DNA from: an uncultured Planctomycetota bacterium
GTDB taxonomy: Bacteria; Planctomycetota; Planctomycetia; Isosphaerales; Isosphaeraceae
Direction of reading: 5' to 3'
Length of the DNA stretch: 64,000 bases
NCBI GenBank assembly: GCA_963845755.1
Contig: CAWJTV010000034.1
Location: 608,001 to 672,000 of the forward strand
Shown: positions 1 through 64,000 of the stretch, piece after piece
How the letters are laid out: every line of letters starts with the position of its first letter
Numbering within the stretch: the stretch's first letter is position 1
Notes under the pieces: generated by a model
The model's database searches: none
Told to the model about the DNA's origin: nothing
What the model saw: the letters and a program-made list of their open reading frames with translations, nothing else
Program-made: the position numbers and the translations under genes

Positions 1-1376
1 GGATCCAATCCCGGCAGCCACGGCGGGCGGCGTCGGGAGGCCGAGGCGTTCCTGGAGACGGTCGAGTTCACCGCGGTCAACTTCCTCGCCGACGACGCCG
101 ATCGCGACACCGAGATCCGCTCCCGGTTCGGGCCCCAGGTCGCCGAGCTGGTGCGGCGCGACCGCCAGCAGAACGTCCGCCGGGCCTTCCGGAGCTTCCC
201 CCTCCACGAGCTGCCGACCTCCTCACGAACGATCAACCCGTACAACCTCTACGAGACCTTCCTCTCCGGCGGCCGGGTCGCTCTCCTCCCTGTCTTCGTG
301 ATCGGGGCCCTGGCCCGCGTCCTGGGGTTGGCGGTGAGGAGCGTCTTCCGCGTCGTTCACGAGATCCTCCATCCCCAGGTCGACCAGGATCGCACCGTCC
401 CGCCCGACACTTACTGGGCAGCCCTGCGGAAGATCCACCGCATGCGCAAGCCGGTGTTCATGGGATCGCTCTGGCTGCGGGCCCGCTTCGACGTGGAGTA
501 CCTGGGCTTGGCCCTGCCCACGGCACCGCCGGGGATCGCCGCCGAGTCGCTGATGGAGGCCGACCTCGATTACATCGGCGCGACCCGTCAGGACCGGATC
601 ATCGCCGAGCAGGTCCGGCGCGAGCATCACGAGCGGCTGGAGTGGATCACCGGCTGGCTGCACCAGTTCGTCTGGACCTTCGATGAGTTGCCGAACTACC
701 TGCGCGCGAGATCCCCTTCCTGGCCAATCGCGGGGGCGAGGCGCTGCGGGCGCTCATCACCGCCTGCGTCCTCGACCACGACGACATCGCGACGCTCGCC
801 CTCTCGATCGAAGGGCTCAAACGAGTCCTGGCCCAGGCCGCCGATGCCGCGCAAGATCCCCGGCTGCTCCCCGCCGACCTCCCCGAGCCGATCGTCGGCC
901 TCCGGACGCTCTGGCACCCGGTGCATCGCTGCCGGCGCCCCATCGGCGACCTCTTCGGACTCCCGTGTTTCCCGGCTTACGACTCGGCCCAGAGGACCCG
1001 TATCACCCGATATCTCCGCCGACACCGCCGCGCCGTCCGGGGCTGGATCAAGGTGGTCCTCGGCCAGGGCGGCCCCGATCCCTGGGCGACGGTCAAGGCC
1101 CGGATGCGCGACGTCATGCTCCGCACCGACCTCTGGAGCGACCAGATCCTGGTCCTCCGCGCCGTCCAGAGCTTGACCATGCTCGACGTCCAGCACAACT
1201 GCGAGCTGGTCTGGGCCCTGGGCGGTTACACTAGCCCCGAACCGGGAGGCGCCGAGCCCGAAGCCAGGCCCCCCGCCTCCCTCCTTCGCCGTGACGACGA
1301 CGAGGCACCGAACACGCCCGCCGCACCGGATGGCTCGATCTCATCCGGCCAGGAAACGTCGTCCGTAATCGCATGA
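1..1376 (+). CDS. C-terminal part of a large hypothetical protein (starts upstream of the window; one frameshift near 720)
   Basis: The frame of ORF 151..1176 reads as globular protein up to about 715 and continues in the frame of ORF 921..1376; no recognisable family. Confidence 0.6.
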
Positions 1377-1730
1377 GGGAGAGCCAAACCCGAGGTCTCC
1401 GACGAGCGAATCCGTCGATCCGCCTCTCGGGACGATCCTGCCCGGGATTGTGGGAACGGTCGGGACCCTCGCGGTCACGGACACGTATTCCGACCCCCTG
1501 GGCGGGAATATCGCCTTCCAGCTTGTCGGCCCGAACTCCATATCGCTTCTGGACGTCACCGGCGCCGCTTCACTCACCGACTCGATGTTCGACGTCAGCC
1601 AGATGGACGGGTTCCAACCCACCAGCGGTGAGATCTTCGAGATCATGACGTCGGCCGGCCTGGGCGTGGCGATGTTCATGAATCCGATCTTCCAGGTCGG
1701 GAACCTCACGTGTACTGCGTCCTACATCAA

Positions 1731-3624
1731 CGCCGATTTTCGCGGAGGGAAATCGACTAACACTCCTGGCCTCATCAGCCCGTGCCAGCGTAGGTGAAGC
1801 GGAGCGTCCTGCCACCGGCCCAGGGAATCGCTCCGGCTTTGGCGTCGAGCCCCGCTTGCCTCAGGATCGGATTGTGCGACCGCCTCTGGAAGTGGACATG
1901 GATCTGGTCTCTTGTGACGCGAACCGTCCCACCCGTCTCGATGATCTTGCGGCAGAGCCGCTTGGGCTTCGCCTCGGCAAAGCCGTCCAGTTCGCTCGCC
2001 AGCCAGCGATAGCACCCATTGGCCAGGACCGTCAAGGCCGCGTCCAGGTCGGCGTTGAGAGGGACTTCGCTGGCCAGGCAGTCAAGATGGAAGAAGTTGA
2101 CGCCGCTACCCAGGGAATCCTCGATCCCGTTGCGGCTCGTATAGCGCGTGATGATCTGCCGAGCCGTTGCCTCAAGATTGTTGCTCAAGACGAGCGTGGG
2201 TTTGTCTCGCCCCAATCCGGTGATGGCGATCTGCCGCAATCCCCCCTCGTAGTCGGCGACCCGGATGGTCTGCTCAAGATCTCGGATGTTCCGATGTCGG
2301 CGGTGCGGGGTGTCGATCACGGTGCGTCGCCATGCGGATGGCGGCTGCTTTTCCAATCCCCGGAGGATCCGGCTGCCTCGCCGTCGGATGGTGATGAACC
2401 AGGTCTTACCACGGAGGTTGAGTCGGTTCATCTCGGCGTAGGTCGTGAGCCTCGAATCGAAATAGACCCAGGTGGGATCCGCGCCAGGATCGACCGGCAG
2501 AACTCGACGAATTTCAGCAATTGTCCCGGGGCTCCGTCGCGGATGACGGTGGCGTCCGAGTAGCACAACAGCCGGGATTTCACGGCTTGAGCGAAGAACG
2601 TGAGGATGCTGGGGACGGCTTTACCACGCATCGGCACATAATGATTTTCCAACCCGGTGTCCTCGCCGCGATGCGGCACGGAGTGGAAGTCCAGGCTGAA
2701 CGCCTCCGGCGCGGGATCCAGCCGCGGCAGGAGCCGGGAGACCCATCCGGCGAGCAACTGTCGTTGATTCTCCCGGACCGTGCGGTACGAATAGTCGGTG
2801 GCGAAGGTCGCCTTGGGCAAGATATTCAAGCCGGCGAAGAGCCCCAGGGCCTCGTCGAAATTGAAGTCGCTGATGTGACTGCGTCGTTCCTTGTCGATCC
2901 GTTTCAGGGCCAGCAGACTCCACAGGGCCGAGGTGGCCGGGACCATGTCGGATCCGGGATAACCGGCCTGCTTGACCAGGTCGTCGAAGCCCAGTTGCAC
3001 CAGGAGCGGCCAGAAGGCGAAGAGGCCCGCGACGCGGGTCTCCAACGGCGCCGTCATTTCCTGGAACGAGCAGTTCCGGACATCGGCGACGGGGGCGGTG
3101 AGTGGAAGGCACGAGCGATCGCGATCCGTGCGTGATGGCCTGCCGACCTTCGGCTTGTGAAAAAGGGGGGAGGCGAACCGGAGTGGATCGCGCTCCGAAA
3201 CTGATGGACCAGTTGCCGGATGCTCCCGTGCGTATAGCCGTATCGGTCAGCGACGTCGTTCTGGCGAAGGCCGTCAACGAAGATGGCGCGCAACGCCTCG
3301 TATTGGCGGTGATAGGTCGCGGAATCCGCATCCGTGAAGAACTGGCGGCAAGAGGTATCCTCCATGGCTGCACTCCGAGTGTGAGGTGGTTTTCAGCGAA
3401 GTCCTCCTCTCAACCGTCGTATCAAAATGGGAGGCCTGGGGCCAAGCGGGAGGGTACTCGAAGCTTGGAAAAAAGGGAGAGACGGCGGGATCGACCAGTC
3501 ATCCAGCAGGATCACTCGGCCACGGCCGCTGAAAACCGGCTAACACGAGCCGGAGCCGGATCGCGGGAACACGCTGATCCTGCACCGAGAACTGTGAGTG
3601 AATTTCCCTCCGCGAAAATCGGCG
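1731..3624 (-). mobile_element. Insertion sequence, 1894 bp, DDE transposase (IS4-superfamily/IS1380-like; family uncertain)
   Basis: Perfect 23-bp terminal inverted repeats CGCCGATTTTCGCGGAGGGAAAT (1731-1753 / 3602-3624); 4-bp target duplication TCAA (1727-1730 / 3625-3628). Confidence 0.93.
1775..3365 (-). CDS. Transposase in three frames (HTH N-terminus plus DDE core)
   Basis: ORFs 3054..3365 (RQYEALRAIFVDG...VADRYGY, HTH-like), 2428..3057 (SLDFHS) and 1775..2566 (YFDSRL, RNGIED) all lie inside the IRs. Confidence 0.8.
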
Positions 3625-4623
3625 TCAACAATGATACGGACGTCCTGCTCACCGTCAGCGGCAGCGCGGTGCTGGAGCCGGCATCGCTCGTGATGCTCGG
3701 CCTGGGCGTCGCGGGCATCGCGGTCTTCATGGCTCGCAAGTCCCGATTAGCGGGTCGAAGTTGAGGCAGTTTGGGACGACGACGCAGTCTCCCGAAGAAT
3801 AGAAATCCGCAAGATTTTTATGTCTCAGTCGGGCCAAGAATTGCGCCGAAAAATCGGGCCAATTCTCCGATAGGTGCATTAACCGAATTCCAAACCTGCG
3901 GCATACTGATTAGAGGGGGATGGCGCGTGCGCGAGCGGTCTGGTCTGGCTCGGCCCGTTGTCCCCGTCTCAGGTAGGCTCTCCTCCCATCTTCACCGACG
4001 ACGGTTCTCGCTCTGGCCGACCCTGCCGCAGGTCGAGGACCGTGCACCCTGCGCCGGAAACCCGCCGAAACGTTGCCAACGAGTGCAAGTTGGTGACACA
4101 GGTTTTCCGCCCGAAATCCAATGAGAAAAAGGATTTAATTCAAGACGAGTCGAACTGGGCCGAAAGCGCGAGAGTGCCAGGGCCCGCGGCTGTGCCACGT
4201 TCCTGGAAAAGCCGGCCTCAGGATCACTCGGGCTCTGAACGCACAGACCCATCGGCCGAACCTGAATCGTTGCAAGCGAACCATAATGATCTCGTGGAAC
4301 GGGCGAGTGCGGCCTTTTCACCGCTCAAACCTGGCGCCGCCGAGACAACTCGAAAGTCCGGCCGGTCGGTCGTCACTCGGCAGCGGGATGGCGCGATGTT
4401 GCGGAACTCTTTGGGGAAAGCGATGCGCCGGGATGCTTGACAAGGTAGGAGCGATTCTCTAAAGTGACCGAACTTATTTGTCAGCCAAGTACCTCCGTGC
4501 GCTCGAATCTTTGGACTGCCAGCGAAACGAGATGCCTCCGGGGCGATGGTTTTGAGTTGGTTCGCTGAGCCGTCCTCCATCTCATCGCCGCCCGAAACTC
4601 ACCAGGTGCAGAGTAGAGTCTCC

Positions 4624-7600
4624 ATGGACAACCCGATCCAGGTCAACCTGGGGCGCATTGCGCAGGACCTGCAAATTCGGCGCGTGCAAGTGGAGAGTGT
4701 CGTCCAGCTCCTGGACGAGGGGAATACCGTCCCCTTCATCACTCGCTATCGGAAGGAACGGACGGGCAACCTCAACGAGGTGACGATCCGGGAGATCCAG
4801 CTCCGGGTGCAGCGATTGCGCGAGTTGGCCGACCGCAAGGAGACGATCCTCAAGGCGATCGAGGCCCAGGGGAAGCTGACTCCCGACCTGACCGCGGCCA
4901 TTCGCGCGGCCGACAACCCCAAGCGGCTCGAAGACCTTTACCTGCCGTTCAAGCCCAAGAAGCGCACCAAGGCGTCCGACGCCCGCGAGCGGGGCCTCGA
5001 GCCCCTGGCCTTCCGGATCTGGACCCGCGACGACACCCTCGCCGACCTCGACGCGGCTGCCCAGGAGCTGGTGAACGCCGAGAAGGGCGTCGAATCGGTC
5101 GAGAAGGTCCTGGAAGGTGTCGGCCATATCCTCGCCGAGGCGATCAGCGAGATGGCCATGGTCCGCGACGCCGTGCGCAAGGTCGTGTGGAAGACCGGCA
5201 AGATCGTCACCAACAAGGCCGAGATCCCGGAAGGCCAGGGACTCGAGTACCGCGATTACTTCGACTACTCCGAGCCGGTCGCCCAGATTCCGCCTCATCG
5301 TGTGCTGGCAATTAATCGTGGGGATAAGGAAGGGCCGCTGAAGGTGAAGCTCGAGGTATCCCGGCCCGATGTGGAGGCCGTGCTTTTCACCCAGCTCCCG
5401 CTGGATGGCCATCCGCAGGCCGAGCTGTTCCGCGCCGCGGCGATCGACGCGCTGGATCGGCTGATCCTCCCGAGCATGGAACGCGAAGTCCGACGCGACC
5501 TGACCGAGGCCGCCGAGAAGCACGCCGTCGAGGTCTTCGCCCGTAACCTCGGCAGCTTACTGCTCCAGCCACCGATCCCGAAACAAGTGGTCCTGGCCGT
5601 CGATCCGGGGTTCCGCACAGGCTGCAAGGTCGCCGTGCTCGATCCGAGCGGGAATCTGCTGGATCAGGTGGTCATCTTTCCCCATCCTCCCCAGAATCGT
5701 CGGTCCGAGGCCAAGGTGGTGCTCAAGGACCTGGTGGGCAAGCACCATGTGAACGTGGTGGCAATCGGCAACGGGACGGCGTGCCGTGAGACCGAGGAGT
5801 TGATCGCCGAGATCATTGCCGAGGGGACGCGTTTTAGTCAGGGTGAAGGCGCCGCGGCCCCCGAATCCCCGCCCGAGATTGCCGAAATGCTCGCTCTCGT
5901 GGAGGAAGGTGCTGGCGAGTCCCGCACGGCGGCCGCAACGTCCGACGACGAGGTCGCCCCGGGCGAGGAGTCGAGCATCCCGGCGGAGCCTGCAATCGAT
6001 CCTGCCGGCGAGCCGGCGTTCGCAGTGGTCAGCGACCAGACGTCTCCCGACAACAGCGAGTCGGATCCGCCAATACCAGCGGAGCCCGCCCCGGACGAAC
6101 CGATGGCGTCGGAGGAAAACAGTCTCGGGAATGGGTCTGGCGGTGACTCGCACGCGCGGGCGGAAACGCATACCTCGACCCCGACGGAAGCGACGGTCCA
6201 GATGCTGCCGCCGATTTCGGGAGGGGCCCTGGACGCCGACCCCCCGTCAACCGAACCCGAAGGCGGATCCGAGGCCGGACTGCACGAACCACCTTCGACG
6301 GAAGGTGTATCCACCGCTCTGATGGAAGGAGCCGGGACGGGCTTCGGCGACCCGGGCGCCGCACGATCGCAAGAGGAGCCCGCCGCAGCCGAGCCGGTTT
6401 CGACCGGCGACCACCAACCTGCCCCCTCGGGGGCGGCTCCGGAACCGACCGCGGTCGGTCCGATCGAGGGGCAAGACGCAACTGCTGTCCCGGAAGCCAA
6501 CCATAGAGAGGCCGCAGGCCCGGACTCGACCAGTGAGTCGATCTCCCCGGCGGCCGCGGATCTCGGCGAGATGACCGCTGAGCCGACTCCTACCGGGGAC
6601 CATCAGCCGGTCCCATCAGCAGAGTCGACTCCGTCTGCGCCGACAGACGAGTCGTCGACGATTTCCGCTCCGAGCGAGGCAACGTCCAGTGTCCCGGTCG
6701 GATCCGCGGCGGCGCCCGGCGGTCGGCCTCCTCGCCAGGGCCGCGGTGGCGGCCAGGGGAAATCGGAGTCTCGTCGGCCGCCTCGTGCTAAGCCCTCCGC
6801 GACCCCACCCCCTCCGCCATCGCCCCCGCAGCCGCACCCGGCCGACGCCTTGCTCGCCCAGCTTGCCTACGTGATTGTGAACGAGGCCGGGGCCAGCGTT
6901 TACTCGACCAGTCAGGTCGGCCGCGACGAGCTGCCGGACTCGGATCCGACTTTGCGGAGCACCATCTCGATCGGACGACGACTCCAGGATCCTCTGTCTG
7001 AACTGGTCAAGATCGAGCCCCAGAACATCGGCGTCGGTCTCTATCAGCACGACGTCAATCCTAAGCAGCTCAAGGAAACGCTCGAGTCGGTCATCTCGAG
7101 CTGCGTCAACTTCGTCGGGGTCAACCTGAACACGGCGAGCGTTCCGTTGCTTCGCCATGTCTCCGGCCTCAACCAGTTGACGGCGCGACGGATCGTCGAA
7201 TTCCGCATGGAACACGGCCCCTACCGACGGCGCACTCAGTTGACGGAGGTCGAGGGGGTTGGCCCGGCGACGTTCACGCAGGCCGCTGGCTTCCTCAAGC
7301 TCCTCGATGGCGAGGATCCGCTGGATCGCACGTGGGTCCACCCCGAGAGTTACCCGGCCGCCATGAAGCTGGTGGAGAAGTTTGGATTCACGCCAGAGGT
7401 CGTGCGAGACAAGGTAAGCCTGCCCGAACTGCGCACGCAGTTGACCCAGGCCGACGTCCCGGGTCTGGTCACGGAGCTGGAGATCGGCGAGTTCACGCTC
7501 CGCGACATCATTGAAGCGCTCGGTTCAACCGGATCGCGACCCGCGCGATGACTTGCCCAAGCCGATCTTCAAGAAAGGCGTGCTCAAGCTGGAGGACCTC

Positions 7601-8545
7601 ACCGCCGGCATGGAGCTGAAGGGAACGGTCCTCAACGTCGTGGATTTCGGCGCGTTCGTCAACATCGGCCTGAAAGATTCCGGGCTGGTCCACATCAGTC
7701 AACTGGCCAACCGGTACGTCAAGAGCCCACACGACGTCGTCAGCGTCAGCGACGTGGTAACAGTGTGGGTCATGGGTGTGGACCAGGAACGGAAACGGGT
7801 CTCACTGACCATGGTCAAGCCGGGTACAGAACGGCATCGGGGCGCCCCGAGTGGCGGCCGTCGTGGTGGCGGCCCTGGCGGCGATCCTCGAGACCCGAAC
7901 CGCGAGCGTGAGCCGCGCGGCGGGCCGCCTGGCCAGGGGCGTCGCGGTGGCCCCGGCGGCAACCGTGGTCCGCGTCCGACCGGCTCCGCGCTGACTTCCC
8001 CGCCGGTAGGTGCCCCTTCGGTCGCGGTCCTTGCCGAGACGCCGTCTCGCCGGTCAGATCGGGATCATGGTCGCGGCCCGGGACCGGGTCCCGGCGGCGG
8101 CCCGCGCGCTGGCGAGGCATCCGGCGCAGGACCGGCTCCTCCACGGTTTGGCCGTGGACCGGGTTCCGGTGGTGGTCCGCCTGGCTCGAGAGGCCCTCAG
8201 CATGGTCACGGAGGCGGCCGGCCACAGCGGTACGATCGCGATCGCATCCAGGATCGAGGAGCACCCCCACGGTCGCCCAGCCGTCCCTCCCGACCCAGCT
8301 CACCGCCGCCCCCACTCTCCAAAGATGCCCTGGCCGGCAACGTCCCGCTCCGAACCTTCGGCCAGCTCAAGCAACTCTGGGAAGCCCGCGTTGAAGGGCC
8401 CGAGTCAGCCGATGTCCCTCAGTCGGAAGCCGAGACCGGGCCGTCCTCCGCTCAGGTTCAATCTCCGCACGAGTCGCAACCCCCCGATTCGACCAATACC
8501 CCAGTGACCCCGGCCGAGCCGGAGCCGCCGTCGAACCCCAACTAA
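4624..8545 (+). CDS. tex: Tex/YhgF RNA-binding transcriptional accessory protein with a large low-complexity insertion (frameshift near 7520)
   Basis: LLDEGNTVPFITRYRKERTG, DPGFRTGCK, IGNGTACRET, VNEAGASVYS, GVGLYQHDV; S1 domain (GMELKGTVLNVVDFGAFVNIG) in ORF 7511..8545. Confidence 0.92.
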
Positions 8546-8790
8546 GCTCGCCGCGTATCCACATTGAGACGGGACGTCCATCTGCCCTACCATGGCGATT
8601 GTGCAATGTTGAATGGAGTGATGCATTTGCATAAGACCCTCTGGCGGAGCCGGCCGTCGAATTGCTCACCTTGGGTGAATTGGTGGGAGCCGCTATAATT
8701 TCGGAAGGTGATTGCTCGCGGGTGGCTTCCGCACACCGGAACCCCTTCGAGATGACCGGGTATCGATGGTCTGCTGAGGATAGATCGGTA

Positions 8791-9996
8791 ATGGGTGTAT
8801 TCGCCTGGCGGAACTTGCTCACACGGCCGCTTCGGACGATCTTGGCGTTAGTGGGGTTGTCGATCCCGATCCTCGGTGTATTAGGGCTGTTCTGCGTCTC
8901 GAACGGTTTGCGGAATCTGGTGGGTGAGACCCTGGGCGGAATTGAGGGGTTGATCGTACTGGGCGATAACCAGCCCAGCCCGGTCTTCAGCACCATCCCC
9001 GCGACCCTGGCCGACGAACTGAGGCGGATGCCCAAGATTCGGGCGGTCGCACCGGAGGTCTGGGGGATCGCTCCGTCGATCGAGGGATGGGGCATGATCT
9101 CTGGTCTCTTCTCCGGGAAGAAGACAACAATCTTCGACCAGCCGGTGATCGCCGGCCAGGAGATCGTCGCTCATCAGAATCTCCGCAGCGCCGTCTTCCC
9201 GAGGGCACTCCGGGAGCACGGTGAAGGACGATTCCTCCTGCCCAGCGATGAAGGTCAGCCGAATATCGTCATCAGCCGCAAGATCGCCCGCGATCACCCC
9301 AACGCTCAGGGCCAGCCCAGGAAAGTTGGCGATTCGCTGGATATCGGCGGCAAGCCGTTCCGAATCGTCGGCCTCTATGAAACGGGCTCGATGCTCCTGG
9401 ATGTTGTGATCCTCATGGACATCGGGATGGCGCGAAGCGTCTTGAATCGGCCTCCCGGGTCGGTCTCCTGCATCTATGTCGAGGGAGAAGATCCCGTGGA
9501 TAACACCGCACTCTCCGCGGCGATCGAGAAGGCTCATCCCAGCGTCAACGCCCGGAGTATGCGAGAGGCGCAGGCCAATTTCAGCTCCTTGTTGGGACAA
9601 GTCGACACTTTCTTACTGATGACGGTCAGCCTGGCCCTCATCGTGGGGATCGTCGGCATCATCAATACCATGCTGATGAGCACGACCGAGCGGTTCACCG
9701 AGTTCGGCGTACTCCGCACCAACGGCTGGTCTCAGGGCAACATCCTGACGCTGGTCACCCTCGAGAGTGCCTATCTGGGTCTACTCTCCGGTCTGGTCGG
9801 CTGCGGCCTGGCGTGGGCCGGCATCCTGGTGGCCAATCAGTTCATCTCCGGGGGGATGCACCTGGACTTGACGCCCTCGCTCGCGGCGCTAGGCATCGGA
9901 CTGTCGGTCGCAATGGGCATGCTGGGCGGATTGTATCCAGCCTGGAAGGCCGCCCGGATGGTCCCCATGGAGGCGATCCGGTTGGGATCGCATTGA
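8791..9996 (+). CDS. ABC transporter permease (MacB/FtsX/LolE family)
   Basis: AWRNLLTRPLRT, GIINTMLMSTTERFTEFGVLR, YPAWKAARMVPMEAIR; 4-TM topology. Confidence 0.9.
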   Translation: MGVFAWRNLLTRPLRTILALVGLSIPILGVLGLFCVSNGLRNLVGETLGGIEGLIVLGDNQPSPVFSTIPATLADELRRMPKIRAVAPEVWGIAPSIEGWGMISGLFSGKKTTIFDQPVIAGQEIVAHQNLRSAVFPRALREHGEGRFLLPSDEGQPNIVISRKIARDHPNAQGQPRKVGDSLDIGGKPFRIVGLYETGSMLLDVVILMDIGMARSVLNRPPGSVSCIYVEGEDPVDNTALSAAIEKAHPSVNARSMREAQANFSSLLGQVDTFLLMTVSLALIVGIVGIINTMLMSTTERFTEFGVLRTNGWSQGNILTLVTLESAYLGLLSGLVGCGLAWAGILVANQFISGGMHLDLTPSLAALGIGLSVAMGMLGGLYPAWKAARMVPMEAIRLGSH

Positions 9997-10186
9997 ATCT
10001 TGGCAGTAGGCAGTCGGCGGTGAAAACCGGGACAGGAAGTCGGATTCGGAATCTTGCCGCACTTTGAACTGCGGTCGCTGTACTCTATGAGGATCGTTCG
10101 AGGGGAGAAAGACCACCAGGCAGACTGAAAAACTTCCACAATTCCTCCTACTGCCTACTGCCTACCATTTCGCGAGAGGTCTCCCG

Positions 10187-10897
10187 ATGATCGATGTGAG
10201 GAACGTTCATAAGTCCTACCAAAGCGGCAGTCGTTGGGTCGAGGCCTTGCGTGGGGTCACTTGCGAGATCGAGCGAGGGCGATTCGCATTCATCGTCGGA
10301 CCGAGCGGGTCGGGCAAGAGCACGCTCCTCTACCTCATCGGGTCCCTGGACCGTCCGACGTCGGGCGAGATCATCGTCGAGGGTCAGAATCTCGTCACGA
10401 TGTCGGCGGCCGAACAGAACGCGTATCGTCGCGACCAGATCGGCTTCATTTTCCAGTCATTCAACCTGATCAGTAACCTGACGGCGCTGGAGAACGTGCT
10501 GGTCCCGTTCCTGCCGCGGGGCGTGTCGGCGGAACAGCGGCAGAGGGCGATCTCCTTGCTGAAAGATGTCGGCCTGGAGGATCGCATCGATCACCGGCCG
10601 TATCAGCTCTCCGGCGGCGAGCAGCAGCGGGTGGCGATCGCCCGAGCGCTGGTCAAGCAACCCGTGCTCATCCTCGCCGACGAGCCGACCGGCGAGCTGG
10701 ACTCCAAATCCGGAGACGAGATCTACAGGATCCTTCGCAGGCTCCAGGAAGCCTCGGGGACCACTTTGGTCATCGTGACCCACGATCGCCGATTCATCAC
10801 CGCCGACGACATGGTCCTCGAGATCCAGGACGGTCAACTCGCCAACGGGCAAGACTCCGAAACCGTGGATTACTCGGCCGCGTTGAGCCCGCGATGA
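10187..10897 (+). CDS. ABC transporter ATP-binding protein (LolD-like)
   Basis: [30 protein letters not shown]. Confidence 0.95.
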
Positions 10898-10925
10898 CCT
10901 TCATCGGCATGAGCGGGTTTTGTCA

Positions 10926-11909
10926 TCACAATCGCAAGATCACCTTGCCGAAGACCTGATTGGATTCCATCCGCTCCTGGGCGGCATGAACATCTTTGAA
11001 CGCGAAGGTCGAATCGACCACGGGGCGAACCGTTCCGCGAGCCAGCCAGGGGACGACCTGTTCGGCAAACTGCCGCGTGGCGGCGATCTTCTCTTCGAGC
11101 GGCCGAGCTCGGAGCGTGGTCCCGACGATCGTCAGCCGTTTGCGAAGCATCAGGTTGAGGTCGAACGGGGCATTGGTGCCCCCCAGCAAGCCGACGAGCA
11201 CCAAGCGGCCCTTTGGTGCCAGCGCCGCAAGGTTTCCCGCAAGCGCTGAGGCGCCGATCAAGTCGATCACGACGTGGACCCCCGCACCGGCGGTCTCAGA
11301 CCGGACCACCGCGGCGAAGTCCTCACGAGCGGTATCGATCCCGTGATCCAGCCCCAGGAGTGCCGCTTGATCGAGCTTCGCCGTGGTCCGCGACGTGCCA
11401 AACACAGTGCAGCCCATCGCGTTGGCAACCTGGAGGACCGCCGTTCCGACGCCGCTGCCTACTGCGTGGATCAGGACGCGCTGGCCCGGCGCGAGACGAC
11501 CTTGGGTCAGCAAGGCGTCGTGCGCGGTAATAAACGCCTCGGGAACGGCCGCGGCCTCCACGAAATCCAGATTCGTCGGGATCGGCACGACCAGGCGCTC
11601 GTGGGTCAGGACGAGTTCGGCTTGCCCGCCACCGCCGACGATCCCGAAGACCCGGTCGCCCGGCTTCAGCGAACCAGTCACATCCGGACCCAGAGCATCG
11701 ACCTCGCCGGCGTACTCCAGTCCGGGAATGTCCGCCGGCACTCCCGGCGGTGCGGGATACATTCCCCGGCATTGTAAAACGTCGGCCCGGTTCAACCCGC
11801 ATGCCCGCACTCGGACCCGCACCTGCTCGCCCTTCGGTTCGGGCGTGGGGACGTCGCGAAACTGAAGCACTTCCGGTCCGCCGATGCCCGTGATGACGAT
11901 GGCTATCAT
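10926..11909 (-). CDS. NAD(P)H-quinone oxidoreductase (PIG3/zeta-crystallin MDR family)
   Basis: GLNRADVLQCRGMYPAPPG, PGLEYAGEV, HAVGSGVGTA, GTTLRAR, FGKVIL. Confidence 0.92.
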   Translation of the reverse strand: MIAIVITGIGGPEVLQFRDVPTPEPKGEQVRVRVRACGLNRADVLQCRGMYPAPPGVPADIPGLEYAGEVDALGPDVTGSLKPGDRVFGIVGGGGQAELVLTHERLVVPIPTNLDFVEAAAVPEAFITAHDALLTQGRLAPGQRVLIHAVGSGVGTAVLQVANAMGCTVFGTSRTTAKLDQAALLGLDHGIDTAREDFAAVVRSETAGAGVHVVIDLIGASALAGNLAALAPKGRLVLVGLLGGTNAPFDLNLMLRKRLTIVGTTLRARPLEEKIAATRQFAEQVVPWLARGTVRPVVDSTFAFKDVHAAQERMESNQVFGKVILRL

Positions 11910-12245
11910 GGGGATGTCATTTCGTTGGGGTCGTCAAGACTGCGCTAACAGATCGGCCCGCACAAATCCTCGGACTCCGAAGAGGCTCATGTCGGGAAAT
12001 TGGTGGTGGCCTATCCTGTCGTGGCGGATGACAGCCGGACAACGCGCCTGAAGGCCCTCGGAGACCAGGTGTTCGGCCCGCGGTGGCCGGCGGTTTGGCC
12101 CTGGCCAGTCTGGTGTCCCACCGAATTCCCCCCATGCGCCACTCCTCAATCCGATCGTGCGGTCCCCCTCTGTTCCACGCGGGTTTACAATGTCATGATG
12201 GTCCAAAGATCATGGTATTTGCTTCCTGAGTGATAACCAAGCCAC

Positions 12246-13079
12246 ATGCTGACGAAGGATCCGGAGTTATTGGATTGGGATCCCGAAACGGACGTGCCTG
12301 CACTCGCGCCCGCCGAGGTTCGAGTCTGGGTCGTCGAACTCGATGCCGGTCAGGCGCCGGACGATGACCCGGATGCCGCCGAGCCCGGTCCGGAGCTGGC
12401 GATCCTCTCGGAGGACGAACGGGCTAGGGCCGCGCGGTTCGTCCGGGCGCGGGACCGGCGTCGGTTCGCACGCTGTCGCGCCGCGCTCAGGGAGATCCTC
12501 GGCCGTTTGCGGGACGAGCCAGCCAGCTCGCTGCGATTCCGGGCGGCGGCGGTGGGCAAACCGGGGCTGGATGATGGCCCGGGCGATCATCATCCCGCGC
12601 TGCGATTCAACGTCTCGCATTCGTCGCACCTGGCGCTCATCGCCGTCTGTATCGGGCGTGAGGTCGGAGTTGATATCGAGCGGATCCGGCCCATCTCGGA
12701 GGCGGTCCGGATCGTCGAGTCCTTCTTCACCGCGGCCGAGTTTGCTGAGTTCACGGCGATCGCCGAAGACGCCAGACTCATGGCCTTCCATCGGGGGTGG
12801 ACGCGGAAAGAGGCGGTTCTGAAGGGATTCGGGACGGGGATTTCCGGCCTGTCTGCGCGGCACGAGACGGGGTTCGGCTCGACTGCGCTGACGCCTCGGT
12901 TCACGCCCGCGTCTCCGTCGCCTCGAGTGGATCGGTGGATGCTGTGGGAAGCCGCGCCGCGGCCGGGATTCGTCGCCGCGCTGGCCGTTGATCAGGGGTG
13001 TGCCGCCGGACCGGAGCCAACCGGTGACCAGTCGCCGGCGCCGGATGGCTCGTTGCCCGCGCCGCCCGGGAGACCGTAG
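12246..13079 (+). CDS. 4'-phosphopantetheinyl transferase (Sfp family)
   Basis: GKP, FNVSHS, VGVDIE, WTRKEAVLKGFG motifs. Confidence 0.92.
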   Translation: MLTKDPELLDWDPETDVPALAPAEVRVWVVELDAGQAPDDDPDAAEPGPELAILSEDERARAARFVRARDRRRFARCRAALREILGRLRDEPASSLRFRAAAVGKPGLDDGPGDHHPALRFNVSHSSHLALIAVCIGREVGVDIERIRPISEAVRIVESFFTAAEFAEFTAIAEDARLMAFHRGWTRKEAVLKGFGTGISGLSARHETGFGSTALTPRFTPASPSPRVDRWMLWEAAPRPGFVAALAVDQGCAAGPEPTGDQSPAPDGSLPAPPGRP

Positions 13080-13186
13080 ACTAGACAGGACGGCCGCGAG
13101 GCGCGGCGCCCCTGCGGTCCTTGCGGATCGCTCGCACGCGCCGCCGGGCTGCCGAGACGTGGCCGGAAAGGCGGGTTCAGCGACCC

Positions 13187-14020
13187 ATGGAACTGGTCGT
13201 CCTCGGTCTGATCGTCCTGCTGCTGTACCTGTTCATCCGGCTGCTGACATCGTTCAGCGCCTGGATGAGTGGGGCGCGGTATCGGGCCTACCGTCATCTC
13301 GCCGTGCAACATCACGGCCGGTACGAGAGCCGGGGGCTGTCGGACCCACCCACCGTCAGCTTTAACCACAACGGGTCAACGATCCGGGTGGGCCTGGCGC
13401 CGACGGTGGCCGGTCAGCCGTCCCAGGTCCCTCGGACTCGCGTCGTTGCGCGATTCGGCCGCGGCATCCCGTTCCGGCTCGAGCTGGCTCCTGTCGCCCG
13501 CCCGGCCCCGCCTCAGGCGCCCCGGGGAACCCGGTTGGTCAAGCTCGGCGACGCGGCGTTCGACCGCGCCTTCGTCGCCCAGGCCAACGACCTGGAAATG
13601 GCCCGCGACTTCCTCGGCACTCGGGTGCGAGGCTCCGTCGGGAACTTGCAGCGAATGGTCCATCCCGGCGGGATGCTGGTTTCGATCAACCCCGAGCGGA
13701 TGCTCGTCCAGATCGACCGCAACCTCGGTCAGAGCGTTGAGGCGCTGGGCGCAGCGGTCAAGGAAGCCCTGGTCATTCACGATGGGCTGCTCGATGGCGT
13801 GTTGCGACGCATGAACCAGGGGATCGCGATCGTCGACCAGCCGGACGCCTGGGTCGAGGACACCGGCCCTCCCATCTGCAAGGTCTGCGGCGAGCCGATC
13901 CAGGCCTGCGCCGTCATCGTCTGTGCCTCTTGCAATACGCCTCATCACCGCGATTGCTGGGAATACGTCGGCGCCTGCTCGATCTACGGCTGCAACGGGA
14001 AAGTCGGTGTGACGGAGTAG
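13187..14020 (+). CDS. Membrane-anchored protein with C-terminal prokaryotic RING finger (Prok-RING_1-like)
   Basis: N-terminal TM helix; CKVCG...CASCNTPHHRDCWEYVGACSIYGC. Confidence 0.8.
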   Translation: MELVVLGLIVLLLYLFIRLLTSFSAWMSGARYRAYRHLAVQHHGRYESRGLSDPPTVSFNHNGSTIRVGLAPTVAGQPSQVPRTRVVARFGRGIPFRLELAPVARPAPPQAPRGTRLVKLGDAAFDRAFVAQANDLEMARDFLGTRVRGSVGNLQRMVHPGGMLVSINPERMLVQIDRNLGQSVEALGAAVKEALVIHDGLLDGVLRRMNQGIAIVDQPDAWVEDTGPPICKVCGEPIQACAVIVCASCNTPHHRDCWEYVGACSIYGCNGKVGVTE

Positions 14021-14085
14021 GACGTAGCGTCCGCTTTCGCGACGTATTTCACCGTGGTCTCCTCGTGGGAAATGGAGATATCCCC

Positions 14086-14502
14086 ATGAATTCGCCGCGA
14101 CGAAGCCGATTCGTCATTCTGTCGTTCGTACTGGCGTTCCTGTCGATCGCCCCAGCCGCGCCCGACGCGCCGCCCCAGCCCTCGCCGCTGGCCAATGCCC
14201 GGTACCAGTCGGCCCTCAAGCAGTACGAGATTGCCTGGTCCTATTATCAGCAGGCCCGGATCGACTCGTATCAGGTCTACGTCTGGTCGCGGCTGATTGT
14301 GGACTCGCGCCGCGACCAGAGCAGCAAGCCGGCCGACCGGATCGCCGCCCTGGAGGAGCACCTCGACCGGATGAAAAAGCTCGAGACTCTGATCATCAAG
14401 ATCCGACGTCTGGGTTTCGGACGGTCGTCCGACGTCGGCGCTTCGGAGTATTACCGCCTGGAGGCCGAGGTCTGGCTGGACCAGGCACGAAGCGGACGGT
14501 AG
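14086..14502 (+). CDS. Secreted helical hypothetical protein
   Basis: Signal-peptide-like N-terminus; GGAG ribosome-binding site upstream. Confidence 0.7.
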   Translation: MNSPRRSRFVILSFVLAFLSIAPAAPDAPPQPSPLANARYQSALKQYEIAWSYYQQARIDSYQVYVWSRLIVDSRRDQSSKPADRIAALEEHLDRMKKLETLIIKIRRLGFGRSSDVGASEYYRLEAEVWLDQARSGR

Positions 14503-14662
14503 TCGTTGGCAATGCGTGGCTGGCTGGAAAGACAGTTCTCGCGCTTGGTTCGCTTTCGAATCAGAGGGCGGATCTTCCGCCGAATGCCCATCTCACGGGA
14601 ATAATAACCCCTCGAGAAGGGGTCTCCAGGGATGAGCCCCAATCCTGGGTACCGAAAGCCTG

Positions 14663-14703
14663 TTGACACGGAACTTGCACGGCAGCGGGGCATGGAATCT
14701 GCA
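14663..14703 (+). promoter_or_regulatory. Possible sigma-54-type -24/-12 elements upstream of the PDZ gene
   Basis: GGGGCATGGAATCTGCA has GG-N10-GC spacing; the preceding TTGACACGGAACTTGCA is a near match. Confidence 0.25.
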
Positions 14704-14825
14704 TGACTATAAATAACCAAAGCAGGGATGCGCCGGAATCCGGCCGAGAAGGCGTCCCGATCGAGCTTCGCGGAGCAATGCTCCCCGTGTGGAACTGCGA
14801 ACGCAACCTTATCAAGGACATTCCA

Positions 14826-15773
14826 ATGTTTTCACCACTGCGGGGCGGAATCCGATTCCCCCTGACGGCCGTTGGCTTGGCCTTTGTTATCTGGGTCCCG
14901 TCCGGTTCGCTGGCCATGGCCCAAGGAGGAGGGGCCGGTGGCGCCGGTGGGGGAAGTGCCGGTGGCGGAGGGATCGGCGGCGGCCAGGCGGCCGGTGGTA
15001 TGGGTGGCATGGGTCACATGGGTGCCTTTGGTATGAGCGGTGCCAGTGCAGGCAATGTCGGTGGCTGGGGTGGTACGGGTGGCACGAACAACATGGGCGG
15101 CATCGGCAACGTGGCGGGCACAAGCGGCCTGAGCGGTTACGGTTACGGCTACGCCAATGGCGGTCCGGGCTATGGCAATCCGGGCTTGTCACCCGGCTAT
15201 CCGGGTGGTGGCGCCTACGGCTCGGGATACGGTGGTTACGGTTACGGCTCTCCCTATGGCGGCGGTGCTGCGATGGGTTATGGCTATCCGAATGCAGGCG
15301 GCGTCGGGCGGGCCTGGGGCGGCTGTGGCTCCCCGTACTATAGTGGCGCTCCGATGGGCTATGTCTATCCGTATTATGGTGGCTATGGGATGGGCTACGG
15401 CTATCCCAACACGACGGTGGCTTACACCGCGCCCACGGCGGGTTTCGGCTATTCATCGGCCTACGTGTCTCCGGCCACGGGAGCCACCAACGCGGTAGCC
15501 CGAGGCCATTATCTCGGAATCGACGAGGAGCCGGTGATCGACACCGGGGGCGTGCGTAGCATCAAGGTCGCCAAGGTCTATCCCGGCACCGCAGCGGAGC
15601 AGGCGGGTCTTCATGTCGGCGACGTGCTGCACTCGATCAATGGTTACCTTACTCAACAGCGCGGAAACCTGGCCTGGATCATTGCCAATGCGGCTCCCGA
15701 CAAGATCCTCAAGATGAACGTGCACACGGTGCGTGATGGCAAGGAGTACACCGTCACGGCCCGGGTTCCATGA
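14826..15773 (+). CDS. Secreted Gly/Tyr-rich low-complexity protein with a C-terminal PDZ domain
   Basis: Signal peptide, GYGYG repeats, YLGI...VYPGTAAEQAGLHVGDVLHSING. Confidence 0.8.
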   Translation: MFSPLRGGIRFPLTAVGLAFVIWVPSGSLAMAQGGGAGGAGGGSAGGGGIGGGQAAGGMGGMGHMGAFGMSGASAGNVGGWGGTGGTNNMGGIGNVAGTSGLSGYGYGYANGGPGYGNPGLSPGYPGGGAYGSGYGGYGYGSPYGGGAAMGYGYPNAGGVGRAWGGCGSPYYSGAPMGYVYPYYGGYGMGYGYPNTTVAYTAPTAGFGYSSAYVSPATGATNAVARGHYLGIDEEPVIDTGGVRSIKVAKVYPGTAAEQAGLHVGDVLHSINGYLTQQRGNLAWIIANAAPDKILKMNVHTVRDGKEYTVTARVP

Positions 15774-15923
15774 TCGGACGTCAGTATGACGTGGAGTCTG
15801 GGTTGGGAGTCCCCGGATCTGGCGGGAATCGAAACTGCCGAGACCAGTGAAGAAGGGGACAGGCGCCTCGCAGACTCGGAGGCAGTCCCCTCTCGTTTCA
15901 GGGTTCTACTCTTTCCGGGCGGT

Positions 15924-18283
15924 TCACTCCGGATCGCGCGGAGTATTGCTGTTGCGGCTGGGCGATTCGGCACCGCTTTGTTTGGGGCTCGACCGTGGAC
16001 GAGACTTGCGCTTTGGTGTCGGCGTCACGCCGGATTGCGAGCCGAGCCTTCGTTCCAGGGTCCGTGTCGCCTTTCGGGCGGCCGCCTTGAGACGCGAATC
16101 GGGGCTCTGTTGGGCGTCGCGTAGTTCGGGTAGGCATTTCTCGGTACCGACGGTTTCTAGCATCAGGCAGGCCAAGGTGCGCGCCTGATCGGAGCCGTTC
16201 TCCAGGAGCTTCAGCAGGGCCGGCTCCGCCGCGGGCCCGTAGTTTCGAACGGCCGTCCGAACCTCCCTCTCCAACGGGCGTTCCTCGACCAGGGCAACGA
16301 TTTTGTCGATGACCTCCAGGTCCTTGGCCTTGCTCAGTGCCTTGATCGCCGCGGAACGCACGGAGGAGTTCTGGTTGTCGAGGAGCGCGCGGAGCGCGTG
16401 AAGGTCGCTCGGCCTGGCCCAGACGCCCAGCACGCCGAGGGCGTTCTCCCGAACGGAGGCGTTTGGATCGGCGAACAGGCTCATCATCGTCAACACCACG
16501 GCTTTCTGGAAGTTCGGATCCACCGGTTCCTTCGCGAGTTTCTGGAGCGCGCTGATGCGCGTTGAGGAATCGCCCTCCTTGGCCGTCTTCAAGGCCCGCG
16601 GGATCGTCTCGCTACGGGCGAGGTCGCGGCCGTGGATGATGGCGTCGGCGATGGCTTTTCGCGTCTTGGGGTCGGCCTCGTTCTGGAGTCGATCGAGAGC
16701 TTCCTGAACGTGTTTCTTGACAAAGGGATTGTCCGACCAGATCTCCATGGTCAGTGCGGGGAGGTTATCGATCGTCGCCCATTTCACGAGGGCGCGCACG
16801 GCCGCGGTGGGTTCCCTCAGCTCGTCCCTGGGCTGCGTCAGCATCAATTCCAGGGCCTTGGCGATCTCCGCCCGGAGCGGTTCATCGGCAGTCGGGCCGA
16901 TACCGGCCAGCAGGGCAGCGGCCTGCATCCGGCTAAATGTCGTATTACCCCGAAGTCCTTCGAGAGCGGAGACCACGATGTGAGATGATGCTCTCGCGGG
17001 GGCAGGAGCTTCCGGAGGGGCAAGCGCAGTGGGCGCGTCTTCCTTCGTGGCGAAGGGTGCCATCGGCGTAACCGCCGGGGGCGTAATCACACGGGCGCGG
17101 CGCCCTTGGTCGCGGCGAGGTTGACCGGCCGGTTCACGCCCCGGGACTGGAGCTGCATCTGTGCCCGTTCGCGAGCTTTTTCGATCGCTGGCAGCAACAT
17201 CGCAATCATCGCGCCGACCAGGGCGGCCGGAGCGACGAGCCCGAAAATCATCAGCGCCCACGCCGCGAGCGGAGTCTTCGGAACGGTCCGCTCGGCCATC
17301 GGAATGCCGATCGCCTCGGAGTAAGGGTCTTCGACCACGGTCGTGCGCGGCTTCGCGCCGGGTGCGAACGACCGCCGGTACTGCGCCGTGATCGTCAGGA
17401 CGAACCAGGGGACCGTGACCAGTAAACCGAGGAACACGAACAGCATTCCCGAGCCGGCGATCACCGCGATGGCGATGTAGAAGAGCACGCCCGTTAACCA
17501 CTCGCGCCGGAGCGTGCGGAAGCTCGTTGACAAGGCCGCGACCGCTCCCATCCGGCCGTCTACGATCAGGTGCAACGTGAACATCGACAGCGCCGCGACG
17601 ATCAGTCCAGGGACGATCAGGAAAACACCGCCGATCATCGTCAGGATGTTAACAAGGATCATCCCTTTGAACACTCGTACCGCATTTCCCGGCCCTCCGA
17701 GAGCGAACATGTCGCCGATCCCGATCTCGCGGCCATCGATCTGCTTCAAAGCCATTCGGATGAGGCCCGCGCCCAACCAGCCCTGTATTCCCACGTTGAG
17801 CAGGAAAAATACCGGCATCACGAATGGGAACGGGTGCGGTCCAAGGAGGTACACTTCCGCGAGGTACAACCCGACCATCAGCGCCTGGAGGAAGATTCCC
17901 ACGCCGGCGATCAGCACGAACATCACGAAGGTGGCGAGCACCCAGGTGACGAACTCCGATCGCAGCAATTGCCATCCTAATCCAATGGCACCATACGAGA
18001 GGACTCGGCCGGATGGCCCGTCGGGCACATTCAGATCCTCCTCCCAAACGTCCTCGTGGTCGCTGCTGGGCTTCGAGTTGAGAACCGCCACCGGCATCGG
18101 TGGTGGCACGGATCGGGAGTCGCTCTTGTGGACCGTATCCGCCAGCGGATTTGCCGGGGACCCCGACGGGACCACCACGGCGGTTCCGCACCACGGACAC
18201 TTCCCAGGGCGTCCCGCGGAGTCGTCCGTCACGGTCAGGTTCTTGGCGCAGGACTCGTTCGGGCAACGGAATCGGATTGACAT
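15924..18283 (-). CDS. Zinc-ribbon / membrane domain / HEAT-repeat protein (frameshift near 17100)
   Basis: MSIRFRCPNESC...CPWCG, multi-TM middle (ORF 17087..18388), HEAT repeats (DPNASVRENALGVLG) in ORF 15924..17501. Confidence 0.7.
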
Positions 18284-18860
18284 CGTTGTCTCGTCCAGAA
18301 GGAAGACCTTGGGGTGGTCGCTCGAATCATCGCTTGCTATCGTAAATCCGAGCATTGAGGAAGACCGCTGCCAGATGAAGCGGTTCATGTCGATAATCTA
18401 GAACTCGCTCGGCCCGGAGGGGCGTCCCACGGTCCAGCCTCGGTGCGGAGTATCACCGTTAGTGTGCCGAGTTCCCGGCTCAGCAAACGTAAATGGAGTC
18501 CGCTGTATCGGTCGGGGCCATCCACCGATCGAATTGGCCCTCGCGATGATCTGGGCGTTCATGATCGCCATGTGCGCAGGTGGGTCGAACCTCGAACGCC
18601 CCTGATATCGTTCGGAAAGATCGAGGCAACCCAGGCGCGAAGGACGACCGTCTCCTCGGTCAAACCCGTCTTCGGGTCTCTGCCGGCGGGTTCTCGTACG
18701 GCAATCCCACGTACTCCGAAAAGAGTGGGTTCGGCAGCGCGACACATCGGCCTTCAGCTCTGTACTTGAGGCTCTCCGGGACGTTCCGCTCTTGACGCCG
18801 CTCGCGTAATCGGGATGTTACCAAGAAGGAGATCTTCGAATGCGGGGAGTCACGCGCACC

Positions 18861-20246
18861 ATGAACACATGGCTGAAGAATCTGGGGCTGGACCGTCCGG
18901 AGCTCCGGGCCTGGGCGATGTACGACTGGGCGAACTCGGCGATGGTATGCACGATCATCACGGCCGTATTCCCCATTTATTATTCGAGTGTGGCTTGCGG
19001 CGGGGTGATGAAGGAAGAGGGGGCGACGCGCTGGTACGCCATCGCGACGACCGTCGGGATGGTCATCATCGCCGTGATCTCGCCGCTGCTGGGTACCATG
19101 GCCGATTTCAACGGCCGGAAGAAACGGATGCTCGGCGGGTTTCTGACGCTCGGGGTCGGATCGGTCGCCGCGATGTTCTTTATCTACAAGGGCAACTGGA
19201 TCCTGGCCTCGATCCTCTTCATCCTGGCCAACATCGGAGCCAATGGCAGCTTCGTCTTCTACGATGCGCTGTTACCCCACATCGCTCGCAAGGATGAGGT
19301 CAACCGAGTCTCGACAGCCGGCTACGCCCTGGGCTACCTCGGCGGCGGCGTGCTGCTCGCAATGAACCTGGCCTGGATCCAGAAGCCGGAGTGGTTCGGG
19401 CTGCCGTCAGGGGAGAATCTGACGATGGCCCAGGCCACGCTCCCCGCGCGGCTGTCGTTCGTGTCGGTGGCGATCTGGTGGCTGGTCTTCTCGATCCCGC
19501 TGTTCCGTCGCGTGCCGGAGCCCAGGGCGACCGGGTTGCCCGTCGGGTACGAAGCCGAGGCCGGTTCGTCGCTCCCGATCCGAGCGGCCGTCGCCCGGTT
19601 GGGCGAGACGTTTCGAGCCCTACGCCGTTATCGCCAGGCGTTCGTCATGCTTCTGGCCTTCCTGATCTTCAACGACGGCATCGGCACGATCATGCGGATG
19701 GCGACCATCTACGCGACCGAGCTCAAGATCGATCAGGGGATCACGATCGCCTCGATCCTGATCGTGCAGTTCGTCGGCATCCCGTTTGCTTTCCTCTTCG
19801 GGATGCTGGCCGGCCGGATCGGCGCCAAGCTCTCGATCGCGCTGGGGCTACTGGTCTACGTGGGGATCTGCGTTTTCGGCTACTTCATGACCAATGGTAC
19901 GCATTTCCTGATCCTGGCCATCCTGGTCGGAACCGTGCAGGGAGGAACCCAGGCCCTGAGCCGCTCTCTCTTCGCCACGTTGATCCCGCGCGACAAGTCG
20001 GGCGAGTTCTTCGGATTCTTCGGCGTCGCCGAGAAATTCGCCGGGATCTTCGGGCCGGCCATCTTCGCCGTGATCAACTTCCTGAGCGGCTCCAGCCGCG
20101 GCGCGATCATCTCGGTCATCGCGTTCTTCATCGTCGGCGGCGGATTGCTCGCGATGGTTGATGTCCCGGAGGGTCAGCGAATCGCTCGCGAGGAAGAGGA
20201 TCATACCGACCACACACGGACGGCACTCGACCTCGAATCGAGCTGA
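18861..20246 (+). CDS. MFS transporter, UMF1/Atg22/YxiO family
   Basis: WAMYDWANS, FYDALLP, GYALGYLGG, GGTQALSRS, EFFGFF. Confidence 0.92.
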   Translation: MNTWLKNLGLDRPELRAWAMYDWANSAMVCTIITAVFPIYYSSVACGGVMKEEGATRWYAIATTVGMVIIAVISPLLGTMADFNGRKKRMLGGFLTLGVGSVAAMFFIYKGNWILASILFILANIGANGSFVFYDALLPHIARKDEVNRVSTAGYALGYLGGGVLLAMNLAWIQKPEWFGLPSGENLTMAQATLPARLSFVSVAIWWLVFSIPLFRRVPEPRATGLPVGYEAEAGSSLPIRAAVARLGETFRALRRYRQAFVMLLAFLIFNDGIGTIMRMATIYATELKIDQGITIASILIVQFVGIPFAFLFGMLAGRIGAKLSIALGLLVYVGICVFGYFMTNGTHFLILAILVGTVQGGTQALSRSLFATLIPRDKSGEFFGFFGVAEKFAGIFGPAIFAVINFLSGSSRGAIISVIAFFIVGGGLLAMVDVPEGQRIAREEEDHTDHTRTALDLESS

Positions 20247-20264
20247 CCGCCGTGCCGCCGTCTC

Positions 20265-21081
20265 TCATAATTCCTGTTCGGGACTGGCTGGTGTCCGCTT
20301 CACCCAGTGGGCCACGCTGATCGCCCACGACGCACCAGGTAGAGCACGGGGTAGCTCAACGAAGCCCAGGTCCCCCACAGCGTGGCCGCATCCCGTTGTG
20401 ATGCCGAGTCCGGTAGATTGTAGATCATCCAGACCAATGAGAAGGTCCAGGGGATGCCGAGGATCGACATGAACCGGTTGAACTTGCCCGGCAATGAGGG
20501 GTACAGGTAGCGGGACGGTACGAATGTGAGCAGGGCCAGCACGACGACGACCGCCAGCGAGACCCAGCTCCCGAACGGCAGTGCGTAGAGATACACGGCC
20601 ACCACGTTCCAGAGCGACGGGAAGCCGAGGAAATAGCCGTCGTCGGTCTTGGCCTGGACCTGGCAGAAGCCATAGGCACTGGCCACTAATGGGAGGAAGA
20701 GCCAGGCTTCATATCCGGCTGGCAGGATCCCCGCGCGATAGATCAGCATCAAGGGAAGGAACGTGTAGGTCAGGAAATCGATGATATCGTCCAGGCGGCG
20801 GCCATCGAAGCTGGGAACGGCCTCCTTGATCCGGACCCGCCGCGCCAGTGTGCCGTCGGTCGCGTCGACGACCGTGGCGATCACCATCAGCAAGAACGAC
20901 CCGCGAAACGCACCGGTCCTCCGTGGATGAGCAACACCGCGATCATCCCGGCGAGGATCAGTCCCAGCCCTGTGTAGGCGTGGACGCACCAACCCTGGAC
21001 CCGTTGGAGCAGCCCCGGCGCACGCCACTCGCGCTTCGGTTTCGCCACTTTCCGACGTCTACGTACTTGCAACTTGACCAT
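20265..21081 (-). CDS. pcs: Phosphatidylcholine synthase-like CDP-alcohol phosphatidyltransferase (frameshifts near 20915 and 20337)
   Basis: VHAYTGLG, DATDGTLARRVRIKE...DGRRLDDIIDFLTY, KTDDGYFLGFPSLWN follow the Pcs subfamily pattern. Confidence 0.8.
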
Positions 21082-21187
21082 CGAAGCCTCCTGGGGTACG
21101 CCCCGGCAGGATGAACGATGACTCAACCCGGTCTGACTCAACCTTCATCGTTCCCATCCCATCCCTGCCCCATGCAGGGTGAGGGAC

Positions 21188-22753
21188 CTACGACCTACGA
21201 CCTACTGGCCAAGCATGCTCCACCAATATCCCCGACTTCCTGCGCTGCACCAACTGATAGTAAACCGCGCCAGCGGCGAGCAAGACCAGGGTTGACAAGG
21301 GGGCGGCGAAACGGCCCAAGGGGTCCGGTCCGTAAATCTCGGCCCGCGGCCAACTGATATTCAGGACAACGAAGATGCCCCAGGCGACCGCGAAGGCGTT
21401 GACCGGCAGGCCGAGCCGACCAATCGAGAAGAGACCAGAACGATCGGCGACGGCCTCGACCTGGATGACCGAGCGACGGTCTGCGTGCGGTCCACTTCGA
21501 CGGAACCGCGCGAGCAACATCGGGAAGGTCACCAGCAGGTACGCCAGGTTCACCCAGACGATGGCGACCGAGCAGAGAGTCTCGATGACCCGCGGCAAGT
21601 TGATGTTCACGATCAACAGCGCGGCCGCCAGTCCGCCGATCAGGATCGGCGGCAGGATCGGGGCCTGCGTCCGCTCGGGCACGTGGCCGAGCAACCGCGC
21701 AAACGGGAGATTGTTGTCCCGAGCCATCGCGAAGACCAACCGGACCGTCCCGGCGTGGACGGCGAGCACGCAGACGAACACGGCGAGGATGACGTCGGCC
21801 AGGAACAAGGTGCCGATACCGGAGCCCAGTACATCCTTGATCAGGAAGGAAAGGCCGCCCGAGATCCGGCCGAGTTCAGGGAGGGTCGGGTCGCTCACCG
21901 CGAGGATGCTGAAAAGGATCAGCAACCCACCGGTCACGGTGGCGGCGCTGAGTGCCAGGAGGATCGCCCGAGGCGCACGGCGACGCGGCTGCCCGGTCTC
22001 CTCGGCCAGGGTACCAGCGGTGTCAAATCCATAGAGGACGTAAGATGCCATCAGTGCCGCTGCCAGGAATGACCCAATATAGCCGAGCGGTTGCCCGCTA
22101 CCCCGCCCCTGCGTGTCGAACAAGACGATCGGTCCACGAACGGCCCGCGCAGCCAGCAGGCCGATCAGCAAGACCACCCCAACCAGCTCGGCGGCGACCC
22201 CGACGTTGTTGATGCGCGCCATGAGCCGCACGCCGGCCACATTGATAACGGTGGTCGCTGCGATCAACACGCAGCCGAGTATCACCGCGTTGCGGGCGGT
22301 GTCCGAGAGGTTCGACGAGTCACCGATCAATTGGAACACCGGTGAGATCTGCGGGAGCGTGGCCTGCGGCGCCAGGGCGACCGCCGATAGCGAGATCACT
22401 GAGCCGCACAAATAGACCCAACCGGCCATCCAACCGACGGCGCGGCCGCCGGTCCGCCGAGACCACTGGTAGATCCCCCCCGACAGCGGATATTGCGCCG
22501 AGAGCTCGGCGAAGCACAACGCCACGGTCAGTTGCCCCAGGAACACGGCCGGCCAGGTCCAGAAGAAGGCGGGACCCCCGGCCCCATAGCCCACGTAGAA
22601 CATCTGGAACACGCCGGTCAGGATCGAGATATACGAGAACCCTGCGGCGAACGCGGAAAAGCTGCCGAGCGTCCGGTCGAGCACCGGCTTGTAGCCGAAG
22701 GACGCCAGATCCCGACTATCATCCGGGAAGGATGAAGGATCAACGTTTTCCAT
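21188..22753 (-). CDS. APC-family amino acid/amine permease
   Basis: FGYKPVLDRTLGSFSAFAAGFSYIS, FAELSAQYPLSGGIYQW, GFDTAGTLAEET; about 12 TMs. Confidence 0.9.
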   Translation of the reverse strand: MENVDPSSFPDDSRDLASFGYKPVLDRTLGSFSAFAAGFSYISILTGVFQMFYVGYGAGGPAFFWTWPAVFLGQLTVALCFAELSAQYPLSGGIYQWSRRTGGRAVGWMAGWVYLCGSVISLSAVALAPQATLPQISPVFQLIGDSSNLSDTARNAVILGCVLIAATTVINVAGVRLMARINNVGVAAELVGVVLLIGLLAARAVRGPIVLFDTQGRGSGQPLGYIGSFLAAALMASYVLYGFDTAGTLAEETGQPRRRAPRAILLALSAATVTGGLLILFSILAVSDPTLPELGRISGGLSFLIKDVLGSGIGTLFLADVILAVFVCVLAVHAGTVRLVFAMARDNNLPFARLLGHVPERTQAPILPPILIGGLAAALLIVNINLPRVIETLCSVAIVWVNLAYLLVTFPMLLARFRRSGPHADRRSVIQVEAVADRSGLFSIGRLGLPVNAFAVAWGIFVVLNISWPRAEIYGPDPLGRFAAPLSTLVLLAAGAVYYQLVQRRKSGILVEHAWPVGRRS

Positions 22754-22838
22754 CCTTCAGCCCTCGGCCTTCGGCGTTCCGAAGACGCTTTTAGCGATCC
22801 GAAGACACGTTCAGCCTTTGTCCCCTCTCATTCATCCT

Positions 22839-23672
22839 TCAGCCCTCATCCTTCGGCCTTCCCGAGGGAGCGGAGCGAGCGAGGTAGATGCCCCATTTCA
22901 TATCGACGGCCTGGCAGAAGCCGACCTTCATCGCCCAACGCTCGACGAGGTAATTCAGGTCGGCCTCCGAGAACGACGCGAGGAACTCGGCGCGGTGATT
23001 GGTCAGTCGGTCCATCTCGGCCTGAAGGATCTCGACGAATTTGGCGGTGGCGTCGTCAACAACAACATCCACGAATCCGGCAGCGCGGAGTCGTTCGCCG
23101 TATTGCTCGGGCTCGATCACGCTGTAGCCGGTCTTCTCGATGTAGCGCTCGAATTCCGCCGAGCCGGGCGACTTGCCGCGCACGTAATCGGTGATCGCCA
23201 GCCGGCCGCCGGGGGCCATGAGCTGATAAAGCCGGGAGAATAGTCGATCTTTATCGGGGATGTGCATGAAGGCGTCCCGGCTCCAGATGACATCGAACGG
23301 CTCGGAGAACGTCGTCTCGAGCACGTCGCCGAGCAGGAAGTTCACCGAGTCACCCATCCCGAGTCGCGCGGTCTGCTCGACGGCGATGGCGACCATTTCC
23401 TCGGCGAGGTCGATCCCCGTGACCTTCGCCCCATAGGCACGGGCCACGTGGAACGCGGCACCGCCGATCCCGCTGCCCACGTCGAGCACGCGCGCCCCCG
23501 GCCGAAGTGCCGAGCCCAGCCGGGCGCAGAGGTCCTCGGTCGTCGCGTGGCCGCCGGTGCTGATGTATCCCTCACCGAAGATCTTCTCGTATCTCAGGAT
23601 CGAGGTACGGCTGTACTGTCCATTGTTGTCGAACTTCGAACTGGCCGTCGGGGCGGTTTGGAGCGTCGTCAT
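22839..23672 (-). CDS. SAM-dependent methyltransferase, phosphoethanolamine N-methyltransferase (PMT/PEAMT)-like
   Basis: QYSRTSILRYEKIFGEGYISTGG, VLDVGSGIGG, WSRDAFMHIPDK, PGGRLAITDY, W..K......MKWG; recalled resemblance to plant PEAMT C-domain and Plasmodium/nematode PMT. Confidence 0.82.
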   Translation of the reverse strand: MTTLQTAPTASSKFDNNGQYSRTSILRYEKIFGEGYISTGGHATTEDLCARLGSALRPGARVLDVGSGIGGAAFHVARAYGAKVTGIDLAEEMVAIAVEQTARLGMGDSVNFLLGDVLETTFSEPFDVIWSRDAFMHIPDKDRLFSRLYQLMAPGGRLAITDYVRGKSPGSAEFERYIEKTGYSVIEPEQYGERLRAAGFVDVVVDDATAKFVEILQAEMDRLTNHRAEFLASFSEADLNYLVERWAMKVGFCQAVDMKWGIYLARSAPSGRPKDEG

Positions 23673-23829
23673 GGGATGCCTGAATTCCGAGGTTTCCGTC
23701 CACTCCCGGCACAGCGGCCGGGAGAAACTCGCTAAAGCGAATATTATGCGAAGGTTACGCGAAGAATGTAAAGACCGCGTTCGCCGGCCGCATCCCCTGA
23801 TAGGGAGACCGAGCAGACTGACCGCGGCA

Positions 23830-24776
23830 CTACGAGGTTCCTCCAGGAGGTGTCGGTGCGACGGAATCCAGCCGCCGTCGGGCCGTTCGATACGCCTCAA
23901 AGTTCTCGCGGGCATACCGTCCATAATCGAAGTCGATGTCGGAGTTCAACGACTGGATGACCGCCCAGAGAGCCTCGCGGAGCAGCGACACGGCCTGAAA
24001 GATTCGCAGCTCGGCGAGATCGCGCGGGTCGGGCTTAACGGTCTCACGATAGGCCGACAACAAGGCAATCTCCTGGTCCTCGGCAAGTGCGGCATTGGCC
24101 GAGACGTTGGCCAGGTCGAACAGGGGATGGCCGACCCCGCCGTATTCCCAGTCAACCAGCCAGAGCCGACAGCCATCGTCGATCAGGTTGGCCGGCAGCA
24201 GATCGTTGTGGCAAAGTACCGGCCGGAACGGTGCGATCCGCCATGATAATTGGCGGGCGTCCTCGAGCATCGCGGCGATGTCGAATGGCGTTTCCGCGCC
24301 GAGCCGGGCCGCCGTGCGCAGCGTATGTGCGTACGGTCTGGAACGGACAGAAATACAGGACCTCGCCGGCCAGTGAGTCCCATGCCCCGTGAAGGCGGCG
24401 GAGCAGGGCCGACCAGGCGATCGAGTACGTCCGGCGAGGAAACATCGGTCGCCGCCAGGGTCCGCCCCTCGACGAAACGGGTGATGAGTAAACCGTCCTC
24501 GTGATGGATGGTTTCCGGCGCGAGTCCCCAGGCGCTGACCACTTCTTGACAGACCGCCTCGTTGCGGCGGTCGATGCCCAGCAACGGACGCGGTACGCAG
24601 AGCCGCGCAACATAGGACTCGGCCGCGCTGCCACCGATTCGGATCGCGAAGTTCCGGTTGGTGATCCCTCCGGTGATTGGCCGGATCGCCGGGTCGTTGC
24701 GCCAGAGTCCCAGCTCGTTCAGCCGGCGGATCAACGCGGGCCGTGGGTCCGTGGGGGCATCGTGGCCATCGAGCAT
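23830..24776 (-). CDS. Choline/ethanolamine kinase family phosphotransferase (frameshifts near 24405 and 24310)
   Basis: GGITNRNF, GIDRRNE, LCHNDLLPANLI, LVDWEYGG...FDLAN. Confidence 0.85.
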
Positions 24777-24856
24777 CTTGGTCCTGTTCTCCAGAGCCAG
24801 AGACATTCGGTCGAACATTTCGTCAGGGTCGTGAGATACCCGCCGAACCGGAGGAA

Positions 24857-26399
24857 TCAGGGTATCATCTGATAGGTCACAAAGGCGATCTTGCGGCCAT
24901 CGGGCGACCAGCACGGGACGTTGATCGTCCCCTGACCGCCGAAGAACCGACCCAGAACGTCGATCTTCTTGGTCGCCAGGGTCAGCTTGCGCAGGCTGAC
25001 ATCCTTGTTGGGCGGGTGGCCCGTCACATCCTTATCGTAGGAGAGGAACACCAGCGAGCGGCCGTCCGGCGCAAGGTGAGGGAACCAGTTGTTGAACGCG
25101 TCGGCGGTGACCGGTTCCTGCTCGCTGCCGTCGGGCTTCATGCGCCAGATCTGCATCGTGCCGGTTCGCACGGAGTTGAAGTAGATGAAGCGGCCGTCGG
25201 GCGAATACTCCGGGCCGTCGTCCAGGCCCTTGGCGGTGGTCAAGCGGGTCTCCGCACCGCCCGCGGCGGGAATCGTGTAGATATCGAACTCGCCGCCGCG
25301 CTCGCCGCAGAAAGCCAGGGTGCGGCCGTCGGGTGACCAGCCGTGCCAGTAGGAGGGGCCCGTCGGAGTGATGAGCTGCGGCGTGCCGCCGGTGATCGGG
25401 AGCGTGTAGATGAGGGACTGCCGCTTTCCCTGAGATTGGTCGCTGATGGCCAGCAAGGTGCCATCCGGAGAGATCCCGTGATCATTATTGCAACGGGTGG
25501 CGAAGCCGGTGTCGATCACCGCCGGCTCGCCGCCGGCCGCGGGGATGCGGTAGATCCGGCCGCCACTGTTGTAAATCAACGAACGGCCGTCGCTCAGCCA
25601 GTTGGGCGCCTCGATCCGGGTGGGAGTGACGTAGACCACGCGCCGATCCGTCGAGGCCATCGTCTGAGTTTCGAGAGTGCTGTAGACGACCGGCCGGCCC
25701 GATGAAGCTGCGAACGAATTGGTCAGCTCCACGTTCGAGAACACGGCCTTCTCCGTCACGTCGTCGTTGTGAGCGCAGACTCCGAGTCCGACGTAGAACG
25801 GCTCCTGGAAGGTCATCGGCACCGCGGCCCCCGAGAATGTCAGCTTGTCCCCCGAAGCCAGATACATCAGGACATATTTCCCCTTCTTCTCAAGACGCAA
25901 CCGTTTCGGTGCCGAGACGTTGGCCTGAACTTCGTGGGTGGCGGCGCCTTGGGCCTCGCGGAATTGTAGGGACGTCAGCCCGTCGCCGTGAAGCGCGATG
26001 TCAACATAAGCCGAGTCGGCATCGAGCGACTGACGAATCACCAGGCACGCCTTGCGATGCAGCTCCGTGCCGGTTCCGAGGAATGAGACGTCGGCTGTGA
26101 GTGCGAGGTCGCCCGTCGTTTTCTTCCAGACATAATGGAACGCGTCGCGGGCCGCCCACATGTTCGCGCCGCTGCCGGCCACGGTGAAGCGGCGTCAGGC
26201 CGCGTCGTACTCGACCGACCCCGGATGCCGGACGGTGCCGACATCCTGGTGCCCTTCAAAGATCCCGATAGCCTCGGCTCTCGCCCTGAGCCGGCGAGGG
26301 TGGCCGGCGTCGCGGTCGATGGGAAGAGGCGGCGTATACGTGAATCCAGCCAACGAGCAGGAAAGGTACGAATCCGAATGTGATCAGGGAGGGTCTCAT
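24857..26399 (-). CDS. TolB-like periplasmic beta-propeller (PD40 repeats) protein (frameshift near 26190)
   Basis: Signal peptide; [54 protein letters not shown]. Confidence 0.85.
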
Positions 26400-26486
26400 G
26401 GCGTTTTTCCTCGGACATCTCGAATCGGGAATATCGAATCCGAATGAGTCAACTCGCACGATGGAGCGAAGCGAAGGCCAGGGTCG

Positions 26487-27516
26487 TCACGACGGCGACC
26501 AGGTCGCCGGAGGCGGGGTGAGTCGGCGATGACCGATTCGCCTCCGACCGTTGGGCCGAGCGGACCAGCCAGCGCGACGACCAGCAGGCCGATCACAATC
26601 AACGGGATCCAGGGCACGAGCGCAACCAGCAGGAACAAGAGGGACTTGCCGAACGCGGTGAGCGCATCCAGAGAGCGGAAGAAGGTATGGCCGAGCTGGG
26701 CCTGGAGCGTCATCGGGGCAGGGGGCGTGTAGTCCTTCCACTCGGTCGCCGTGACGGTGACGGTGCTCAATCCGCGCGGTTGGCGAGGAAGCGGAGCCGG
26801 CCCTGCATCTGCTCGACCTCGCCGCGGACCCGCGTCAGCTCGCGCTCGACGCTCAGGATATCCTCGAGCTTGCCGGTCGAGTCGGCGAGGTGCTTGAGCA
26901 GGCGTTTCTCCTCCTCCTGCTTGTTGCGGATCCGGGCCTCGATGTCGTAATACTCCTCCGTCACATCCTGCGATCCGACGTGATTGGTCCGCACTTCGCC
27001 GATCTGGCTCACGGCACTCACGAACGAATCGAAGCGGTCGACCGGCACGCGGACTCGCCAGGTCGCATCGCGCTGGGTACCGGTCTGGGCGGAGATGGTC
27101 GACTCGGCAAGGAATCCACCGTTCGTCTTTGATCAGGTCGAGGATCGCTCCGCTCGGTGGCGCTGAGGCTCTTGACGAGCAGCTCGATGCGAGCGTCGTA
27201 GATGATCTTCCGGGGCATGGCGGGCGGAGGTGTGGGCGGCTTCGACTGATCCGTAGTCTGCCTCGCGGGCGTCGCCGAGGTCTCGGTAGGTTCGGCATTG
27301 ATGAAACGAACACTTCCATCCGCGTTCTGGACGTCGGAGTCGCTCTTCGCGACCGACTGTGCAAAGTTCCGCGCGTTGATGTTCGCGCCGGAGCTTCGGG
27401 GCCTCCTCGGCACAGCCGCCGGAGAATGCGGCCAGGATCATGGCCAGGCAAAGGAACACCGCCGGTTCGATCGTTGGTCGAGGATGCGGATGACTGTCAA
27501 TCCGGACGGCTTTCAT
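26487..27516 (-). CDS. DUF4349-domain lipoprotein (several frameshifts)
   Basis: Lipobox-like FSGGC; RKIIYDA, RVPVDRFDSF, SQDVTEEYYD, ILSVERELTRVRGEVEQMQGRLRFL; C-terminal TM. Confidence 0.78.
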
Positions 27517-27721
27517 GGGATGACTCCAGTGCCTCGAGAGACAGGATGAGCGGATTGAGATGTCGAGTATCAGTTCCGTGACGGAGATGGGTGCGCGGCG
27601 GCCCACTCGGTCCCAACCGGCATTATGAGGGTGTGCGCACCGATTTCCAAAGAGGGGAGATACTCGTCGCGTCGAGATGTCCGGGCCAATCGCCGTCAGC
27701 GAGTATTATGGTCCCACTGGC

Positions 27722-27942
27722 TCAATGATGCCGATGTCGCCGTGAGAAAGGGCCGGGGAGTGTCCGGAGAAGACAGGACAAGCGGAGCGGGGCGTTTCGG
27801 TGGGTCCGAGATGGCCAAGGCCCTGGTGCTGGTCGCGACGAACGTCGGGGGCTTGAGCCGGATGCGAACCCCAGCCGAGGTCGTGATCGGTGGCAACGCG
27901 GTCCCGCCCGGGCGAGCGGCCGCGCCGTATCGAGCCGGTCAG
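27722..27942 (-). pseudogene. Orphan 3' end of a paralog of the giant surface-protein gene
   Basis: LPPITTSAGVRIRL...DTPRPF aligns with LPPISGWAGVRIRL...DTPSPF at 38723-38941; both contain CGAGCCGGTCAG. Confidence 0.75.
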
Positions 27943-27947
27943 AGGCG

Positions 27948-27965
27948 AAAAAGGGGGACGGCTTT
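27948..27965. repeat. GTCCCC-family motif abutting the RAYT stop codon
   Basis: AAAAAGGGGGACGGCTTT, inverted relative to AAAGCGCTATGTCCCCGTTTTT upstream of the gene. Confidence 0.75.
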
Positions 27966-28629
27966 TACGCTTGCTCTTTGCGAGGCCGGCCTCGGGGACG
28001 CAAGCACGACTCGAGCCCCAGCCGAATCGCGGTCTTCCGGGTCCAGGCCTCTCCGCCGAACGGTCGGCCCCGTGACACCGAGTGCCGCAACCGCTGGAGG
28101 TCGCCGGCCGATGAGCGGCTCGTTGACGCGCTCCAGCCACCGATCATCGCGGACCGGCACCCGGCCCCGCCACAGCAACGGATCGCGACGCAGCCAGCCG
28201 GGGAGGCTCGACCACGTCCAGTCCTCGGCTCGTGAGACCAGTTCGGCCCGCAACGCATTCCGTTCGACGTAGCGGAGCACCGTGACCAGATGGTCGTCAC
28301 TCTGGACGGGGAACGCCTGGAACCGCCCCTGCCAGATGTGCCCCGAGGTGCCGTAATGGCGATGGTAGCGGCGCGCGTGGGCCGTGAGCAGCCACTGCAT
28401 CCAGCGACCCAGGTCGCCATCCTGCTTGGTTCTCAGCACCAAGTGGAAGTGGTTGGGCATCAGGCAATAGCCGAGGAGGTCAAACCGGGAGGCGGGCGCG
28501 AGCGTCAACCATCGCCTCGACGAAGGCGTCATAATCACCAGGCTTGTGGAAAACGGCCTCGCGGCGATTGCCCCGATTCAGGGCGTGATACCACATCCCA
28601 CCGACCGAGGCGCGAGCGGTTCGCGGCAT
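27965..28629 (-). CDS. REP-associated tyrosine transposase (RAYT, Y1 HUH, IS200/IS605 superfamily); frameshifts near 28485 and 28110
   Basis: MPRTAR...YHALNRGNRREAVF, YCLMPNHFHLVL (HUH), GHIWQGRF, RYVERNALRA, DWTWSS, RPRGRPRK. Confidence 0.92.
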
Positions 28630-28636
28630 GCCGCTC

Positions 28637-28665
28637 ACTGTACTCAACGAGGTCCCGGCTGTCAA
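28637..28665 (-). promoter_or_regulatory. Sigma-70 promoter of the RAYT gene, probably leaderless
   Basis: TTGACA-N17-TACAGT-N7-ATG on the minus strand; the -35 abuts the first repeat. Confidence 0.6.
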
Positions 28666-28845
28666 TAAAGCGCTATGTCCCCGTTTTTCCTGCGTTTTTC
28701 CCCTTGTCAATAAAGCGCTATGTCCCCGTTTTTCCCGTATGTCCCCGTTTTTCCCGTCCCCACTGAAGACCTATACCTTTGCACGGCGCACTATGTCCCC
28801 GTTTTTCCCCCTTGTCCCCGTTTTTCCCCCTGTCCCCGTTTTTCC
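28660..28845. repeat. Repeat cluster A (TATGTCCCCGTTTTTCC family)
   Basis: Two copies of TGTCAATAAAGCGCTATGTCCCCGTTTTTCC plus four shorter TGTCCCCGTTTTTCC copies. Confidence 0.9.
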
Positions 28846-29796
28846 TGCTCCCCTATGGCGTGACCGTTTCCGTTGTCGCCGGACGTACGCGAGTGAGCCG
28901 ACAGCGCCCATGCTGAGAAGGGCGAGGGTAGAGGGTTCTGGAATAGAGTTGTTGAAAGTAAGCCGGGCCACTCAAGCCGCCACCGCCGAAATCGTTGATA
29001 AACGCCCCTGTCGTGCCATTGAAACGCAGCATGACATTATTGTTAAAGTCGCTAACTAGGAGATCGCCTCCCATGAACGCTAGCCCAACGAGATTTGCTG
29101 CTGAAAAGGGGATCAGTGGCGAAGACGTTCATAAATGCGCCTGTCGTCCCGTTGAAACGCACAACATCACCACTGAAACCGCCGCTGACATAGAGGTTCC
29201 CGTCTGGCCCGAAGACCATTCCTCCGGCTCCATTCGAGCCCGCCACCAGAGGCGAAGACATTCATAAATGCGCCTGTCGTCCCATTGAAACGGAGGACAT
29301 TATTGTTGTGGAAATCGCTGACGTACAGATTGCCATCCCGTCCAAAGATTAGATCCTCGGGTTCAACCAGTCCTCCACCGGAGGCGAAAGTACCCAGAAG
29401 AGCTCCGGTCTTGCCGTCGAATCGCTCAATTCGGTCACCAACGCCGATGTAAAGATCGCCGTCCGGCCCGAAAACCAGGCCATTCAGTTCACCCGAGCCG
29501 CCGCCGCCAGTCGGAATAAATACATTCACAAATGTTCCATTCAATCCATTATAACTCAGAACACTTCTGGAATTAAAGCTTGTAACGTAAAAGTTGCCAT
29601 CGGGCCCGAAAGTCTGATCCACTGGTCCATCCAATCCCCCACCAGAGGCGAAGGTGCCGAGAAAGGCCCCCGTCGTCGTATCATAACGCAGCACGCTGTT
29701 GGTGAAATAGCTGCTGACTATCAGATCCGCCTTTGCTCGCCCCACTGCTCCCAGGAGCGAAGCCAAGGCCGCCAAGCCCCATGCGATTCGTTTCAT
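28771..29796 (-). CDS. PEP-CTERM protein 1, NHL/beta-propeller repeats (frameshifts)
   Basis: Signal peptide ...AKAD; repeated FGPDGNLYV...VLRFNGTTGAF; IPEPSTLALLSMGAVGSLAYVRRQRKR. Confidence 0.85.
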
Positions 29797-29837
29797 CGTT
29801 GTGTCTCACACTTGAGGTTAGCACCTATCGGTGGGAT

Positions 29838-30027
29838 GAGGTCTGACTCCACACCTCCGGACCGCACGCCTCCGGGAAATAACTAGAAACTAGGTCTGCC
29901 CACAAGCCTCCCAAGGTCTGCCCACAAGCCTCCCAAGCCTCCCATAACTAGAAACTAGGTCTGCCCACAAGCCTCCTTAAAGCGCTATGTCCCCGTTTTT
30001 CCAAGCTTCTCTATGTCCCCGTTTTTC
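29838..30027. repeat. Repeat cluster B
   Basis: Two copies of ATAACTAGAAACTAGGTCTGCCCACAAGCCTCC (29879, 29944) with partial copies, then two CTATGTCCCCGTTTTTC. Confidence 0.88.
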
Positions 30028-30093
30028 TTTCCAGTTTTAGTGTCGCCTGACAGACCCTGCCCCCGCTTTCTCTCTGGGTAGTATCACAAAGGG

Positions 30094-30931
30094 TCAGCCA
30101 CGAAGGCGAAGGGATCGACGGTGCCAGCCGCAGGCAAGCCCGATCACTGCTACGGTACCACACATCACCAGGGTGGAGGGTTCAGGTACGCTGCTTGCCT
30201 GTGCATATCCGAGATTGGCCGAATTAGCATTCATGATCTGATCGAAATTTAATGATATTTTTTTATCCACTTCTGAATTCGATATGCTGAAAGGAACGCT
30301 GAAATCTACCGTCATCAGGGTGGCGATCGTAGTCGACCCAGATGTTGTCACCGCGAAGTCGCTGGGTGAGAACGCCCCAGATGTCGTCAACACACCATCA
30401 ACGAGGGAGGCGCCGGCCGAAAAAAGAGTCTGCCCATTGAGAAGAAGCTGAAATGACATGGCCGACGAGGCACTACCCCGGTTGACCAGGAAGGGGTCGA
30501 TGTGGAGCTTGAAGATACCCAGGTTGAACACTTGCCTGGAAAACGAGGATACCGTCTGCGTCTGCTGAGGCAAAGACGGCGGATGTTTGTTTCGTCCCGG
30601 CATCTGTAAGGGCGTTCGTAGAAACGTCAAAGCCAAACTCAGACGTTACACTAGAAGCAAATGTGTCAGCAAATGAAAAAGTGTGCATTGGTACCGCAGT
30701 TCCTTCTGCTTGACCGGACACGCTGGCAACGACGCCGGTATCTAGATCGGCGAAGTCGGCTCCATCGGAACTCGTAGCACCTATGGCCGCGATACAAGGA
30801 TTCGGTGTAAAGACGAGACCAGGGATTTGAGGAATTAGAATTGCGCCCGCCCACGCGTCGGACCTTGAGCTGACGAGGGTCATGGATAATGCGATCAGGA
30901 ACGCGGTCGAGCGAGGCATGGAACGCGACAC
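30094..30931 (-). CDS. PEP-CTERM protein 2 (frameshift near 30540)
   Basis: AAGGAGGT RBS plus GTG start, signal peptide, SSVPEPSTLVMCGTVAVIGLACGWHRRSLRLRG; AT-richer than the host genes. Confidence 0.82.
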
Positions 30932-30963
30932 GGTCTTTACCTCCTTGAGGGGAAAAGAGGGAA

Positions 30964-31254
30964 CCAAAAAGGGGGACAGGCCAAAAAGGGGGACATAAGG
31001 CCAAAAAGGGGGACAGGCCAAAAAGGGGGACATAAGGCCAAAAAGGGGGACAGGCCAAAAAGGGGGACATAAGGCCAAAAAGGGAGACAGGCCAAAAAGG
31101 GGGACATAGCACATATTTGGGCATGCCCTACGTCCCCGTTTTCTCATGTTGGGCCAAAAAGGGGGACATAGCGCATATTTGGGCATGCCCTACGTCCCCG
31201 TTTTCTCATGTTGCGATCCGACCGGGGCAAAAACTTGAAACTAGGTCTGACCCC
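30964..31254. repeat. Repeat cluster C with inverted REP-like doublets
   Basis: Eight tandem CCAAAAAGGGGGACA(TAA)GG units alternating 17/20 bp; two GGGGACATAG-N-CTACGTCCCC hairpins; AAACTAGGTCTGACCCC. Confidence 0.92.
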
Positions 31255-31312
31255 GAGCCACCCCCGAGGGGCGATCCCCTGAGGGCGACCCAGCCCGGTC
31301 CTCACTTTCACT

Positions 31313-32149
31313 TCACTTGCCTGACCGGCGCCGGCGAGCGACGCAGCCCAGGCCTGCCAGAAAGGCTGTGCCCGCCATGACCAAGGATGCGGGCTCGGGC
31401 ACCCCGGCCACGGCGATGTTGTTCACGGCGACGGGGCTGAAGCTTCCGCTCAGTATGGAACTGAAGAGCGGCGTGGAGGATTCGAAGGCGAACCCCAATC
31501 CGATGGTCCTGCTCGACACAAGTAGGCTCGCGAACGGGGAGCTAGCGGCACTGGACCCGGCCGTGATGTTGTTGACCAGCAGGTCGAAGCGGTTGCCCAT
31601 CGAGCTCTCGTTGTATTGGACCCCTTCAACGGTCCCGGAGAAATAACTGCCCACGGTGAGCGACGCGGTGGACGCGGGGAAGAACTGGGCCACGTTAACC
31701 CCGAACGCAGTTCCCGTCCCGACCAAGTTGAAGCTCCCTGAGACCGAGACTGGCGCGCCTACGATCGGGTCCGAGGCGAAAGACGATCCCGTGACGAAGT
31801 CCCCAGTGAAGTTCAGGACGCCAGCGCTCATGCTTGCAGTCCCGTTCGAATTGAGCGACCCGCCGTTGCTCAGCTCTATGACGGGCCCGGAGGGCGGAGG
31901 CGGAGTCGGAGGCAGGACGCATTGACAGGTGGTCATCACGTCGAGGGGGCTTCCATGCTTGTCCTTGATCGTAACGTCGAATGTCGCGCACATGTCCGGA
32001 GCCATGCAGTCAACATTGGCGCAGATGCCCTGTTTGGTCGTCTTCGAGATGCCATAGAGGCAATCTCCCGATCTGACGTTGGGGCACCATGCAAGTACCA
32101 ACGCGACCACCGGGAGCGACGTGAGCACTGACGGAACGCGCCTCATCAT
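31313..32149 (-). CDS. PEP-CTERM protein 3 with a Cys-rich N-terminal module
   Basis: AGGAGGT RBS; signal peptide; six Cys followed by PPTPPPP; GVPEPASLVMAGTAFLAGLGCVARRRR. Confidence 0.88.
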   Translation of the reverse strand: MMRRVPSVLTSLPVVALVLAWCPNVRSGDCLYGISKTTKQGICANVDCMAPDMCATFDVTIKDKHGSPLDVMTTCQCVLPPTPPPPSGPVIELSNGGSLNSNGTASMSAGVLNFTGDFVTGSSFASDPIVGAPVSVSGSFNLVGTGTAFGVNVAQFFPASTASLTVGSYFSGTVEGVQYNESSMGNRFDLLVNNITAGSSAASSPFASLLVSSRTIGLGFAFESSTPLFSSILSGSFSPVAVNNIAVAGVPEPASLVMAGTAFLAGLGCVARRRRSGK

Positions 32150-32194
32150 CCACCTCCTATAGTTCGCCTCAGGGAATACCGACAACGTCGCTGC

Positions 32195-32620
32195 GGGGGT
32201 CAGACCGGGTTTCTGGGACCAAAAAGGGGACATAGCGCATATTTGAACAGGAACCAAAAAGGGGGAAAAGGACCAAAAAGGGGACATAGCGCATATTTGA
32301 ACATGCCGTGCTCTGAAGATTACCCACGAAATGTGCTACGTCCCCGTGTTCTCGCATATTTGAACATGCCGTGCTCTGAAGATTACCCACGAAATGTGCT
32401 ACGTCCCCGTGTTCTCGCCCATGCCGTGCTCTGAAGATTACCCACGAAATGTGCTACGTCCCCGTGTTCTCGCCCCCGTTTTCTCGCCCCACGAAATGTG
32501 CTACGTCCCCGTTTTCTCCCTTTCTCGCCCCACGAAATGTGCTACGTCCCCGTTTTCTCCCTTTCTCGCCCCACGAAATGTGCTACGTCCCCGTTTTCTC
32601 CCTCGTCCCCGTTTTCTCCC
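32195..32620. repeat. Repeat cluster D
   Basis: GGGGGTCAGACC; two AAAAAGGGGACATAGCGCATATTTGAAC; three longer units and three 41-bp units each containing ATGTGCTACGTCCCCGT(G/T)TTCTC. Confidence 0.92.
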
Positions 32621-32641
32621 TACCTTATCAGATACTTCGTT

Positions 32642-33637
32642 TCACCGTCGCCGGCCGAAGAATCCGGCCGTCGTAGCGAAACCAATGACGAAGAGGACGA
32701 GGCTGGAAGGTTCAGGGACAGATTCATAAGCTCCGATCACCTCGCTGCCGGAGATGCCAATCGCTATGGTAGAAGTGCTCCCGGACACGTGGAGCGTAGT
32801 GTAAGTCGTCCCGTTGTACAGGAAGCCGTAATCAGTCCCGCCGCTTTGATAGAATCCGACCACGTTGCTGCCGTAGACGCCCAACGGCCCGGTCAATGTG
32901 GCCCCAGGCACGGCGAGCGTGGTGTAGGTCCCCGCGTTGTACAGGTAGCCGTAATACTTCCCGCCGCTTTCATAGGTTCCGACCACGTTGCCGCCCGAGA
33001 CGCCCGCCGCTTCGGTCAATGTGGCCCCAGGCACGGCGAGCGTGGTGTAGGTCCCCGCGTTGTACAGGTAGCCGTAATACTTCCCGCCACTCTCATAGGT
33101 TCCGACCACGTTGCCGCCCGAGACGCCCGCCGCCCCGGTCAATGTGGCCCCAGGCACGGCGAGCTTGGTGTAGGTCCCCGCGTTGTACAGGAAGCCGTAA
33201 TCAGTCCCGCCGCTCTTATAGGTCCCGACCACGTTGCTGCCCGAGACTTGCCTTGCCGCAGTCAATGTGGCCCCAGGCACGGCGAGCGTGGTGTAGGTCC
33301 CCGCGTTGTACAGGAAGCCGTAATCAGTCCCGCCGCTCTTATAGAATCCGACCACGTTGCCGCCGTAGACGCCCGTTGCCTCGGTCATTGTGGACCCGCT
33401 CGGGGCGAGCTGGGTGAAGATCCCCGCGCTCTCCATGTAGCCGTAATTAGTCCCGCCGCTTATATAGAATCCGACCACGTTGCCGCCCGAGATGCCCGTT
33501 GGCACCGTCGCTGTGGACCCAGGCACGTCGGACAGGGTGTAGGTCCCCGCGTTGTACAGATAGGCGTGCCCCGCTTTCGCTTGCCCGTTGCCGAAAATGA
33601 GGACCGCAGCCGCCAGCAGCCATGTCAAGTGTCTCAC
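32642..33637 (-). CDS. PEP-CTERM protein 4 with 41-aa tandem repeats
   Basis: AAAGGAG RBS plus GTG; 123-bp repeats encoding G(F/Y)LYNAGTYTTLAVPGATLT...GVSGGNVVG; SVPEPSSLVLFVIG...GRRR. Confidence 0.9.
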   Translation of the reverse strand: MRHLTWLLAAAVLIFGNGQAKAGHAYLYNAGTYTLSDVPGSTATVPTGISGGNVVGFYISGGTNYGYMESAGIFTQLAPSGSTMTEATGVYGGNVVGFYKSGGTDYGFLYNAGTYTTLAVPGATLTAARQVSGSNVVGTYKSGGTDYGFLYNAGTYTKLAVPGATLTGAAGVSGGNVVGTYESGGKYYGYLYNAGTYTTLAVPGATLTEAAGVSGGNVVGTYESGGKYYGYLYNAGTYTTLAVPGATLTGPLGVYGSNVVGFYQSGGTDYGFLYNGTTYTTLHVSGSTSTIAIGISGSEVIGAYESVPEPSSLVLFVIGFATTAGFFGRRR

Positions 33638-33660
33638 TTGTCCGTCTCCTTTCGTCAATG

Positions 33661-33988
33661 GTAACCGTTCACCCCCCGTGAACCTTTTGTACAGTAAGTA
33701 CGTATTGCTGTGTATGAATCACAAGCTTCCGATCCCCGAACCACTCTGGAACACCATCCCCGCTGATGCCCAGGCCGCTCTTCTGACCGCCTGGAAGGAG
33801 ATGGAAGATCGGATTGCCGCGTTGGAAGCCCAAATGCGGGACCTCCAAGCCCGCCTACAACTCAATTTCACCAACCCGTCCAAGCCTCTTCATCCGACCC
33901 GATCGGCCTAAAATGCAAGCCGCCGTCCCCGCGAAAACGCGGGGGACAGCCCGGCCATCGCAAGGCGTTCCGAGTCTTGGTCCCGCTT
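33661..33988 (+). mobile_element. Truncated IS66-family element (one end plus the transposase 5' fragment)
   Basis: Begins GTAACCGTTCA like the intact IS66 ends; MNHKLPIPEPLWNTIP...coiled coil...GGQPGH; stops at the repeat motif. Confidence 0.75.
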
Positions 33989-33994
33989 GGGGGG

Positions 33995-34016
33995 AAAAAG
34001 GGGGACATAGCGCTTT
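33995..34016. repeat. Distal GTCCCC-family motif closing the cassette block
   Basis: AAAAAGGGGGACATAGCGCTTT is the reverse complement (21/22) of 28667-28688. Confidence 0.85.
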
Positions 34017-34521
34017 TGCCTTGTTCTTGCCACGGCCGAGTCGCTCGGGGTCACTGCAGGCCATACCGGTGTCGCAAGCCAACCCGGTGCTGCGGGCCAA
34101 GTCATGCTCGCGTACCACGCCGCAGACGCACAACAACTCCGGCCGAAGACCCCACCGTTCTTGAGCGGGCTCACCGCATGCTGCGCCGCTTCTTCCGGCG
34201 CGGATCGGACCCGGGCGATTTCACAGCAGTTGGCCGAGCCGGTCGTGATCCAAAAGACCGTTTTGATTGGCAATCGCCACCGACATCGCGGTGGTTTCTC
34301 ACCCAGCCGAACCGGGAAGCGATCGGTTCGGTGAATGAAGCACATGTTCTATTACGGGGTCGCCATCGGACCAATGGGTCGTCGATTTTTTCAGTCGGTC
34401 GAATCGAATACCCCGCCTGGATCCTGACCGCGAAGAGAACGGGTGTCAGGGACGGTACGGAACCGCTCGCATTTCCCTGCCACTACTCATAAGAATGCAG
34501 GGAGGCGGTCGTTTTATGACT

Positions 34522-35033
34522 TCAATCTTTCGCGGAGTCGCCTTTTTCTTTTTCTGACTGATCCATCCAACTGCGTAGCTTGTCCAGAATGCGCCGCTTT
34601 CGCGGCTGATCCCTGACTGGGTGAGGCAGAGCATCCCGGCGACTTCGATCTCCGTCTTTTCTTCCCAGAACAAGCCTTCGAGGAGGCGGCGTTGCGGATC
34701 GGGCAGCCGCTGAAGGCAGGTTTGCAATGACTCAGACATCTCGATGGACGACAATGCTTCGTCAAGCGCGACATCGCAATGATCGCCGCCCTCCAGGTGG
34801 CATCCGCAATGCCGGGCATAGGCCCATTCGCGCCGGTAGCGACTCAGAGACCGGGTCCAGACGCGCTGCTTGACGAAGGCGTCCAGTGAAACGCCGCGCG
34901 CCGGGTCGAAGTCTCGCTCCGCCTCCCAGGTGGCGGCGATTACCTCCGCCCTCAATTCCTCTGACCAGTCCCTCGGTGACCAGTTCGGCGGCACAGGCCA
35001 CGTGTGAATCGATCTTAGGAATCGGTGAGCCAT
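34522..35033 (-). CDS. Small sigma-70-family RNA polymerase sigma factor (frameshift near 34603)
   Basis: WEAERDFDPARGVSLDAF (region 2); LQRLPDPQRRLL...TEIEVAGML..TQSGISR/RKRRILDKLR (region 4). Confidence 0.75.
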
Positions 35034-35549
35034 CTCCGTCTCCCGATGCTCGTCCACCGTCGGACTGGACCGCTACCGGCGCAACAGACCTCGCATCATG
35101 CCACTCATCGGCCACAGCTTCCGTATGAACCGAGCACGCATCCGTCCGGAGTCGATACAACTCGCGAGGCAAGAGAAGATATTGTTGGGCCCTTTCACGG
35201 CCCGGCGGTCCGGCTCAGAAATAAGCGCCGGCGTCTGTTCGTTAGACCGGGCGACGCTGATCCGTCATGGATTCTTCCCGTCGATGGACGAAGAACCGGC
35301 CGCCCAGACAGGGCGGGAGCGTGACATCAACCGTTCTGACTTGATGTTAAGGGCCAATCCTTGGCCCTGGTCAAGGTCGGGGTATGACGTTGTTCCGGCG
35401 GCGCGAAGCATACCCTTCCTCGAGGCTACGGCTCCCCGCCCCGGGTCAACGCATTCCTACGACGCAGTTCTCCCACGTTGAGTGGAACCGGGATCAAGAT
35501 ACGATGAAAAGCCGGGCCGATCTTCGTCCAGAGGCCGGCTTGATTTGCA

Positions 35550-37090
35550 GCAACCGTTCAGTCCCCAACTCGGCCCAGGAATTGCGGTGCGGGTGAGGCC
35601 GGACCGATGTGCCACGATCGCTCCAACCAGATAATCCAACACCGGGCGGTTCTTCAATCGCAAGGTTTGGACCACCGTCAGCATCCGCTCCACGAAGCGG
35701 CACCCCGCGGCGCTGTGGCAGCCGAAGGCGTTCTTCCGCCACAACACGCCCAGGCGAAGGACTCGTTCGGCATGGTTGTTCGTGGGCTCGACCCCCTCAA
35801 GGGCCGCAAACAGCCACAAGGCGGGATACAAGGCCAACACGTTGGCACAAAAGGTCGCGGCCTTGGAATCCGCGCAGGAGCAACCCTGCTCCAAGGTGCT
35901 CTGGAGTTCGCGCACCATCCGCTCGACACGGGCTTGCAGGCCCGGCCGGTCGAGTTCGCCGCGGCGGAACGCCCACCAGTCGGCAAACAAGCATTCCACG
36001 ACCTCCAGGCCCACCCGTCCGATTGCGTCAGCGGGCCCTCCTCGATCGATCAGCTTCTGAAAGTCGCGCTTGAGGTGAGCCCAACAGATCTGCCGCAATT
36101 CCAGGGGCAGCTTGCTATAAGCCGACCAGCGGTCGCTACAGACGACGCCGGTGATCGCCTCACCCAAGAGGGCCTGAAGGCCCGCAAAACTCCGCCGGAG
36201 GTGGATCACGAAAAAGGCCGCTGTCGCCGTCGCCGCCGTCCACAGCCAGCGCTTCTGGCCTGCTTCACTCCAGCCGGTCTCGTCGGTGTTCTTCACCGCC
36301 GCGTCCCGGACTTCCTTCTGGACCTCTTGATATGCACCGGCCAAGGCGGCACTGGTCTCGGCTTCCAAGGCGATCACGGTCCCCAACGCGATCGGCACCT
36401 CGAAGACGGTCTCGACGATCTCTTCGACGGCTCGACGGCTCAGGTGATGACGTCCGGTGAGGTACGACATGACCGCAGCCAACCGCGGCGCGATGACATG
36501 GGCACGGATCTCGGCGGGGATCTCACCCCGATTGAGATGGCCACAGCCGGGGCAGGTGCGCACGTGTGCTTGGTGCTCGGTGATGATGGCCATCAGCGGG
36601 GGCAACTCGGCGACTTGGTGCCAGGTCGGCTCAGGATCGCCCGGTGCGGGTTGCTCGGGCAAGGGGGCTTGGCATTGGGTGCAGATCGTCGGCACGTAGG
36701 GGACGATCTTCTGAACCCGGTCCGGCGGGAGCCGATGGCGATGCGAGCCGGGATGTCCCGGTTGCCCGCCCGGTTTACGTCCACTGGCGGTCTTGACGAC
36801 CGACTTGGGGGCCCCCGGTGGATCGGCCGAAGGGGGTGAGGAGGAGTTGGAGGAGTGGCGGTTGAGTTGGCAGCGGAGTTCGTGGAGTTCGGCTTGCAAC
36901 TGGGCGATCTGTTGCTGGGCGAGTTCCAGCGCGGCCCAGAGCTTTCCGCATTCCGGACAGGCCGTCCCAGGGGTGGCAGGGAGATCGCTCATACAGTCAT
37001 AACGATTCGGCTGGCGGAAACGATCGCATGAGTTTTGGCGAAGACTCGGCTCCTCGCATCATTCATGCCGTAGGGGGACTGAACGGTTAC
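35550..37090 (-). mobile_element. IS66-family insertion sequence (single-ORF type), 1541 bp
   Basis: IRs GCAACCGTTCAGTCCCC / GGGGACTGAACGGTTAC; 8-bp target duplication GATTTGCA (35542-35549 / 37091-37098). Confidence 0.93.
35558..36992 (-). CDS. IS66-family transposase
   Basis: NSSSPPSADP, GGQPGHPG, TDETGW, SDRWSAY, QICWAHLKRDF, EPTNNHAERVLR. Confidence 0.93.
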
Positions 37091-37502
37091 GATTTGCAAT
37101 TGCCTCGAGCGTTGCGTCGGCGATGCATCAAGCCAAATCTGGACGAGCCTCGCTTCGATCAGACTGGCCGGAGTCATGTTACACGGAGTTATCTCGGTTG
37201 CAAGAATTTTTTGAAGTTTGTGTGAACTTGAAATCCTCAACTCAGTAAGGATTTCAACTCATGCTGGAGTCGGTCTGGGTCGGCAGGAACACGAGAAAGA
37301 ATCTCCGATCGGATGGACGAATTGAGGCGTGACCCTAAACTGTGGTTACCGATTGGGTTCAGCGACCAGCGGTGCATCAAGGCGTCATGGGACTGTTCAG
37401 AAGCAGACTCAACTCGTTTGAGTCATCGGAATTTGAGAGACTCCTCGCTGGACACCACCACGATTTGCCCCGTGGGGGCCAAACAAATCAGCCCGGGGCA
37501 AC

Positions 37503-38491
37503 CAACTTATTCCATTTAGGTCGCAAGTCTTTATGTCAGAACAATTTCCCTCCCAGGATCGTATCTATGTATGGAAGTAGAGACAATCCTCAGAGGAGGG
37601 CAACTATGGAACTGGAACTCTGGCCGCAACTGTATCACCTCGTCATGGCGGTGGGTGGCTCGATCCGCCAGGTCAACGTCTCCTACCAGCCCCACATCTT
37701 GGTCCTGGTCCACCTGTGGGCCGCCCTTCACGATCGACCGGCCTGCTGGGCTTGTGATCCTCGGCACTGGAAGACCACGACGCTCCAGCCGGGTCGTTTG
37801 CCCGCGCCCTCGACTCTGAGCCGACGACTCCGGAGCTTGGCCGTGGGCGTCCTCATGCGGACTTTGGCGACGCGGCTCCGCGATGTAGTCCCCCCGCGGT
37901 TGGTACAGATCCTCGACGGTAAGCCCTTGCCGGTTGGTGGTGCCAGTCACGATCCGGATGCCCGCAATGGCCACGGCGCCGGCAAGATCGCCAAGGGCTA
38001 CAAATTGCACGCCGTCTGGAGCAACCGTCCGATGCCCGAGGTGTGTTCGATCACACCGCTGAATGTCGCCGAGACCAAGGCCGCCGAGCAGTTGCTGCCG
38101 GAATTGGCCGACTGCGGCGGCGGTGGCTACGTGCTGGGCGATGGCGAGTACGACGCCAACCCGGTCTTCGACGCGGCGGGCGCCGCGGGCTACCAGTTGG
38201 TAGCCCCGCGCGAGGACCCCAAGGCCGGACTGGGACACCGCCGCCAAAGCCCGTACCGCCTCCGCTGCATCGAGCTGTTGCAGGGAGATTTCGGGAAGAG
38301 CCTCTACGCGATGCGCGGCGCGATCGAGCGATCCTTCGGCCAGGCGACCTCCTTCGGTGGCGGCCTGGGTCCGCTGCCGGCCTGGGTGCGCCGGTCGTGG
38401 CGGGTGTGGCGTTGGGTCTGGGCCAAACTGCTGATCAATGCTGTGCGGATCGTGAATCGACAAGGACTTACGTTCCAAATGGAATAAGTTG
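37503..38491 (+). mobile_element. Small insertion sequence, 989 bp (IS5/IS982-like DDE)
   Basis: Perfect 15-bp IRs CAACTTATTCCATTT (37503-37517 / 38477-38491); 3-bp target duplication AAC. Confidence 0.9.
37606..38487 (+). CDS. DDE transposase (DDE_Tnp_1-like)
   Basis: PSTLSRR, ILDGKPLPV, GYKLHAV, LGDGEYD, RGAIERSFG; AGGAGG RBS. Confidence 0.88.
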   Translation: MELELWPQLYHLVMAVGGSIRQVNVSYQPHILVLVHLWAALHDRPACWACDPRHWKTTTLQPGRLPAPSTLSRRLRSLAVGVLMRTLATRLRDVVPPRLVQILDGKPLPVGGASHDPDARNGHGAGKIAKGYKLHAVWSNRPMPEVCSITPLNVAETKAAEQLLPELADCGGGGYVLGDGEYDANPVFDAAGAAGYQLVAPREDPKAGLGHRRQSPYRLRCIELLQGDFGKSLYAMRGAIERSFGQATSFGGGLGPLPAWVRRSWRVWRWVWAKLLINAVRIVNRQGLTFQME

Positions 38492-38722
38492 AACGCCCCG
38501 GGAACCGAGGGACCCTCCCTGAATAAGCCCTGAATGGGCGACACAAGGAGGGTCCCCTGACCGGCCGTGTGTCGCCCTTTCAGGGCTTCGCGTGGGGTGG
38601 GCGACTGAGTCTCGGGGCGTTGCCCCGGGCTGGTATGTTTCGGCCCCCCTCCGGGGCAACGATCCGCCCCGAGCGCCGCCCGAGTCCGGTGGTGTTTAGC
38701 GAGGAGTCTCGAATTTGAGGTC

Positions 38723-41700
38723 TCAGCAATGCCATCGCCGCCGGGAGAATGGCGAGGGAGTGTCGGCGGGGGGCTGGACAATCCGGGCGGAGGGATCGGC
38801 CGTATCCCTGATCGCGGAAGACACGACCCTGGGTCTGGCGAACGCCCGAGAATTGAGCCGTATGCGGACTCCGGCCCATCCGGAGATCGGTGGCAACGCC
38901 GTCCGGCCCGAGCGGCGGCCGTGGCGTACCGAGCCGGTCAGCGTGCTTTTCTCAGGAATCGTCCCGATCAGCTCCAGTTGCTGGATGCTGCCAGCCGGAG
39001 CCTGGAACAGCTCCATCAGCCCGCCGCGGGCGAGCTTGAGCGTCACGACGTTGCCACCTCCGTCTGTGTAGGCGATTCGCGTCCCCGCGCCGAAGGTCGC
39101 GACGAACGGCGTACCGATCATTCCATCCGAGCCGGCGAGGAGGTCGCCGTTCGCGTCGGTCAGGCCGTTATTCAGGAGCGCGTTCGCCGCGCCGTCGATC
39201 ACGATTCGGTCGACGTGGTTCATCGGCAGCGGGGAGGCGGGGATCAGCGTGACGGTCAGGTTCGCGGCGATTGTAGACCGCGGAGCGAATCGGTGCGGAG
39301 CCAGCGGCGACACTGCCGAAGGCGCCTCCGCGACCGGCCGCGATAACGAAGGCCCCGTAGTTGGCCACGTTCTGCGCCTGGGACGAATTGAGTGGCGCAT
39401 TGAAGGAGAAGGTGACCGCTGTGATCCCGGCTCGACTGGTCGAGAGCTGCTCGGATGTGACGATCAACGGCTTGTCGATCGTTACGGTCTCGATTCTCGG
39501 GTTTCCCAGGAGGGCGCCGCCGGTGGGAGTGCTCAGGCTCAGCGCGACCGTCGCATCGTACGGATTCCCGCTGTTGCTGGAGATTGGTAGGCTGAACGAT
39601 TCTTGCAAGACGCCGGGCGGGAAGGCCAAGGTGCCCGCGACGGGCGTAAAGTCAACGCCCGGGATCGCACTGGCGGCCGTTGACGCATAGCTCACTCCGA
39701 CCGTTCCGCTCGATCCGCCCGATCGAACGACCGTGATCAACGCGTTACCCGCGGACGGTAGGAGGGTGACCGCAGCAGAGCCGAAGCTCAGCGTCCCGGC
39801 CGAGGCCGTGAGGCTCAGTGTCGCCACAGCCGGAGTACCTAGCGAACCGCCGGTGGGATCGCTCAGTGCGAGATTGACGGTCCATTCGCCGATATGGGTC
39901 AAGCTTCCCGCGAGCGGCACGGAGAAGCTCGCGGTCGTCTGGCCTGGACTGAAGTACAAGGTGCCGATCGCGGCCTTGTACTCGACGCCCGGCACGGCCG
40001 TGCCGCCGCCGGTCGCATAAGCGACCGACGAGCTGCCTGCGGGAGAATTCCGGGTCACGGTGATGAGGGCCGATCCCTCCGACTCGTCGTCCGAATAGGC
40101 TGACGCACTAAACTGGACTTCAATGGCCCGGGTGTCCACGATCGTCAGCACAGCCGTGCTGGGAGTGCCCAGGATCGCCCCGCCGGTCGGGCCGCTCAGC
40201 GTCAGGTCTACCGTCAGGCCGTCGGCTGGCGGAGAATTCGCATCGATCGGGATCGTGAAAGTCTGGACGCTCTGGTTGGGAGAGAATACCAAATTCCCGT
40301 GCGTTGCTGTGTAGTTGACACCTGGCACGGCCGTACCCCCGCCCGTGGCATACGCGACGGAGACCGTCGCGCCGATGTTGCCGGTGCGGGTCACGGAGAT
40401 TGTGGCCGAACTCCTCGACTCGTCAACCGAGACCGCCGCGGAGGCGAACTGGACGACGACCGGCGAGGTGAGCGTATCGTTCGAGAACGCAGACGTGTCG
40501 CCGTTGGACAGGTTCGTGGCGGTGGCCGAGACCGCCAGCCCGCCTGAGAGGGCGCCGGAGATGGTCAGGTTGATGGTCGCATTTCCGTTCGAATCGGTCG
40601 TCAAGACCGTCGAACCGATCAGCGTCTGCCCCTGACCGTGACCGGAAGGGTCGGCCGTGGCATTGCTGAAGAACTGGATCAGGAACGACGCGTCGGGCGC
40701 GGAGGCGAAGCTCGCTTGAATCAGCGTCGTCGTGACCGAGGGGATGCTCGCCGTGAGGACAGGGGCCGTTTGAGCATCGTTGCCTTGCCCACTCAAGATG
40801 ATTCCGAGTTGAGCATTGGAGAAGATGGCGTTGGAGAGCGCCGAGTTCCCCGTGCCCGCGGTGATGCCGATCCCCGAGCCGCCGTTGTAGGCGAGGGTGT
40901 TCGCCGCGCCGGCGTTCGTGCCGCCGATCGTGTTGTTCGAGGCGTTGCCGTCGATCGTCACGCCGTCCCCGGCGTTTCCGATCAGGTCCGAACCACCGGC
41001 GTTCGTGCCGATGAGGTTACCCCACAGGATATTGCCGATGCTGTCCGAGCCGCTGAGATGCACACCGTCGCCATTGCCGGCGATGACGTTCCCTGCCCCG
41101 GTGGCGGTCCCGCCGATGAGGTTGGCGGGGGCATTCAGGATCTCGACGCCGTCGGTGGCGTTGCCCATCGGTGCCGATCCGTCCGATGTCGTGCCGATCC
41201 GGTTGGCCGCGACCAGGTTGCCCGTCGCGGCCGAGCCTTCGAGCACGATCCCCGCGCCATTGTTCGCGACGACGTTCCCCGCGCCCGCAGCGGTGCCGCC
41301 GACGCTGTTGTCGCCGGCGCCGTAGAGGAAGACGCCGTCGAACTTGTTGGCGTTGTCGTCGTTCCCCGAGACCGTGCCGATGAAGTTGCCTTCAACGACG
41401 TTCGAGCTGGGCTCCGCGTTGGGGATCGCCGTCGTGGGGGAGTCGGCGGCGTCGAGCTGGGTGCCAGAGATCGTCACGCCGTTCCGGCCGTTGTCGGCGA
41501 TCGTATTCTGGGCGGCGGACGTGTTCCCGCCCACCAGGTTCCCTGAGGACGCGAGGAACACGCCGTCCCGGTTGGGAATCGGCTCGACCCGGCCGTTGCG
41601 GTTGTTGCAGCCGATCAGGTTTCCCTGGACGATGTTGCCGGTGGCGGCGGTGGTGCCCGTGGCGGTGGGTGTGGGGATGACGACGCCGGGGATCGTGCCG

Positions 41701-44700
41701 TTGACGTAGTTCTCGATCGCAATGCCGTCGCGGGTATTTCCGGCGATGACGTTGCCGGAGTTGGGGACCTGGCCGCCGACGAGGTTGGACGGAGCGTCCT
41801 CGATCAGGATGCCGTCATCGGCATTGGGCCGGGCCGTGGTCCCCAGGATCGGGACGATCAGGCCGGCCAGGCCGACCTGGGTGCCGATCTCGTTGTTGGC
41901 GACGGTATTCCCCTTCGCCGCTGGATCCAGGATATGGACGCCGTTTCCCTGGTTCCCCGAGATCAAGTTCCCCGCCCCGGCGAGTCCCTGGCCGCTCGTC
42001 TGGCCGATGTGGTTGTCCGCCGAGAGCAAGAGGACGCCGTCGCCGCCGTTGTCGAGGATGAAGTTGGTTGCGATTGCGTTGCCCGTCCCCTGCGAGCCGT
42101 AGACGATCACGCCGTCGCCCGTGTTCCCCTGGATCAGGTTGCGATCGGGTGGGCTCGCGCCTCCGATCACGTTGTTCGGGCTGTCCACCAGGATGCCCAC
42201 GCCGTCCGCGTAGGGGTTGTCGGCAGGGTTGACGGGGTTGTACCCCTTCGAGTTGAACTGGGTCACGCCGAGGAAGTTGCCCCAGACCGTATCGCCGAGC
42301 GTGCCGGTGATCGTGGTGCTGCCCGGCTCCAGTACGATCCCCGCGCCTCCGAACCCGGTGATGCTCAGGCCGTCGATCGTGCATCCCGGCGCCGCGACAA
42401 CCAGGCCGTTGGCGTTGGTGTTGCCCGTCTCCGATCCGTCGAGCTGGATGAGGATCGTCGCGATGTCAGTTTCCTGGTCGTTGAAGGCGGCGAACCCCGG
42501 GAGCTGTGACGAGTCGTTGGTCTGCGTGACAGGCTGGCTGTAAGCGTCGATGATCAGCGGGGCCGTGATCGGCGGGAGTGGAGATCGCAGTTCGATCGAT
42601 TGCAAGCCAATCGCCGGAATCGAAAAGGTGATATCATTGGGTGTCGATGCGGTGAGGCTGGGATTGGCGTTGGAATAATCGATCGCGTAGCGAAGGGACC
42701 CGACCGTATCGGCGTCCGTCGTGCTCGTGACGAGGAACGGGTTGATGGCCTCGATGGCTTCGGAGAACTCCGAGGTGTCGCCGGCGTTCAGGCCGGAGGC
42801 GGAAGGCGTCGGAGCCAGGTACGTCGCCGTCGTGGTGATCCAGTCACCCGGCGGGACGACCGTAGGCAGGTCGACGGTAAACGTCCCGTTCACACTACCG
42901 AAGATCTGGCCGGTGGCATCGGTCCTGACTGCCGCTGAGCCGATCCAGATCTGTCCCTCATAGTTTCCCGACGGGTCGGCCGCGGCGTTGCTGAAGAACT
43001 CGATGAGGTACGTCGAGTTCGGCTGGCCGTTGTAGGCGAAGAAGATCGCGGTCGAGTTGAGCGCCGGGTCGGGGAGCGCGGGCTTGGTGGGATCGAAGGT
43101 CGGGGATGGTATCGAATCGTTGGCGGGTCCGCTCAGCGAGATCCCAATCACGCCGTTGGAAAAAATGTCATTCGCGAGGATGGCGTCGCCGGTTCCTGCA
43201 GCGCCGGTGATGGTGTCCTCGGAAACCGACACGCCATCGTCCGTATTGAAGGCGATCGTGTTCCCGTCGCCGGACCCTGTCCCGCCGATGGTGTTATTCG
43301 AGGCACCGCCGCTGAGGAGCACTCCATCGATCTCGTTGCCGAGCACAACTGGCCGGTGACGTCGGTGCCGATGAGATTGCCGAGGATCGCATTATCGACC
43401 GCCGAGGTGCCGTCAATCTGGATGCCCCAGTTGTTGGTGGAGATGACGTTTCGACTGGTGGCGGCTGCGCCGCCGATCGTGTTACCGGACACGTCCTCGA
43501 TCAAGATGCCTTGCTGGGCGTTGGGCAAGGGAAGCGAGCCGGTCTTGTCCGTTCCGATGAAGTTGCCCAAGATCAGGCTGCCCGAAGGGGTCGGTCCCGT
43601 GATCTCGACGCCGACGGTGTTGCCCGAGATGATTTGCGAGCTGCTGGCATCCCCCTGGATTGTGACCCCGCCGGCTCCCTGGATCAGCACCCCCTCGAAG
43701 GCGTTACCGAGGTCAAGCTCGCCCGTTGCGTCGGTGCCGATCAGATTGCCGATCACGGTGATTCCCGCGATCGTCGAGCCCGAGATCAGGACGCCGACCC
43801 GATTGGCCGAGATTACGTTGCCCGGCCCGATCAGCGTCTGCGACGACGTGACGACCACTCCGTCGTCGGAGTTCCCCAGGGCCTGGCTGCCGTCGGAGGT
43901 CACGCCGATCATGTTGTTCGACACGACGTTGCCGGTTGCCGAGCTGCCGCTGATCTCGACGCCGTCGGCCAGGTTGGCTGAGATCGCGTTGCCGGCGCCG
44001 GACGAGCTGCCACCGATGGTGTTGTTCGCGCCGCCGATGATGTCAACCCCGTCTTCGTGGTTTCCGGGCGGTTCGTTGCCGAACACGAAACCGCCGCCAG
44101 GGGCCACGCCGATGAAGTTGCCGGCGACCTGAACCTGGGTCGCGCCCTGATCGAGCTGAACACCGTCCCCGTCGTTCGCCGACACGATGTTCCCCGCCCC
44201 GCTCACTCCGATCAAGTCGCTCGACGACTGGACGAGCACTCCCTCGGCGCCATTCGAGGCCGACCAGTAAACGCCATAATCCGATGGTCCGACCACGCCC
44301 ACCTGGTTGCCCAGCACCTGGCTCCCCACCGATCCGCCCTGAAGCCAGACACCCTCGTCTCCATTCCCCGCGATGACGTTGTCGTCCTGCGTCGAAGCCC
44401 CGCCGAGGGTCGTGTTCTCTCCGTCGATGATGACCCCTTGCAGTGAATTGCCCGGGGTTACGAGCTGTTCCCCGTTGGGAGAAGGCAGCGGCTGGCCCGT
44501 ATTCGGATCAACCGGATAAAGGAGATACGCCCCGATGAAATCCCCCTGGATCGAGTCGCCGACATCGTCGGAATTCGGGACGTCAACCCCCACCCCAAAT
44601 CCGTCGATGATCAGGCCTCGGATCATCGAGTCGGAGGCATCGAGCGTGAAGCCCGTCGCCCCGCCGGTGCCGTTGCCGTCGACGATCACCCGGACCCGGG

Positions 44701-45142
44701 CGTTGTTCCCCTGCGTGGCCTGAACCGTGTTTGTCGTCGAGGTGATCTCGGTCGGCTGGCTCTGATTCGGATAGGTGTATGGAACCCCGACATGCGCCTG
44801 AGAAAACCCATCGATATCCACCGGGGTCGTGATCTTCGGCAGGGCTTCGGTCAGAGCGATCGTCCAATCCTGAGTCGCCGGGTTGAAGTCAACATCGGGA
44901 TCGTTCGTCACGGCCGCGAGATCAAAGAGGATTTGATTCGGTCCTGGATTATCGAGGTTGGACTGGTCGATCGCGTCTCGGAACGATCCGATGCCGCTGT
45001 CGTCGGTCGTGGTGACGTAATAGGTGGTCAGCAGCCGGCGAGATTCCAGGACCTCCAGGCCGAACCTGGGCCGCATGCGACGAGAAGTCGCACGCCATGG
45101 CTTTCGTTCGGTCTTGAGGCGGAGACGACGCGGGAGGAGCAT
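38723..45142 (-). CDS. Giant (~2100 aa) extracellular protein with parallel beta-helix repeats and Calx-beta domains (frameshifts near 43347 and 39265)
   Basis: FGLEVLESRRLLT planctomycete export motif; many GNVISGN/GNLIGTD/NTIGG repeats; three TAVPGVxY...GTLxF Calx-beta units. Confidence 0.88.
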
Positions 45143-45443
45143 GGAAGGGTCGATCCTTGAGTGACTCCGCCCCCGCGCAGGAATGCCCCCTCCCTGACGC
45201 GCCGCGCCGAGCGAGTCGAGTGTCATCCACCAGGGTTCGTCCAACCGGGTCAATCGCTCCGACGAAGGCGAGCGACGCCGAAGGTCATGATTCCCCAAGA
45301 GAACGATAGGACAGGGCGCGATCGAATGAGACGTGGATCGCGAAATTCCCCGGAATGATTGGCGTAAGGTACACTTATTGCCAGGAGAGTGTCGGTTCAC
45401 ACGCGCTCCCTTCGCACGACGATGAGCATCATGAGGTACATCG

Positions 45444-46433
45444 ATGATGGTTGGTCCGCAGACGCACCGACGAATCGCCGTATTCGGCATCGGGTTGGGA
45501 TTGGCCCTGGTGTGCTGGCGGACCTGGGCGGAACCCCCGCGCCATCCGGAGCCATCCAAACCCGAGCCGGATTTTGCGAATCTTCGATACGGCCCGCACG
45601 AACGGAACGTTCTGGACCTCTGGAAGGCGCGGCCCAGGCCGGGAAAGACCGTAAAGCCCACGCCGGTCGTCGTGTTCTTCCACGGTGGAGGGTTTCGGCT
45701 CGGCGACAAGTCCAGCGTACCGGGCTGGCTGGTTGCGAATTGTTTGGATGCCGGGATCTCGATCGCTTCGGCGAACTATCGGCTGTCAACGACGGACACA
45801 TTCCCAGCCCCGATGCACGACGGCGCCCGCGCCATCCAGTATCTGCGTTCCCGGTCGAAGGAACTGGGGCTCGACCCGGACGGGATCGCCGCCTCGGGGA
45901 GTTCGGCCGGGGCGGGGATCGCCCTCTGGGTCGGTTTTCATGACGACCTCGCCGATCCCCGAAGTCCCGACCCGATCGCGCGCCAGTCGACCCGTCTCAC
46001 CTGCATCGGCGTCAACGGGGCCCAGACTTCGTACGACCCGCGGTTCATCCGGCAAATCGTCGGCGGCCGCGCTCACGAACATTCTGCGCTTGCGTCGTTC
46101 TATGGTCTTTCCGAACCCGAGCGGGATACGCCCAAAGCCCACAGGCTCTACGAGGCCGCCTCGCCGATCAACCACGCGACAACCGGCGACCCACCGGTAT
46201 TCCTCTTCTACTTGGAGCCCGACGAACCGCTCCCGGCCGACGCCAAGCCGGGGCAGGGGATCCATCACCCGCGATTCGGCGCAGCACTCAAGGCCAAGCT
46301 CGACCCCATGGGTCTCGAATGCATCGTCCGCCACGCCAAGGATTTCCGCGAGCCGGACGATCCCAACCCCACGATGTTCCACGAGATGACCTCGTTTTTC
46401 GAACGGCACCTGTTCGTTCCGAGCGACCAGTAG
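45444..46433 (+). CDS. Secreted alpha/beta hydrolase (esterase/lipase)
   Basis: FFHGGGF, NYRLS, DGARAIQYLR, GSSAGA. Confidence 0.88.
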   Translation: MMVGPQTHRRIAVFGIGLGLALVCWRTWAEPPRHPEPSKPEPDFANLRYGPHERNVLDLWKARPRPGKTVKPTPVVVFFHGGGFRLGDKSSVPGWLVANCLDAGISIASANYRLSTTDTFPAPMHDGARAIQYLRSRSKELGLDPDGIAASGSSAGAGIALWVGFHDDLADPRSPDPIARQSTRLTCIGVNGAQTSYDPRFIRQIVGGRAHEHSALASFYGLSEPERDTPKAHRLYEAASPINHATTGDPPVFLFYLEPDEPLPADAKPGQGIHHPRFGAALKAKLDPMGLECIVRHAKDFREPDDPNPTMFHEMTSFFERHLFVPSDQ

Positions 46434-47054
46434 CACCAGGCCGAGCGTTCCAAGGTAGAATCGACCCCTCCGATCCCAAGGTCGACCGGCCTGGAATCTA
46501 GGCAAAGGTCCAAGCGCTGAGGTCTGGCGGTCCGACGGCGAATCCCGGGTGATCGAGCAACTCCAGGAGAACGGCACCTAAGCCCCGGTCACACAAAGCC
46601 GTCTCTTGTCCGTGCAGGCGAAAGAGTTGCTCCCGGGCTGATCGAAAAGGATTCCAGCAAGGAACGGGCCTGGGAGCGCACGGCTGAGTCAGTGGGCAAA
46701 GCGATCACGGCGAAGGAAGTCACCGAATGACGAGGTCGAAAGATTCTCGGTCATTGCGAGCGGAAGGCCACGACTGACGAGTGCGCAACATTTCCATGAT
46801 GACCATCCACGGGAGGAGGCGCTAAGAAGATCGGAATTGGCCCCGGGTCTTCGAGGTGCCTCGCCTTTTTTTCGTTAAGGCTTGTAAGGAGAAAGCGGAC
46901 GGAAGACGATAACCTGTCCAACTCATCGGAGCGTGGCGCTATATTCTAGAGTCTGAACGCCTTGACTCTAGGCCAGCCGTTTCTTCCCTCCGCGTGAGAT
47001 CGTCAAGGATGCCTGTGTTTTCGCCGGTTCGGGAATCCGACCCGATCACCAGCG

Positions 47055-49018
47055 GTGGTCTCCATCGGGAAGGAGGCCGATTTGGATGAGGAACAGTCGG
47101 CAGAAGCCCGGCCGCCGGGATCGCGATCTTCTTTCCCGATCATCGTGCTGACGGGATCGATCCTGGCGTTGGCACTCGGTTTCGGTTGGACGATCTGGCA
47201 AACCCGTCAGTCCGTCGGAGGGAGGAACACAAGCCAGGCTCGGCGCGCGACCTCTTGGCCGCCATCGCCGTGGAAGAACGCACGCCCCGGTGTCGCTTAC
47301 GTAGGCGATGTCGCCTGCGCCCGCTGTCACGCGGACATCGCCGCGACGTTCCATCGCCATCCCATGGGTCGGTCATTGGCCCCAATCAGCGTTACGCCTG
47401 TTGGTGGCGATGGATCGGACCGCTTGACCACGTTCGAGGCCGATTCCTCGGAGTTCACCATCGAACGGAGCAACGGCCGAGAGTTTCACCGCGAGACCCA
47501 GTACGACGAGGCGGGACGTGTTTTAGCCCAGATCCAGGAAGAGGTGAAATACGCGCTGGGATCGGGCCGCTTCGGAATCACCTACCTGGTGGAGCACGAT
47601 GGCCGATTGTTCCAATCGCCCATTTCCTGGTATAGCCAGAAAAACCGATGGGACCTCTCGCCGGGTTACGAACAACACAACCTCCACTTTGATCGACCGA
47701 TCGAGTCGGCGTGCCTGTTCTGTCATACCAATCGCGTCAAGCCCATCCCCCTGTCGGTCAATCGGTATGAGGAGCCCATCTTCCAGGACTACGCGATCGG
47801 CTGCGAGCGGTGCCACGGTCCCGGTGAACTGCATGTCAGGCGGCCGGAGGTGGTTGAACGGACGGGACCTGACGATCGTCAATCCCAAGCATCTGGAGCC
47901 CGCGCTCCGTGTTGCCGTCTGCGCAATGCCACCTGGTGGGTGACCAGCGGGTCGAGCGCCTGGACCACGACACATTTGACTATCGTCCCGGCCTTCCCAC
48001 GTCGGCGTTCTTCGCGGTCTTCGGCCGCGAGCACGACCAGGGGCACAAGGCTGTGGGACACGTCGAGCAGATGAAGGAAAGCCGGTGTTTCCGCTCGAGC
48101 TCCGGCAGACTCGACTGCACCTCATGCCACGACCCTCACGAGGTACCCGCGCCTGGGGAAGCGGCCGCCTATTTCCGACGGCAGTGCCTGGCATGCCACG
48201 AACGAAATCGCTGCACGCTTCCCGATCCGGTACGTCTGGCCCGGAGCCCAGTCAACAGTTGCATTCAGTGTCACATGCCGAAATCGCCGAGCTTCGATGT
48301 CATCCATGTCGCGACCACGGACCACCGGATCTTGCGGACTCCTCAGGAATCGACGCCTCAGCCAGCTCGAGCCGCGAGCGGACTTCCCCTGACGCTCTTG
48401 AACGGCGATGAGATGGGTGAGGAGAACTCGCATGTCCTGGGACGTGAGCTGGCGATCGCCTTGATGTCGGAGGTGCCCGATCTGACGAATACACCTCGGA
48501 TCAGGCAGAGGGCATCCTCCCTGCTGGACCAGGCTCTGGCAAGGTCGCCCGATGACCTGGCCGCCCGTCGGATGAGGGCCCAGGTCCTGGAGCGGTCGGG
48601 ACACGACGCCGATGCCATGCGGCTCATCGAGTCGGTTTTGCGGTCTGCCCCCGCGGATGAACACGCCCTTGACCAGTATCTCGTGTACGCGATCAAGTCG
48701 GAAGCGATCCCGCATGCCCTGGCACCCGCCCGGCAGGCCGTCGCCGTCAATCCCTGGTCCGCGACGTTCCACGAGCGGCTGGCCTACGTCTGCCTGGAGC
48801 GTCACGACTGGGACGAGGCACTCCGGGAATCCCGCGAAGCGCTTCGACTCAATCCGTTCCTCCGCTTCGCACGGATGTTCCTGATTCAATGCCTCCTCAA
48901 CGACAAAGATCTCGAGCACGCCGAAGGGGAGTTTTCCGCCTTGCTCAAGCTGAACCCCAATCAGCACGAATCTCTGAAACTATGGTTCGCCGAGCAGCGT
49001 CGCAATGCGCGAAGCTGA
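47055..49018 (+). CDS. Multiheme c-type cytochrome with C-terminal TPR repeats (frameshifts 47860-47925)
   Basis: CARCH, CLFCH, CERCH, (C)AQCH, CTSCH, CLACH, CIQCH; TDHRI; helical TPR tail; N-terminal TM. Confidence 0.85.
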
Positions 49019-49294
49019 ACGAACCCCAGAAACCGATCGCGGCACGAGGCGATGAACCCGAAAAGCTCATTGATGGGTGAATTCAAAGTGACCTTCCCAA
49101 GTTGAACTGAGGGATAAGTGGGATTCTGCTAAAATGAACATTTATATTTTTGAGAATAATCGATCAAACGATGCCCGAATTCACAAAGGATCTGCGCCGC
49201 TGCTCCTTCAGATACAACAACACTCGCGCCAGGTCACCGACGAGATGCGAACCTGGCGGATCGGCTACGATCGACGAATTGTTTCCTCACGCCC

Positions 49295-49324
49295 TTGACA
49301 CGTCGGGAACTTCCGACCTATTAT
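49295..49324 (+). promoter_or_regulatory. Promoter with an operator-like palindrome upstream of the ArsR gene
   Basis: TTGACA-N18-TATTAT, 7 nt before the ATG; the spacer holds the GTCGGGAACTTCCGAC inverted repeat. Confidence 0.6.
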
Positions 49325-49331
49325 CTTCAGG

Positions 49332-49646
49332 ATGACGACGCCAGACATTTTCGCCGTCCTGTCAAACCCGGTTCGCCGCCGGATTCTGGAACTCCTGATG
49401 GACCGGCCGTATACGGTCAACCATCTGGTTAGCGAGTTCCATCTGCACCGCCCTGCGGTTTCCGAGCATCTTCAGGTATTGCGAAACGCAAGTCTGGTTC
49501 GCGATGAGCGATGTGGTCGCGAGCGCTACTACCATCTCGATCCGGCGCGCCTGATGGAGATCGACGAGTGGCTGAAGCCATTTGCGCACTACTGGCGCGA
49601 GCGAATGCAGGACCTTGAGACCATCCTGGACAAGGAGGAACCATGA
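49332..49646 (+). CDS. ArsR/SmtB-family transcriptional regulator
   Basis: FAVLSNPVRRRILELL, PAVSEHLQVLR, GRERYY. Confidence 0.92.
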   Translation: MTTPDIFAVLSNPVRRRILELLMDRPYTVNHLVSEFHLHRPAVSEHLQVLRNASLVRDERCGRERYYHLDPARLMEIDEWLKPFAHYWRERMQDLETILDKEEP

Positions 49647-50059
49647 CGGAACGAGGCGTGATTCGATTGTCGCAACTTATCAATCATCCTCCTGCGAAGG
49701 TCTGGAGGGCGCTGACGGATCCGGAGATCCACGCGAAATGGTGGGCGGCGGGCGACGTGAAACCGGTCGTCGGGCATCGTTTCACTCTGGACATGGGACC
49801 CTGGGGGCAACAGCCCTGTGAGGTCCTCGCGGTCGAGGCGGAACGTCTCCTGCGCTATAGCTTCGCACCCGGCACGCTCGATTCGACGATCACATGGCGA
49901 CTCGAGCCGGAGGGCGACGGCACGCGTCTGCACCTCGAGCACGCCGGTTTTGACCTCGACTCTCCACTGGCAAAGAAAGCCTTCGAGGGCATGGGTGGCG
50001 GCTGGCGGGCGATCCTTGAACGCATCGCGCCGGCTATCGACTCCCTCGTCGAGGTCTGA
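49643..50059 (+). CDS. SRPBCC (AHSA1-like) domain protein
   Basis: HPPAKVWRALTDPE...WW, TRLHLEHAGF, MGGGW; ATGA overlap with the ArsR gene. Confidence 0.9.
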   Translation: MTERGVIRLSQLINHPPAKVWRALTDPEIHAKWWAAGDVKPVVGHRFTLDMGPWGQQPCEVLAVEAERLLRYSFAPGTLDSTITWRLEPEGDGTRLHLEHAGFDLDSPLAKKAFEGMGGGWRAILERIAPAIDSLVEV

Positions 50060-50281
50060 GGCTTACAATCGCCTCGACCACGCTCCAACCGCTCGGCACG
50101 AAGCAAAGGACCGGCCCCGCATCCCGACTCAAGACCGCCAGATGGTGGTGGCGCGAATCAAGGGACGGATGGTGAGACAGCCCGATTGGGCCGGGTCCGG
50201 GAAGCCGGCGTCAACCTCGAGTAGCCTCATCCCCCGAGTTCACGGGAGAGCGCCGCAAATCGAGGGGCCGTTGCTGGCAGG

Positions 50282-51745
50282 TCAGGCAAGGATCTCAGGA
50301 ACGACGTGCCCGTGGACGTCGGTGAGTCGGCGGTCGATGCCGTTGTGACGGAATGTGAGGCGGGTGTGGTCGATCCCCATCAGGTGCAGGATCGTGGCGT
50401 GCAGGTCGTAGCAATACGTCTGACCGACGGCCGACTTCCAGGCCCAGGGGTCGCTTTCGCCGTGGGCCGAGCCTCCATTGACCCCGGCGCCGGCCAGCCA
50501 TGCAACCGAGGTGCCACCGTTGTGGTCGCGTCCGGTGGCGCCCTGGGTGAACGGTTGGCGGCCGAACTCGGTGCTGAAGAGGACCAGTGTATCCTCGAGC
50601 AGGCCGCGGGCCTTGAGGTCGCGCAACAGAGCTGCCGCCGGACGGTCGACCGTCCGGGCGATGGACGGAAGCTCCTTCGGGATGTTGGTATGGTTGTCCC
50701 AATTGTTCGACGGTCCTCCGGCTCCGCTCCAGACCTGGACGAACCGCACCCCGCGCTCCACCAGTCGGCGGGCGAGCAGACAGCGCCGCCCGAAGTCGGT
50801 GGTGGCGGGGTCTTCGAGCCCATAGAGGGTGCGGGTCGCCACGGTTTCGCCCGCCAGATCGAGGGCCTCCGGCGCGGTGTGTTGCATCCTTGCGGCCAGC
50901 TCGTACGCGGCGATCCGCGAGTCCAGCCGCGTATCCCCTTCGTTGACCGCGGCATGGCTACGGTTGAGCTGTTCCAGCACCGCTAGCCCGTCGCGCTGGC
51001 TATCGGCCGTGATGAAACCGGCCGAGGCCGGGGGGAATAAGTCGGGGATCGGCCGGGGCGCGCCGGCGTCGAGGATCGTCCCCTGGTGCGATTGCGGCAG
51101 GAATCCCGACGTGAAGTTCCCCTTGGCATTGTAGGGCAATCCTCGCGGGTCCGGCAGAACCACGAAGGTGGGTAGGTTATCGCTCAAGGAGCCTAGCCCG
51201 TACGACAGCCACGCCCCGAGGCACGGGAATCCGGGCATCAAAAACCCGCAGTTCATCATGTAGCTGGCCGGCCCGTGCACGTTTGTCTTCGACGAGAGAG
51301 CCATCAAGAATGCCAGGTCATCGACACATGTGGCGATCTCAGGAAAAACGCTGCTGACCCACCGGCCCGATTCACCATATTGCTTGAACGAGAACGGGCT
51401 CTTCATGAGGTTTCCCGGCGCGCTCGTCGGAGCCTCAACGTGGCTCCCCGGGTCGAACCGTTGACCGTGACGCCGTTCCAGCTCGGGCTTGTAGTCGAAC
51501 GTGTCCATCTGGCTGGCGCCGCCGTTCAGGAAGAGCTGGATCACCCGGCGGACCTTCGCGCGATGATGCAACCCGCCGTTGAGGTCGGCGATCGGCCTGG
51601 GTCGGCCCGGATCCGTCCCTGCGATCAGGCCGTCGCGGCCCAGCAGCTCGGCCAGCGCGATTCCGCCCAGGCCGCCGCCGATTTGCCAGAGAAGATCACG
51701 TCGAGACGTGCGATGGAACATGGACAGATCCCTCGCCATGGTCAA
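50282..51745 (-). CDS. DUF1501-domain protein
   Basis: SRRDLL Tat-like signal, GGASQMDTFDYKP, WDNH, TEFGRQP, GRDHN, RRLTDVHG. Confidence 0.92.
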   Translation of the reverse strand: MTMARDLSMFHRTSRRDLLWQIGGGLGGIALAELLGRDGLIAGTDPGRPRPIADLNGGLHHRAKVRRVIQLFLNGGASQMDTFDYKPELERRHGQRFDPGSHVEAPTSAPGNLMKSPFSFKQYGESGRWVSSVFPEIATCVDDLAFLMALSSKTNVHGPASYMMNCGFLMPGFPCLGAWLSYGLGSLSDNLPTFVVLPDPRGLPYNAKGNFTSGFLPQSHQGTILDAGAPRPIPDLFPPASAGFITADSQRDGLAVLEQLNRSHAAVNEGDTRLDSRIAAYELAARMQHTAPEALDLAGETVATRTLYGLEDPATTDFGRRCLLARRLVERGVRFVQVWSGAGGPSNNWDNHTNIPKELPSIARTVDRPAAALLRDLKARGLLEDTLVLFSTEFGRQPFTQGATGRDHNGGTSVAWLAGAGVNGGSAHGESDPWAWKSAVGQTYCYDLHATILHLMGIDHTRLTFRHNGIDRRLTDVHGHVVPEILA

Positions 51746-54118
51746 TTTACGAACAGGAATTCATTGCTATTCAGGATGATGCGGCAGAGATTCACCAGGC
51801 CGTATCGTGCCGCGTAGTTCGACAGCAGGACGACCTCTTGGGACGTGGGCTCGCGGCAATAGGCCAACTCGAAGGCGGTCTTGATCCGTGCCGGGACGTT
51901 CGGCGCGAGCGACTCCAGCCGTCGGGCGAAGTGCTCGCACTGGCGGAGGACGAACGGGTCGTTGAGTAGGGCCAGGGCCTGGAGCGGTGTTGTCAACTCG
52001 TTGCGAACGGCGGTCAATTGGGAGGCGTCCGCGGCGTCGAGGGCGTCGTAGAACGGGTCGGGCAGCGTTCGGAATAAGAAGCGGTAGACGCTCCGCCGTG
52101 ACGCGCCCGGGCTGCTCCAATCGTATCGGGTGTAGTCGACCACCGGAGTGACATGCACGCCCGGACCGAGCGTGAATTGTTGGACCGAGGGCCCGCCCAT
52201 GGTGGTCTCGAGCTGTCCGGCGACGCGCAGGATCGCGTCATGGACCGATTCGGCGTCGAGTCGTCGGCGCTGCTGGCGCCAGAGCAACCGATTGTCACTA
52301 TCTACGGCGGCCGTCGTTGGATCATCGCGGGTTTCCTGCCGGTAGCCCGCTGAGGTGACGATCAAACGATGGAGCACTTTGAGCGAGCCGCCGGAATCCC
52401 GAAACGTCGCGGCCAACCAGTCGAGCAGCTCGGGATGGGATGGCGTATCCCCCATCCGTCCGAAGTCGTTGGGCGTCGCCACGATCCCCCGGTCGAAGTG
52501 ATCGTGCCAGACTCGGTTGACGATCGAACGCCATGTCAGCGGATTCTTCGTCTCGGTGAGCCATCGCGCCAGCGCCGCACGACGGGCGGATTCCTCCTGA
52601 CCAGTTGCGGATGCGAACCGCGCGGGTAGCCCGGCCACGCAGGTCAGAGAGCCGGGAGCGGCGGTCTCTCCCGGCTGATGGATATCGCCGCGGCGCAACA
52701 TGTGAACCGGTCGCGGACTGCCCGGCGGCTTGTGGCCGGCATCCGGGGCGAACTCGCTCGCCGCGGCGAAGACCAGCCGCTGAGGCGGCAGCGCCGATAG
52801 TTCGGCCCCCAGCCAGGCCGAGAGTGAAGGATCGCGTCCTTGAGCCTGCTTGAGTTCCGAGGCCAACGCAAGACGCAGCCGCGCCACTGTCGGCTCGGTA
52901 TCGTAGGCCCGTTCCGCCTTGTCAACGCCAGCGAAGACCGCCTGGAGGCTGTAATAATCCTCCTGTGTGATCGGGTCGAACTTGTGGTCGTGGCATCGGG
53001 CACAGTGAACCGTGGCGCTGACGAATGTCGACATCACGGTGCTGACCATGTCGTCGCGGTCGATGTAGTAACCGATCTGGCGATCGATGCTGTCGTCGCG
53101 GATGTCGCGGAGCGAGCTCTCGTCCCAGGGGCCTGCGGCGATCATGCCCAGGGCGACGACGAGCCCCGGCTCGTCGGGGAACAGGGCGTCGGCGGCGACC
53201 TGCTCCTGGACGAATCGCGGATAGGGCGTGTCGTGGTTGAAGGCCGCGATCAGGTAGTCGCGATAGGGCCAGGCATGCGGCCGGATACGGTCCTGGTCGT
53301 GCCCGTGGGTCTCGGCGAAGTGGACCACGTCCATCCAGTGCCGCGCCCAACGCTCGCCGTAGTGAGGACTCGCCAGTAGCCGATCGACGAGCCGCTCGTA
53401 CGCGTCGGGATTCGGGTCGTCGAGGAACTGCGCGACCTCGTCTGGTGTCGGAGGCAGCCCGATCAGGTCAAACGTGAGCCGGCGGATTAGGGTGCGTCGG
53501 TCGGCCTCACGCGAGGGTCGCAGGCCCTTCTCCGCCAGCTTGGCCAGGATGAAAGGGTCGATCGGAGTGTGCGCCCATCCGGCCATTGCGGGCTCGACCG
53601 GCGGTATGGCTGGCCTTCGGATCGGCCGGAGCGACCACCAATCGCGAGCCTCGCTGGGCTTCGTCGCCAGATTGCCTCTCCTATCGCGCGGGTCGGGTGC
53701 ACCTATCTCGATCCATCGGCGGAAGTCGGCGATGACCGCGGCGGAGAGCTTTCCCTTCGGCGGCATGGGCTCATAGCCGTCGGCGGCCGTGATCGCGAGG
53801 AGCAGGATGCTCGCCTCCGTATCGCCCGGGACGACGGCAGGACCCGAGGTGCCACCCTTGCGAATCCCCTCGCGCGTATCCAGACGCAGGTGCCCTTTGG
53901 GCTTCGCGAGCGAGCTGGCATGACACTCCTGGCACCGTTCGACCAGCACAGGGCGGATCTTGCTCTCGAAAAAGGCAATTCCCGCCGCGTCATCGGCGGC
54001 CGAAGCGGCCCGCGGCAGGATCGCCAGCAAGACGAGCGAGATCGACAGGAAATCTCCGACACAGGACGCGATCATCGGACTCGCCCGGTTCCCCAGTCTA
54101 TCGAAAGGTGATCGCTTC
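51742..54118 (-). CDS. Planctomycete cytochrome c / DUF1549 / DUF1553 protein
   Basis: FFESKIRPVLVERCQECH, SPHYGERWARHW, CARCHDHKFDPI, PSHPELLDWLA, TPLQALALLN, NSNEFLFV; start codon uncertain. Confidence 0.92.
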
Positions 54119-54735
54119 ATCCGTGCCGGGCCTCCGTCACATTTCGGATCAGGCTCCCGTCCAGGTCGCTGAGACTTTGACGGTTTGGACCGAGCCATGA
54201 CCTTCTCGGTTCGAGTCCTGATCACCAGGGATCGTCGTTTTGCTTGCGCAATGCGCGGGCGTTAAACAAGATTGTAACACAAGGCGCGACGATCTTGACT
54301 ACCTGACCTTTCCCGCGGTAGGTGGGAAGAGGGCACCCACGGATAGGCAACAATGGGCTGGCCACACCTCGATGCGACAGCCGTTGTCAGTTATGATCGT
54401 CTTGGTTCTCGTCGGCTGCAGAAGGAGAAAGTAGTCATCCTGATGGTGGCCGCCTGATGCCAACGTCCCGTTCGCGACATTCGGATCGGATGGCGATGAT
54501 GATGACGTATCGGCGCGGGGGCCCTCATGGTGGTCATCGCGTTGAGGGTCGCAGGGCTGCCAGCCGGCGTGATTCACGGTCTCCTGGCGCCCGTGATCGT
54601 TTGGTTTATTTGTGTGATTCGGAGGACAGGGGAGCTTGGTGACAATCGGGCTCCCAGGCCCGTCGCGGTACGGACCCCGCCCAGGGCTGGGACAAGTCCC
54701 ACTCCTCATCCCCTCTGGGACCGCTGGCTTGATGG

Positions 54736-55914
54736 ATGATCATGAACATGGGGAAACGTGGGCAATCTGAGTTCGACGCCGCCAGTTACCGCCGGTCGCA
54801 TCGGTTTGCTGGAGAGCATCTGACCCGGCGGCAACTCCTCGCGGCCGCGATTCTTGGTGTCGGTGGCGTATCCGCCGCCTTCGCTTCGGCCAACGGCGCC
54901 GGGCCAGCTCCTGATCCCTGCCGCGACGACCTGGCCATCGACGACGCGACGGCATTACTGTATTCCGGCGAAGCTCCGCTGACACCGGCCGAAGGGCTGC
55001 GGGACGCGCAGGCGGTCTGGGCTCACGTGCCGGGTCGGCCGAAGCGATCGGTCCTGATCTACCTCCACGGACATAACGGCTATGTCACCGTCAACGCGGC
55101 GGGCCGCTCCCGCGTTCCGGACTGGGCCGTGCGCGACGAGTCCGCTCGTAAAGGGGCGTCGGCCAAGGAGGCGGCCCCGCTGGTCTACGGCCTGAACCGC
55201 CTGGGAGCGAGTCCCGCGGGCCAGGAACCCATCGTGCTCGTCCCGGAGGACAGCACGCTCGCCAGCGGCGCGTTCTGGGCGAAGGAGCCGGCCGGCCAGT
55301 ACGCCGACCCCGCGCGGCTCGGGAACCTGGTGGCCGACTCGCTGCGGCACCTGGCGTGTCTCTGCCGGCCCAACGGCCGCACGTATCTGCCAGAGGGCTT
55401 TGCCGGGCTCCGCACCCCCCCCGGTGCGAAGCCCGGTGTGGCGGCAGCACAGGCTCTGGACCGTGTCTACCTCTGCGGTCATTCCGGCGCGGGCCTGCCA
55501 CTGGAAGAGGCCGCTGGCTCGGCGCTGATCCTGCCCGATCGCGGCAATCCGGCCGACCTCTGGCTCTTCGACTGCACGTACTGGTCGAAGGTCGCGGGGT
55601 TCGTCCGTTTCTGCGACCGCTGGAAAGCGGCGAACCGACTGGCCGCCGGCCGACGCGATGCGGCCCGCTTCATCTGCATCTACCGACCGCGGACGCAGAC
55701 CGAGGAGGTCGCCGACGCCCTTCGCGCTGACATTGCCAGGATCCTCCGGGTCGAGCCCAAAGCGCTCGTCATGGACCACTCGCCGACTAACTTCGAAGGG
55801 GAGATCCGGCCCGCGCTGAGGACCTCGGGGGCCTTGTTCGTGCGCACTGAGATCCCGCATGACCAGATACCCACCTTTTTCATTCCGGCGCTGCTCGAGA
55901 CATCGTCGGCATGA
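54736..55914 (+). CDS. Tat-exported alpha/beta-hydrolase-like protein
   Basis: LTRRQLL signal; IYLHGHN, GHSGAG nucleophile elbow, FDCTY, PHD. Confidence 0.7.
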   Translation: MIMNMGKRGQSEFDAASYRRSHRFAGEHLTRRQLLAAAILGVGGVSAAFASANGAGPAPDPCRDDLAIDDATALLYSGEAPLTPAEGLRDAQAVWAHVPGRPKRSVLIYLHGHNGYVTVNAAGRSRVPDWAVRDESARKGASAKEAAPLVYGLNRLGASPAGQEPIVLVPEDSTLASGAFWAKEPAGQYADPARLGNLVADSLRHLACLCRPNGRTYLPEGFAGLRTPPGAKPGVAAAQALDRVYLCGHSGAGLPLEEAAGSALILPDRGNPADLWLFDCTYWSKVAGFVRFCDRWKAANRLAAGRRDAARFICIYRPRTQTEEVADALRADIARILRVEPKALVMDHSPTNFEGEIRPALRTSGALFVRTEIPHDQIPTFFIPALLETSSA

Positions 55915-56233
55915 GTCTCGTCCGGTGCGATCCTCATCATAATGGCGCCCAACATCAACGCGAACTGGCAAGGCCGGCTTGATCCGCATCCCAGATCGGT
56001 GTTGCTCTGAAGCGACATATGAGGTTTCTCTGCGCCTCATGCGTCACCGCCTGCATGCCAGCGCGTTTAAGGAGAGGACGGACAGACAGCCCAATGCGGC
56101 TGTTCAAACCACACAACCTTACTTGTTGGACTCACAAAACCATGGTGCAGCGACTGACTTCTGGCGATCGACACCGCGGGGTCCTCTTGAGCCGCCGACA
56201 ATCCGCGGCGCGTGGAAAGGAGGGCTGAATCCC

Positions 56234-56548
56234 ATGGCACAGCCTCGCTTGATTCTTCCGCAGGCCGATTCCACCTGCGGGAAGTTATTCTATAGAGATC
56301 GTCAGACTGCCGACGCGCACCGCGTCGCGCTCGAAGTCTGGAATCGGGCCACGGGTCGAGTCCGCGAAGGATATCGGCTGGTGGTCTGCCGCTGCCGGCG
56401 TTGTGGAGGGTACCATGTTGGCCACAAATCCATCAGTACAAAGCCGATCGACGCCGATCCGCTCCCGGATCGAGAAAGTAACCTGGAGACATACCAACCC
56501 GAGGTACAAACCATAACCTGGCCAAGTACCCGACGATTCGGGACTTGA
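56234..56548 (+). CDS. Small hypothetical protein with putative Zn-binding Cys/His residues
   Basis: AAGGAGG RBS; CGK...CRRCGGYHVGH. Confidence 0.65.
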   Translation: MAQPRLILPQADSTCGKLFYRDRQTADAHRVALEVWNRATGRVREGYRLVVCRCRRCGGYHVGHKSISTKPIDADPLPDRESNLETYQPEVQTITWPSTRRFGT

Positions 56549-56680
56549 AGAATTGGTGTCGCCTCGTCGGTTGTCAGCGGTCCGCTGTCTGTTGTAAGCT
56601 GCCGGTATCTGGTCCTTGGTCCTTCGTGACATCGACGGCGGGAAGTCGGGACCAGCGACAACCGGAATCGAGCATGAGTG

Positions 56681-57474
56681 ATGAGTGACCAGACCCGCAT
56701 CGAGTGGACCGACGCGACCTGGAACCCGATCCGGGGGTGTTCGAAGATCAGCCCGGGATGCACTCATTGTTATGCCGAGACTTTCGCCGAACGGTTCCGC
56801 GGGGTTCCCGGCCATCCCTATGAGCAAGGCTTCGACCTCCGGACGATTCCCGAGAAGCTGGCCGATCCCTTGCGCTGGCGTGTGCCCCGGATGGTGTTCG
56901 TTAACTCGATGAGCGACCTGTTTCACCAGGACGTGTCTGACGATTACATCCGCAAAGTTGTCCATGTGATGCTAGTGGCCAACTGGCACACCTATCAGGT
57001 CCTGACCAAGCGTCGGTACGGATGCGCGAGTTACTGGAAACGCACCTCCGCGACGCCGCTGAGGCCACGCAGATCTGGTGGGGCGTGAGCGTCGAGAATC
57101 GGCGCGACGGCCTGCCGCGGATCGACGACCTCCGCGCGGCACCGGCACAGACCCGATTCCTCTCCGTCGAGCCTCTGCTCGAAGATCTTGGCCCGCTCGA
57201 CTTGACCGGGATTCACTGGGTCATCGTGGGAGGCGAGAGCGGACCCGGTTCCCGGCCGATGGATGCGGAGTGGGTCACTTCGATCCGAGACCAGTGTCGG
57301 ACGGCCGGCGTCCCCTTCTTCTTCAAGCAGTGGGGCGGGACGCGCAAGGGGAAGGCCGGTCGCGCGCTCGACGGACAGACCTACGACGAGAAGCCCCCGA
57401 GGACGATCCCTCCCACTCCTGATGACGCGTTCCGACGATCCTTGCTAGCCGAGGTCGATGCGAGCAACCCATGA
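56681..57474 (+). CDS. DUF5131 (phage Gp37/Gp68 family) protein (frameshift near 57012)
   Basis: TRIEWTDATWNPIRGCSKISPGCTHCYA, FVNSMSDLFH, QVLTKR, FLSVEPLL, WVIVGGESG, FFFKQWGG. Confidence 0.92.
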
Positions 57475-58118
57475 GCCTCTCCTTCCGTTGCACGCGGTGT
57501 GGCAAGGCTTACTCCGTGGCCAGCCAACCTGCCGGCCGGAAGGCACGGTGCCACGAATGCGAACTGGTCCAGAACATCCCGGTGCTCACCGAGCCCTCGA
57601 CGGACTCCCCATTCGAACGGGGCGACAATGTTTACTCGCTTGCCGCCGTGTCGCCCACGACGCCCGCGATGCCGGAGTCGGCCCTCAGCGTTTCCTCTAT
57701 CGAAGACCGCCCGGGATCAACCGGGGCGGTGGCGGCTCAACGGCCCCCCGCCGGCCGTTGGCGACGAGTGCTGCGCGACTTCGCGGTCGAATCGAGCTTC
57801 CTCGAACAGGAGATCCTCCTGCTGGTCGCACTGAGCGCGGCCGACCTTCTCGTAACCTATGCCCTGCTCCGGCAAGGTCCCTCGTTCTACGAGGCTAACC
57901 CGTTCGCCCAATGGGTCTTTCAGCGCTGGAACATCGCCGGGATGACGCTGTTCAAGTTCGGAGTGATCGGCGGCGTCATCGTCATCGGCGAGGTGGCCGA
58001 GCGCCGGCGTCCCGGGCTGGGACGCGCCCTGATGGCTGTGAGCTGCGTGGCCACGGCGGCCGTCGTCGCCTATGGCCTGCGGCTACTGCTGGGATTCGGA
58101 GGTCACGTCGGGACGTGA
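57471..58118 (+). CDS. Zinc-ribbon plus DUF5658-like membrane protein
   Basis: FRCTRCGK...CHEC; DLLVTYALL...YEANPFA...FK. Confidence 0.75.
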   Translation: MSLSFRCTRCGKAYSVASQPAGRKARCHECELVQNIPVLTEPSTDSPFERGDNVYSLAAVSPTTPAMPESALSVSSIEDRPGSTGAVAAQRPPAGRWRRVLRDFAVESSFLEQEILLLVALSAADLLVTYALLRQGPSFYEANPFAQWVFQRWNIAGMTLFKFGVIGGVIVIGEVAERRRPGLGRALMAVSCVATAAVVAYGLRLLLGFGGHVGT

Positions 58119-58200
58119 TTTCGTATGCATGAGATCTCTGTGATGAGGCTATTGCTGCGTTAGGCGCAAGCACTCATCTTAGCCATGGGCCATCCCGTCT

Positions 58201-59883
58201 TCAGACCGACACCAAGTCCTGTCCCTGTCCGTCGACCAGCGAGAGTAGGAGCGAGCGGTTCTTGTCGCGGGACTCGCCGATGGCGGTGACATACACGGCC
58301 GGGTCGTCCTTGACGGGGCATTCGTGTTCGCAGATGCCGCAGCCGATGCACTTGTCCGCGTCGATGTACGGCTGCTTGAGCTCGATGGTGGCGCCCCAGC
58401 GATTGATGGTCTCGACATTGCGGGTGAAGATCGCCTTGGGGCTGACCGGGCAGACCTCCTCGCAGACCACGCAACTGGTGTCCATCGCCCAGGGGAGGCA
58501 GCGGCCTCGATTGTAGAACGCCGTCCCGGTCTTGATCGGCCCCTTGCCTTCGAACGGACCGTTGCCGAGCTTCTCGGCGATCGAGATCTCCCGGATGGCG
58601 CCGGTCGGGCAGACCTGACTGCACAGCGTGCAGTTCAGCTCGCACCAGCCCATCTTCGAGATCATGATCGGGGTCCAGAGGCCCTCCAGGCCGGCCTCGA
58701 ACAGCGCGGGCTGGAGGACGTTGGTCGGGCAGACGCGGATACACTGGTCGCACTTGATGCAGCGGCGGAGGAACTCATCCTCGGCGACCGAGCCGGGAGG
58801 CCGGATCACGGCGCGGTTGAAGTTCTTGCGCACCCCGCCCGAGAGCCGGGCCATCGGGAAGAACAGCAACCCGAAAAGGCCCGCGAGCACCAGTTGGCGA
58901 CGGCCGACGGCCGGATATGGCACCTCGCTGGCCTTGCGGGGCAGGAACCGGAACGACAGGGCGTCGTGCGGGCAGTCCTCGATGCAGTTGAGGCAGACGA
59001 AGCACTCGCTCTTGCGCAGGTCACCCTGCGGGTCGGACGCCCCTTCGCAGCTCTTGAGGCAGAGGTCGCAGTCGGTACAGCGCACCGGGTCGCGGTCGAT
59101 CCGCCAGAGCGCGAACCGGCTGAAGATCCCCAGCAACGCTCCCAGCGGGCAGATCGCGCGGCAGAAGAACCGCGGGATCCACCAATTGGCTACGAGGAAG
59201 CCGATGAAGATCAGCCCGACGATCCAGGCCTGCCAGTATTCGCGGGGCTCGGTGTAGATGCTCTCGGTCACGTTGTGCACCGTCGGTAGGACGCTCGTCG
59301 TCATCGAGCGGACCGTCAGCGCAATCGGGTCCAGCAGGCCGATCTGGAGCGAGCTGTTGCCCCGCTTGTGCTCCTCGGCGGCGCGGGAGATACCCGTCTC
59401 GATCGCGGCGAAGACGCGCGACACCCCGGTCTGTCGCAATTCTACCCCGCGGTAGGCGTGCCAGATCTCGCCCGGCGCGGCGAGGGTCGTCGGGATGATC
59501 CAGAGGGCCGCCATCGCGATCATTACCGCCAGAATATAATATTTGAGTGCGTAGATTTTACGATAGCGGTTGACCTCGATCATCTGCTTGGTATTGCGCC
59601 GGTTGCCGATCCAGCCGAAGAAGTGGTGCAGGATGCCGAACGGGCACATCCAGTTGCACCAGACCCGGCCCAGCATCATGGTCACCGCGATGATCACCAG
59701 GCCCCAGACCAGGTTGCGGTAGATCGTATGAGTCGTCAGCGCCGTGGCGACGGCCACCAAGGGAGTGGCTTCCAGGAACAACGACACCGGCCATCCCTTG
59801 AGGTACCGCAGGTCGGTGATCACGAGGAAAAACAGGAAGAGTCCCAGGAACAGCGCTTCATATACGCGGCGGATCTTAACCAT
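58201..59883 (-). CDS. Membrane 4Fe-4S binding protein (NapH/MauN plus NapG/MauM-like fusion)
   Basis: GRVWCNWMCPFG, RFFCRAICPLG, IRPPGS, several CxxCxxCxxxCP motifs. Confidence 0.9.
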   Translation of the reverse strand: MVKIRRVYEALFLGLFLFFLVITDLRYLKGWPVSLFLEATPLVAVATALTTHTIYRNLVWGLVIIAVTMMLGRVWCNWMCPFGILHHFFGWIGNRRNTKQMIEVNRYRKIYALKYYILAVMIAMAALWIIPTTLAAPGEIWHAYRGVELRQTGVSRVFAAIETGISRAAEEHKRGNSSLQIGLLDPIALTVRSMTTSVLPTVHNVTESIYTEPREYWQAWIVGLIFIGFLVANWWIPRFFCRAICPLGALLGIFSRFALWRIDRDPVRCTDCDLCLKSCEGASDPQGDLRKSECFVCLNCIEDCPHDALSFRFLPRKASEVPYPAVGRRQLVLAGLFGLLFFPMARLSGGVRKNFNRAVIRPPGSVAEDEFLRRCIKCDQCIRVCPTNVLQPALFEAGLEGLWTPIMISKMGWCELNCTLCSQVCPTGAIREISIAEKLGNGPFEGKGPIKTGTAFYNRGRCLPWAMDTSCVVCEEVCPVSPKAIFTRNVETINRWGATIELKQPYIDADKCIGCGICEHECPVKDDPAVYVTAIGESRDKNRSLLLSLVDGQGQDLVSV

Positions 59884-59970
59884 TGGTCCCTCCGGCGGGG
59901 GGCGTTGAAATTCGGCTGGGCGGCAGGCTGATCATGTACTCGAGGGTCTTAAGATCATAATCGTGAACTA

Positions 59971-60633
59971 TTAGTGTCCAACACGTCGAGTCGCGTTCGA
60001 TCGATCGAACAGGATCCGCTTCAGGTCGAGCACAAATCCCGGCAGGACGTCCTCGCCGGAGAGGGTCGTCGGCTTGTCGAGTTTTTCGACGGGACGGCCG
60101 GGTCGATAGATTTCGACGGTTCGGCCCCTGGGATCGATGAGCCAGCCGAGCCGGATACCCTGGGCGACGTACTCATCCATCTTTTCCTTCAGTTTGCTCA
60201 TGTCATCGCTCTTTGACCTCAGCTCAACGACGAAATCGGGGCAGATGTGCGCAAACTTTTCTCGTTCAACCTTGGGCAGGGCGTCCCAGCGTTCTTTGGT
60301 CATCCAGGAGGCGTCGGGTCCGCGGATCGCCGTGTTGGGGAGCGTAAAGCCTACGGATGAATCGAAGACGGTTCCCAGTCCCGAGTGCTGGTTCCAGTGC
60401 CAGAGCTGCCCAGTGAGGCTCGTGTTCCGTTGGCTGCTGTCCGGTCCGGCCGGTGGCATGACGATCAGCTCTCCGTTCGCCTTTCGTTCCAGCCACAGAT
60501 TGGGATTGGCCTGGCAGAGCCGCCAGAAGGCGCGATCGGAAACGCGCAAACCCTTCGGGACGACGAGCGGTATCGTCGCTTGCCGCCTGCGGCTGGTCCC
60601 TCGCGCTTCTGGATCCCGCACCGACTGGCTCAT
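59971..60633 (-). CDS. Uma2-family endonuclease
   Basis: ERKANGELIVMPP, FDSSVGFTLP, PDASW, CPDFVVELRS, KMDEY...LGWLIDP, GEDVLPGFVLDL. Confidence 0.92.
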   Translation of the reverse strand: MSQSVRDPEARGTSRRRQATIPLVVPKGLRVSDRAFWRLCQANPNLWLERKANGELIVMPPAGPDSSQRNTSLTGQLWHWNQHSGLGTVFDSSVGFTLPNTAIRGPDASWMTKERWDALPKVEREKFAHICPDFVVELRSKSDDMSKLKEKMDEYVAQGIRLGWLIDPRGRTVEIYRPGRPVEKLDKPTTLSGEDVLPGFVLDLKRILFDRSNATRRVGH

Positions 60634-61728
60634 ACCGTGATCTCCTGCGTCCAGTTGGGCCGCCAGTCCAGGCCGAGTCCGCGCTTGATCACCTTGTCGA
60701 GGTAGATGATCTGGTCGCGGGGCTTCTCCAGCAGCTTGGTGACGCACCAGCTATCGACCGACGTATGATCGGTGCCGATGACCATCGTGTCGCCCCGCTT
60801 GACGTCGTTGAGGCTGCCGCCGGTCGGCCCGTTGCGCATCAGGAGCTTCCGGCCGTCGGCGATGACCAGCGTGGGTTTCATCATCAGCGCGAAGTCGGAG
60901 ATGATCCCGTGGATGTTCTGGTGGAACTGGTTGCGGGGGTTGCCCAGCAGTCCGTACCAGTTCTTCATCGTGACGGTCGCCTTGCAGAGGTTGTGGTCCT
61001 TGACCGGCGAGATGCCGATGACCTTGGTCGCCTCGCGGAACGGGCGGTAGAACATCCGCCACGTGTTGGTGATCGTCTCGCCGCCGACGTAGAGCGTCTC
61101 GAAATAACTGTCCTTGGGCAGCATCAACTCGGCCGGCGCGGACGGCCGCCTCGCCGACCTTGGTCTTGTAGAAGCAGCTCTCGGGATTATTGATCGGGTT
61201 ATCCGCGACGATGACCTTCCGTGCCCCGGCGCCGAAACAGAGGCGGGTCACCGCGGCGACGGTGTCGGGCTGGGTCGTGGCGGCGAGATCAGGGTTTTTA
61301 TCGAAGGCGACGTTCGGCTTGATGACGACCACGTCGCCTTTTTCGATGAAGTGGCCGACGCCGCCCATCGTGTCGAGAGCCGCCTTGACCATCGAGAAGG
61401 CTTGTGCCTCGCGGGCCTTCAGCTCTTCCTCCTTGGACGTGTGGTCCTCGGCGCGGACTGGCTGGGAGCGGACCACGACCAGGCTGGGCCGACCGACTGG
61501 CAGCGTGACCGAGTAGTTCTTCAGCCGCACCGGCGGCGGCGGCTTGACTCCTTCCATCCCCCAACGGTCGCGGAGCAACAGGCCCGCTCCGACCGCACCG
61601 CCGGTTACCAGCGCAAAACCGCCAACTTGCGCGGCGAATTGACGGCGGGAGAAGCGCTCATCCGCCGGGTTCACCCCGCCGAACCTCTCCAGGTTCTTCT
61701 GCTGAGTCCGGGTCAGTTTATCGGCCAT
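60630..61728 (-). CDS. DUF362-domain protein (frameshift near 61130)
   Basis: FSRRQF Tat-like motif; GDVVVIKPNVAFD, TTQPD, KDHNLC..TVTMKNWYG, GPTGG. Confidence 0.88.
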
Positions 61729-61783
61729 CGTGGACCTCGGTTCGGGATAGAGGAAGTTTGCGGCTTTCTTGACCGGGGCGGCC

Positions 61784-63513
61784 TCACTTACTGCTTCCGA
61801 TCGCGGCGACGGTCGCCGGCAGACTTTTTGCCAGGGCGCGAGCGAAGGATTCGGCCGGCCCGGCACTCGTGCCACCGTTGGCACCAGCGAGGGTGTTCCC
61901 CTTGCGGAAGACAACGTTGACCAGGCCGATATTGTTGCTGATGACCATCTCGTCGGCGCCGTCCGACGAGATCATCTTCACCTCGGCGCCATCTTTCTTG
62001 ACGCCGGCGAGGTATTTCTCGAACATCGCCTTGGCTTCCTCGGCGTCGCGATAGGGCCGGAGGAAACCCTGCCAGGAGACATCTCCATCCTTGTAATCCG
62101 CCATAAAGACGTCGGAGAGGAAGCTATACCCGAAGACGTCCTGGGCGACGTACTTGGGTTCTCCCTCCCGCTTCGGAACGGGCAGGAGAGCGAAGAGGGT
62201 GGCGGGAGTGACCTCGGCGGCGGCCTTTGTCGCCGTGGCGGGGACTTCGCTAGCGGGCTTGCGGCGGTCCCGGTCGGAGCCGTCGTACCGGCCGGAGTCG
62301 TCGCGAACGCCTGGGAGCCTGATGGTGCGGCACCGCCGGGCTTCTGGCGGTCAGCGACTCGCCTGGCCACTTCCATCCCGAAGGCGGCGAACTTGGGGTC
62401 GTCCTGCGTCGAGACGATCTGAGTGTAATACTTCCCCGCGTAGAACAGCGTACTGCCGGCGGAGGTATATCCCTGATCGCCGATCGCGGCGGATTTGGCC
62501 TCGTCGGGCTTCTCCGATCCGTACTTGCCGAGGGCCTTGAGCGCGTCGGGCATCTCGAAGATGTAGAGCTGAATCTCGTTCGACGGGTCGCCGGTCGGGT
62601 GATAGAAGGCGTACGCCATCCCCTTGACGCCATACTGGAGGAAGCTCTCGGCGCGACCGTCGATCTTCTCGTAGAGGTTCTCGGCGTTGAAGGACTCGAT
62701 GTAATGCTCGCCCGACTTGCCGACGGTCCACTCCGCCGGCAGACCCGAGAGCGGCAGCATGGCGGCGATCGTGCGCTGGGGTTCGGGTACGGCGGCTAGC
62801 TCCGCCTCGACTTCCGCCGGACTCAACCCATGCCCCGCTGCCGGGGGCGGGGCCGGGGTGGTTACGGAGGGAGCTGACACCGTTGCGGCCACGACGGCCG
62901 GGCTCACGGCCGGCATGTTTGTAGCGATCGCACGCAGATCGACCGGGGGCGCGGTGTAATCGAGCAGTTGCTGCGGGCCGTCGAGCCCGACGCTCTGCCG
63001 GACCCCGGCCAGTGATTGCAACACGTTCGGGAACCGCTGCGATACCGAAGGGGACGTGCCCGCCACTGCTCGAAGCGCCAGCATCGACTCGTCCAGCTTC
63101 TTGACGTTGTCGACCAGGTGCTTCCGCACGAGTGCCAGCCGCTCCGTCTCCTGCTTGACGGCGGCGTCGGCCTCCCTGAGATCCTGGAACCCTCTGCCTT
63201 GCTCCAGCACGGACCAGGTCTTGTTCGGGTCGAACTCATACCGGTCCTTGTCGAAGGAACGGCTCTTGAGTACCAGCGCCGCGAAGATCGCCGGGATGCT
63301 CATCACGAGCATCATGCCGACCACGATCGACGAGAATTCGGGCCGCTGCAACACCCGCCCTCGACGGGCCTTGAACCAATCGAGGCGGCCCAGGACCGCG
63401 AACGCCAACGGCGTGGTGGCCAGCGCCACCAGCGCCGCCGAGAGCGCCAGAATCAGGAATGGGTCGCTCGTCAACTCGTCACGGTAGTGGGACCAGAGAC
63501 TCGTCAGGCTCAT
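61784..63513 (-). CDS. Membrane-anchored DUF6599-like protein (frameshift near 62240)
   Basis: Two N-terminal TMs; FNAENLYEKIDGRAESFLQYG; continues in the frame of ORF 61784..62104. Confidence 0.7.
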
Positions 63514-64000
63514 CGTGCCCCTCAGTCATCAATCATTTATGTTCGGATTCAGGATGGGGATCGGGTGGGCTCACCAATGACCAGAGTGCGAAGGAGGGAG
63601 AAAAAACCAGATCCGACGCTCGATTCGACCACGTTCAAATCGCGTTCGATACCCATTATAGCGGCACAGGGAAGCCACCAGCAACGAGGCTGCTCTGCAC
63701 TCCCGGATACATGATTCATCATGCGAGGATGATGCCACGCGCCCGAGGGACTTGGGGAATCCTGTCGGGCCCAAATCAGCCCGACTGAGATATCGGCGTC
63801 AACGGACCATGGAATGGCCGGGGCCTCGTCAGTAACCGTGCGATCCTGGAATACCGTCAAACCGACCTGACCGGCATCGCCAACAGAATCAATGTAATCC
63901 GGAGAATTAATGTAATCCTGGGATCCATTAGCCCTGATACTCCGGGGATTCTCAGCGTAATCCCTGCAACCGGCCATCCGGAATATTTTCCCCAATCCTC

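Follow-up and report, generated by a model that had tools for sequence, protein, structure and literature searches.

A gene cluster in a 64,000-nucleotide stretch of DNA from an uncultured Planctomycetota bacterium (hereafter the window) is predicted to make phosphatidylcholine (PC) without phosphatidylethanolamine, a reading to which we assign a probability of roughly 0.6. An unlinked PLP decarboxylase would convert O-phosphoserine to phosphoethanolamine, a PMT-type methyltransferase (PMT) would convert this to phosphocholine by three methylations, a phosphatase, whose gene was not found in the searches, would release choline, and Pcs would combine choline with CDP-diacylglycerol to yield PC. 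The other two genes of the cluster would have side roles, i.e. a kinase in salvage of free ethanolamine as a side entry and a permease in choline import for Pcs when choline is available. Every substrate and reaction of this route is a prediction.

Organization and conservation of the cluster

The four co-oriented genes of the original prediction (i.e. kinase, PMT, permease and Pcs) are real, are all located on the minus strand and fill positions 20265-24776. A gene of the choline/ethanolamine-kinase family, extending from an ATG at 24776 to a stop at 23830, is split by two single-base insertions. The PMT gene (ATG at 23672 to 22839) is intact and encodes a single-domain protein of 277 amino acids. 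This gene is followed by an APC permease of 521 amino acids (22753-21188; PF13520) and a Pcs homolog with two single-base deletions (ATG at 21081 to a stop at 20265). Successive intergenic gaps are 157, 85 and 106 bp. A sigma70-like promoter-like site (TTTACA-N18-CATAAT; 23743..23772, minus strand) is located between the kinase and PMT, and an Atg22-like MFS transporter gene (18840..20246, plus strand; PF11700) is the convergent neighbour of Pcs. A Rfam scan produced two matches only, both at chance level.

Using a genome of the same genus (G001) as a reference, the kinase was found to occupy three reading frames due to an extra base near 24412 and another near 24320, and Pcs to occupy three due to a missing base near 20914 and another near 20336. 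These frameshifts are likely to be assembly errors, because similar splits were present at 15 of 50 gene places of the assembly (a rough count) and the base at 20914 was present in one contig from another sequencing run, the contigs of which cover the stretch piecewise. The genome of the window (G000) is 88% complete and absences from this genome are read against that value.

Conservation was surveyed in 120 other genomes of the Isosphaeraceae (planctomycetes) and neighbourhoods were compared for 58 PMT loci. Gene identities (from sequence and fold), linkage and co-occurrence were observed. PMT was present in 76 genomes, 74 of which carried Pcs, and Pcs was linked with PMT upstream in 49 of the 58 loci. 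Gene order was constant in all 58 loci, indicating clustering beyond chance. The commonest form was PMT-permease-Pcs without the kinase (30/58), while the full four-gene form was a minority (12/58). PMT and Pcs are therefore co-conserved, and the kinase adjoined PMT in only 20 of 58 loci. A kinase ortholog was detected in 47 genomes, 44 of them with PMT. Where PMT and Pcs were both absent (33 genomes), neither this ortholog nor the 6OUX-like decarboxylase described below was present. The Atg22-like transporter adjoined Pcs in 38 of 58 loci.

The promoter-like pattern preceded PMT at 30 of the 58 loci, with a spacer of 18 nt every time, as compared to a mean of 0.015 for shuffled sequences and 0 for the opposite strand, the pattern having been defined after the motif was seen. 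PMT-permease-Pcs is likely to be its own transcription unit, expressed from this conserved site. Cultured carriers of PMT include Aquisphaera giovannonii, A. insulae and Paludisphaera borealis, and gene knockouts are feasible within the family.

Identity of the methyltransferase

The methyltransferase is a homolog of the plant/malaria-type PMTs and is predicted from its sequence and modelled fold to act on phosphoethanolamine. All of the hallmarks quoted earlier were present (i.e. QYSRTSILRYEKIFGEGYISTGG, SRDAFMHIPDK and WAMK...KWG). The top 11 matches of a PDB sequence search were all PMTs (E 1.7e-67 to 1.9e-39; next match, E 8.8e-22), headed by Arabidopsis PMT2 (5wp5, E 1.7e-67) and including PfPMT (3uj6, E 7.6e-41), whereas a sarcosine/dimethylglycine methyltransferase (SDMT; 2o57) matched at only E 1.2e-15. 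A structure model (pLDDT 93) exhibited TM-scores of 0.79-0.89 to PMTs, versus 0.70 in the comparison. Nine of ten PMT site residues were retained, the exception being Arg179, a phosphate ligand in PfPMT, which is replaced by Thr here and in 119 of 120 close homologs. The phosphobase ligands Gln18 (presumed to be such a ligand), Tyr27, Tyr160, Tyr175, Tyr181 and Lys247 were all retained. Asp128, to which we ascribe a catalytic role, is kept as Asp133 and the pair Tyr19/His132 as Tyr20 and His137, each of the three in 119-120 of 120 homologs. The Tyr/His pair is described as the catalytic dyad (PMC6705855). Other single-domain homologs also have small residues at the Arg179 position.

It is extremely unlikely that the enzyme is instead of the sarcosine/dimethylglycine type, making glycine betaine, or that an aminoethylphosphonate is methylated. 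The former is the NCBI label of one protein (P0109), and AU tests did not reject an SDMT grouping for 34 rows (p 0.131) or for 98 rows (p 0.635, with the SDMT-constrained tree scoring 12.9 higher); the free tree placed the methyltransferase inside a PMT group (SH-aLRT 97), and all of these trees were built without assayed PMT or SDMT sequences. Against this, the window protein scored 66 bits on the SDMT model NF041675 (cut-off 550) as compared to 352-422 bits for SDMT-like proteins, which have 21-25% identity and just 4/10 of the site residues. Together with the PDB matches, the fold and the site residues, this score supports the original assignment of a PMT-type rather than an SDMT-type enzyme. 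As for aminoethylphosphonate, genes of phosphonate-catabolism type flank PMT in one of nine comparable loci (L197), and PEP mutase was not found in G000. A phosphonate link was rejected, as TIGR03364 and PhnX-like genes are beside PMT only in L197 and are unlinked in G000.

The C-terminal domain of plant PMT performs the last two methylations only, and the window protein resembles this domain. A finishing enzyme akin to nematode PMT-2, taking only mono- or dimethyl-phosphoethanolamine from kinase salvage or from an unknown first methyltransferase, would fit the best matches of PMT, which are C-terminal/PMT-2 domains, and the separate MT1 gene kept in Desulfobacteraceae. This option is quite unlikely: G000 yielded no homolog of the MT1 domain, which performs the first step, the kinase-less genomes would be left without a substrate, and the PMTs of Plasmodium, which are single-domain and share this fold, are described as using phosphoethanolamine (PMC4357015). 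A search for PMT fusions found none that were informative among eight longer homologs, which is weak evidence. The trifunctional PMT of the main reading is preferred.

The Pcs-type synthase

The best NCBIfam matches of Pcs were five Pcs models with 139 bits (140-146 for intact orthologs), less than half of any curated cut-off (300-440), yet Pcs models were the only matches at E 1e-8. No match was obtained in a PDB sequence search. The motif DG-x2-AR-x8-P-x3-G-x3-D-x3-D, which we take to be the Pcs motif, was present in the window sequence and in eight of nine aligned orthologs, and was identical in PMT-positive and PMT-negative genomes. The gene is likely to encode a Pcs-type synthase, with a predicted condensation of free choline with CDP-diacylglycerol.

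Phospho-amino-acid decarboxylases in PMT genomes

A new observation is that PMT genomes carry genes that, by homology, encode phospho-amino-acid decarboxylases. In a Desulfobacteraceae locus (L090), a PLP gene located between PMT-MT2 and PMT-MT1 matched 6OUX at E 7.9e-117 and has an ortholog in G000 (C20:346913-348056, 51%). The 6OUX-like gene was present in G000 and in 47 of the 120 family genomes, 43 of which are PMT-positive, and the intact copy of G001, at L237:6028-7299, matched 6OUX at E 1.1e-102. We take 6OUX to be SMUL_1544, an enzyme decarboxylating serine phosphate; its PDB title states only threonine phosphate decarboxylase-like. Ethanolamine phosphate is the proposed product of the SMUL_1544-type enzyme (PMC4585668). 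Cobamide synthesis does not explain the 6OUX-like gene, since CbiB was present in only four of these 47 genomes and not in G000. Another subclade carries a CobD paralog in 14 genomes, all of them PMT-positive, which is head-to-head with PMT in nine; the copy in L197 lies at 4937-6145.

One of these two decarboxylase types was present in 30 of the 32 PMT genomes without a detected kinase ortholog. Among all 76 PMT genomes, 12 carried an ordinary CobD-type gene only and seven incomplete ones carried neither. No 6OUX-like gene was near PMT in the 21 loci examined. As the two types track two subclades, common descent can account for a large part of the co-occurrence. Several other sources were rejected. 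CobD group B is an ordinary cobamide CobD, in many genomes separated from CbiB by just 1-3 kb, and CbiB was present in all nine PMT-negative carriers; a Psd-like gene (L044) was present in 3 of 22 family genomes and did not match the PMT pattern; and none of the group II PLP decarboxylases of G000 was near a named model.

Side roles of the kinase and permease

Both pieces of the kinase matched PF01633, and an intact ortholog matched PDB entry 3dxq (E 2.3e-23) and choline kinase 4r77 (E 9.2e-17). In W-x-L-W, presumably the aromatic pocket motif of the choline kinase LicA, the first Trp is Glu in 39 of 39 kinase ortholog rows and likewise in the eut-linked kinase of L052. Assignment as guanitoxin GntI was rejected (~200 bits versus a cut-off of 357). 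The gene probably encodes an ethanolamine salvage kinase, forming a side entry to the pathway. The permease scored 514 bits on TIGR03428 (cut-off 740), 152 on TIGR00907 and only 44 on the ethanolamine permease model TIGR00908. This gene adjoins Pcs without PMT in four loci (L054, L055, L056 and L057) and stays beside Pcs where PMT is absent or unlinked. Because the permease tracks Pcs, a role in providing Pcs with choline fits better than one in providing the kinase with ethanolamine, and the protein is likely to import choline (or an amino alcohol) for Pcs.

Pure salvage, with ethanolamine imported by the permease, phosphorylated by the kinase and methylated by PMT, and with the decarboxylases unrelated, appears unlikely. 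Such a scheme would suit the occurrence of kinase and PMT as neighbours, seen at 20 of the 58 loci of the family as well as at L091 and L107 of proteobacteria, the related kinase within a permease-eutB-eutC run (L052) and the presence of EutB in G000; in that genome, however, a separate permease adjoins eutB. Of the 76 PMT genomes, 32 yielded no kinase ortholog, and several of these are 99-100% complete. Given these genomes, the decarboxylase in 30 of the 32 and a permease that follows Pcs, the original proposal of imported ethanolamine as the entry is not supported as it stood, and entry from phosphoserine is favoured.

Dephosphorylation and other routes to PC

As stated in the original prediction, the cluster contains neither a phosphatase nor a cytidylyltransferase, and neither was conserved nearby in the 58 PMT loci; the 21 decarboxylase loci also lacked a conserved phosphatase. 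PHOSPHO1-type PF06888 was absent from G000. A HAD gene that follows the L266 operon was rejected as the phosphatase, being found in one of six such loci and having no homolog in G000. No LicC/CCT was found among 13 PF12804 matches (one unnamed) and five PF01467 matches in this 88% complete genome.

An absent phosphatase would suit two separate modules, whereby the permease and Pcs use imported choline only and PMT makes phosphocholine for surface decoration, storage or as an osmolyte. The permease and Pcs do occur without PMT in well-assembled genomes (e.g. G020 and G034), and Pcs is described as normally dependent on outside choline (PMC8590670). This division is improbable, as PMT precedes Pcs at 49 of the 58 loci, with a common promoter-like site in 30, and a search of G000 that covered LicC and BetA found neither. 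Alternatively, no phosphatase would be needed if the Arg-to-Thr PMT could use either a phosphodiester or an amino alcohol in free form, or if this Pcs branch accepts activated choline. The invariant Thr at the Arg179 site and the divergence of Pcs from all curated models are compatible with this proposal, which is nevertheless very unlikely: the other phosphate ligands of PMT are retained, PMT-negative genomes have an identical Pcs motif and a cytidylyltransferase was not found. Dephosphorylation of phosphocholine remains the favoured step.

Other routes were also sought in G000. No PmtA exceeded the cut-off, the sole PmtA-like match being OlsG, and no PssA of the CDP-alcohol type was present among three CDP-alcohol matches. 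A Psd-family gene is present in G000, but a Psd-family match is missing in 55 of 76 PMT genomes. The major lipids of S. acidiphila are given as PC, PG, PA and TMOL (PMC12493201). As its medium contains yeast extract and peptone, this PC could come from imported choline.

Relation to known pathways

The window PMT has the methyltransferase fold and site residues of Plasmodium PfPMT, plant PEAMT and nematode PMT-1/PMT-2, with the phosphoethanolamine-to-phosphocholine step predicted here, and is single-domain as is PfPMT. The literature assigns PMTs to certain eukaryotes (PMC4357015), whereas this protein is bacterial and has Thr for Arg179. Eukaryotic entry is by serine decarboxylase and kinase, and exit by CCT and choline phosphotransferase; here entry is predicted from phosphoserine and exit through Pcs, CCT not having been found. 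The Pcs pathways of Sinorhizobium, Agrobacterium, Pseudomonas, Legionella and Borrelia likewise have a Pcs-family synthase with the motif and an adjoining transporter. Four routes are listed in accounts of bacterial PC synthesis, in which Pcs is said to require external choline (PMC8590670, PMC10434233); the window Pcs, in contrast, falls below all curated cut-offs and has linked genes with a predicted role in choline synthesis. The PmtA/PmtX pathway shares three SAM-dependent N-methylations ending in PC (predicted here), but PmtA methylates lipid phosphatidylethanolamine whereas the window PMT has a soluble phosphobase pocket. The 6OUX-like decarboxylase resembles the SMUL_1544-type enzyme of norcobamide synthesis and CobD, and differs in being outside a cobamide cluster, with CbiB absent in 43 of 47 genomes. 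The Lic-1 pathway and the CDP-choline pathway of Treponema denticola similarly combine a CDP-alcohol phosphotransferase with a nearby transporter and LicA-like kinase; here LicC was not found, the kinase lacks the first pocket Trp and the transferase is Pcs-like. No report of a phosphobase-type PC route in bacteria was found in the literature searched.

Somewhat less firmly than for the cluster itself, we favour a broader view in which the Isosphaeraceae have a fifth bacterial route for entirely de novo synthesis of PC (i.e. phosphoserine decarboxylase, one trifunctional PMT, a dephosphorylation and Pcs), the entry enzymes having been recruited in two subclades from non-orthologous decarboxylases of cobamide type, and in which the PMT-decarboxylase-PMT operon of Desulfobacteraceae extends bacterial phosphobase methylation beyond this family. 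If true, this would be a new bacterial way of making choline de novo, would give SMUL_1544-type decarboxylases a non-cobamide role and would extend the history of PMT, a family of antiparasitic targets, by a branch in bacteria. Such a route could also explain why PC is a major lipid of Singulisphaera without reported phosphatidylethanolamine.

Cluster organisation and conservation

The kinase (24776-23830), the phosphoethanolamine N-methyltransferase (PMT)-type gene (23672-22839), the permease (22753-21188) and the phosphatidylcholine synthase (Pcs) homolog (21081-20265) all lie on the minus strand, in agreement with the original prediction of four co-oriented genes. As compared to a same-genus genome, the kinase contains one surplus base near 24412 and another near 24320, and Pcs is one base short near 20914 and again near 20336. 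About 30% of gene places in the source assembly (14.3 Mb, 88% complete) are similarly split (15/50, a rough count including some antisense and duplicate queries), and the base absent at 20914 is present in a contig from another sequencing run. The frameshifts are therefore likely to be assembly errors, the second-run contig bearing on Pcs site 20914. Elsewhere in the window (27939-33664), GC content drops; as read from the ORF list, this segment contains a transposase-like ORF and PEP-CTERM-like proteins, and its intergenic spaces have short imperfect repeats.

PMT was present in 76 of 120 other Isosphaeraceae genomes and in none of 24 genomes from other families of the class. Neighbourhood conservation, proposed earlier as a check, was borne out: gene order, read in 58 of the 76 loci (selected by length of contig), was constant, with PMT-permease-Pcs in 30 and the full kinase-PMT-permease-Pcs form in 12. 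The others were kinase-PMT-Pcs (4), kinase-PMT (4), PMT-Pcs (3), PMT alone (4) and one locus cut by a contig end. A TTTACA-N18-CATAAT-type site, a pattern chosen after the motif had been seen, lies upstream of PMT in 30/58 loci (shuffled mean 0.015). Pcs occurs in 85/120 genomes; among the 76 PMT genomes, 74 have it. Kinase family matches were obtained in 55/120 genomes, of which 47 were kept after eight whose sole match was a 31-41% paralog were dropped; 44 of these 47 have PMT and the remaining three are partial assemblies. As related genomes are not independent, these co-occurrence counts are patterns and not statistics.

Identity of the methyltransferase

Named homologs of the methyltransferase belong to Isosphaeraceae (among them Aquisphaera giovannonii, A. 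insulae and Paludisphaera borealis), so that the source genome is assigned to this planctomycete family. The best 11 PDB sequence matches were PMTs throughout, headed by the Arabidopsis PMT2 C-terminal domain (E 1.7e-67), versus E 1.2e-15 for the sarcosine/dimethylglycine methyltransferase (SDMT) 2o57. The predicted structure (pLDDT 93) gave TM values of 0.79-0.89 to PMTs as compared to 0.70 to 2o57. Ten site positions were compared in the numbering of Plasmodium PfPMT, with Gln18 and Asp128 assumed to be among the PMT site positions. Nine of these residues are retained in 119-120 of 120 close homologs and the Arg179 position is Thr in 119/120; SDMT-like proteins (n = 8) retain four of ten. 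Eight of the positions are named in PMC6705855. In a 98-row tree, the Isosphaeraceae proteins formed one clade (support 98) within a PMT group (97) that includes C. briggsae PMT-2. Joining them to SDMT-like rows was not rejected by AU tests with 34 rows (p 0.131) or 98 rows (p 0.635, the constrained tree scoring higher), and so the predicted PMT-type assignment is upheld by similarity, fold and site residues, and not by the tree.

A divergent PMT-like branch (locus L097; proteins P0133, P0150, P0209 and P0253) has pocket changes of Tyr27 to Ser and His132 to Tyr/Phe; one member, in Nocardia, has a PEP mutase nearby, and two are apparently fused to a cytidylyltransferase-like N-terminus, as read from sequence. 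These are candidate phosphonate methyltransferases. A further protein, P0122 (553 aa), contains two PMT-like stretches.

Permease and kinase

Import of ethanolamine had been proposed for the permease. This gene adjoins Pcs in three PMT-negative genomes (G020, G034 and G060), as it does in G021, whose PMT sits elsewhere; its score against the ethanolamine permease model is 44 bits, and a different permease lies next to eutB in the source assembly. These observations argue against the proposed role and suggest that the permease imports choline. The kinase, whose occurrence follows PMT, resembles PDB 3dxq and 4r77. The first Trp of W-x-L-W, which presumably cages the trimethylammonium group, is Glu in 39/39 ortholog rows (overlapping loci counted twice) and also in the kinase of a permease-eutB-eutC-kinase run (L052:1269-6251, genome G057), pointing to an ethanolamine kinase.

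In the source assembly, eutB with a related permease occurs on contig C11 (L227, about 480100-483200), and a second choline-kinase-family paralog (34%, Trp motif kept) on C8 (L053:5324-6343); in several genomes without the cluster kinase, the sole kinase matches are about as distant as this paralog. In proteobacterial MAG loci (L087, L091, L107 and L094), the neighbours of PMT are variously a choline-kinase-family gene, betaine-type ABC transporters, a GcvT/DMG-dehydrogenase-like gene or a GMC oxidoreductase; Arg179 is retained in the two checked (L087 and L091).

Predicted source of phosphoethanolamine

A predicted phosphoethanolamine source via decarboxylases is the main addition to the original prediction. 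At a Desulfobacteraceae locus (L090:5980-8744), a PMT gene (MT2 domain) precedes a gene for a PLP enzyme that matches PDB 6OUX (E 7.9e-117), and the third gene in line matches the N-terminal PMT domain (MT1; E 1.6e-44). All three genes were found in four of 12 metagenome loci read (14 found) and two of three in 2 more. This operon, observed in L090, L262, L264, L265 and L266, amounts to a plant-type PEAMT divided between two genes, its decarboxylase being the predicted source of phosphoethanolamine; no Pcs was seen near these five. L266 has an added HAD hydrolase. We take 6OUX to be SMUL_1544, with serine phosphate as substrate. SMUL_1544 of Sulfurospirillum is the proposed maker of ethanolamine phosphate in PMC4585668.

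The source assembly carries a 6OUX-like ortholog (C20:346913-348056). Matches occur in 48/120 genomes, 47 being kept after one 28% match was dropped; all 47 have Pcs, 43 have PMT and only 4 have the cobamide gene CbiB. In the remaining subclade, CobD-like genes occur in 35 genomes, with no overlap with 6OUX-type genomes. One group lies near CbiB; the second, in 14 genomes that are all PMT-positive, is head-to-head with PMT in nine, with placement between kinase and PMT in two cases. No kinase ortholog was found in 32 PMT genomes; of these, 22 carry the 6OUX type and eight the PMT-linked CobD paralog. Against entry from phosphoserine, the 6OUX-type gene is unlinked to PMT in 21/21 loci read (the source and 20 of the 47), the ordinary CobD type is the sole one in 12 PMT genomes, and neither decarboxylase type was found in seven (at most 76% complete).

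The 6OUX-like decarboxylase also occurs within polysaccharide-type loci (L268, L269, L271, L272 and L273), beside a small HAD-like gene in 4/5, where it may provide ethanolamine with which glycans are decorated. In 8/21 loci (L238, L242, L243, L244, L245, L247, L251 and L253), the decarboxylase has a formaldehyde-activating-enzyme-like gene nearby. A TIGR03364 oxidoreductase and PhnX-like hydrolase pair (phosphonate catabolism type) was noted at C43:28127-29991 of the source assembly and at L197:2910-4770.

Proposed exit to phosphatidylcholine

The Pcs homolog keeps the Pcs motif, is alike in PMT-positive (7) and PMT-negative (2) sequences, and falls below every curated Pcs cut-off. According to PMC8590670, the substrates of characterised Pcs enzymes are free choline and monomethyl- or dimethylethanolamine, and no phosphocholine cytidylyltransferase was found in the source assembly (88% complete); a phosphatase is therefore required between phosphocholine and Pcs. 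The cluster had been described as lacking both enzymes. A phosphatase for this step was looked for among PHOSPHO1-type genes of the assembly and around PMT in the 58 loci, and none was identified.

Other routes to phosphatidylcholine (PC) look to be missing from this assembly: the sole match resembling the PE-methylating PmtA was OlsG, with no Legionella-type PmtA, and PssA was not among three CDP-alcohol matches, in a search by which Pcs, too, went undetected. The assembly carries a Psd-family gene, as do 21/76 PMT genomes. On C33 (L044:931-2178), a protein matching PSDC plus PS_Dcarbxylase scores under every Psd cut-off and has a patchy distribution across Isosphaeraceae; no PssA partner was found for it. 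Ornithine-lipid genes (an alpha/beta hydrolase and OlsG, 288 bits) lie at C49:21298-24675 (L045); a neighbouring OlsH gene, as would be expected, was not made out. In S. acidiphila, TMOL, PC, PG and PA are reported to be the major lipids, in medium containing yeast extract (PMC12493201).

Proposed route

Many homologs of the methyltransferase are already labelled phosphoethanolamine N-methyltransferase in JGI annotation. PMT-like genes were reportedly noted in Burkholderia in a 2011 review, and the gene type is thus not unheard of in bacteria. A full-text literature search, with subscription papers mostly outside, found no published account of bacterial phosphobase methylation or of this cluster; the route is undescribed in the literature found. 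Phosphoserine would be converted to phosphoethanolamine by a 6OUX-type or CobD-paralog decarboxylase, and a phosphatase would release choline for Pcs. The cluster is a real, conserved system, and the likeliest reading of it, with a probability of roughly three in five, is that bacteria here reach PC by a phosphobase route with de novo entry from phosphoserine.

Follow-up and report, generated by a model that had tools for sequence, protein, structure and literature searches.

In the 64-kb window, the whole stretch of planctomycete DNA that was analyzed, a Y1 HUH transposase gene stands next to four genes for PEP-CTERM proteins whose flanks are crowded with GTCCCC-type motifs. An earlier note on this DNA took the block for an array of single-gene cassettes stacked by the adjacent enzyme. 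The locus addresses an open question, the host role of RAYT-type transposases: can such an enzyme bring genes into an array, or have its repeats gathered around genes that were already there?

The transposase and its terminal inverted repeats

The transposase gene (27965..28629, minus strand) encodes NHFH, WQ, YVERNA, and WSS motifs in a product of ~220 amino acids whose reading frame changes twice, near 28482 and near 28112, so that three frames are used. These motifs match the signatures of subclass 2.1 TnpA-REP proteins (Table 1, PMC6006769), which typically have ~240 amino acids and a C-terminal extension, except that the P of the Y motif is replaced by A; Pfam Y1_Tnp matches above its cut-off and NF047646 below its own. 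The pieces are 72 to 85% identical to an intact paralogue (C47:224483-225142) that has a related terminal inverted repeat (TIR). Subclass 2.1 (Quentin et al. 2018, PMC6006769) corresponds to RAYT group 1 (Bertels et al. 2017, PMC5581495) and to the TIRYT/TIRtron family described by Di Nocera, De Gregorio, and Rocco (2013, PMC3733652); Quentin et al. report no REP-like sequences for subclass 2.1 and leave the TIRYT link for confirmation. The frame breaks in the transposase gene and in genes 1 and 2 are probably assembly errors, as in the window 5 of the 11 ORFs with orthologues in G001, a genome of the same genus, are likewise broken.

As first described, the gene is flanked by outward-pointing motifs (27949-27959 and 28677). 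These belong to a right TIR (family A; 27943..27965, minus strand), which is degenerate in missing part of the ATAGC core-proximal stretch kept in the close relative L039, and to an intact left TIR that is accompanied by stuttered copies (28662..28850, plus strand; six family-A cores). A ~35-nt remnant of the 5' end of a group II intron (28759-28793) lies inside the left TIR region, and just inside the left TIR a sigma-70-like promoter match, TTGACA-17-TACAGT (28637..28665, minus strand; a consensus match only), points toward the transposase. GTAG-footed short palindromic REPs, as in classical REPtrons (groups 2/3), were absent, the transposase-flanking repeats being TIRs without such a foot. 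Close relatives of the transposase (78 to 83% DNA identity) are located in unrelated neighborhoods. The neighboring enzyme is best read as belonging to a mobile TIRtron present at the site rather than as a fixed or dedicated integrase.

The motif of the array is itself the TIR of a subclass 2.1 REP-type Y1 transposase. At one mismatch or fewer, GTCCCCNTTTT has 38 matches in the window against an expectation of 3.43 ± 1.85 (none of 100 shuffles reached 38), and 33 of them fall in 27949-34006, which bears out the clustering reported earlier for the 64 kb. The motif also occurs outside the locus, with TIR dimers scattered throughout the genome alongside singles and clusters; the largest of the 81 genome-wide clusters (26 of the 150 exact copies) is the array. 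The core GGGGACAT departs at its last base from the GGGG[AT][CG]A[CG]-like consensus, written GGGGWSAS for TIRYT TIRs in PMC3733652. The array motifs were shown to be the TIRs of two TIRYT subgroups, families A and B. Family B, GGTCTGACCCC (GGTCTG(A)CCC-like), supplies the two TIRs closest to gene 3, one on each side, and the greater part of the cluster between genes 1 and 2; its own TIRYT is unlinked to the array. Paired TIRs surround 41 of 97 TIRYT loci. A scan of metagenomes for the family-A TIR returned 18 loci, mostly short, three of them with a nearby PEP-CTERM gene and none with an array. The most enriched CCCC word, TAAGTGACCCC, was dropped as a TIR candidate, being a CRISPR-like repeat.

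The element resembles TIRYTs/TIRtrons in that long TIRs with a GGGG(A/T)CA core enclose its Y1 HUH gene, that such TIRs also occur singly, in dimers, and in clusters, that one genome carries several divergent genes, and that the NH[YF]H, WQ, Y-x-E-x-N, and SS signatures are present. It differs in its TIR-bounded passengers, arrays, stutter tails, and promoter platform, none of which is described for TIRYTs in the available parts of PMC3733652, PMC6006769, and PMC5581495. With REPtron/BIME/REPIN systems it shares the fold family of Escherichia coli TnpA-REP (PDB 4er8, E 2.4e-4) and tandem repeat arrays, whereas it lacks the GTAG foot and has ~25-nt inverted repeats with long loops in place of short REP hairpins; cargo genes are not reported for REPtrons in the available text of PMC8266576.

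PEP-CTERM genes and junction clusters

The four genes are co-oriented (minus strand) and carry unrelated passengers, in agreement with the earlier note. Gene 1 (28771..29796; three frames, GC 0.54) encodes a signal peptide, NHL repeats, and a PEP-CTERM motif at 28944; gene 2 (30094..30919; two frames through one frame break, GC 0.54) encodes a PEP-CTERM protein whose passenger is unassigned; gene 3 (31313..32149) one with a Cys-containing N terminus; and gene 4 (32642..33637) one with six 41-amino-acid repeats, encoded by six 123-nt repeats. Genes 1 and 4 score above the Pfam PEP-CTERM cut-off and genes 2 and 3 just below it. In the account of Haft et al. (2006, PMC1569441), PEP-CTERM genes of Proteobacteria mostly form single-gene operons with upstream regions of >200 nt and sigma-54 sites. 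The window shares with that system a sorting signal on all four passengers and three exosortase matches (TIGR02602) in the genome, and differs in that the DNA ahead of its genes is trimmed back to the ribosome-binding site and that an ECF-like sigma gene precedes them. Gene 3 was not found among 120 genomes of the family, and one close protein in a large protein collection (a protein record only) is 91% identical over 54% of the length; relatives of gene 4, up to 60% identical over matched stretches, were identified in 25 of the 120. The same genes in the same order without motifs, an arrangement named beforehand as evidence against the cassette idea, were looked for in the family genomes and not found.

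Between genes 1 and 2, a cluster of four family-B and two family-A cores (29838..30030, plus strand) points entirely at the 3' end of gene 2. The gene 2/gene 3 cluster (30950..31260, no strand assigned) comprises 37-nt tandem family-A stutters, two 62-nt TIR dimers that form weak hairpins (z of -1.5 and -2.0), and a family-B TIR toward gene 3, and the gene 3/gene 4 cluster (32191..32625, likewise unstranded) comprises a family-B TIR toward gene 3 followed by a family-A dimer toward gene 4 with 63- and 41-nt tandem stutters. About 24 nt upstream of gene 4 lies a 324-bp left-end remnant of an IS66 element (DUF6444; 33661..33984, plus strand), which ends at the tail of the next TIR, an intact family-A copy directed into the array (33989..34016, minus strand). 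Of the inward pairs described earlier around genes 2 to 4, the innermost one at gene 3 is of family B, and at gene 4 the IS66 remnant parts the gene from its right-hand motif. Gene 1 is, as noted before, without an obvious right-hand motif: it has ~45 nt of its own upstream DNA and no inward motif on its 5' side. Its PEP-CTERM frame has no stop ahead of the TIR cluster and runs into it. Individual stutter copy numbers may be wrong. A scan of 27400-35500 against Rfam gave no match.

The array boundaries are tight and look recombination-made. Junctions fall at ribosome-binding sites (that of gene 2 starts a few bases past a TIR tail) and at last codons, ~8 to 12 nt past the GTCCCC core rather than directly 3' of it as had been proposed. 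Co-orientation with tight 5' ends was found for array genes 2 and 3 and likewise at C19, G024, G083, and G265. A TIR facing the gene's own stop was found for 48 of 9538 genes (~0.5%), so four array genes in succession with such a TIR are not a product of chance. A C|T rule was examined at the stutter junctions, where 36 of 197 conformed and 21 would be expected, but the result was weak and confounded and was not accepted as evidence: the rows are nonindependent, the TIR is CT-rich, and the set contains a probable CRISPR repeat.

The sigma-linked site and its counterparts

Upstream of the array and co-oriented with it lies an ECF-like sigma-70 gene (34446..35057, minus strand), whose 3' end is probably frame-shifted, with the native stop likely near 34520. 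A bipartite promoter-like motif, GTCATAAAA-N12-TGCATT (34490..34521, minus strand), follows the stop of the sigma family, and a conserved noncoding leader (34231..34452, minus strand; no Rfam match) is common to the orthologous site in G001, the C19 paralogue, and other sigma loci. The motif, a sequence motif only, is the best-scoring site of the region, with nothing comparable before genes 1 to 4; across 42 loci, a promoter-like -10 word was found past the sigma stop at 19, against a background of 11%. The sigma family natively precedes such a motif, often followed by one PEP-CTERM gene. Of the 14 sigma loci that have a PEP-CTERM gene downstream, 13 show no TIR bracket, and their passengers are already mostly unrelated. 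A general PEP-CTERM regulon marked by the motif was not borne out (6 of 78 genes against 3% at random, three of the six coming from the two TIR loci). The flanking genes scanned comprise the Y1 transposase, the sigma factor, IS66, and a DDE transposase.

PEP-CTERM genes that lie between TIRs, apparently without promoters of their own, stand behind a sigma gene and motif in the window, at the paralogous site, and in two other genera. At five sigma-linked sites the gene or genes lie between inward TIR ends, mostly near the ribosome-binding site and last codons, and passengers vary by site. As judged from sequence comparison, the recurring anchor of TIR-bounded PEP-CTERM genes is the upstream ECF-like sigma gene with its promoter-like motif. 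Nine single PEP-CTERM genes abutted by TIRs had no sigma homologue in the DNA fetched.

At the orthologous site in G001, a different, nonhomologous PEP-CTERM gene lies between inward family-B clusters, with a family-A TIR nearby and no TIRYT gene. The paralogue (C19:52269-53047), behind the same sigma gene, has family-B TIRs 22 nt from its stop and ~47 nt from its start, and these bracketing half-sites are without partners. In G024, a soil bacterium of another genus, the sigma gene is followed by three co-oriented PEP-CTERM-type genes with a TIR cluster at every junction; all three ORFs read into a TIR tail, and no Y1 gene lies within 500 kb. G097 has the same sigma end followed by a native PEP-CTERM gene and no TIR, and G024 diverges from it immediately past the -10-like element. 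The incoming 113-nt TIR-ended piece is present twice in G024, each time after a C, with the second copy preceding the third gene; this C-adjacent position agrees with the C|T joining reported for TnpA-REP in PMC8266576. In G083, a TIR-bracketed PEP-CTERM gene precedes the headless 3' stub of another, and L080 carries a TIR-punctuated array behind a TIRYT. The idea of an array has thus gained a second, independent three-gene example in G024 and a different TIR-bracketed gene at the G001 site. Among the 120 genomes of the family, no cassette turned up at more than one site or in more than one genome, a weak test with one genome per species.

Proposed gene loading in trans and its alternatives

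We give about an even chance to the reading that the locus is a PEP-CTERM expression site remodeled repeatedly by TIRYT transposases that act in trans and load or trim single genes. Such a site would consist of an ECF-like sigma gene, a promoter-like motif, and a surface-protein gene. A TIRYT supplied in trans would nick single-stranded DNA ~10 nt past the TIR core and join the end to other DNA, and repeated rounds would produce stutters, truncate neighbors (the IS66 remnant, PEP tails), and place single promoterless genes behind the promoter. The TIR tail, read in frame, encodes Lys, Gly, and Arg; products would survive at the site because the upstream promoter expresses the genes and this tail could substitute for the basic tail of PEP-CTERM proteins. 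E. coli TnpA-REP, according to PMC8266576, nicks single strands 5' or 3' of the hairpin and links a 3'-C with the T of C|T, a chemistry that could serve this mechanism; the literature searched yielded no activity data for TIRYTs or subclass 2.1. From the sequences we infer gene capture by a TIRYT; no cassette was found at two sites, and the similar stack in G024 hints that such enzymes may exchange these genes. The long TIR hairpins with following T-runs could stop read-through, which counts against single-promoter expression.

Passive insertion and deletion form a strong rival of gene loading and, though on balance less likely, a serious one: in the manner of REPs, nonautonomous TIR elements would have collected between the genes of a native tandem PEP-CTERM cluster, and deletions next to the TIRs would have trimmed the spacers until selection set a limit, the genes never having been cassettes. 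Two TIR dimers flanking any gene automatically make an inward pair, and the genome holds 57 close dimers; TIR edges lie mostly outside genes, native tandem PEP-CTERM clusters free of TIRs are common (8 of 10 in this genome), and the cut of the IS66 remnant at a TIR tail demonstrates deletion. Such gathering does not, however, sit easily with G024, which leaves the native G097 state at the promoter and repeats the incoming piece ahead of its third gene, nor with the nonhomologous gene at the G001 site, the bracketed gene before a headless stub in G083, or the partnerless half-sites around the C19 gene.

Integrons are recognized by an IntI tyrosine recombinase beside the array and one attC per cassette with GTTRRRY-type cores. 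In integrons and CALINs, one promoter precedes a row of single genes that point the same way and mostly lack promoters; some arrays have no recombinase linked to them, and the hairpin sites attract group II introns and IS110-type elements. The system described here is similar in layout, with tight gene ends and one putative promoter ahead, and also in arrays lacking a linked recombinase and in the kinds of element drawn to its sites, but these sites flank both sides of a gene, are of mixed families, and form imprecise, stuttered junctions. No IntI was present among the flanking genes scanned, and no attI or attC was identified at the locus, the junction repeats being accounted for as TIRs; attC folding is covered in PMC8266576.

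The earlier note's integron analogue, with the linked RAYT as the recombinase resident in a cassette array dedicated to PEP-CTERM genes, is quite unlikely. The array motifs do mostly match the adjacent transposase's own TIR, in five other loci (L047, L192, L194, L291, and L294) a TIRYT gene or its 3' remnant has a PEP-CTERM gene immediately upstream, and the L080 array stands behind a TIRYT. In an unbiased set of 62 TIRYT loci, however, only 2 have a PEP-CTERM gene nearby (within 1.5 kb), where 1.8 would be expected, and just 4 of 41 TIRtron loci carry at least two additional cognate sites inside 10 kb. No TIRYT is linked to the G024 array or to the G001 site, two TIR specificities are mixed in the window, the transposase's right TIR is degenerate, and its near relatives share none of the neighborhood. 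PEP-CTERM genes are not a preferred TIR cargo: among 92 candidate motifs in the genome (81 Pfam matches), only those of the four window genes and the C19 gene are so placed, the pattern used returned only 7 true TIR-abutted PEP-CTERM genes in 400 genomes, the family-B pattern gave one match in 121 genomes, and 10 further family-B TIR loci all lacked a PEP-CTERM gene.

A composite transposon, in which the four genes moved as a block within the 28667/33995 inverted repeat or between two TIRtrons, is very improbable. The enclosing repeat reported earlier as 22 bp exists and is near-perfect (24 nt, 96%) but is not unique, as TIR copies inside the block (28712-28736 and 29979-30002) match 33992-34016 equally well, and the block is in none of the 120 family genomes. 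The DNA past 34016 has a weak likeness to the 3' end of a TIRYT gene (when compared with the window's own gene, 5 of 300 shuffles reached as high a score) and may be a decayed copy of one, but a profile of TIRYT C termini missed it, and of three DNA comparisons one fell short of significance; with a negative profile search and a borderline alignment, a second TIRYT remnant was not accepted there. Equally remote is the notion that the stuttered clusters are errors of an assembly with frequent 1-bp indels, at a locus spanned by no public run (the best holds 0.10 of the words, in short pieces only, with the frame breaks and junctions uncovered), as the same stutters recur in many independent records (among them the cultured Geomonas isolate L085, the MAG contigs L039 and L109, and G024 and G083).

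The locus and its G024/G097 counterpart supply substrates for the gene-loading reading: defined TIRs, a predicted cut zone ~10 nt past the core, and a before/after pair of an expression site. If gene loading is false, TIRs are still shown to create gene-trimming hot spots that mimic cassette arrays; if it is true, the cell surface would be diversified without a tyrosine recombinase. More generally, and only tentatively, TIRYTs might be single-strand gene-loading recombinases that in trans join promoterless genes between TIR ends and bring them in behind a promoter linked to a sigma gene, these two acting together as an attI/Pc-like platform for variable surface-protein arrays in planctomycetes. 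Were this wider reading correct, it would provide an HUH-based counterpart of the integron and give the largest RAYT group a role in its hosts.

Composition of the array and its repeat families

The Y1 transposase gene (27965..28629, minus strand) and the four co-oriented PEP-CTERM genes described in the earlier note (genes 1 to 4) are all present on the minus strand, as determined from the window sequence and profile matches; however, the reading frames of the transposase, gene 1 and gene 2 are each split rather than intact. As 5 of the 11 window ORFs with orthologs in the same-genus genome G001 are likewise split, these breaks are probably assembly errors. Conserved flanking genes at 26396-27500 and on its flanks are also broken over several frames, pointing to a high rate of 1-bp indels in the assembly.

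Clustering of the GTCCCC motif at the array was confirmed, with 38 copies of GTCCCCNTTTT (at most one mismatch) in the window, where 3.43 would be expected; 33 of these copies lie within 27949-34006. Across the 14.3-Mb genome, 150 exact copies form 81 clusters, and the window array is the largest (26 exact copies). A second motif family, GGTCTGACCCC (family B; the type of the window transposase is family A), brackets gene 3 and occupies the gap between genes 1 and 2, and an IS66 left-end remnant separates gene 4 from the last motif; both were overlooked in the first reading, as were the frame splits and the inner copies of the inverted repeat. The inverted repeat at 28667-28688 and 33995-34016, thought to enclose the block, is not a special pair, as copies inside the block are equally good. 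A direct repeat of approximately 105 nt (79% identical) is found on either side of the variable region, at 27823-27942 and approximately 38839-38942, and G001 carries a single copy. Between the sigma gene (34446..35057, minus strand) and the next conserved gene lie an IS66 and a DDE transposase (35457-36992, 37342-38487); the ends of the DDE element (approximately 37430-37500 and 38490-38715) match a multicopy element of G001.

The window transposase carries the motifs of TnpA-Y1 subclass 2.1 when compared with Table 1 of PMC6006769, and in that paper Quentin et al. identify this subclass with the TIRYTs described by Di Nocera et al. TIRs with a GGGGWSAS core flank TIRYT genes and also occur as dimers and clusters, according to PMC3733652. 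The closest named relatives of the window transposase come from Isosphaeraceae records, which points to a planctomycete of this family as the probable host. Its left TIR matches the TIRs of a close relative (L039), and its right TIR is degenerate. Paired TIRs (at least 11 of 13 bases) were identified at 41 of the 97 loci retrieved using the intact C47 paralogue (C47:224483-225142, C47 being a contig of the window genome) as the query. Family B is the TIR of a different TIRYT subgroup, found on contig C27 and behind a C-terminal remnant in locus L313. Enzyme and motif together form a new member of an established kind.

The 5' end of a group II intron (GTGCG...) is located inside family-A TIRs at 28759-28793 of the window (a remnant of about 35 nt), in L006 (C22:4032-4084, adjoining a reverse-transcriptase fragment, TIGR04416) and in L148, L157 and L160, a pattern reminiscent of group II introns targeting attC sites. 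An IS110-family element (NF033542, below the cut-off) starts immediately past ATGTCCCC in L001 (C47, approximately 225150) and at two places in L008 (C12, approximately 184450 and 186480), and from these positions appears to target the TIR. The end of another element, whose products look like an integrase and an IS91-type transposase, abuts family-B TIRs in L128 (the G001 site), L259 (G083), L245 (G089) and L322 and at C41:17600-19050, and its non-coding derivative of about 320 nt is common to G001 and G083. In L005 (C18:2389-3351), a 741-bp unit that combines a cluster of TIR dimers with a small orphan gene is duplicated in tandem; further low-GC orphans bracketed by TIRs are present at C36:198776-199069 and C45:68313-70163. 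Contig C19 carries, from approximately 260600 onward, a CRISPR-like array of about 53 copies whose repeat contains TAAGTGACCCC.

Neighborhoods of TIRYT and PEP-CTERM genes

The proposal that the adjacent RAYT is the platform of the array was not borne out. Among 62 TIRYT loci that were found using only the transposase and extend 900 nt or more upstream, a PEP-CTERM gene lies within 1.5 kb at 2, against 1.8 expected from the PEP-CTERM density of the window genome, giving no sign that the neighboring transposase acts in this way. Relatives of the window transposase (78-83% DNA identity) have unrelated neighborhoods. Cognate TIRs occur more than 300 nt away at 14 of the 41 TIRtron loci (0-2 in controls), with two or more such sites at only 4 of the 41. 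In L080 (10001-13200, a Phycisphaerales MAG) and L117, a TIRYT is followed by single genes with cognate TIR dimers between them, the TIRYT 3' fragment is repeated and the cargo is other than PEP-CTERM; of the RAYT-adjacent arrays at the fetched loci, this one comes closest to an integron.

PEP-CTERM genes are not preferred as cargo. The only PEP-CTERM genes of the window genome with an inward TIR near the 3' end are the four in the window and one on C19, the baseline being 48 of 9,538 crudely called genes, and TIRs are absent from 8 of the 10 tandem PEP-CTERM clusters of this genome. When 401 genomes were scanned with a junction pattern, 14 of them gave a total of 15 matches, compared with 2 for the control; of the 13 matches outside the window genome, 7 are true PEP-CTERM genes.

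The sigma-linked site in related genomes

The ECF-like sigma family (window 34446-35057) has a conserved promoter-like motif right after its own stop, often with a PEP-CTERM gene next; no module of this composition was found in the literature searched. The family is present in 30 of 121 genomes. Of the 40 sigma loci fetched, 37 extended far enough downstream to be assessed, and in 14 of these a PEP-CTERM gene in the same orientation follows within 3.5 kb. As a TIR bracket was found at only one of the 14 (G083), the sigma-PEP-CTERM module is considered native and usually TIR free. The passengers behind sigma genes are mostly unrelated to one another. Downstream of the sigma stop, 19 of 42 loci show a TGCAT-type word, compared with 11% of random stretches; it is usually located 12 nt past GTTGTGAA or GTCATAAAA. 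Using a matrix built without the window, whose training set includes close relatives, the top score of the region was obtained at 34521-34490, and the same matrix gave no comparable site ahead of genes 1 to 4. Its position and shape make 34521-34490 a candidate promoter of the sigma factor.

In the orthologous interval of G001, inward family-B clusters enclose another PEP-CTERM gene, oriented as in the window array and preceded by the same conserved leader; the interval holds neither genes 1 to 4 nor a TIRYT, and the sigma gene was not found in it. A sigma-gene paralogue precedes the PEP-CTERM gene at C19:52269-53047, which has unpaired family-B TIR ends close on either side. G024, which belongs to a different genus and was located via a relative of gene 4, harbors a sigma gene of this family with three PEP-CTERM-type genes in the same orientation behind it and a TIR cluster at every junction. 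All three ORFs run on into the TIR tail, with the basic tail lost in two; 15 of the 67 CTGACCCCNTT matches in G024 fall within this 3-kb array, and none of its 12 Y1 matches lies within 500 kb of it (genome 58% complete). In G097, the sigma end is retained (86% identical), and a native PEP-CTERM gene without TIRs comes next. G024 diverges from G097 immediately past TGCATTATC, and its incoming 113-nt TIR-ended piece recurs ahead of the third gene. In G083, the 3' stub of a second PEP-CTERM gene comes after the TIR-bracketed one.

The two multi-gene PEP-CTERM arrays found both lie at the sigma site; since the window served as the seed, this enrichment is suggestive only. Nine TIR-abutted single PEP-CTERM genes (L047, G085, G088, G100, G112, G114, G265, G281 and G405) have no sigma homologue in their fetched DNA, on contigs that are in some cases short, and speak against exclusivity of the site.

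Junctions, proposed gene loading and the integron comparison

A tail of 8-12 nt is kept before the next junction in 68 of 192 neighboring TIR pairs, and therefore the working end of the TIR would lie about 10 nt beyond the core; a further 60 pairs, with tails of at least 40 nt, probably include a CRISPR repeat. TIR dimers form long hairpins, with z values of -1.5 to -2.0 in the window and of -4.8 and -5.7 at other places of the same genome. According to PMC8266576, TnpA-REP nicks single-stranded DNA 5' or 3' of the hairpin between C and T and joins the 3'-C to T. This rule fits both G024 junctions of the repeated 113-nt piece, and a wider test of it was weak.

We tentatively propose that TIRYTs act in trans as single-strand gene-loading recombinases supplying the sigma-linked promoter site. 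Repeated nick-and-join events would duplicate TIR ends, delete neighbors and bring single genes under the promoter. The same cassette was not found at two places, with one genome searched per species. Insertion of TIRs into the gaps of a native PEP-CTERM cluster, with trimming afterwards, is a serious though less favored alternative that accounts equally well for the tight ends and stutters, but fits the G024/G097 pair, the replacement in G001 and the stub in G083 less well than gene loading does.

The window array is like an integron in layout but does not qualify as one; of the integron analogue suggested earlier, the likeness in layout stands and membership does not, and gene capture is a hypothesis. 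In the main texts of the literature searched, in which subscription journals are thinly covered, no description was found of gene arrays bounded by TIRs or of gene capture by RAYTs, and the terms TIRYT and TIRtron occur in two works only. The lists of TIRs and flanks in the supplements of PMC3733652 and PMC6006769 may bear on this claim. What is new is the arrangement, seen in two genera or more, in which TIR-bounded, apparently promoterless surface-protein genes are stacked behind a putative sigma-linked promoter.
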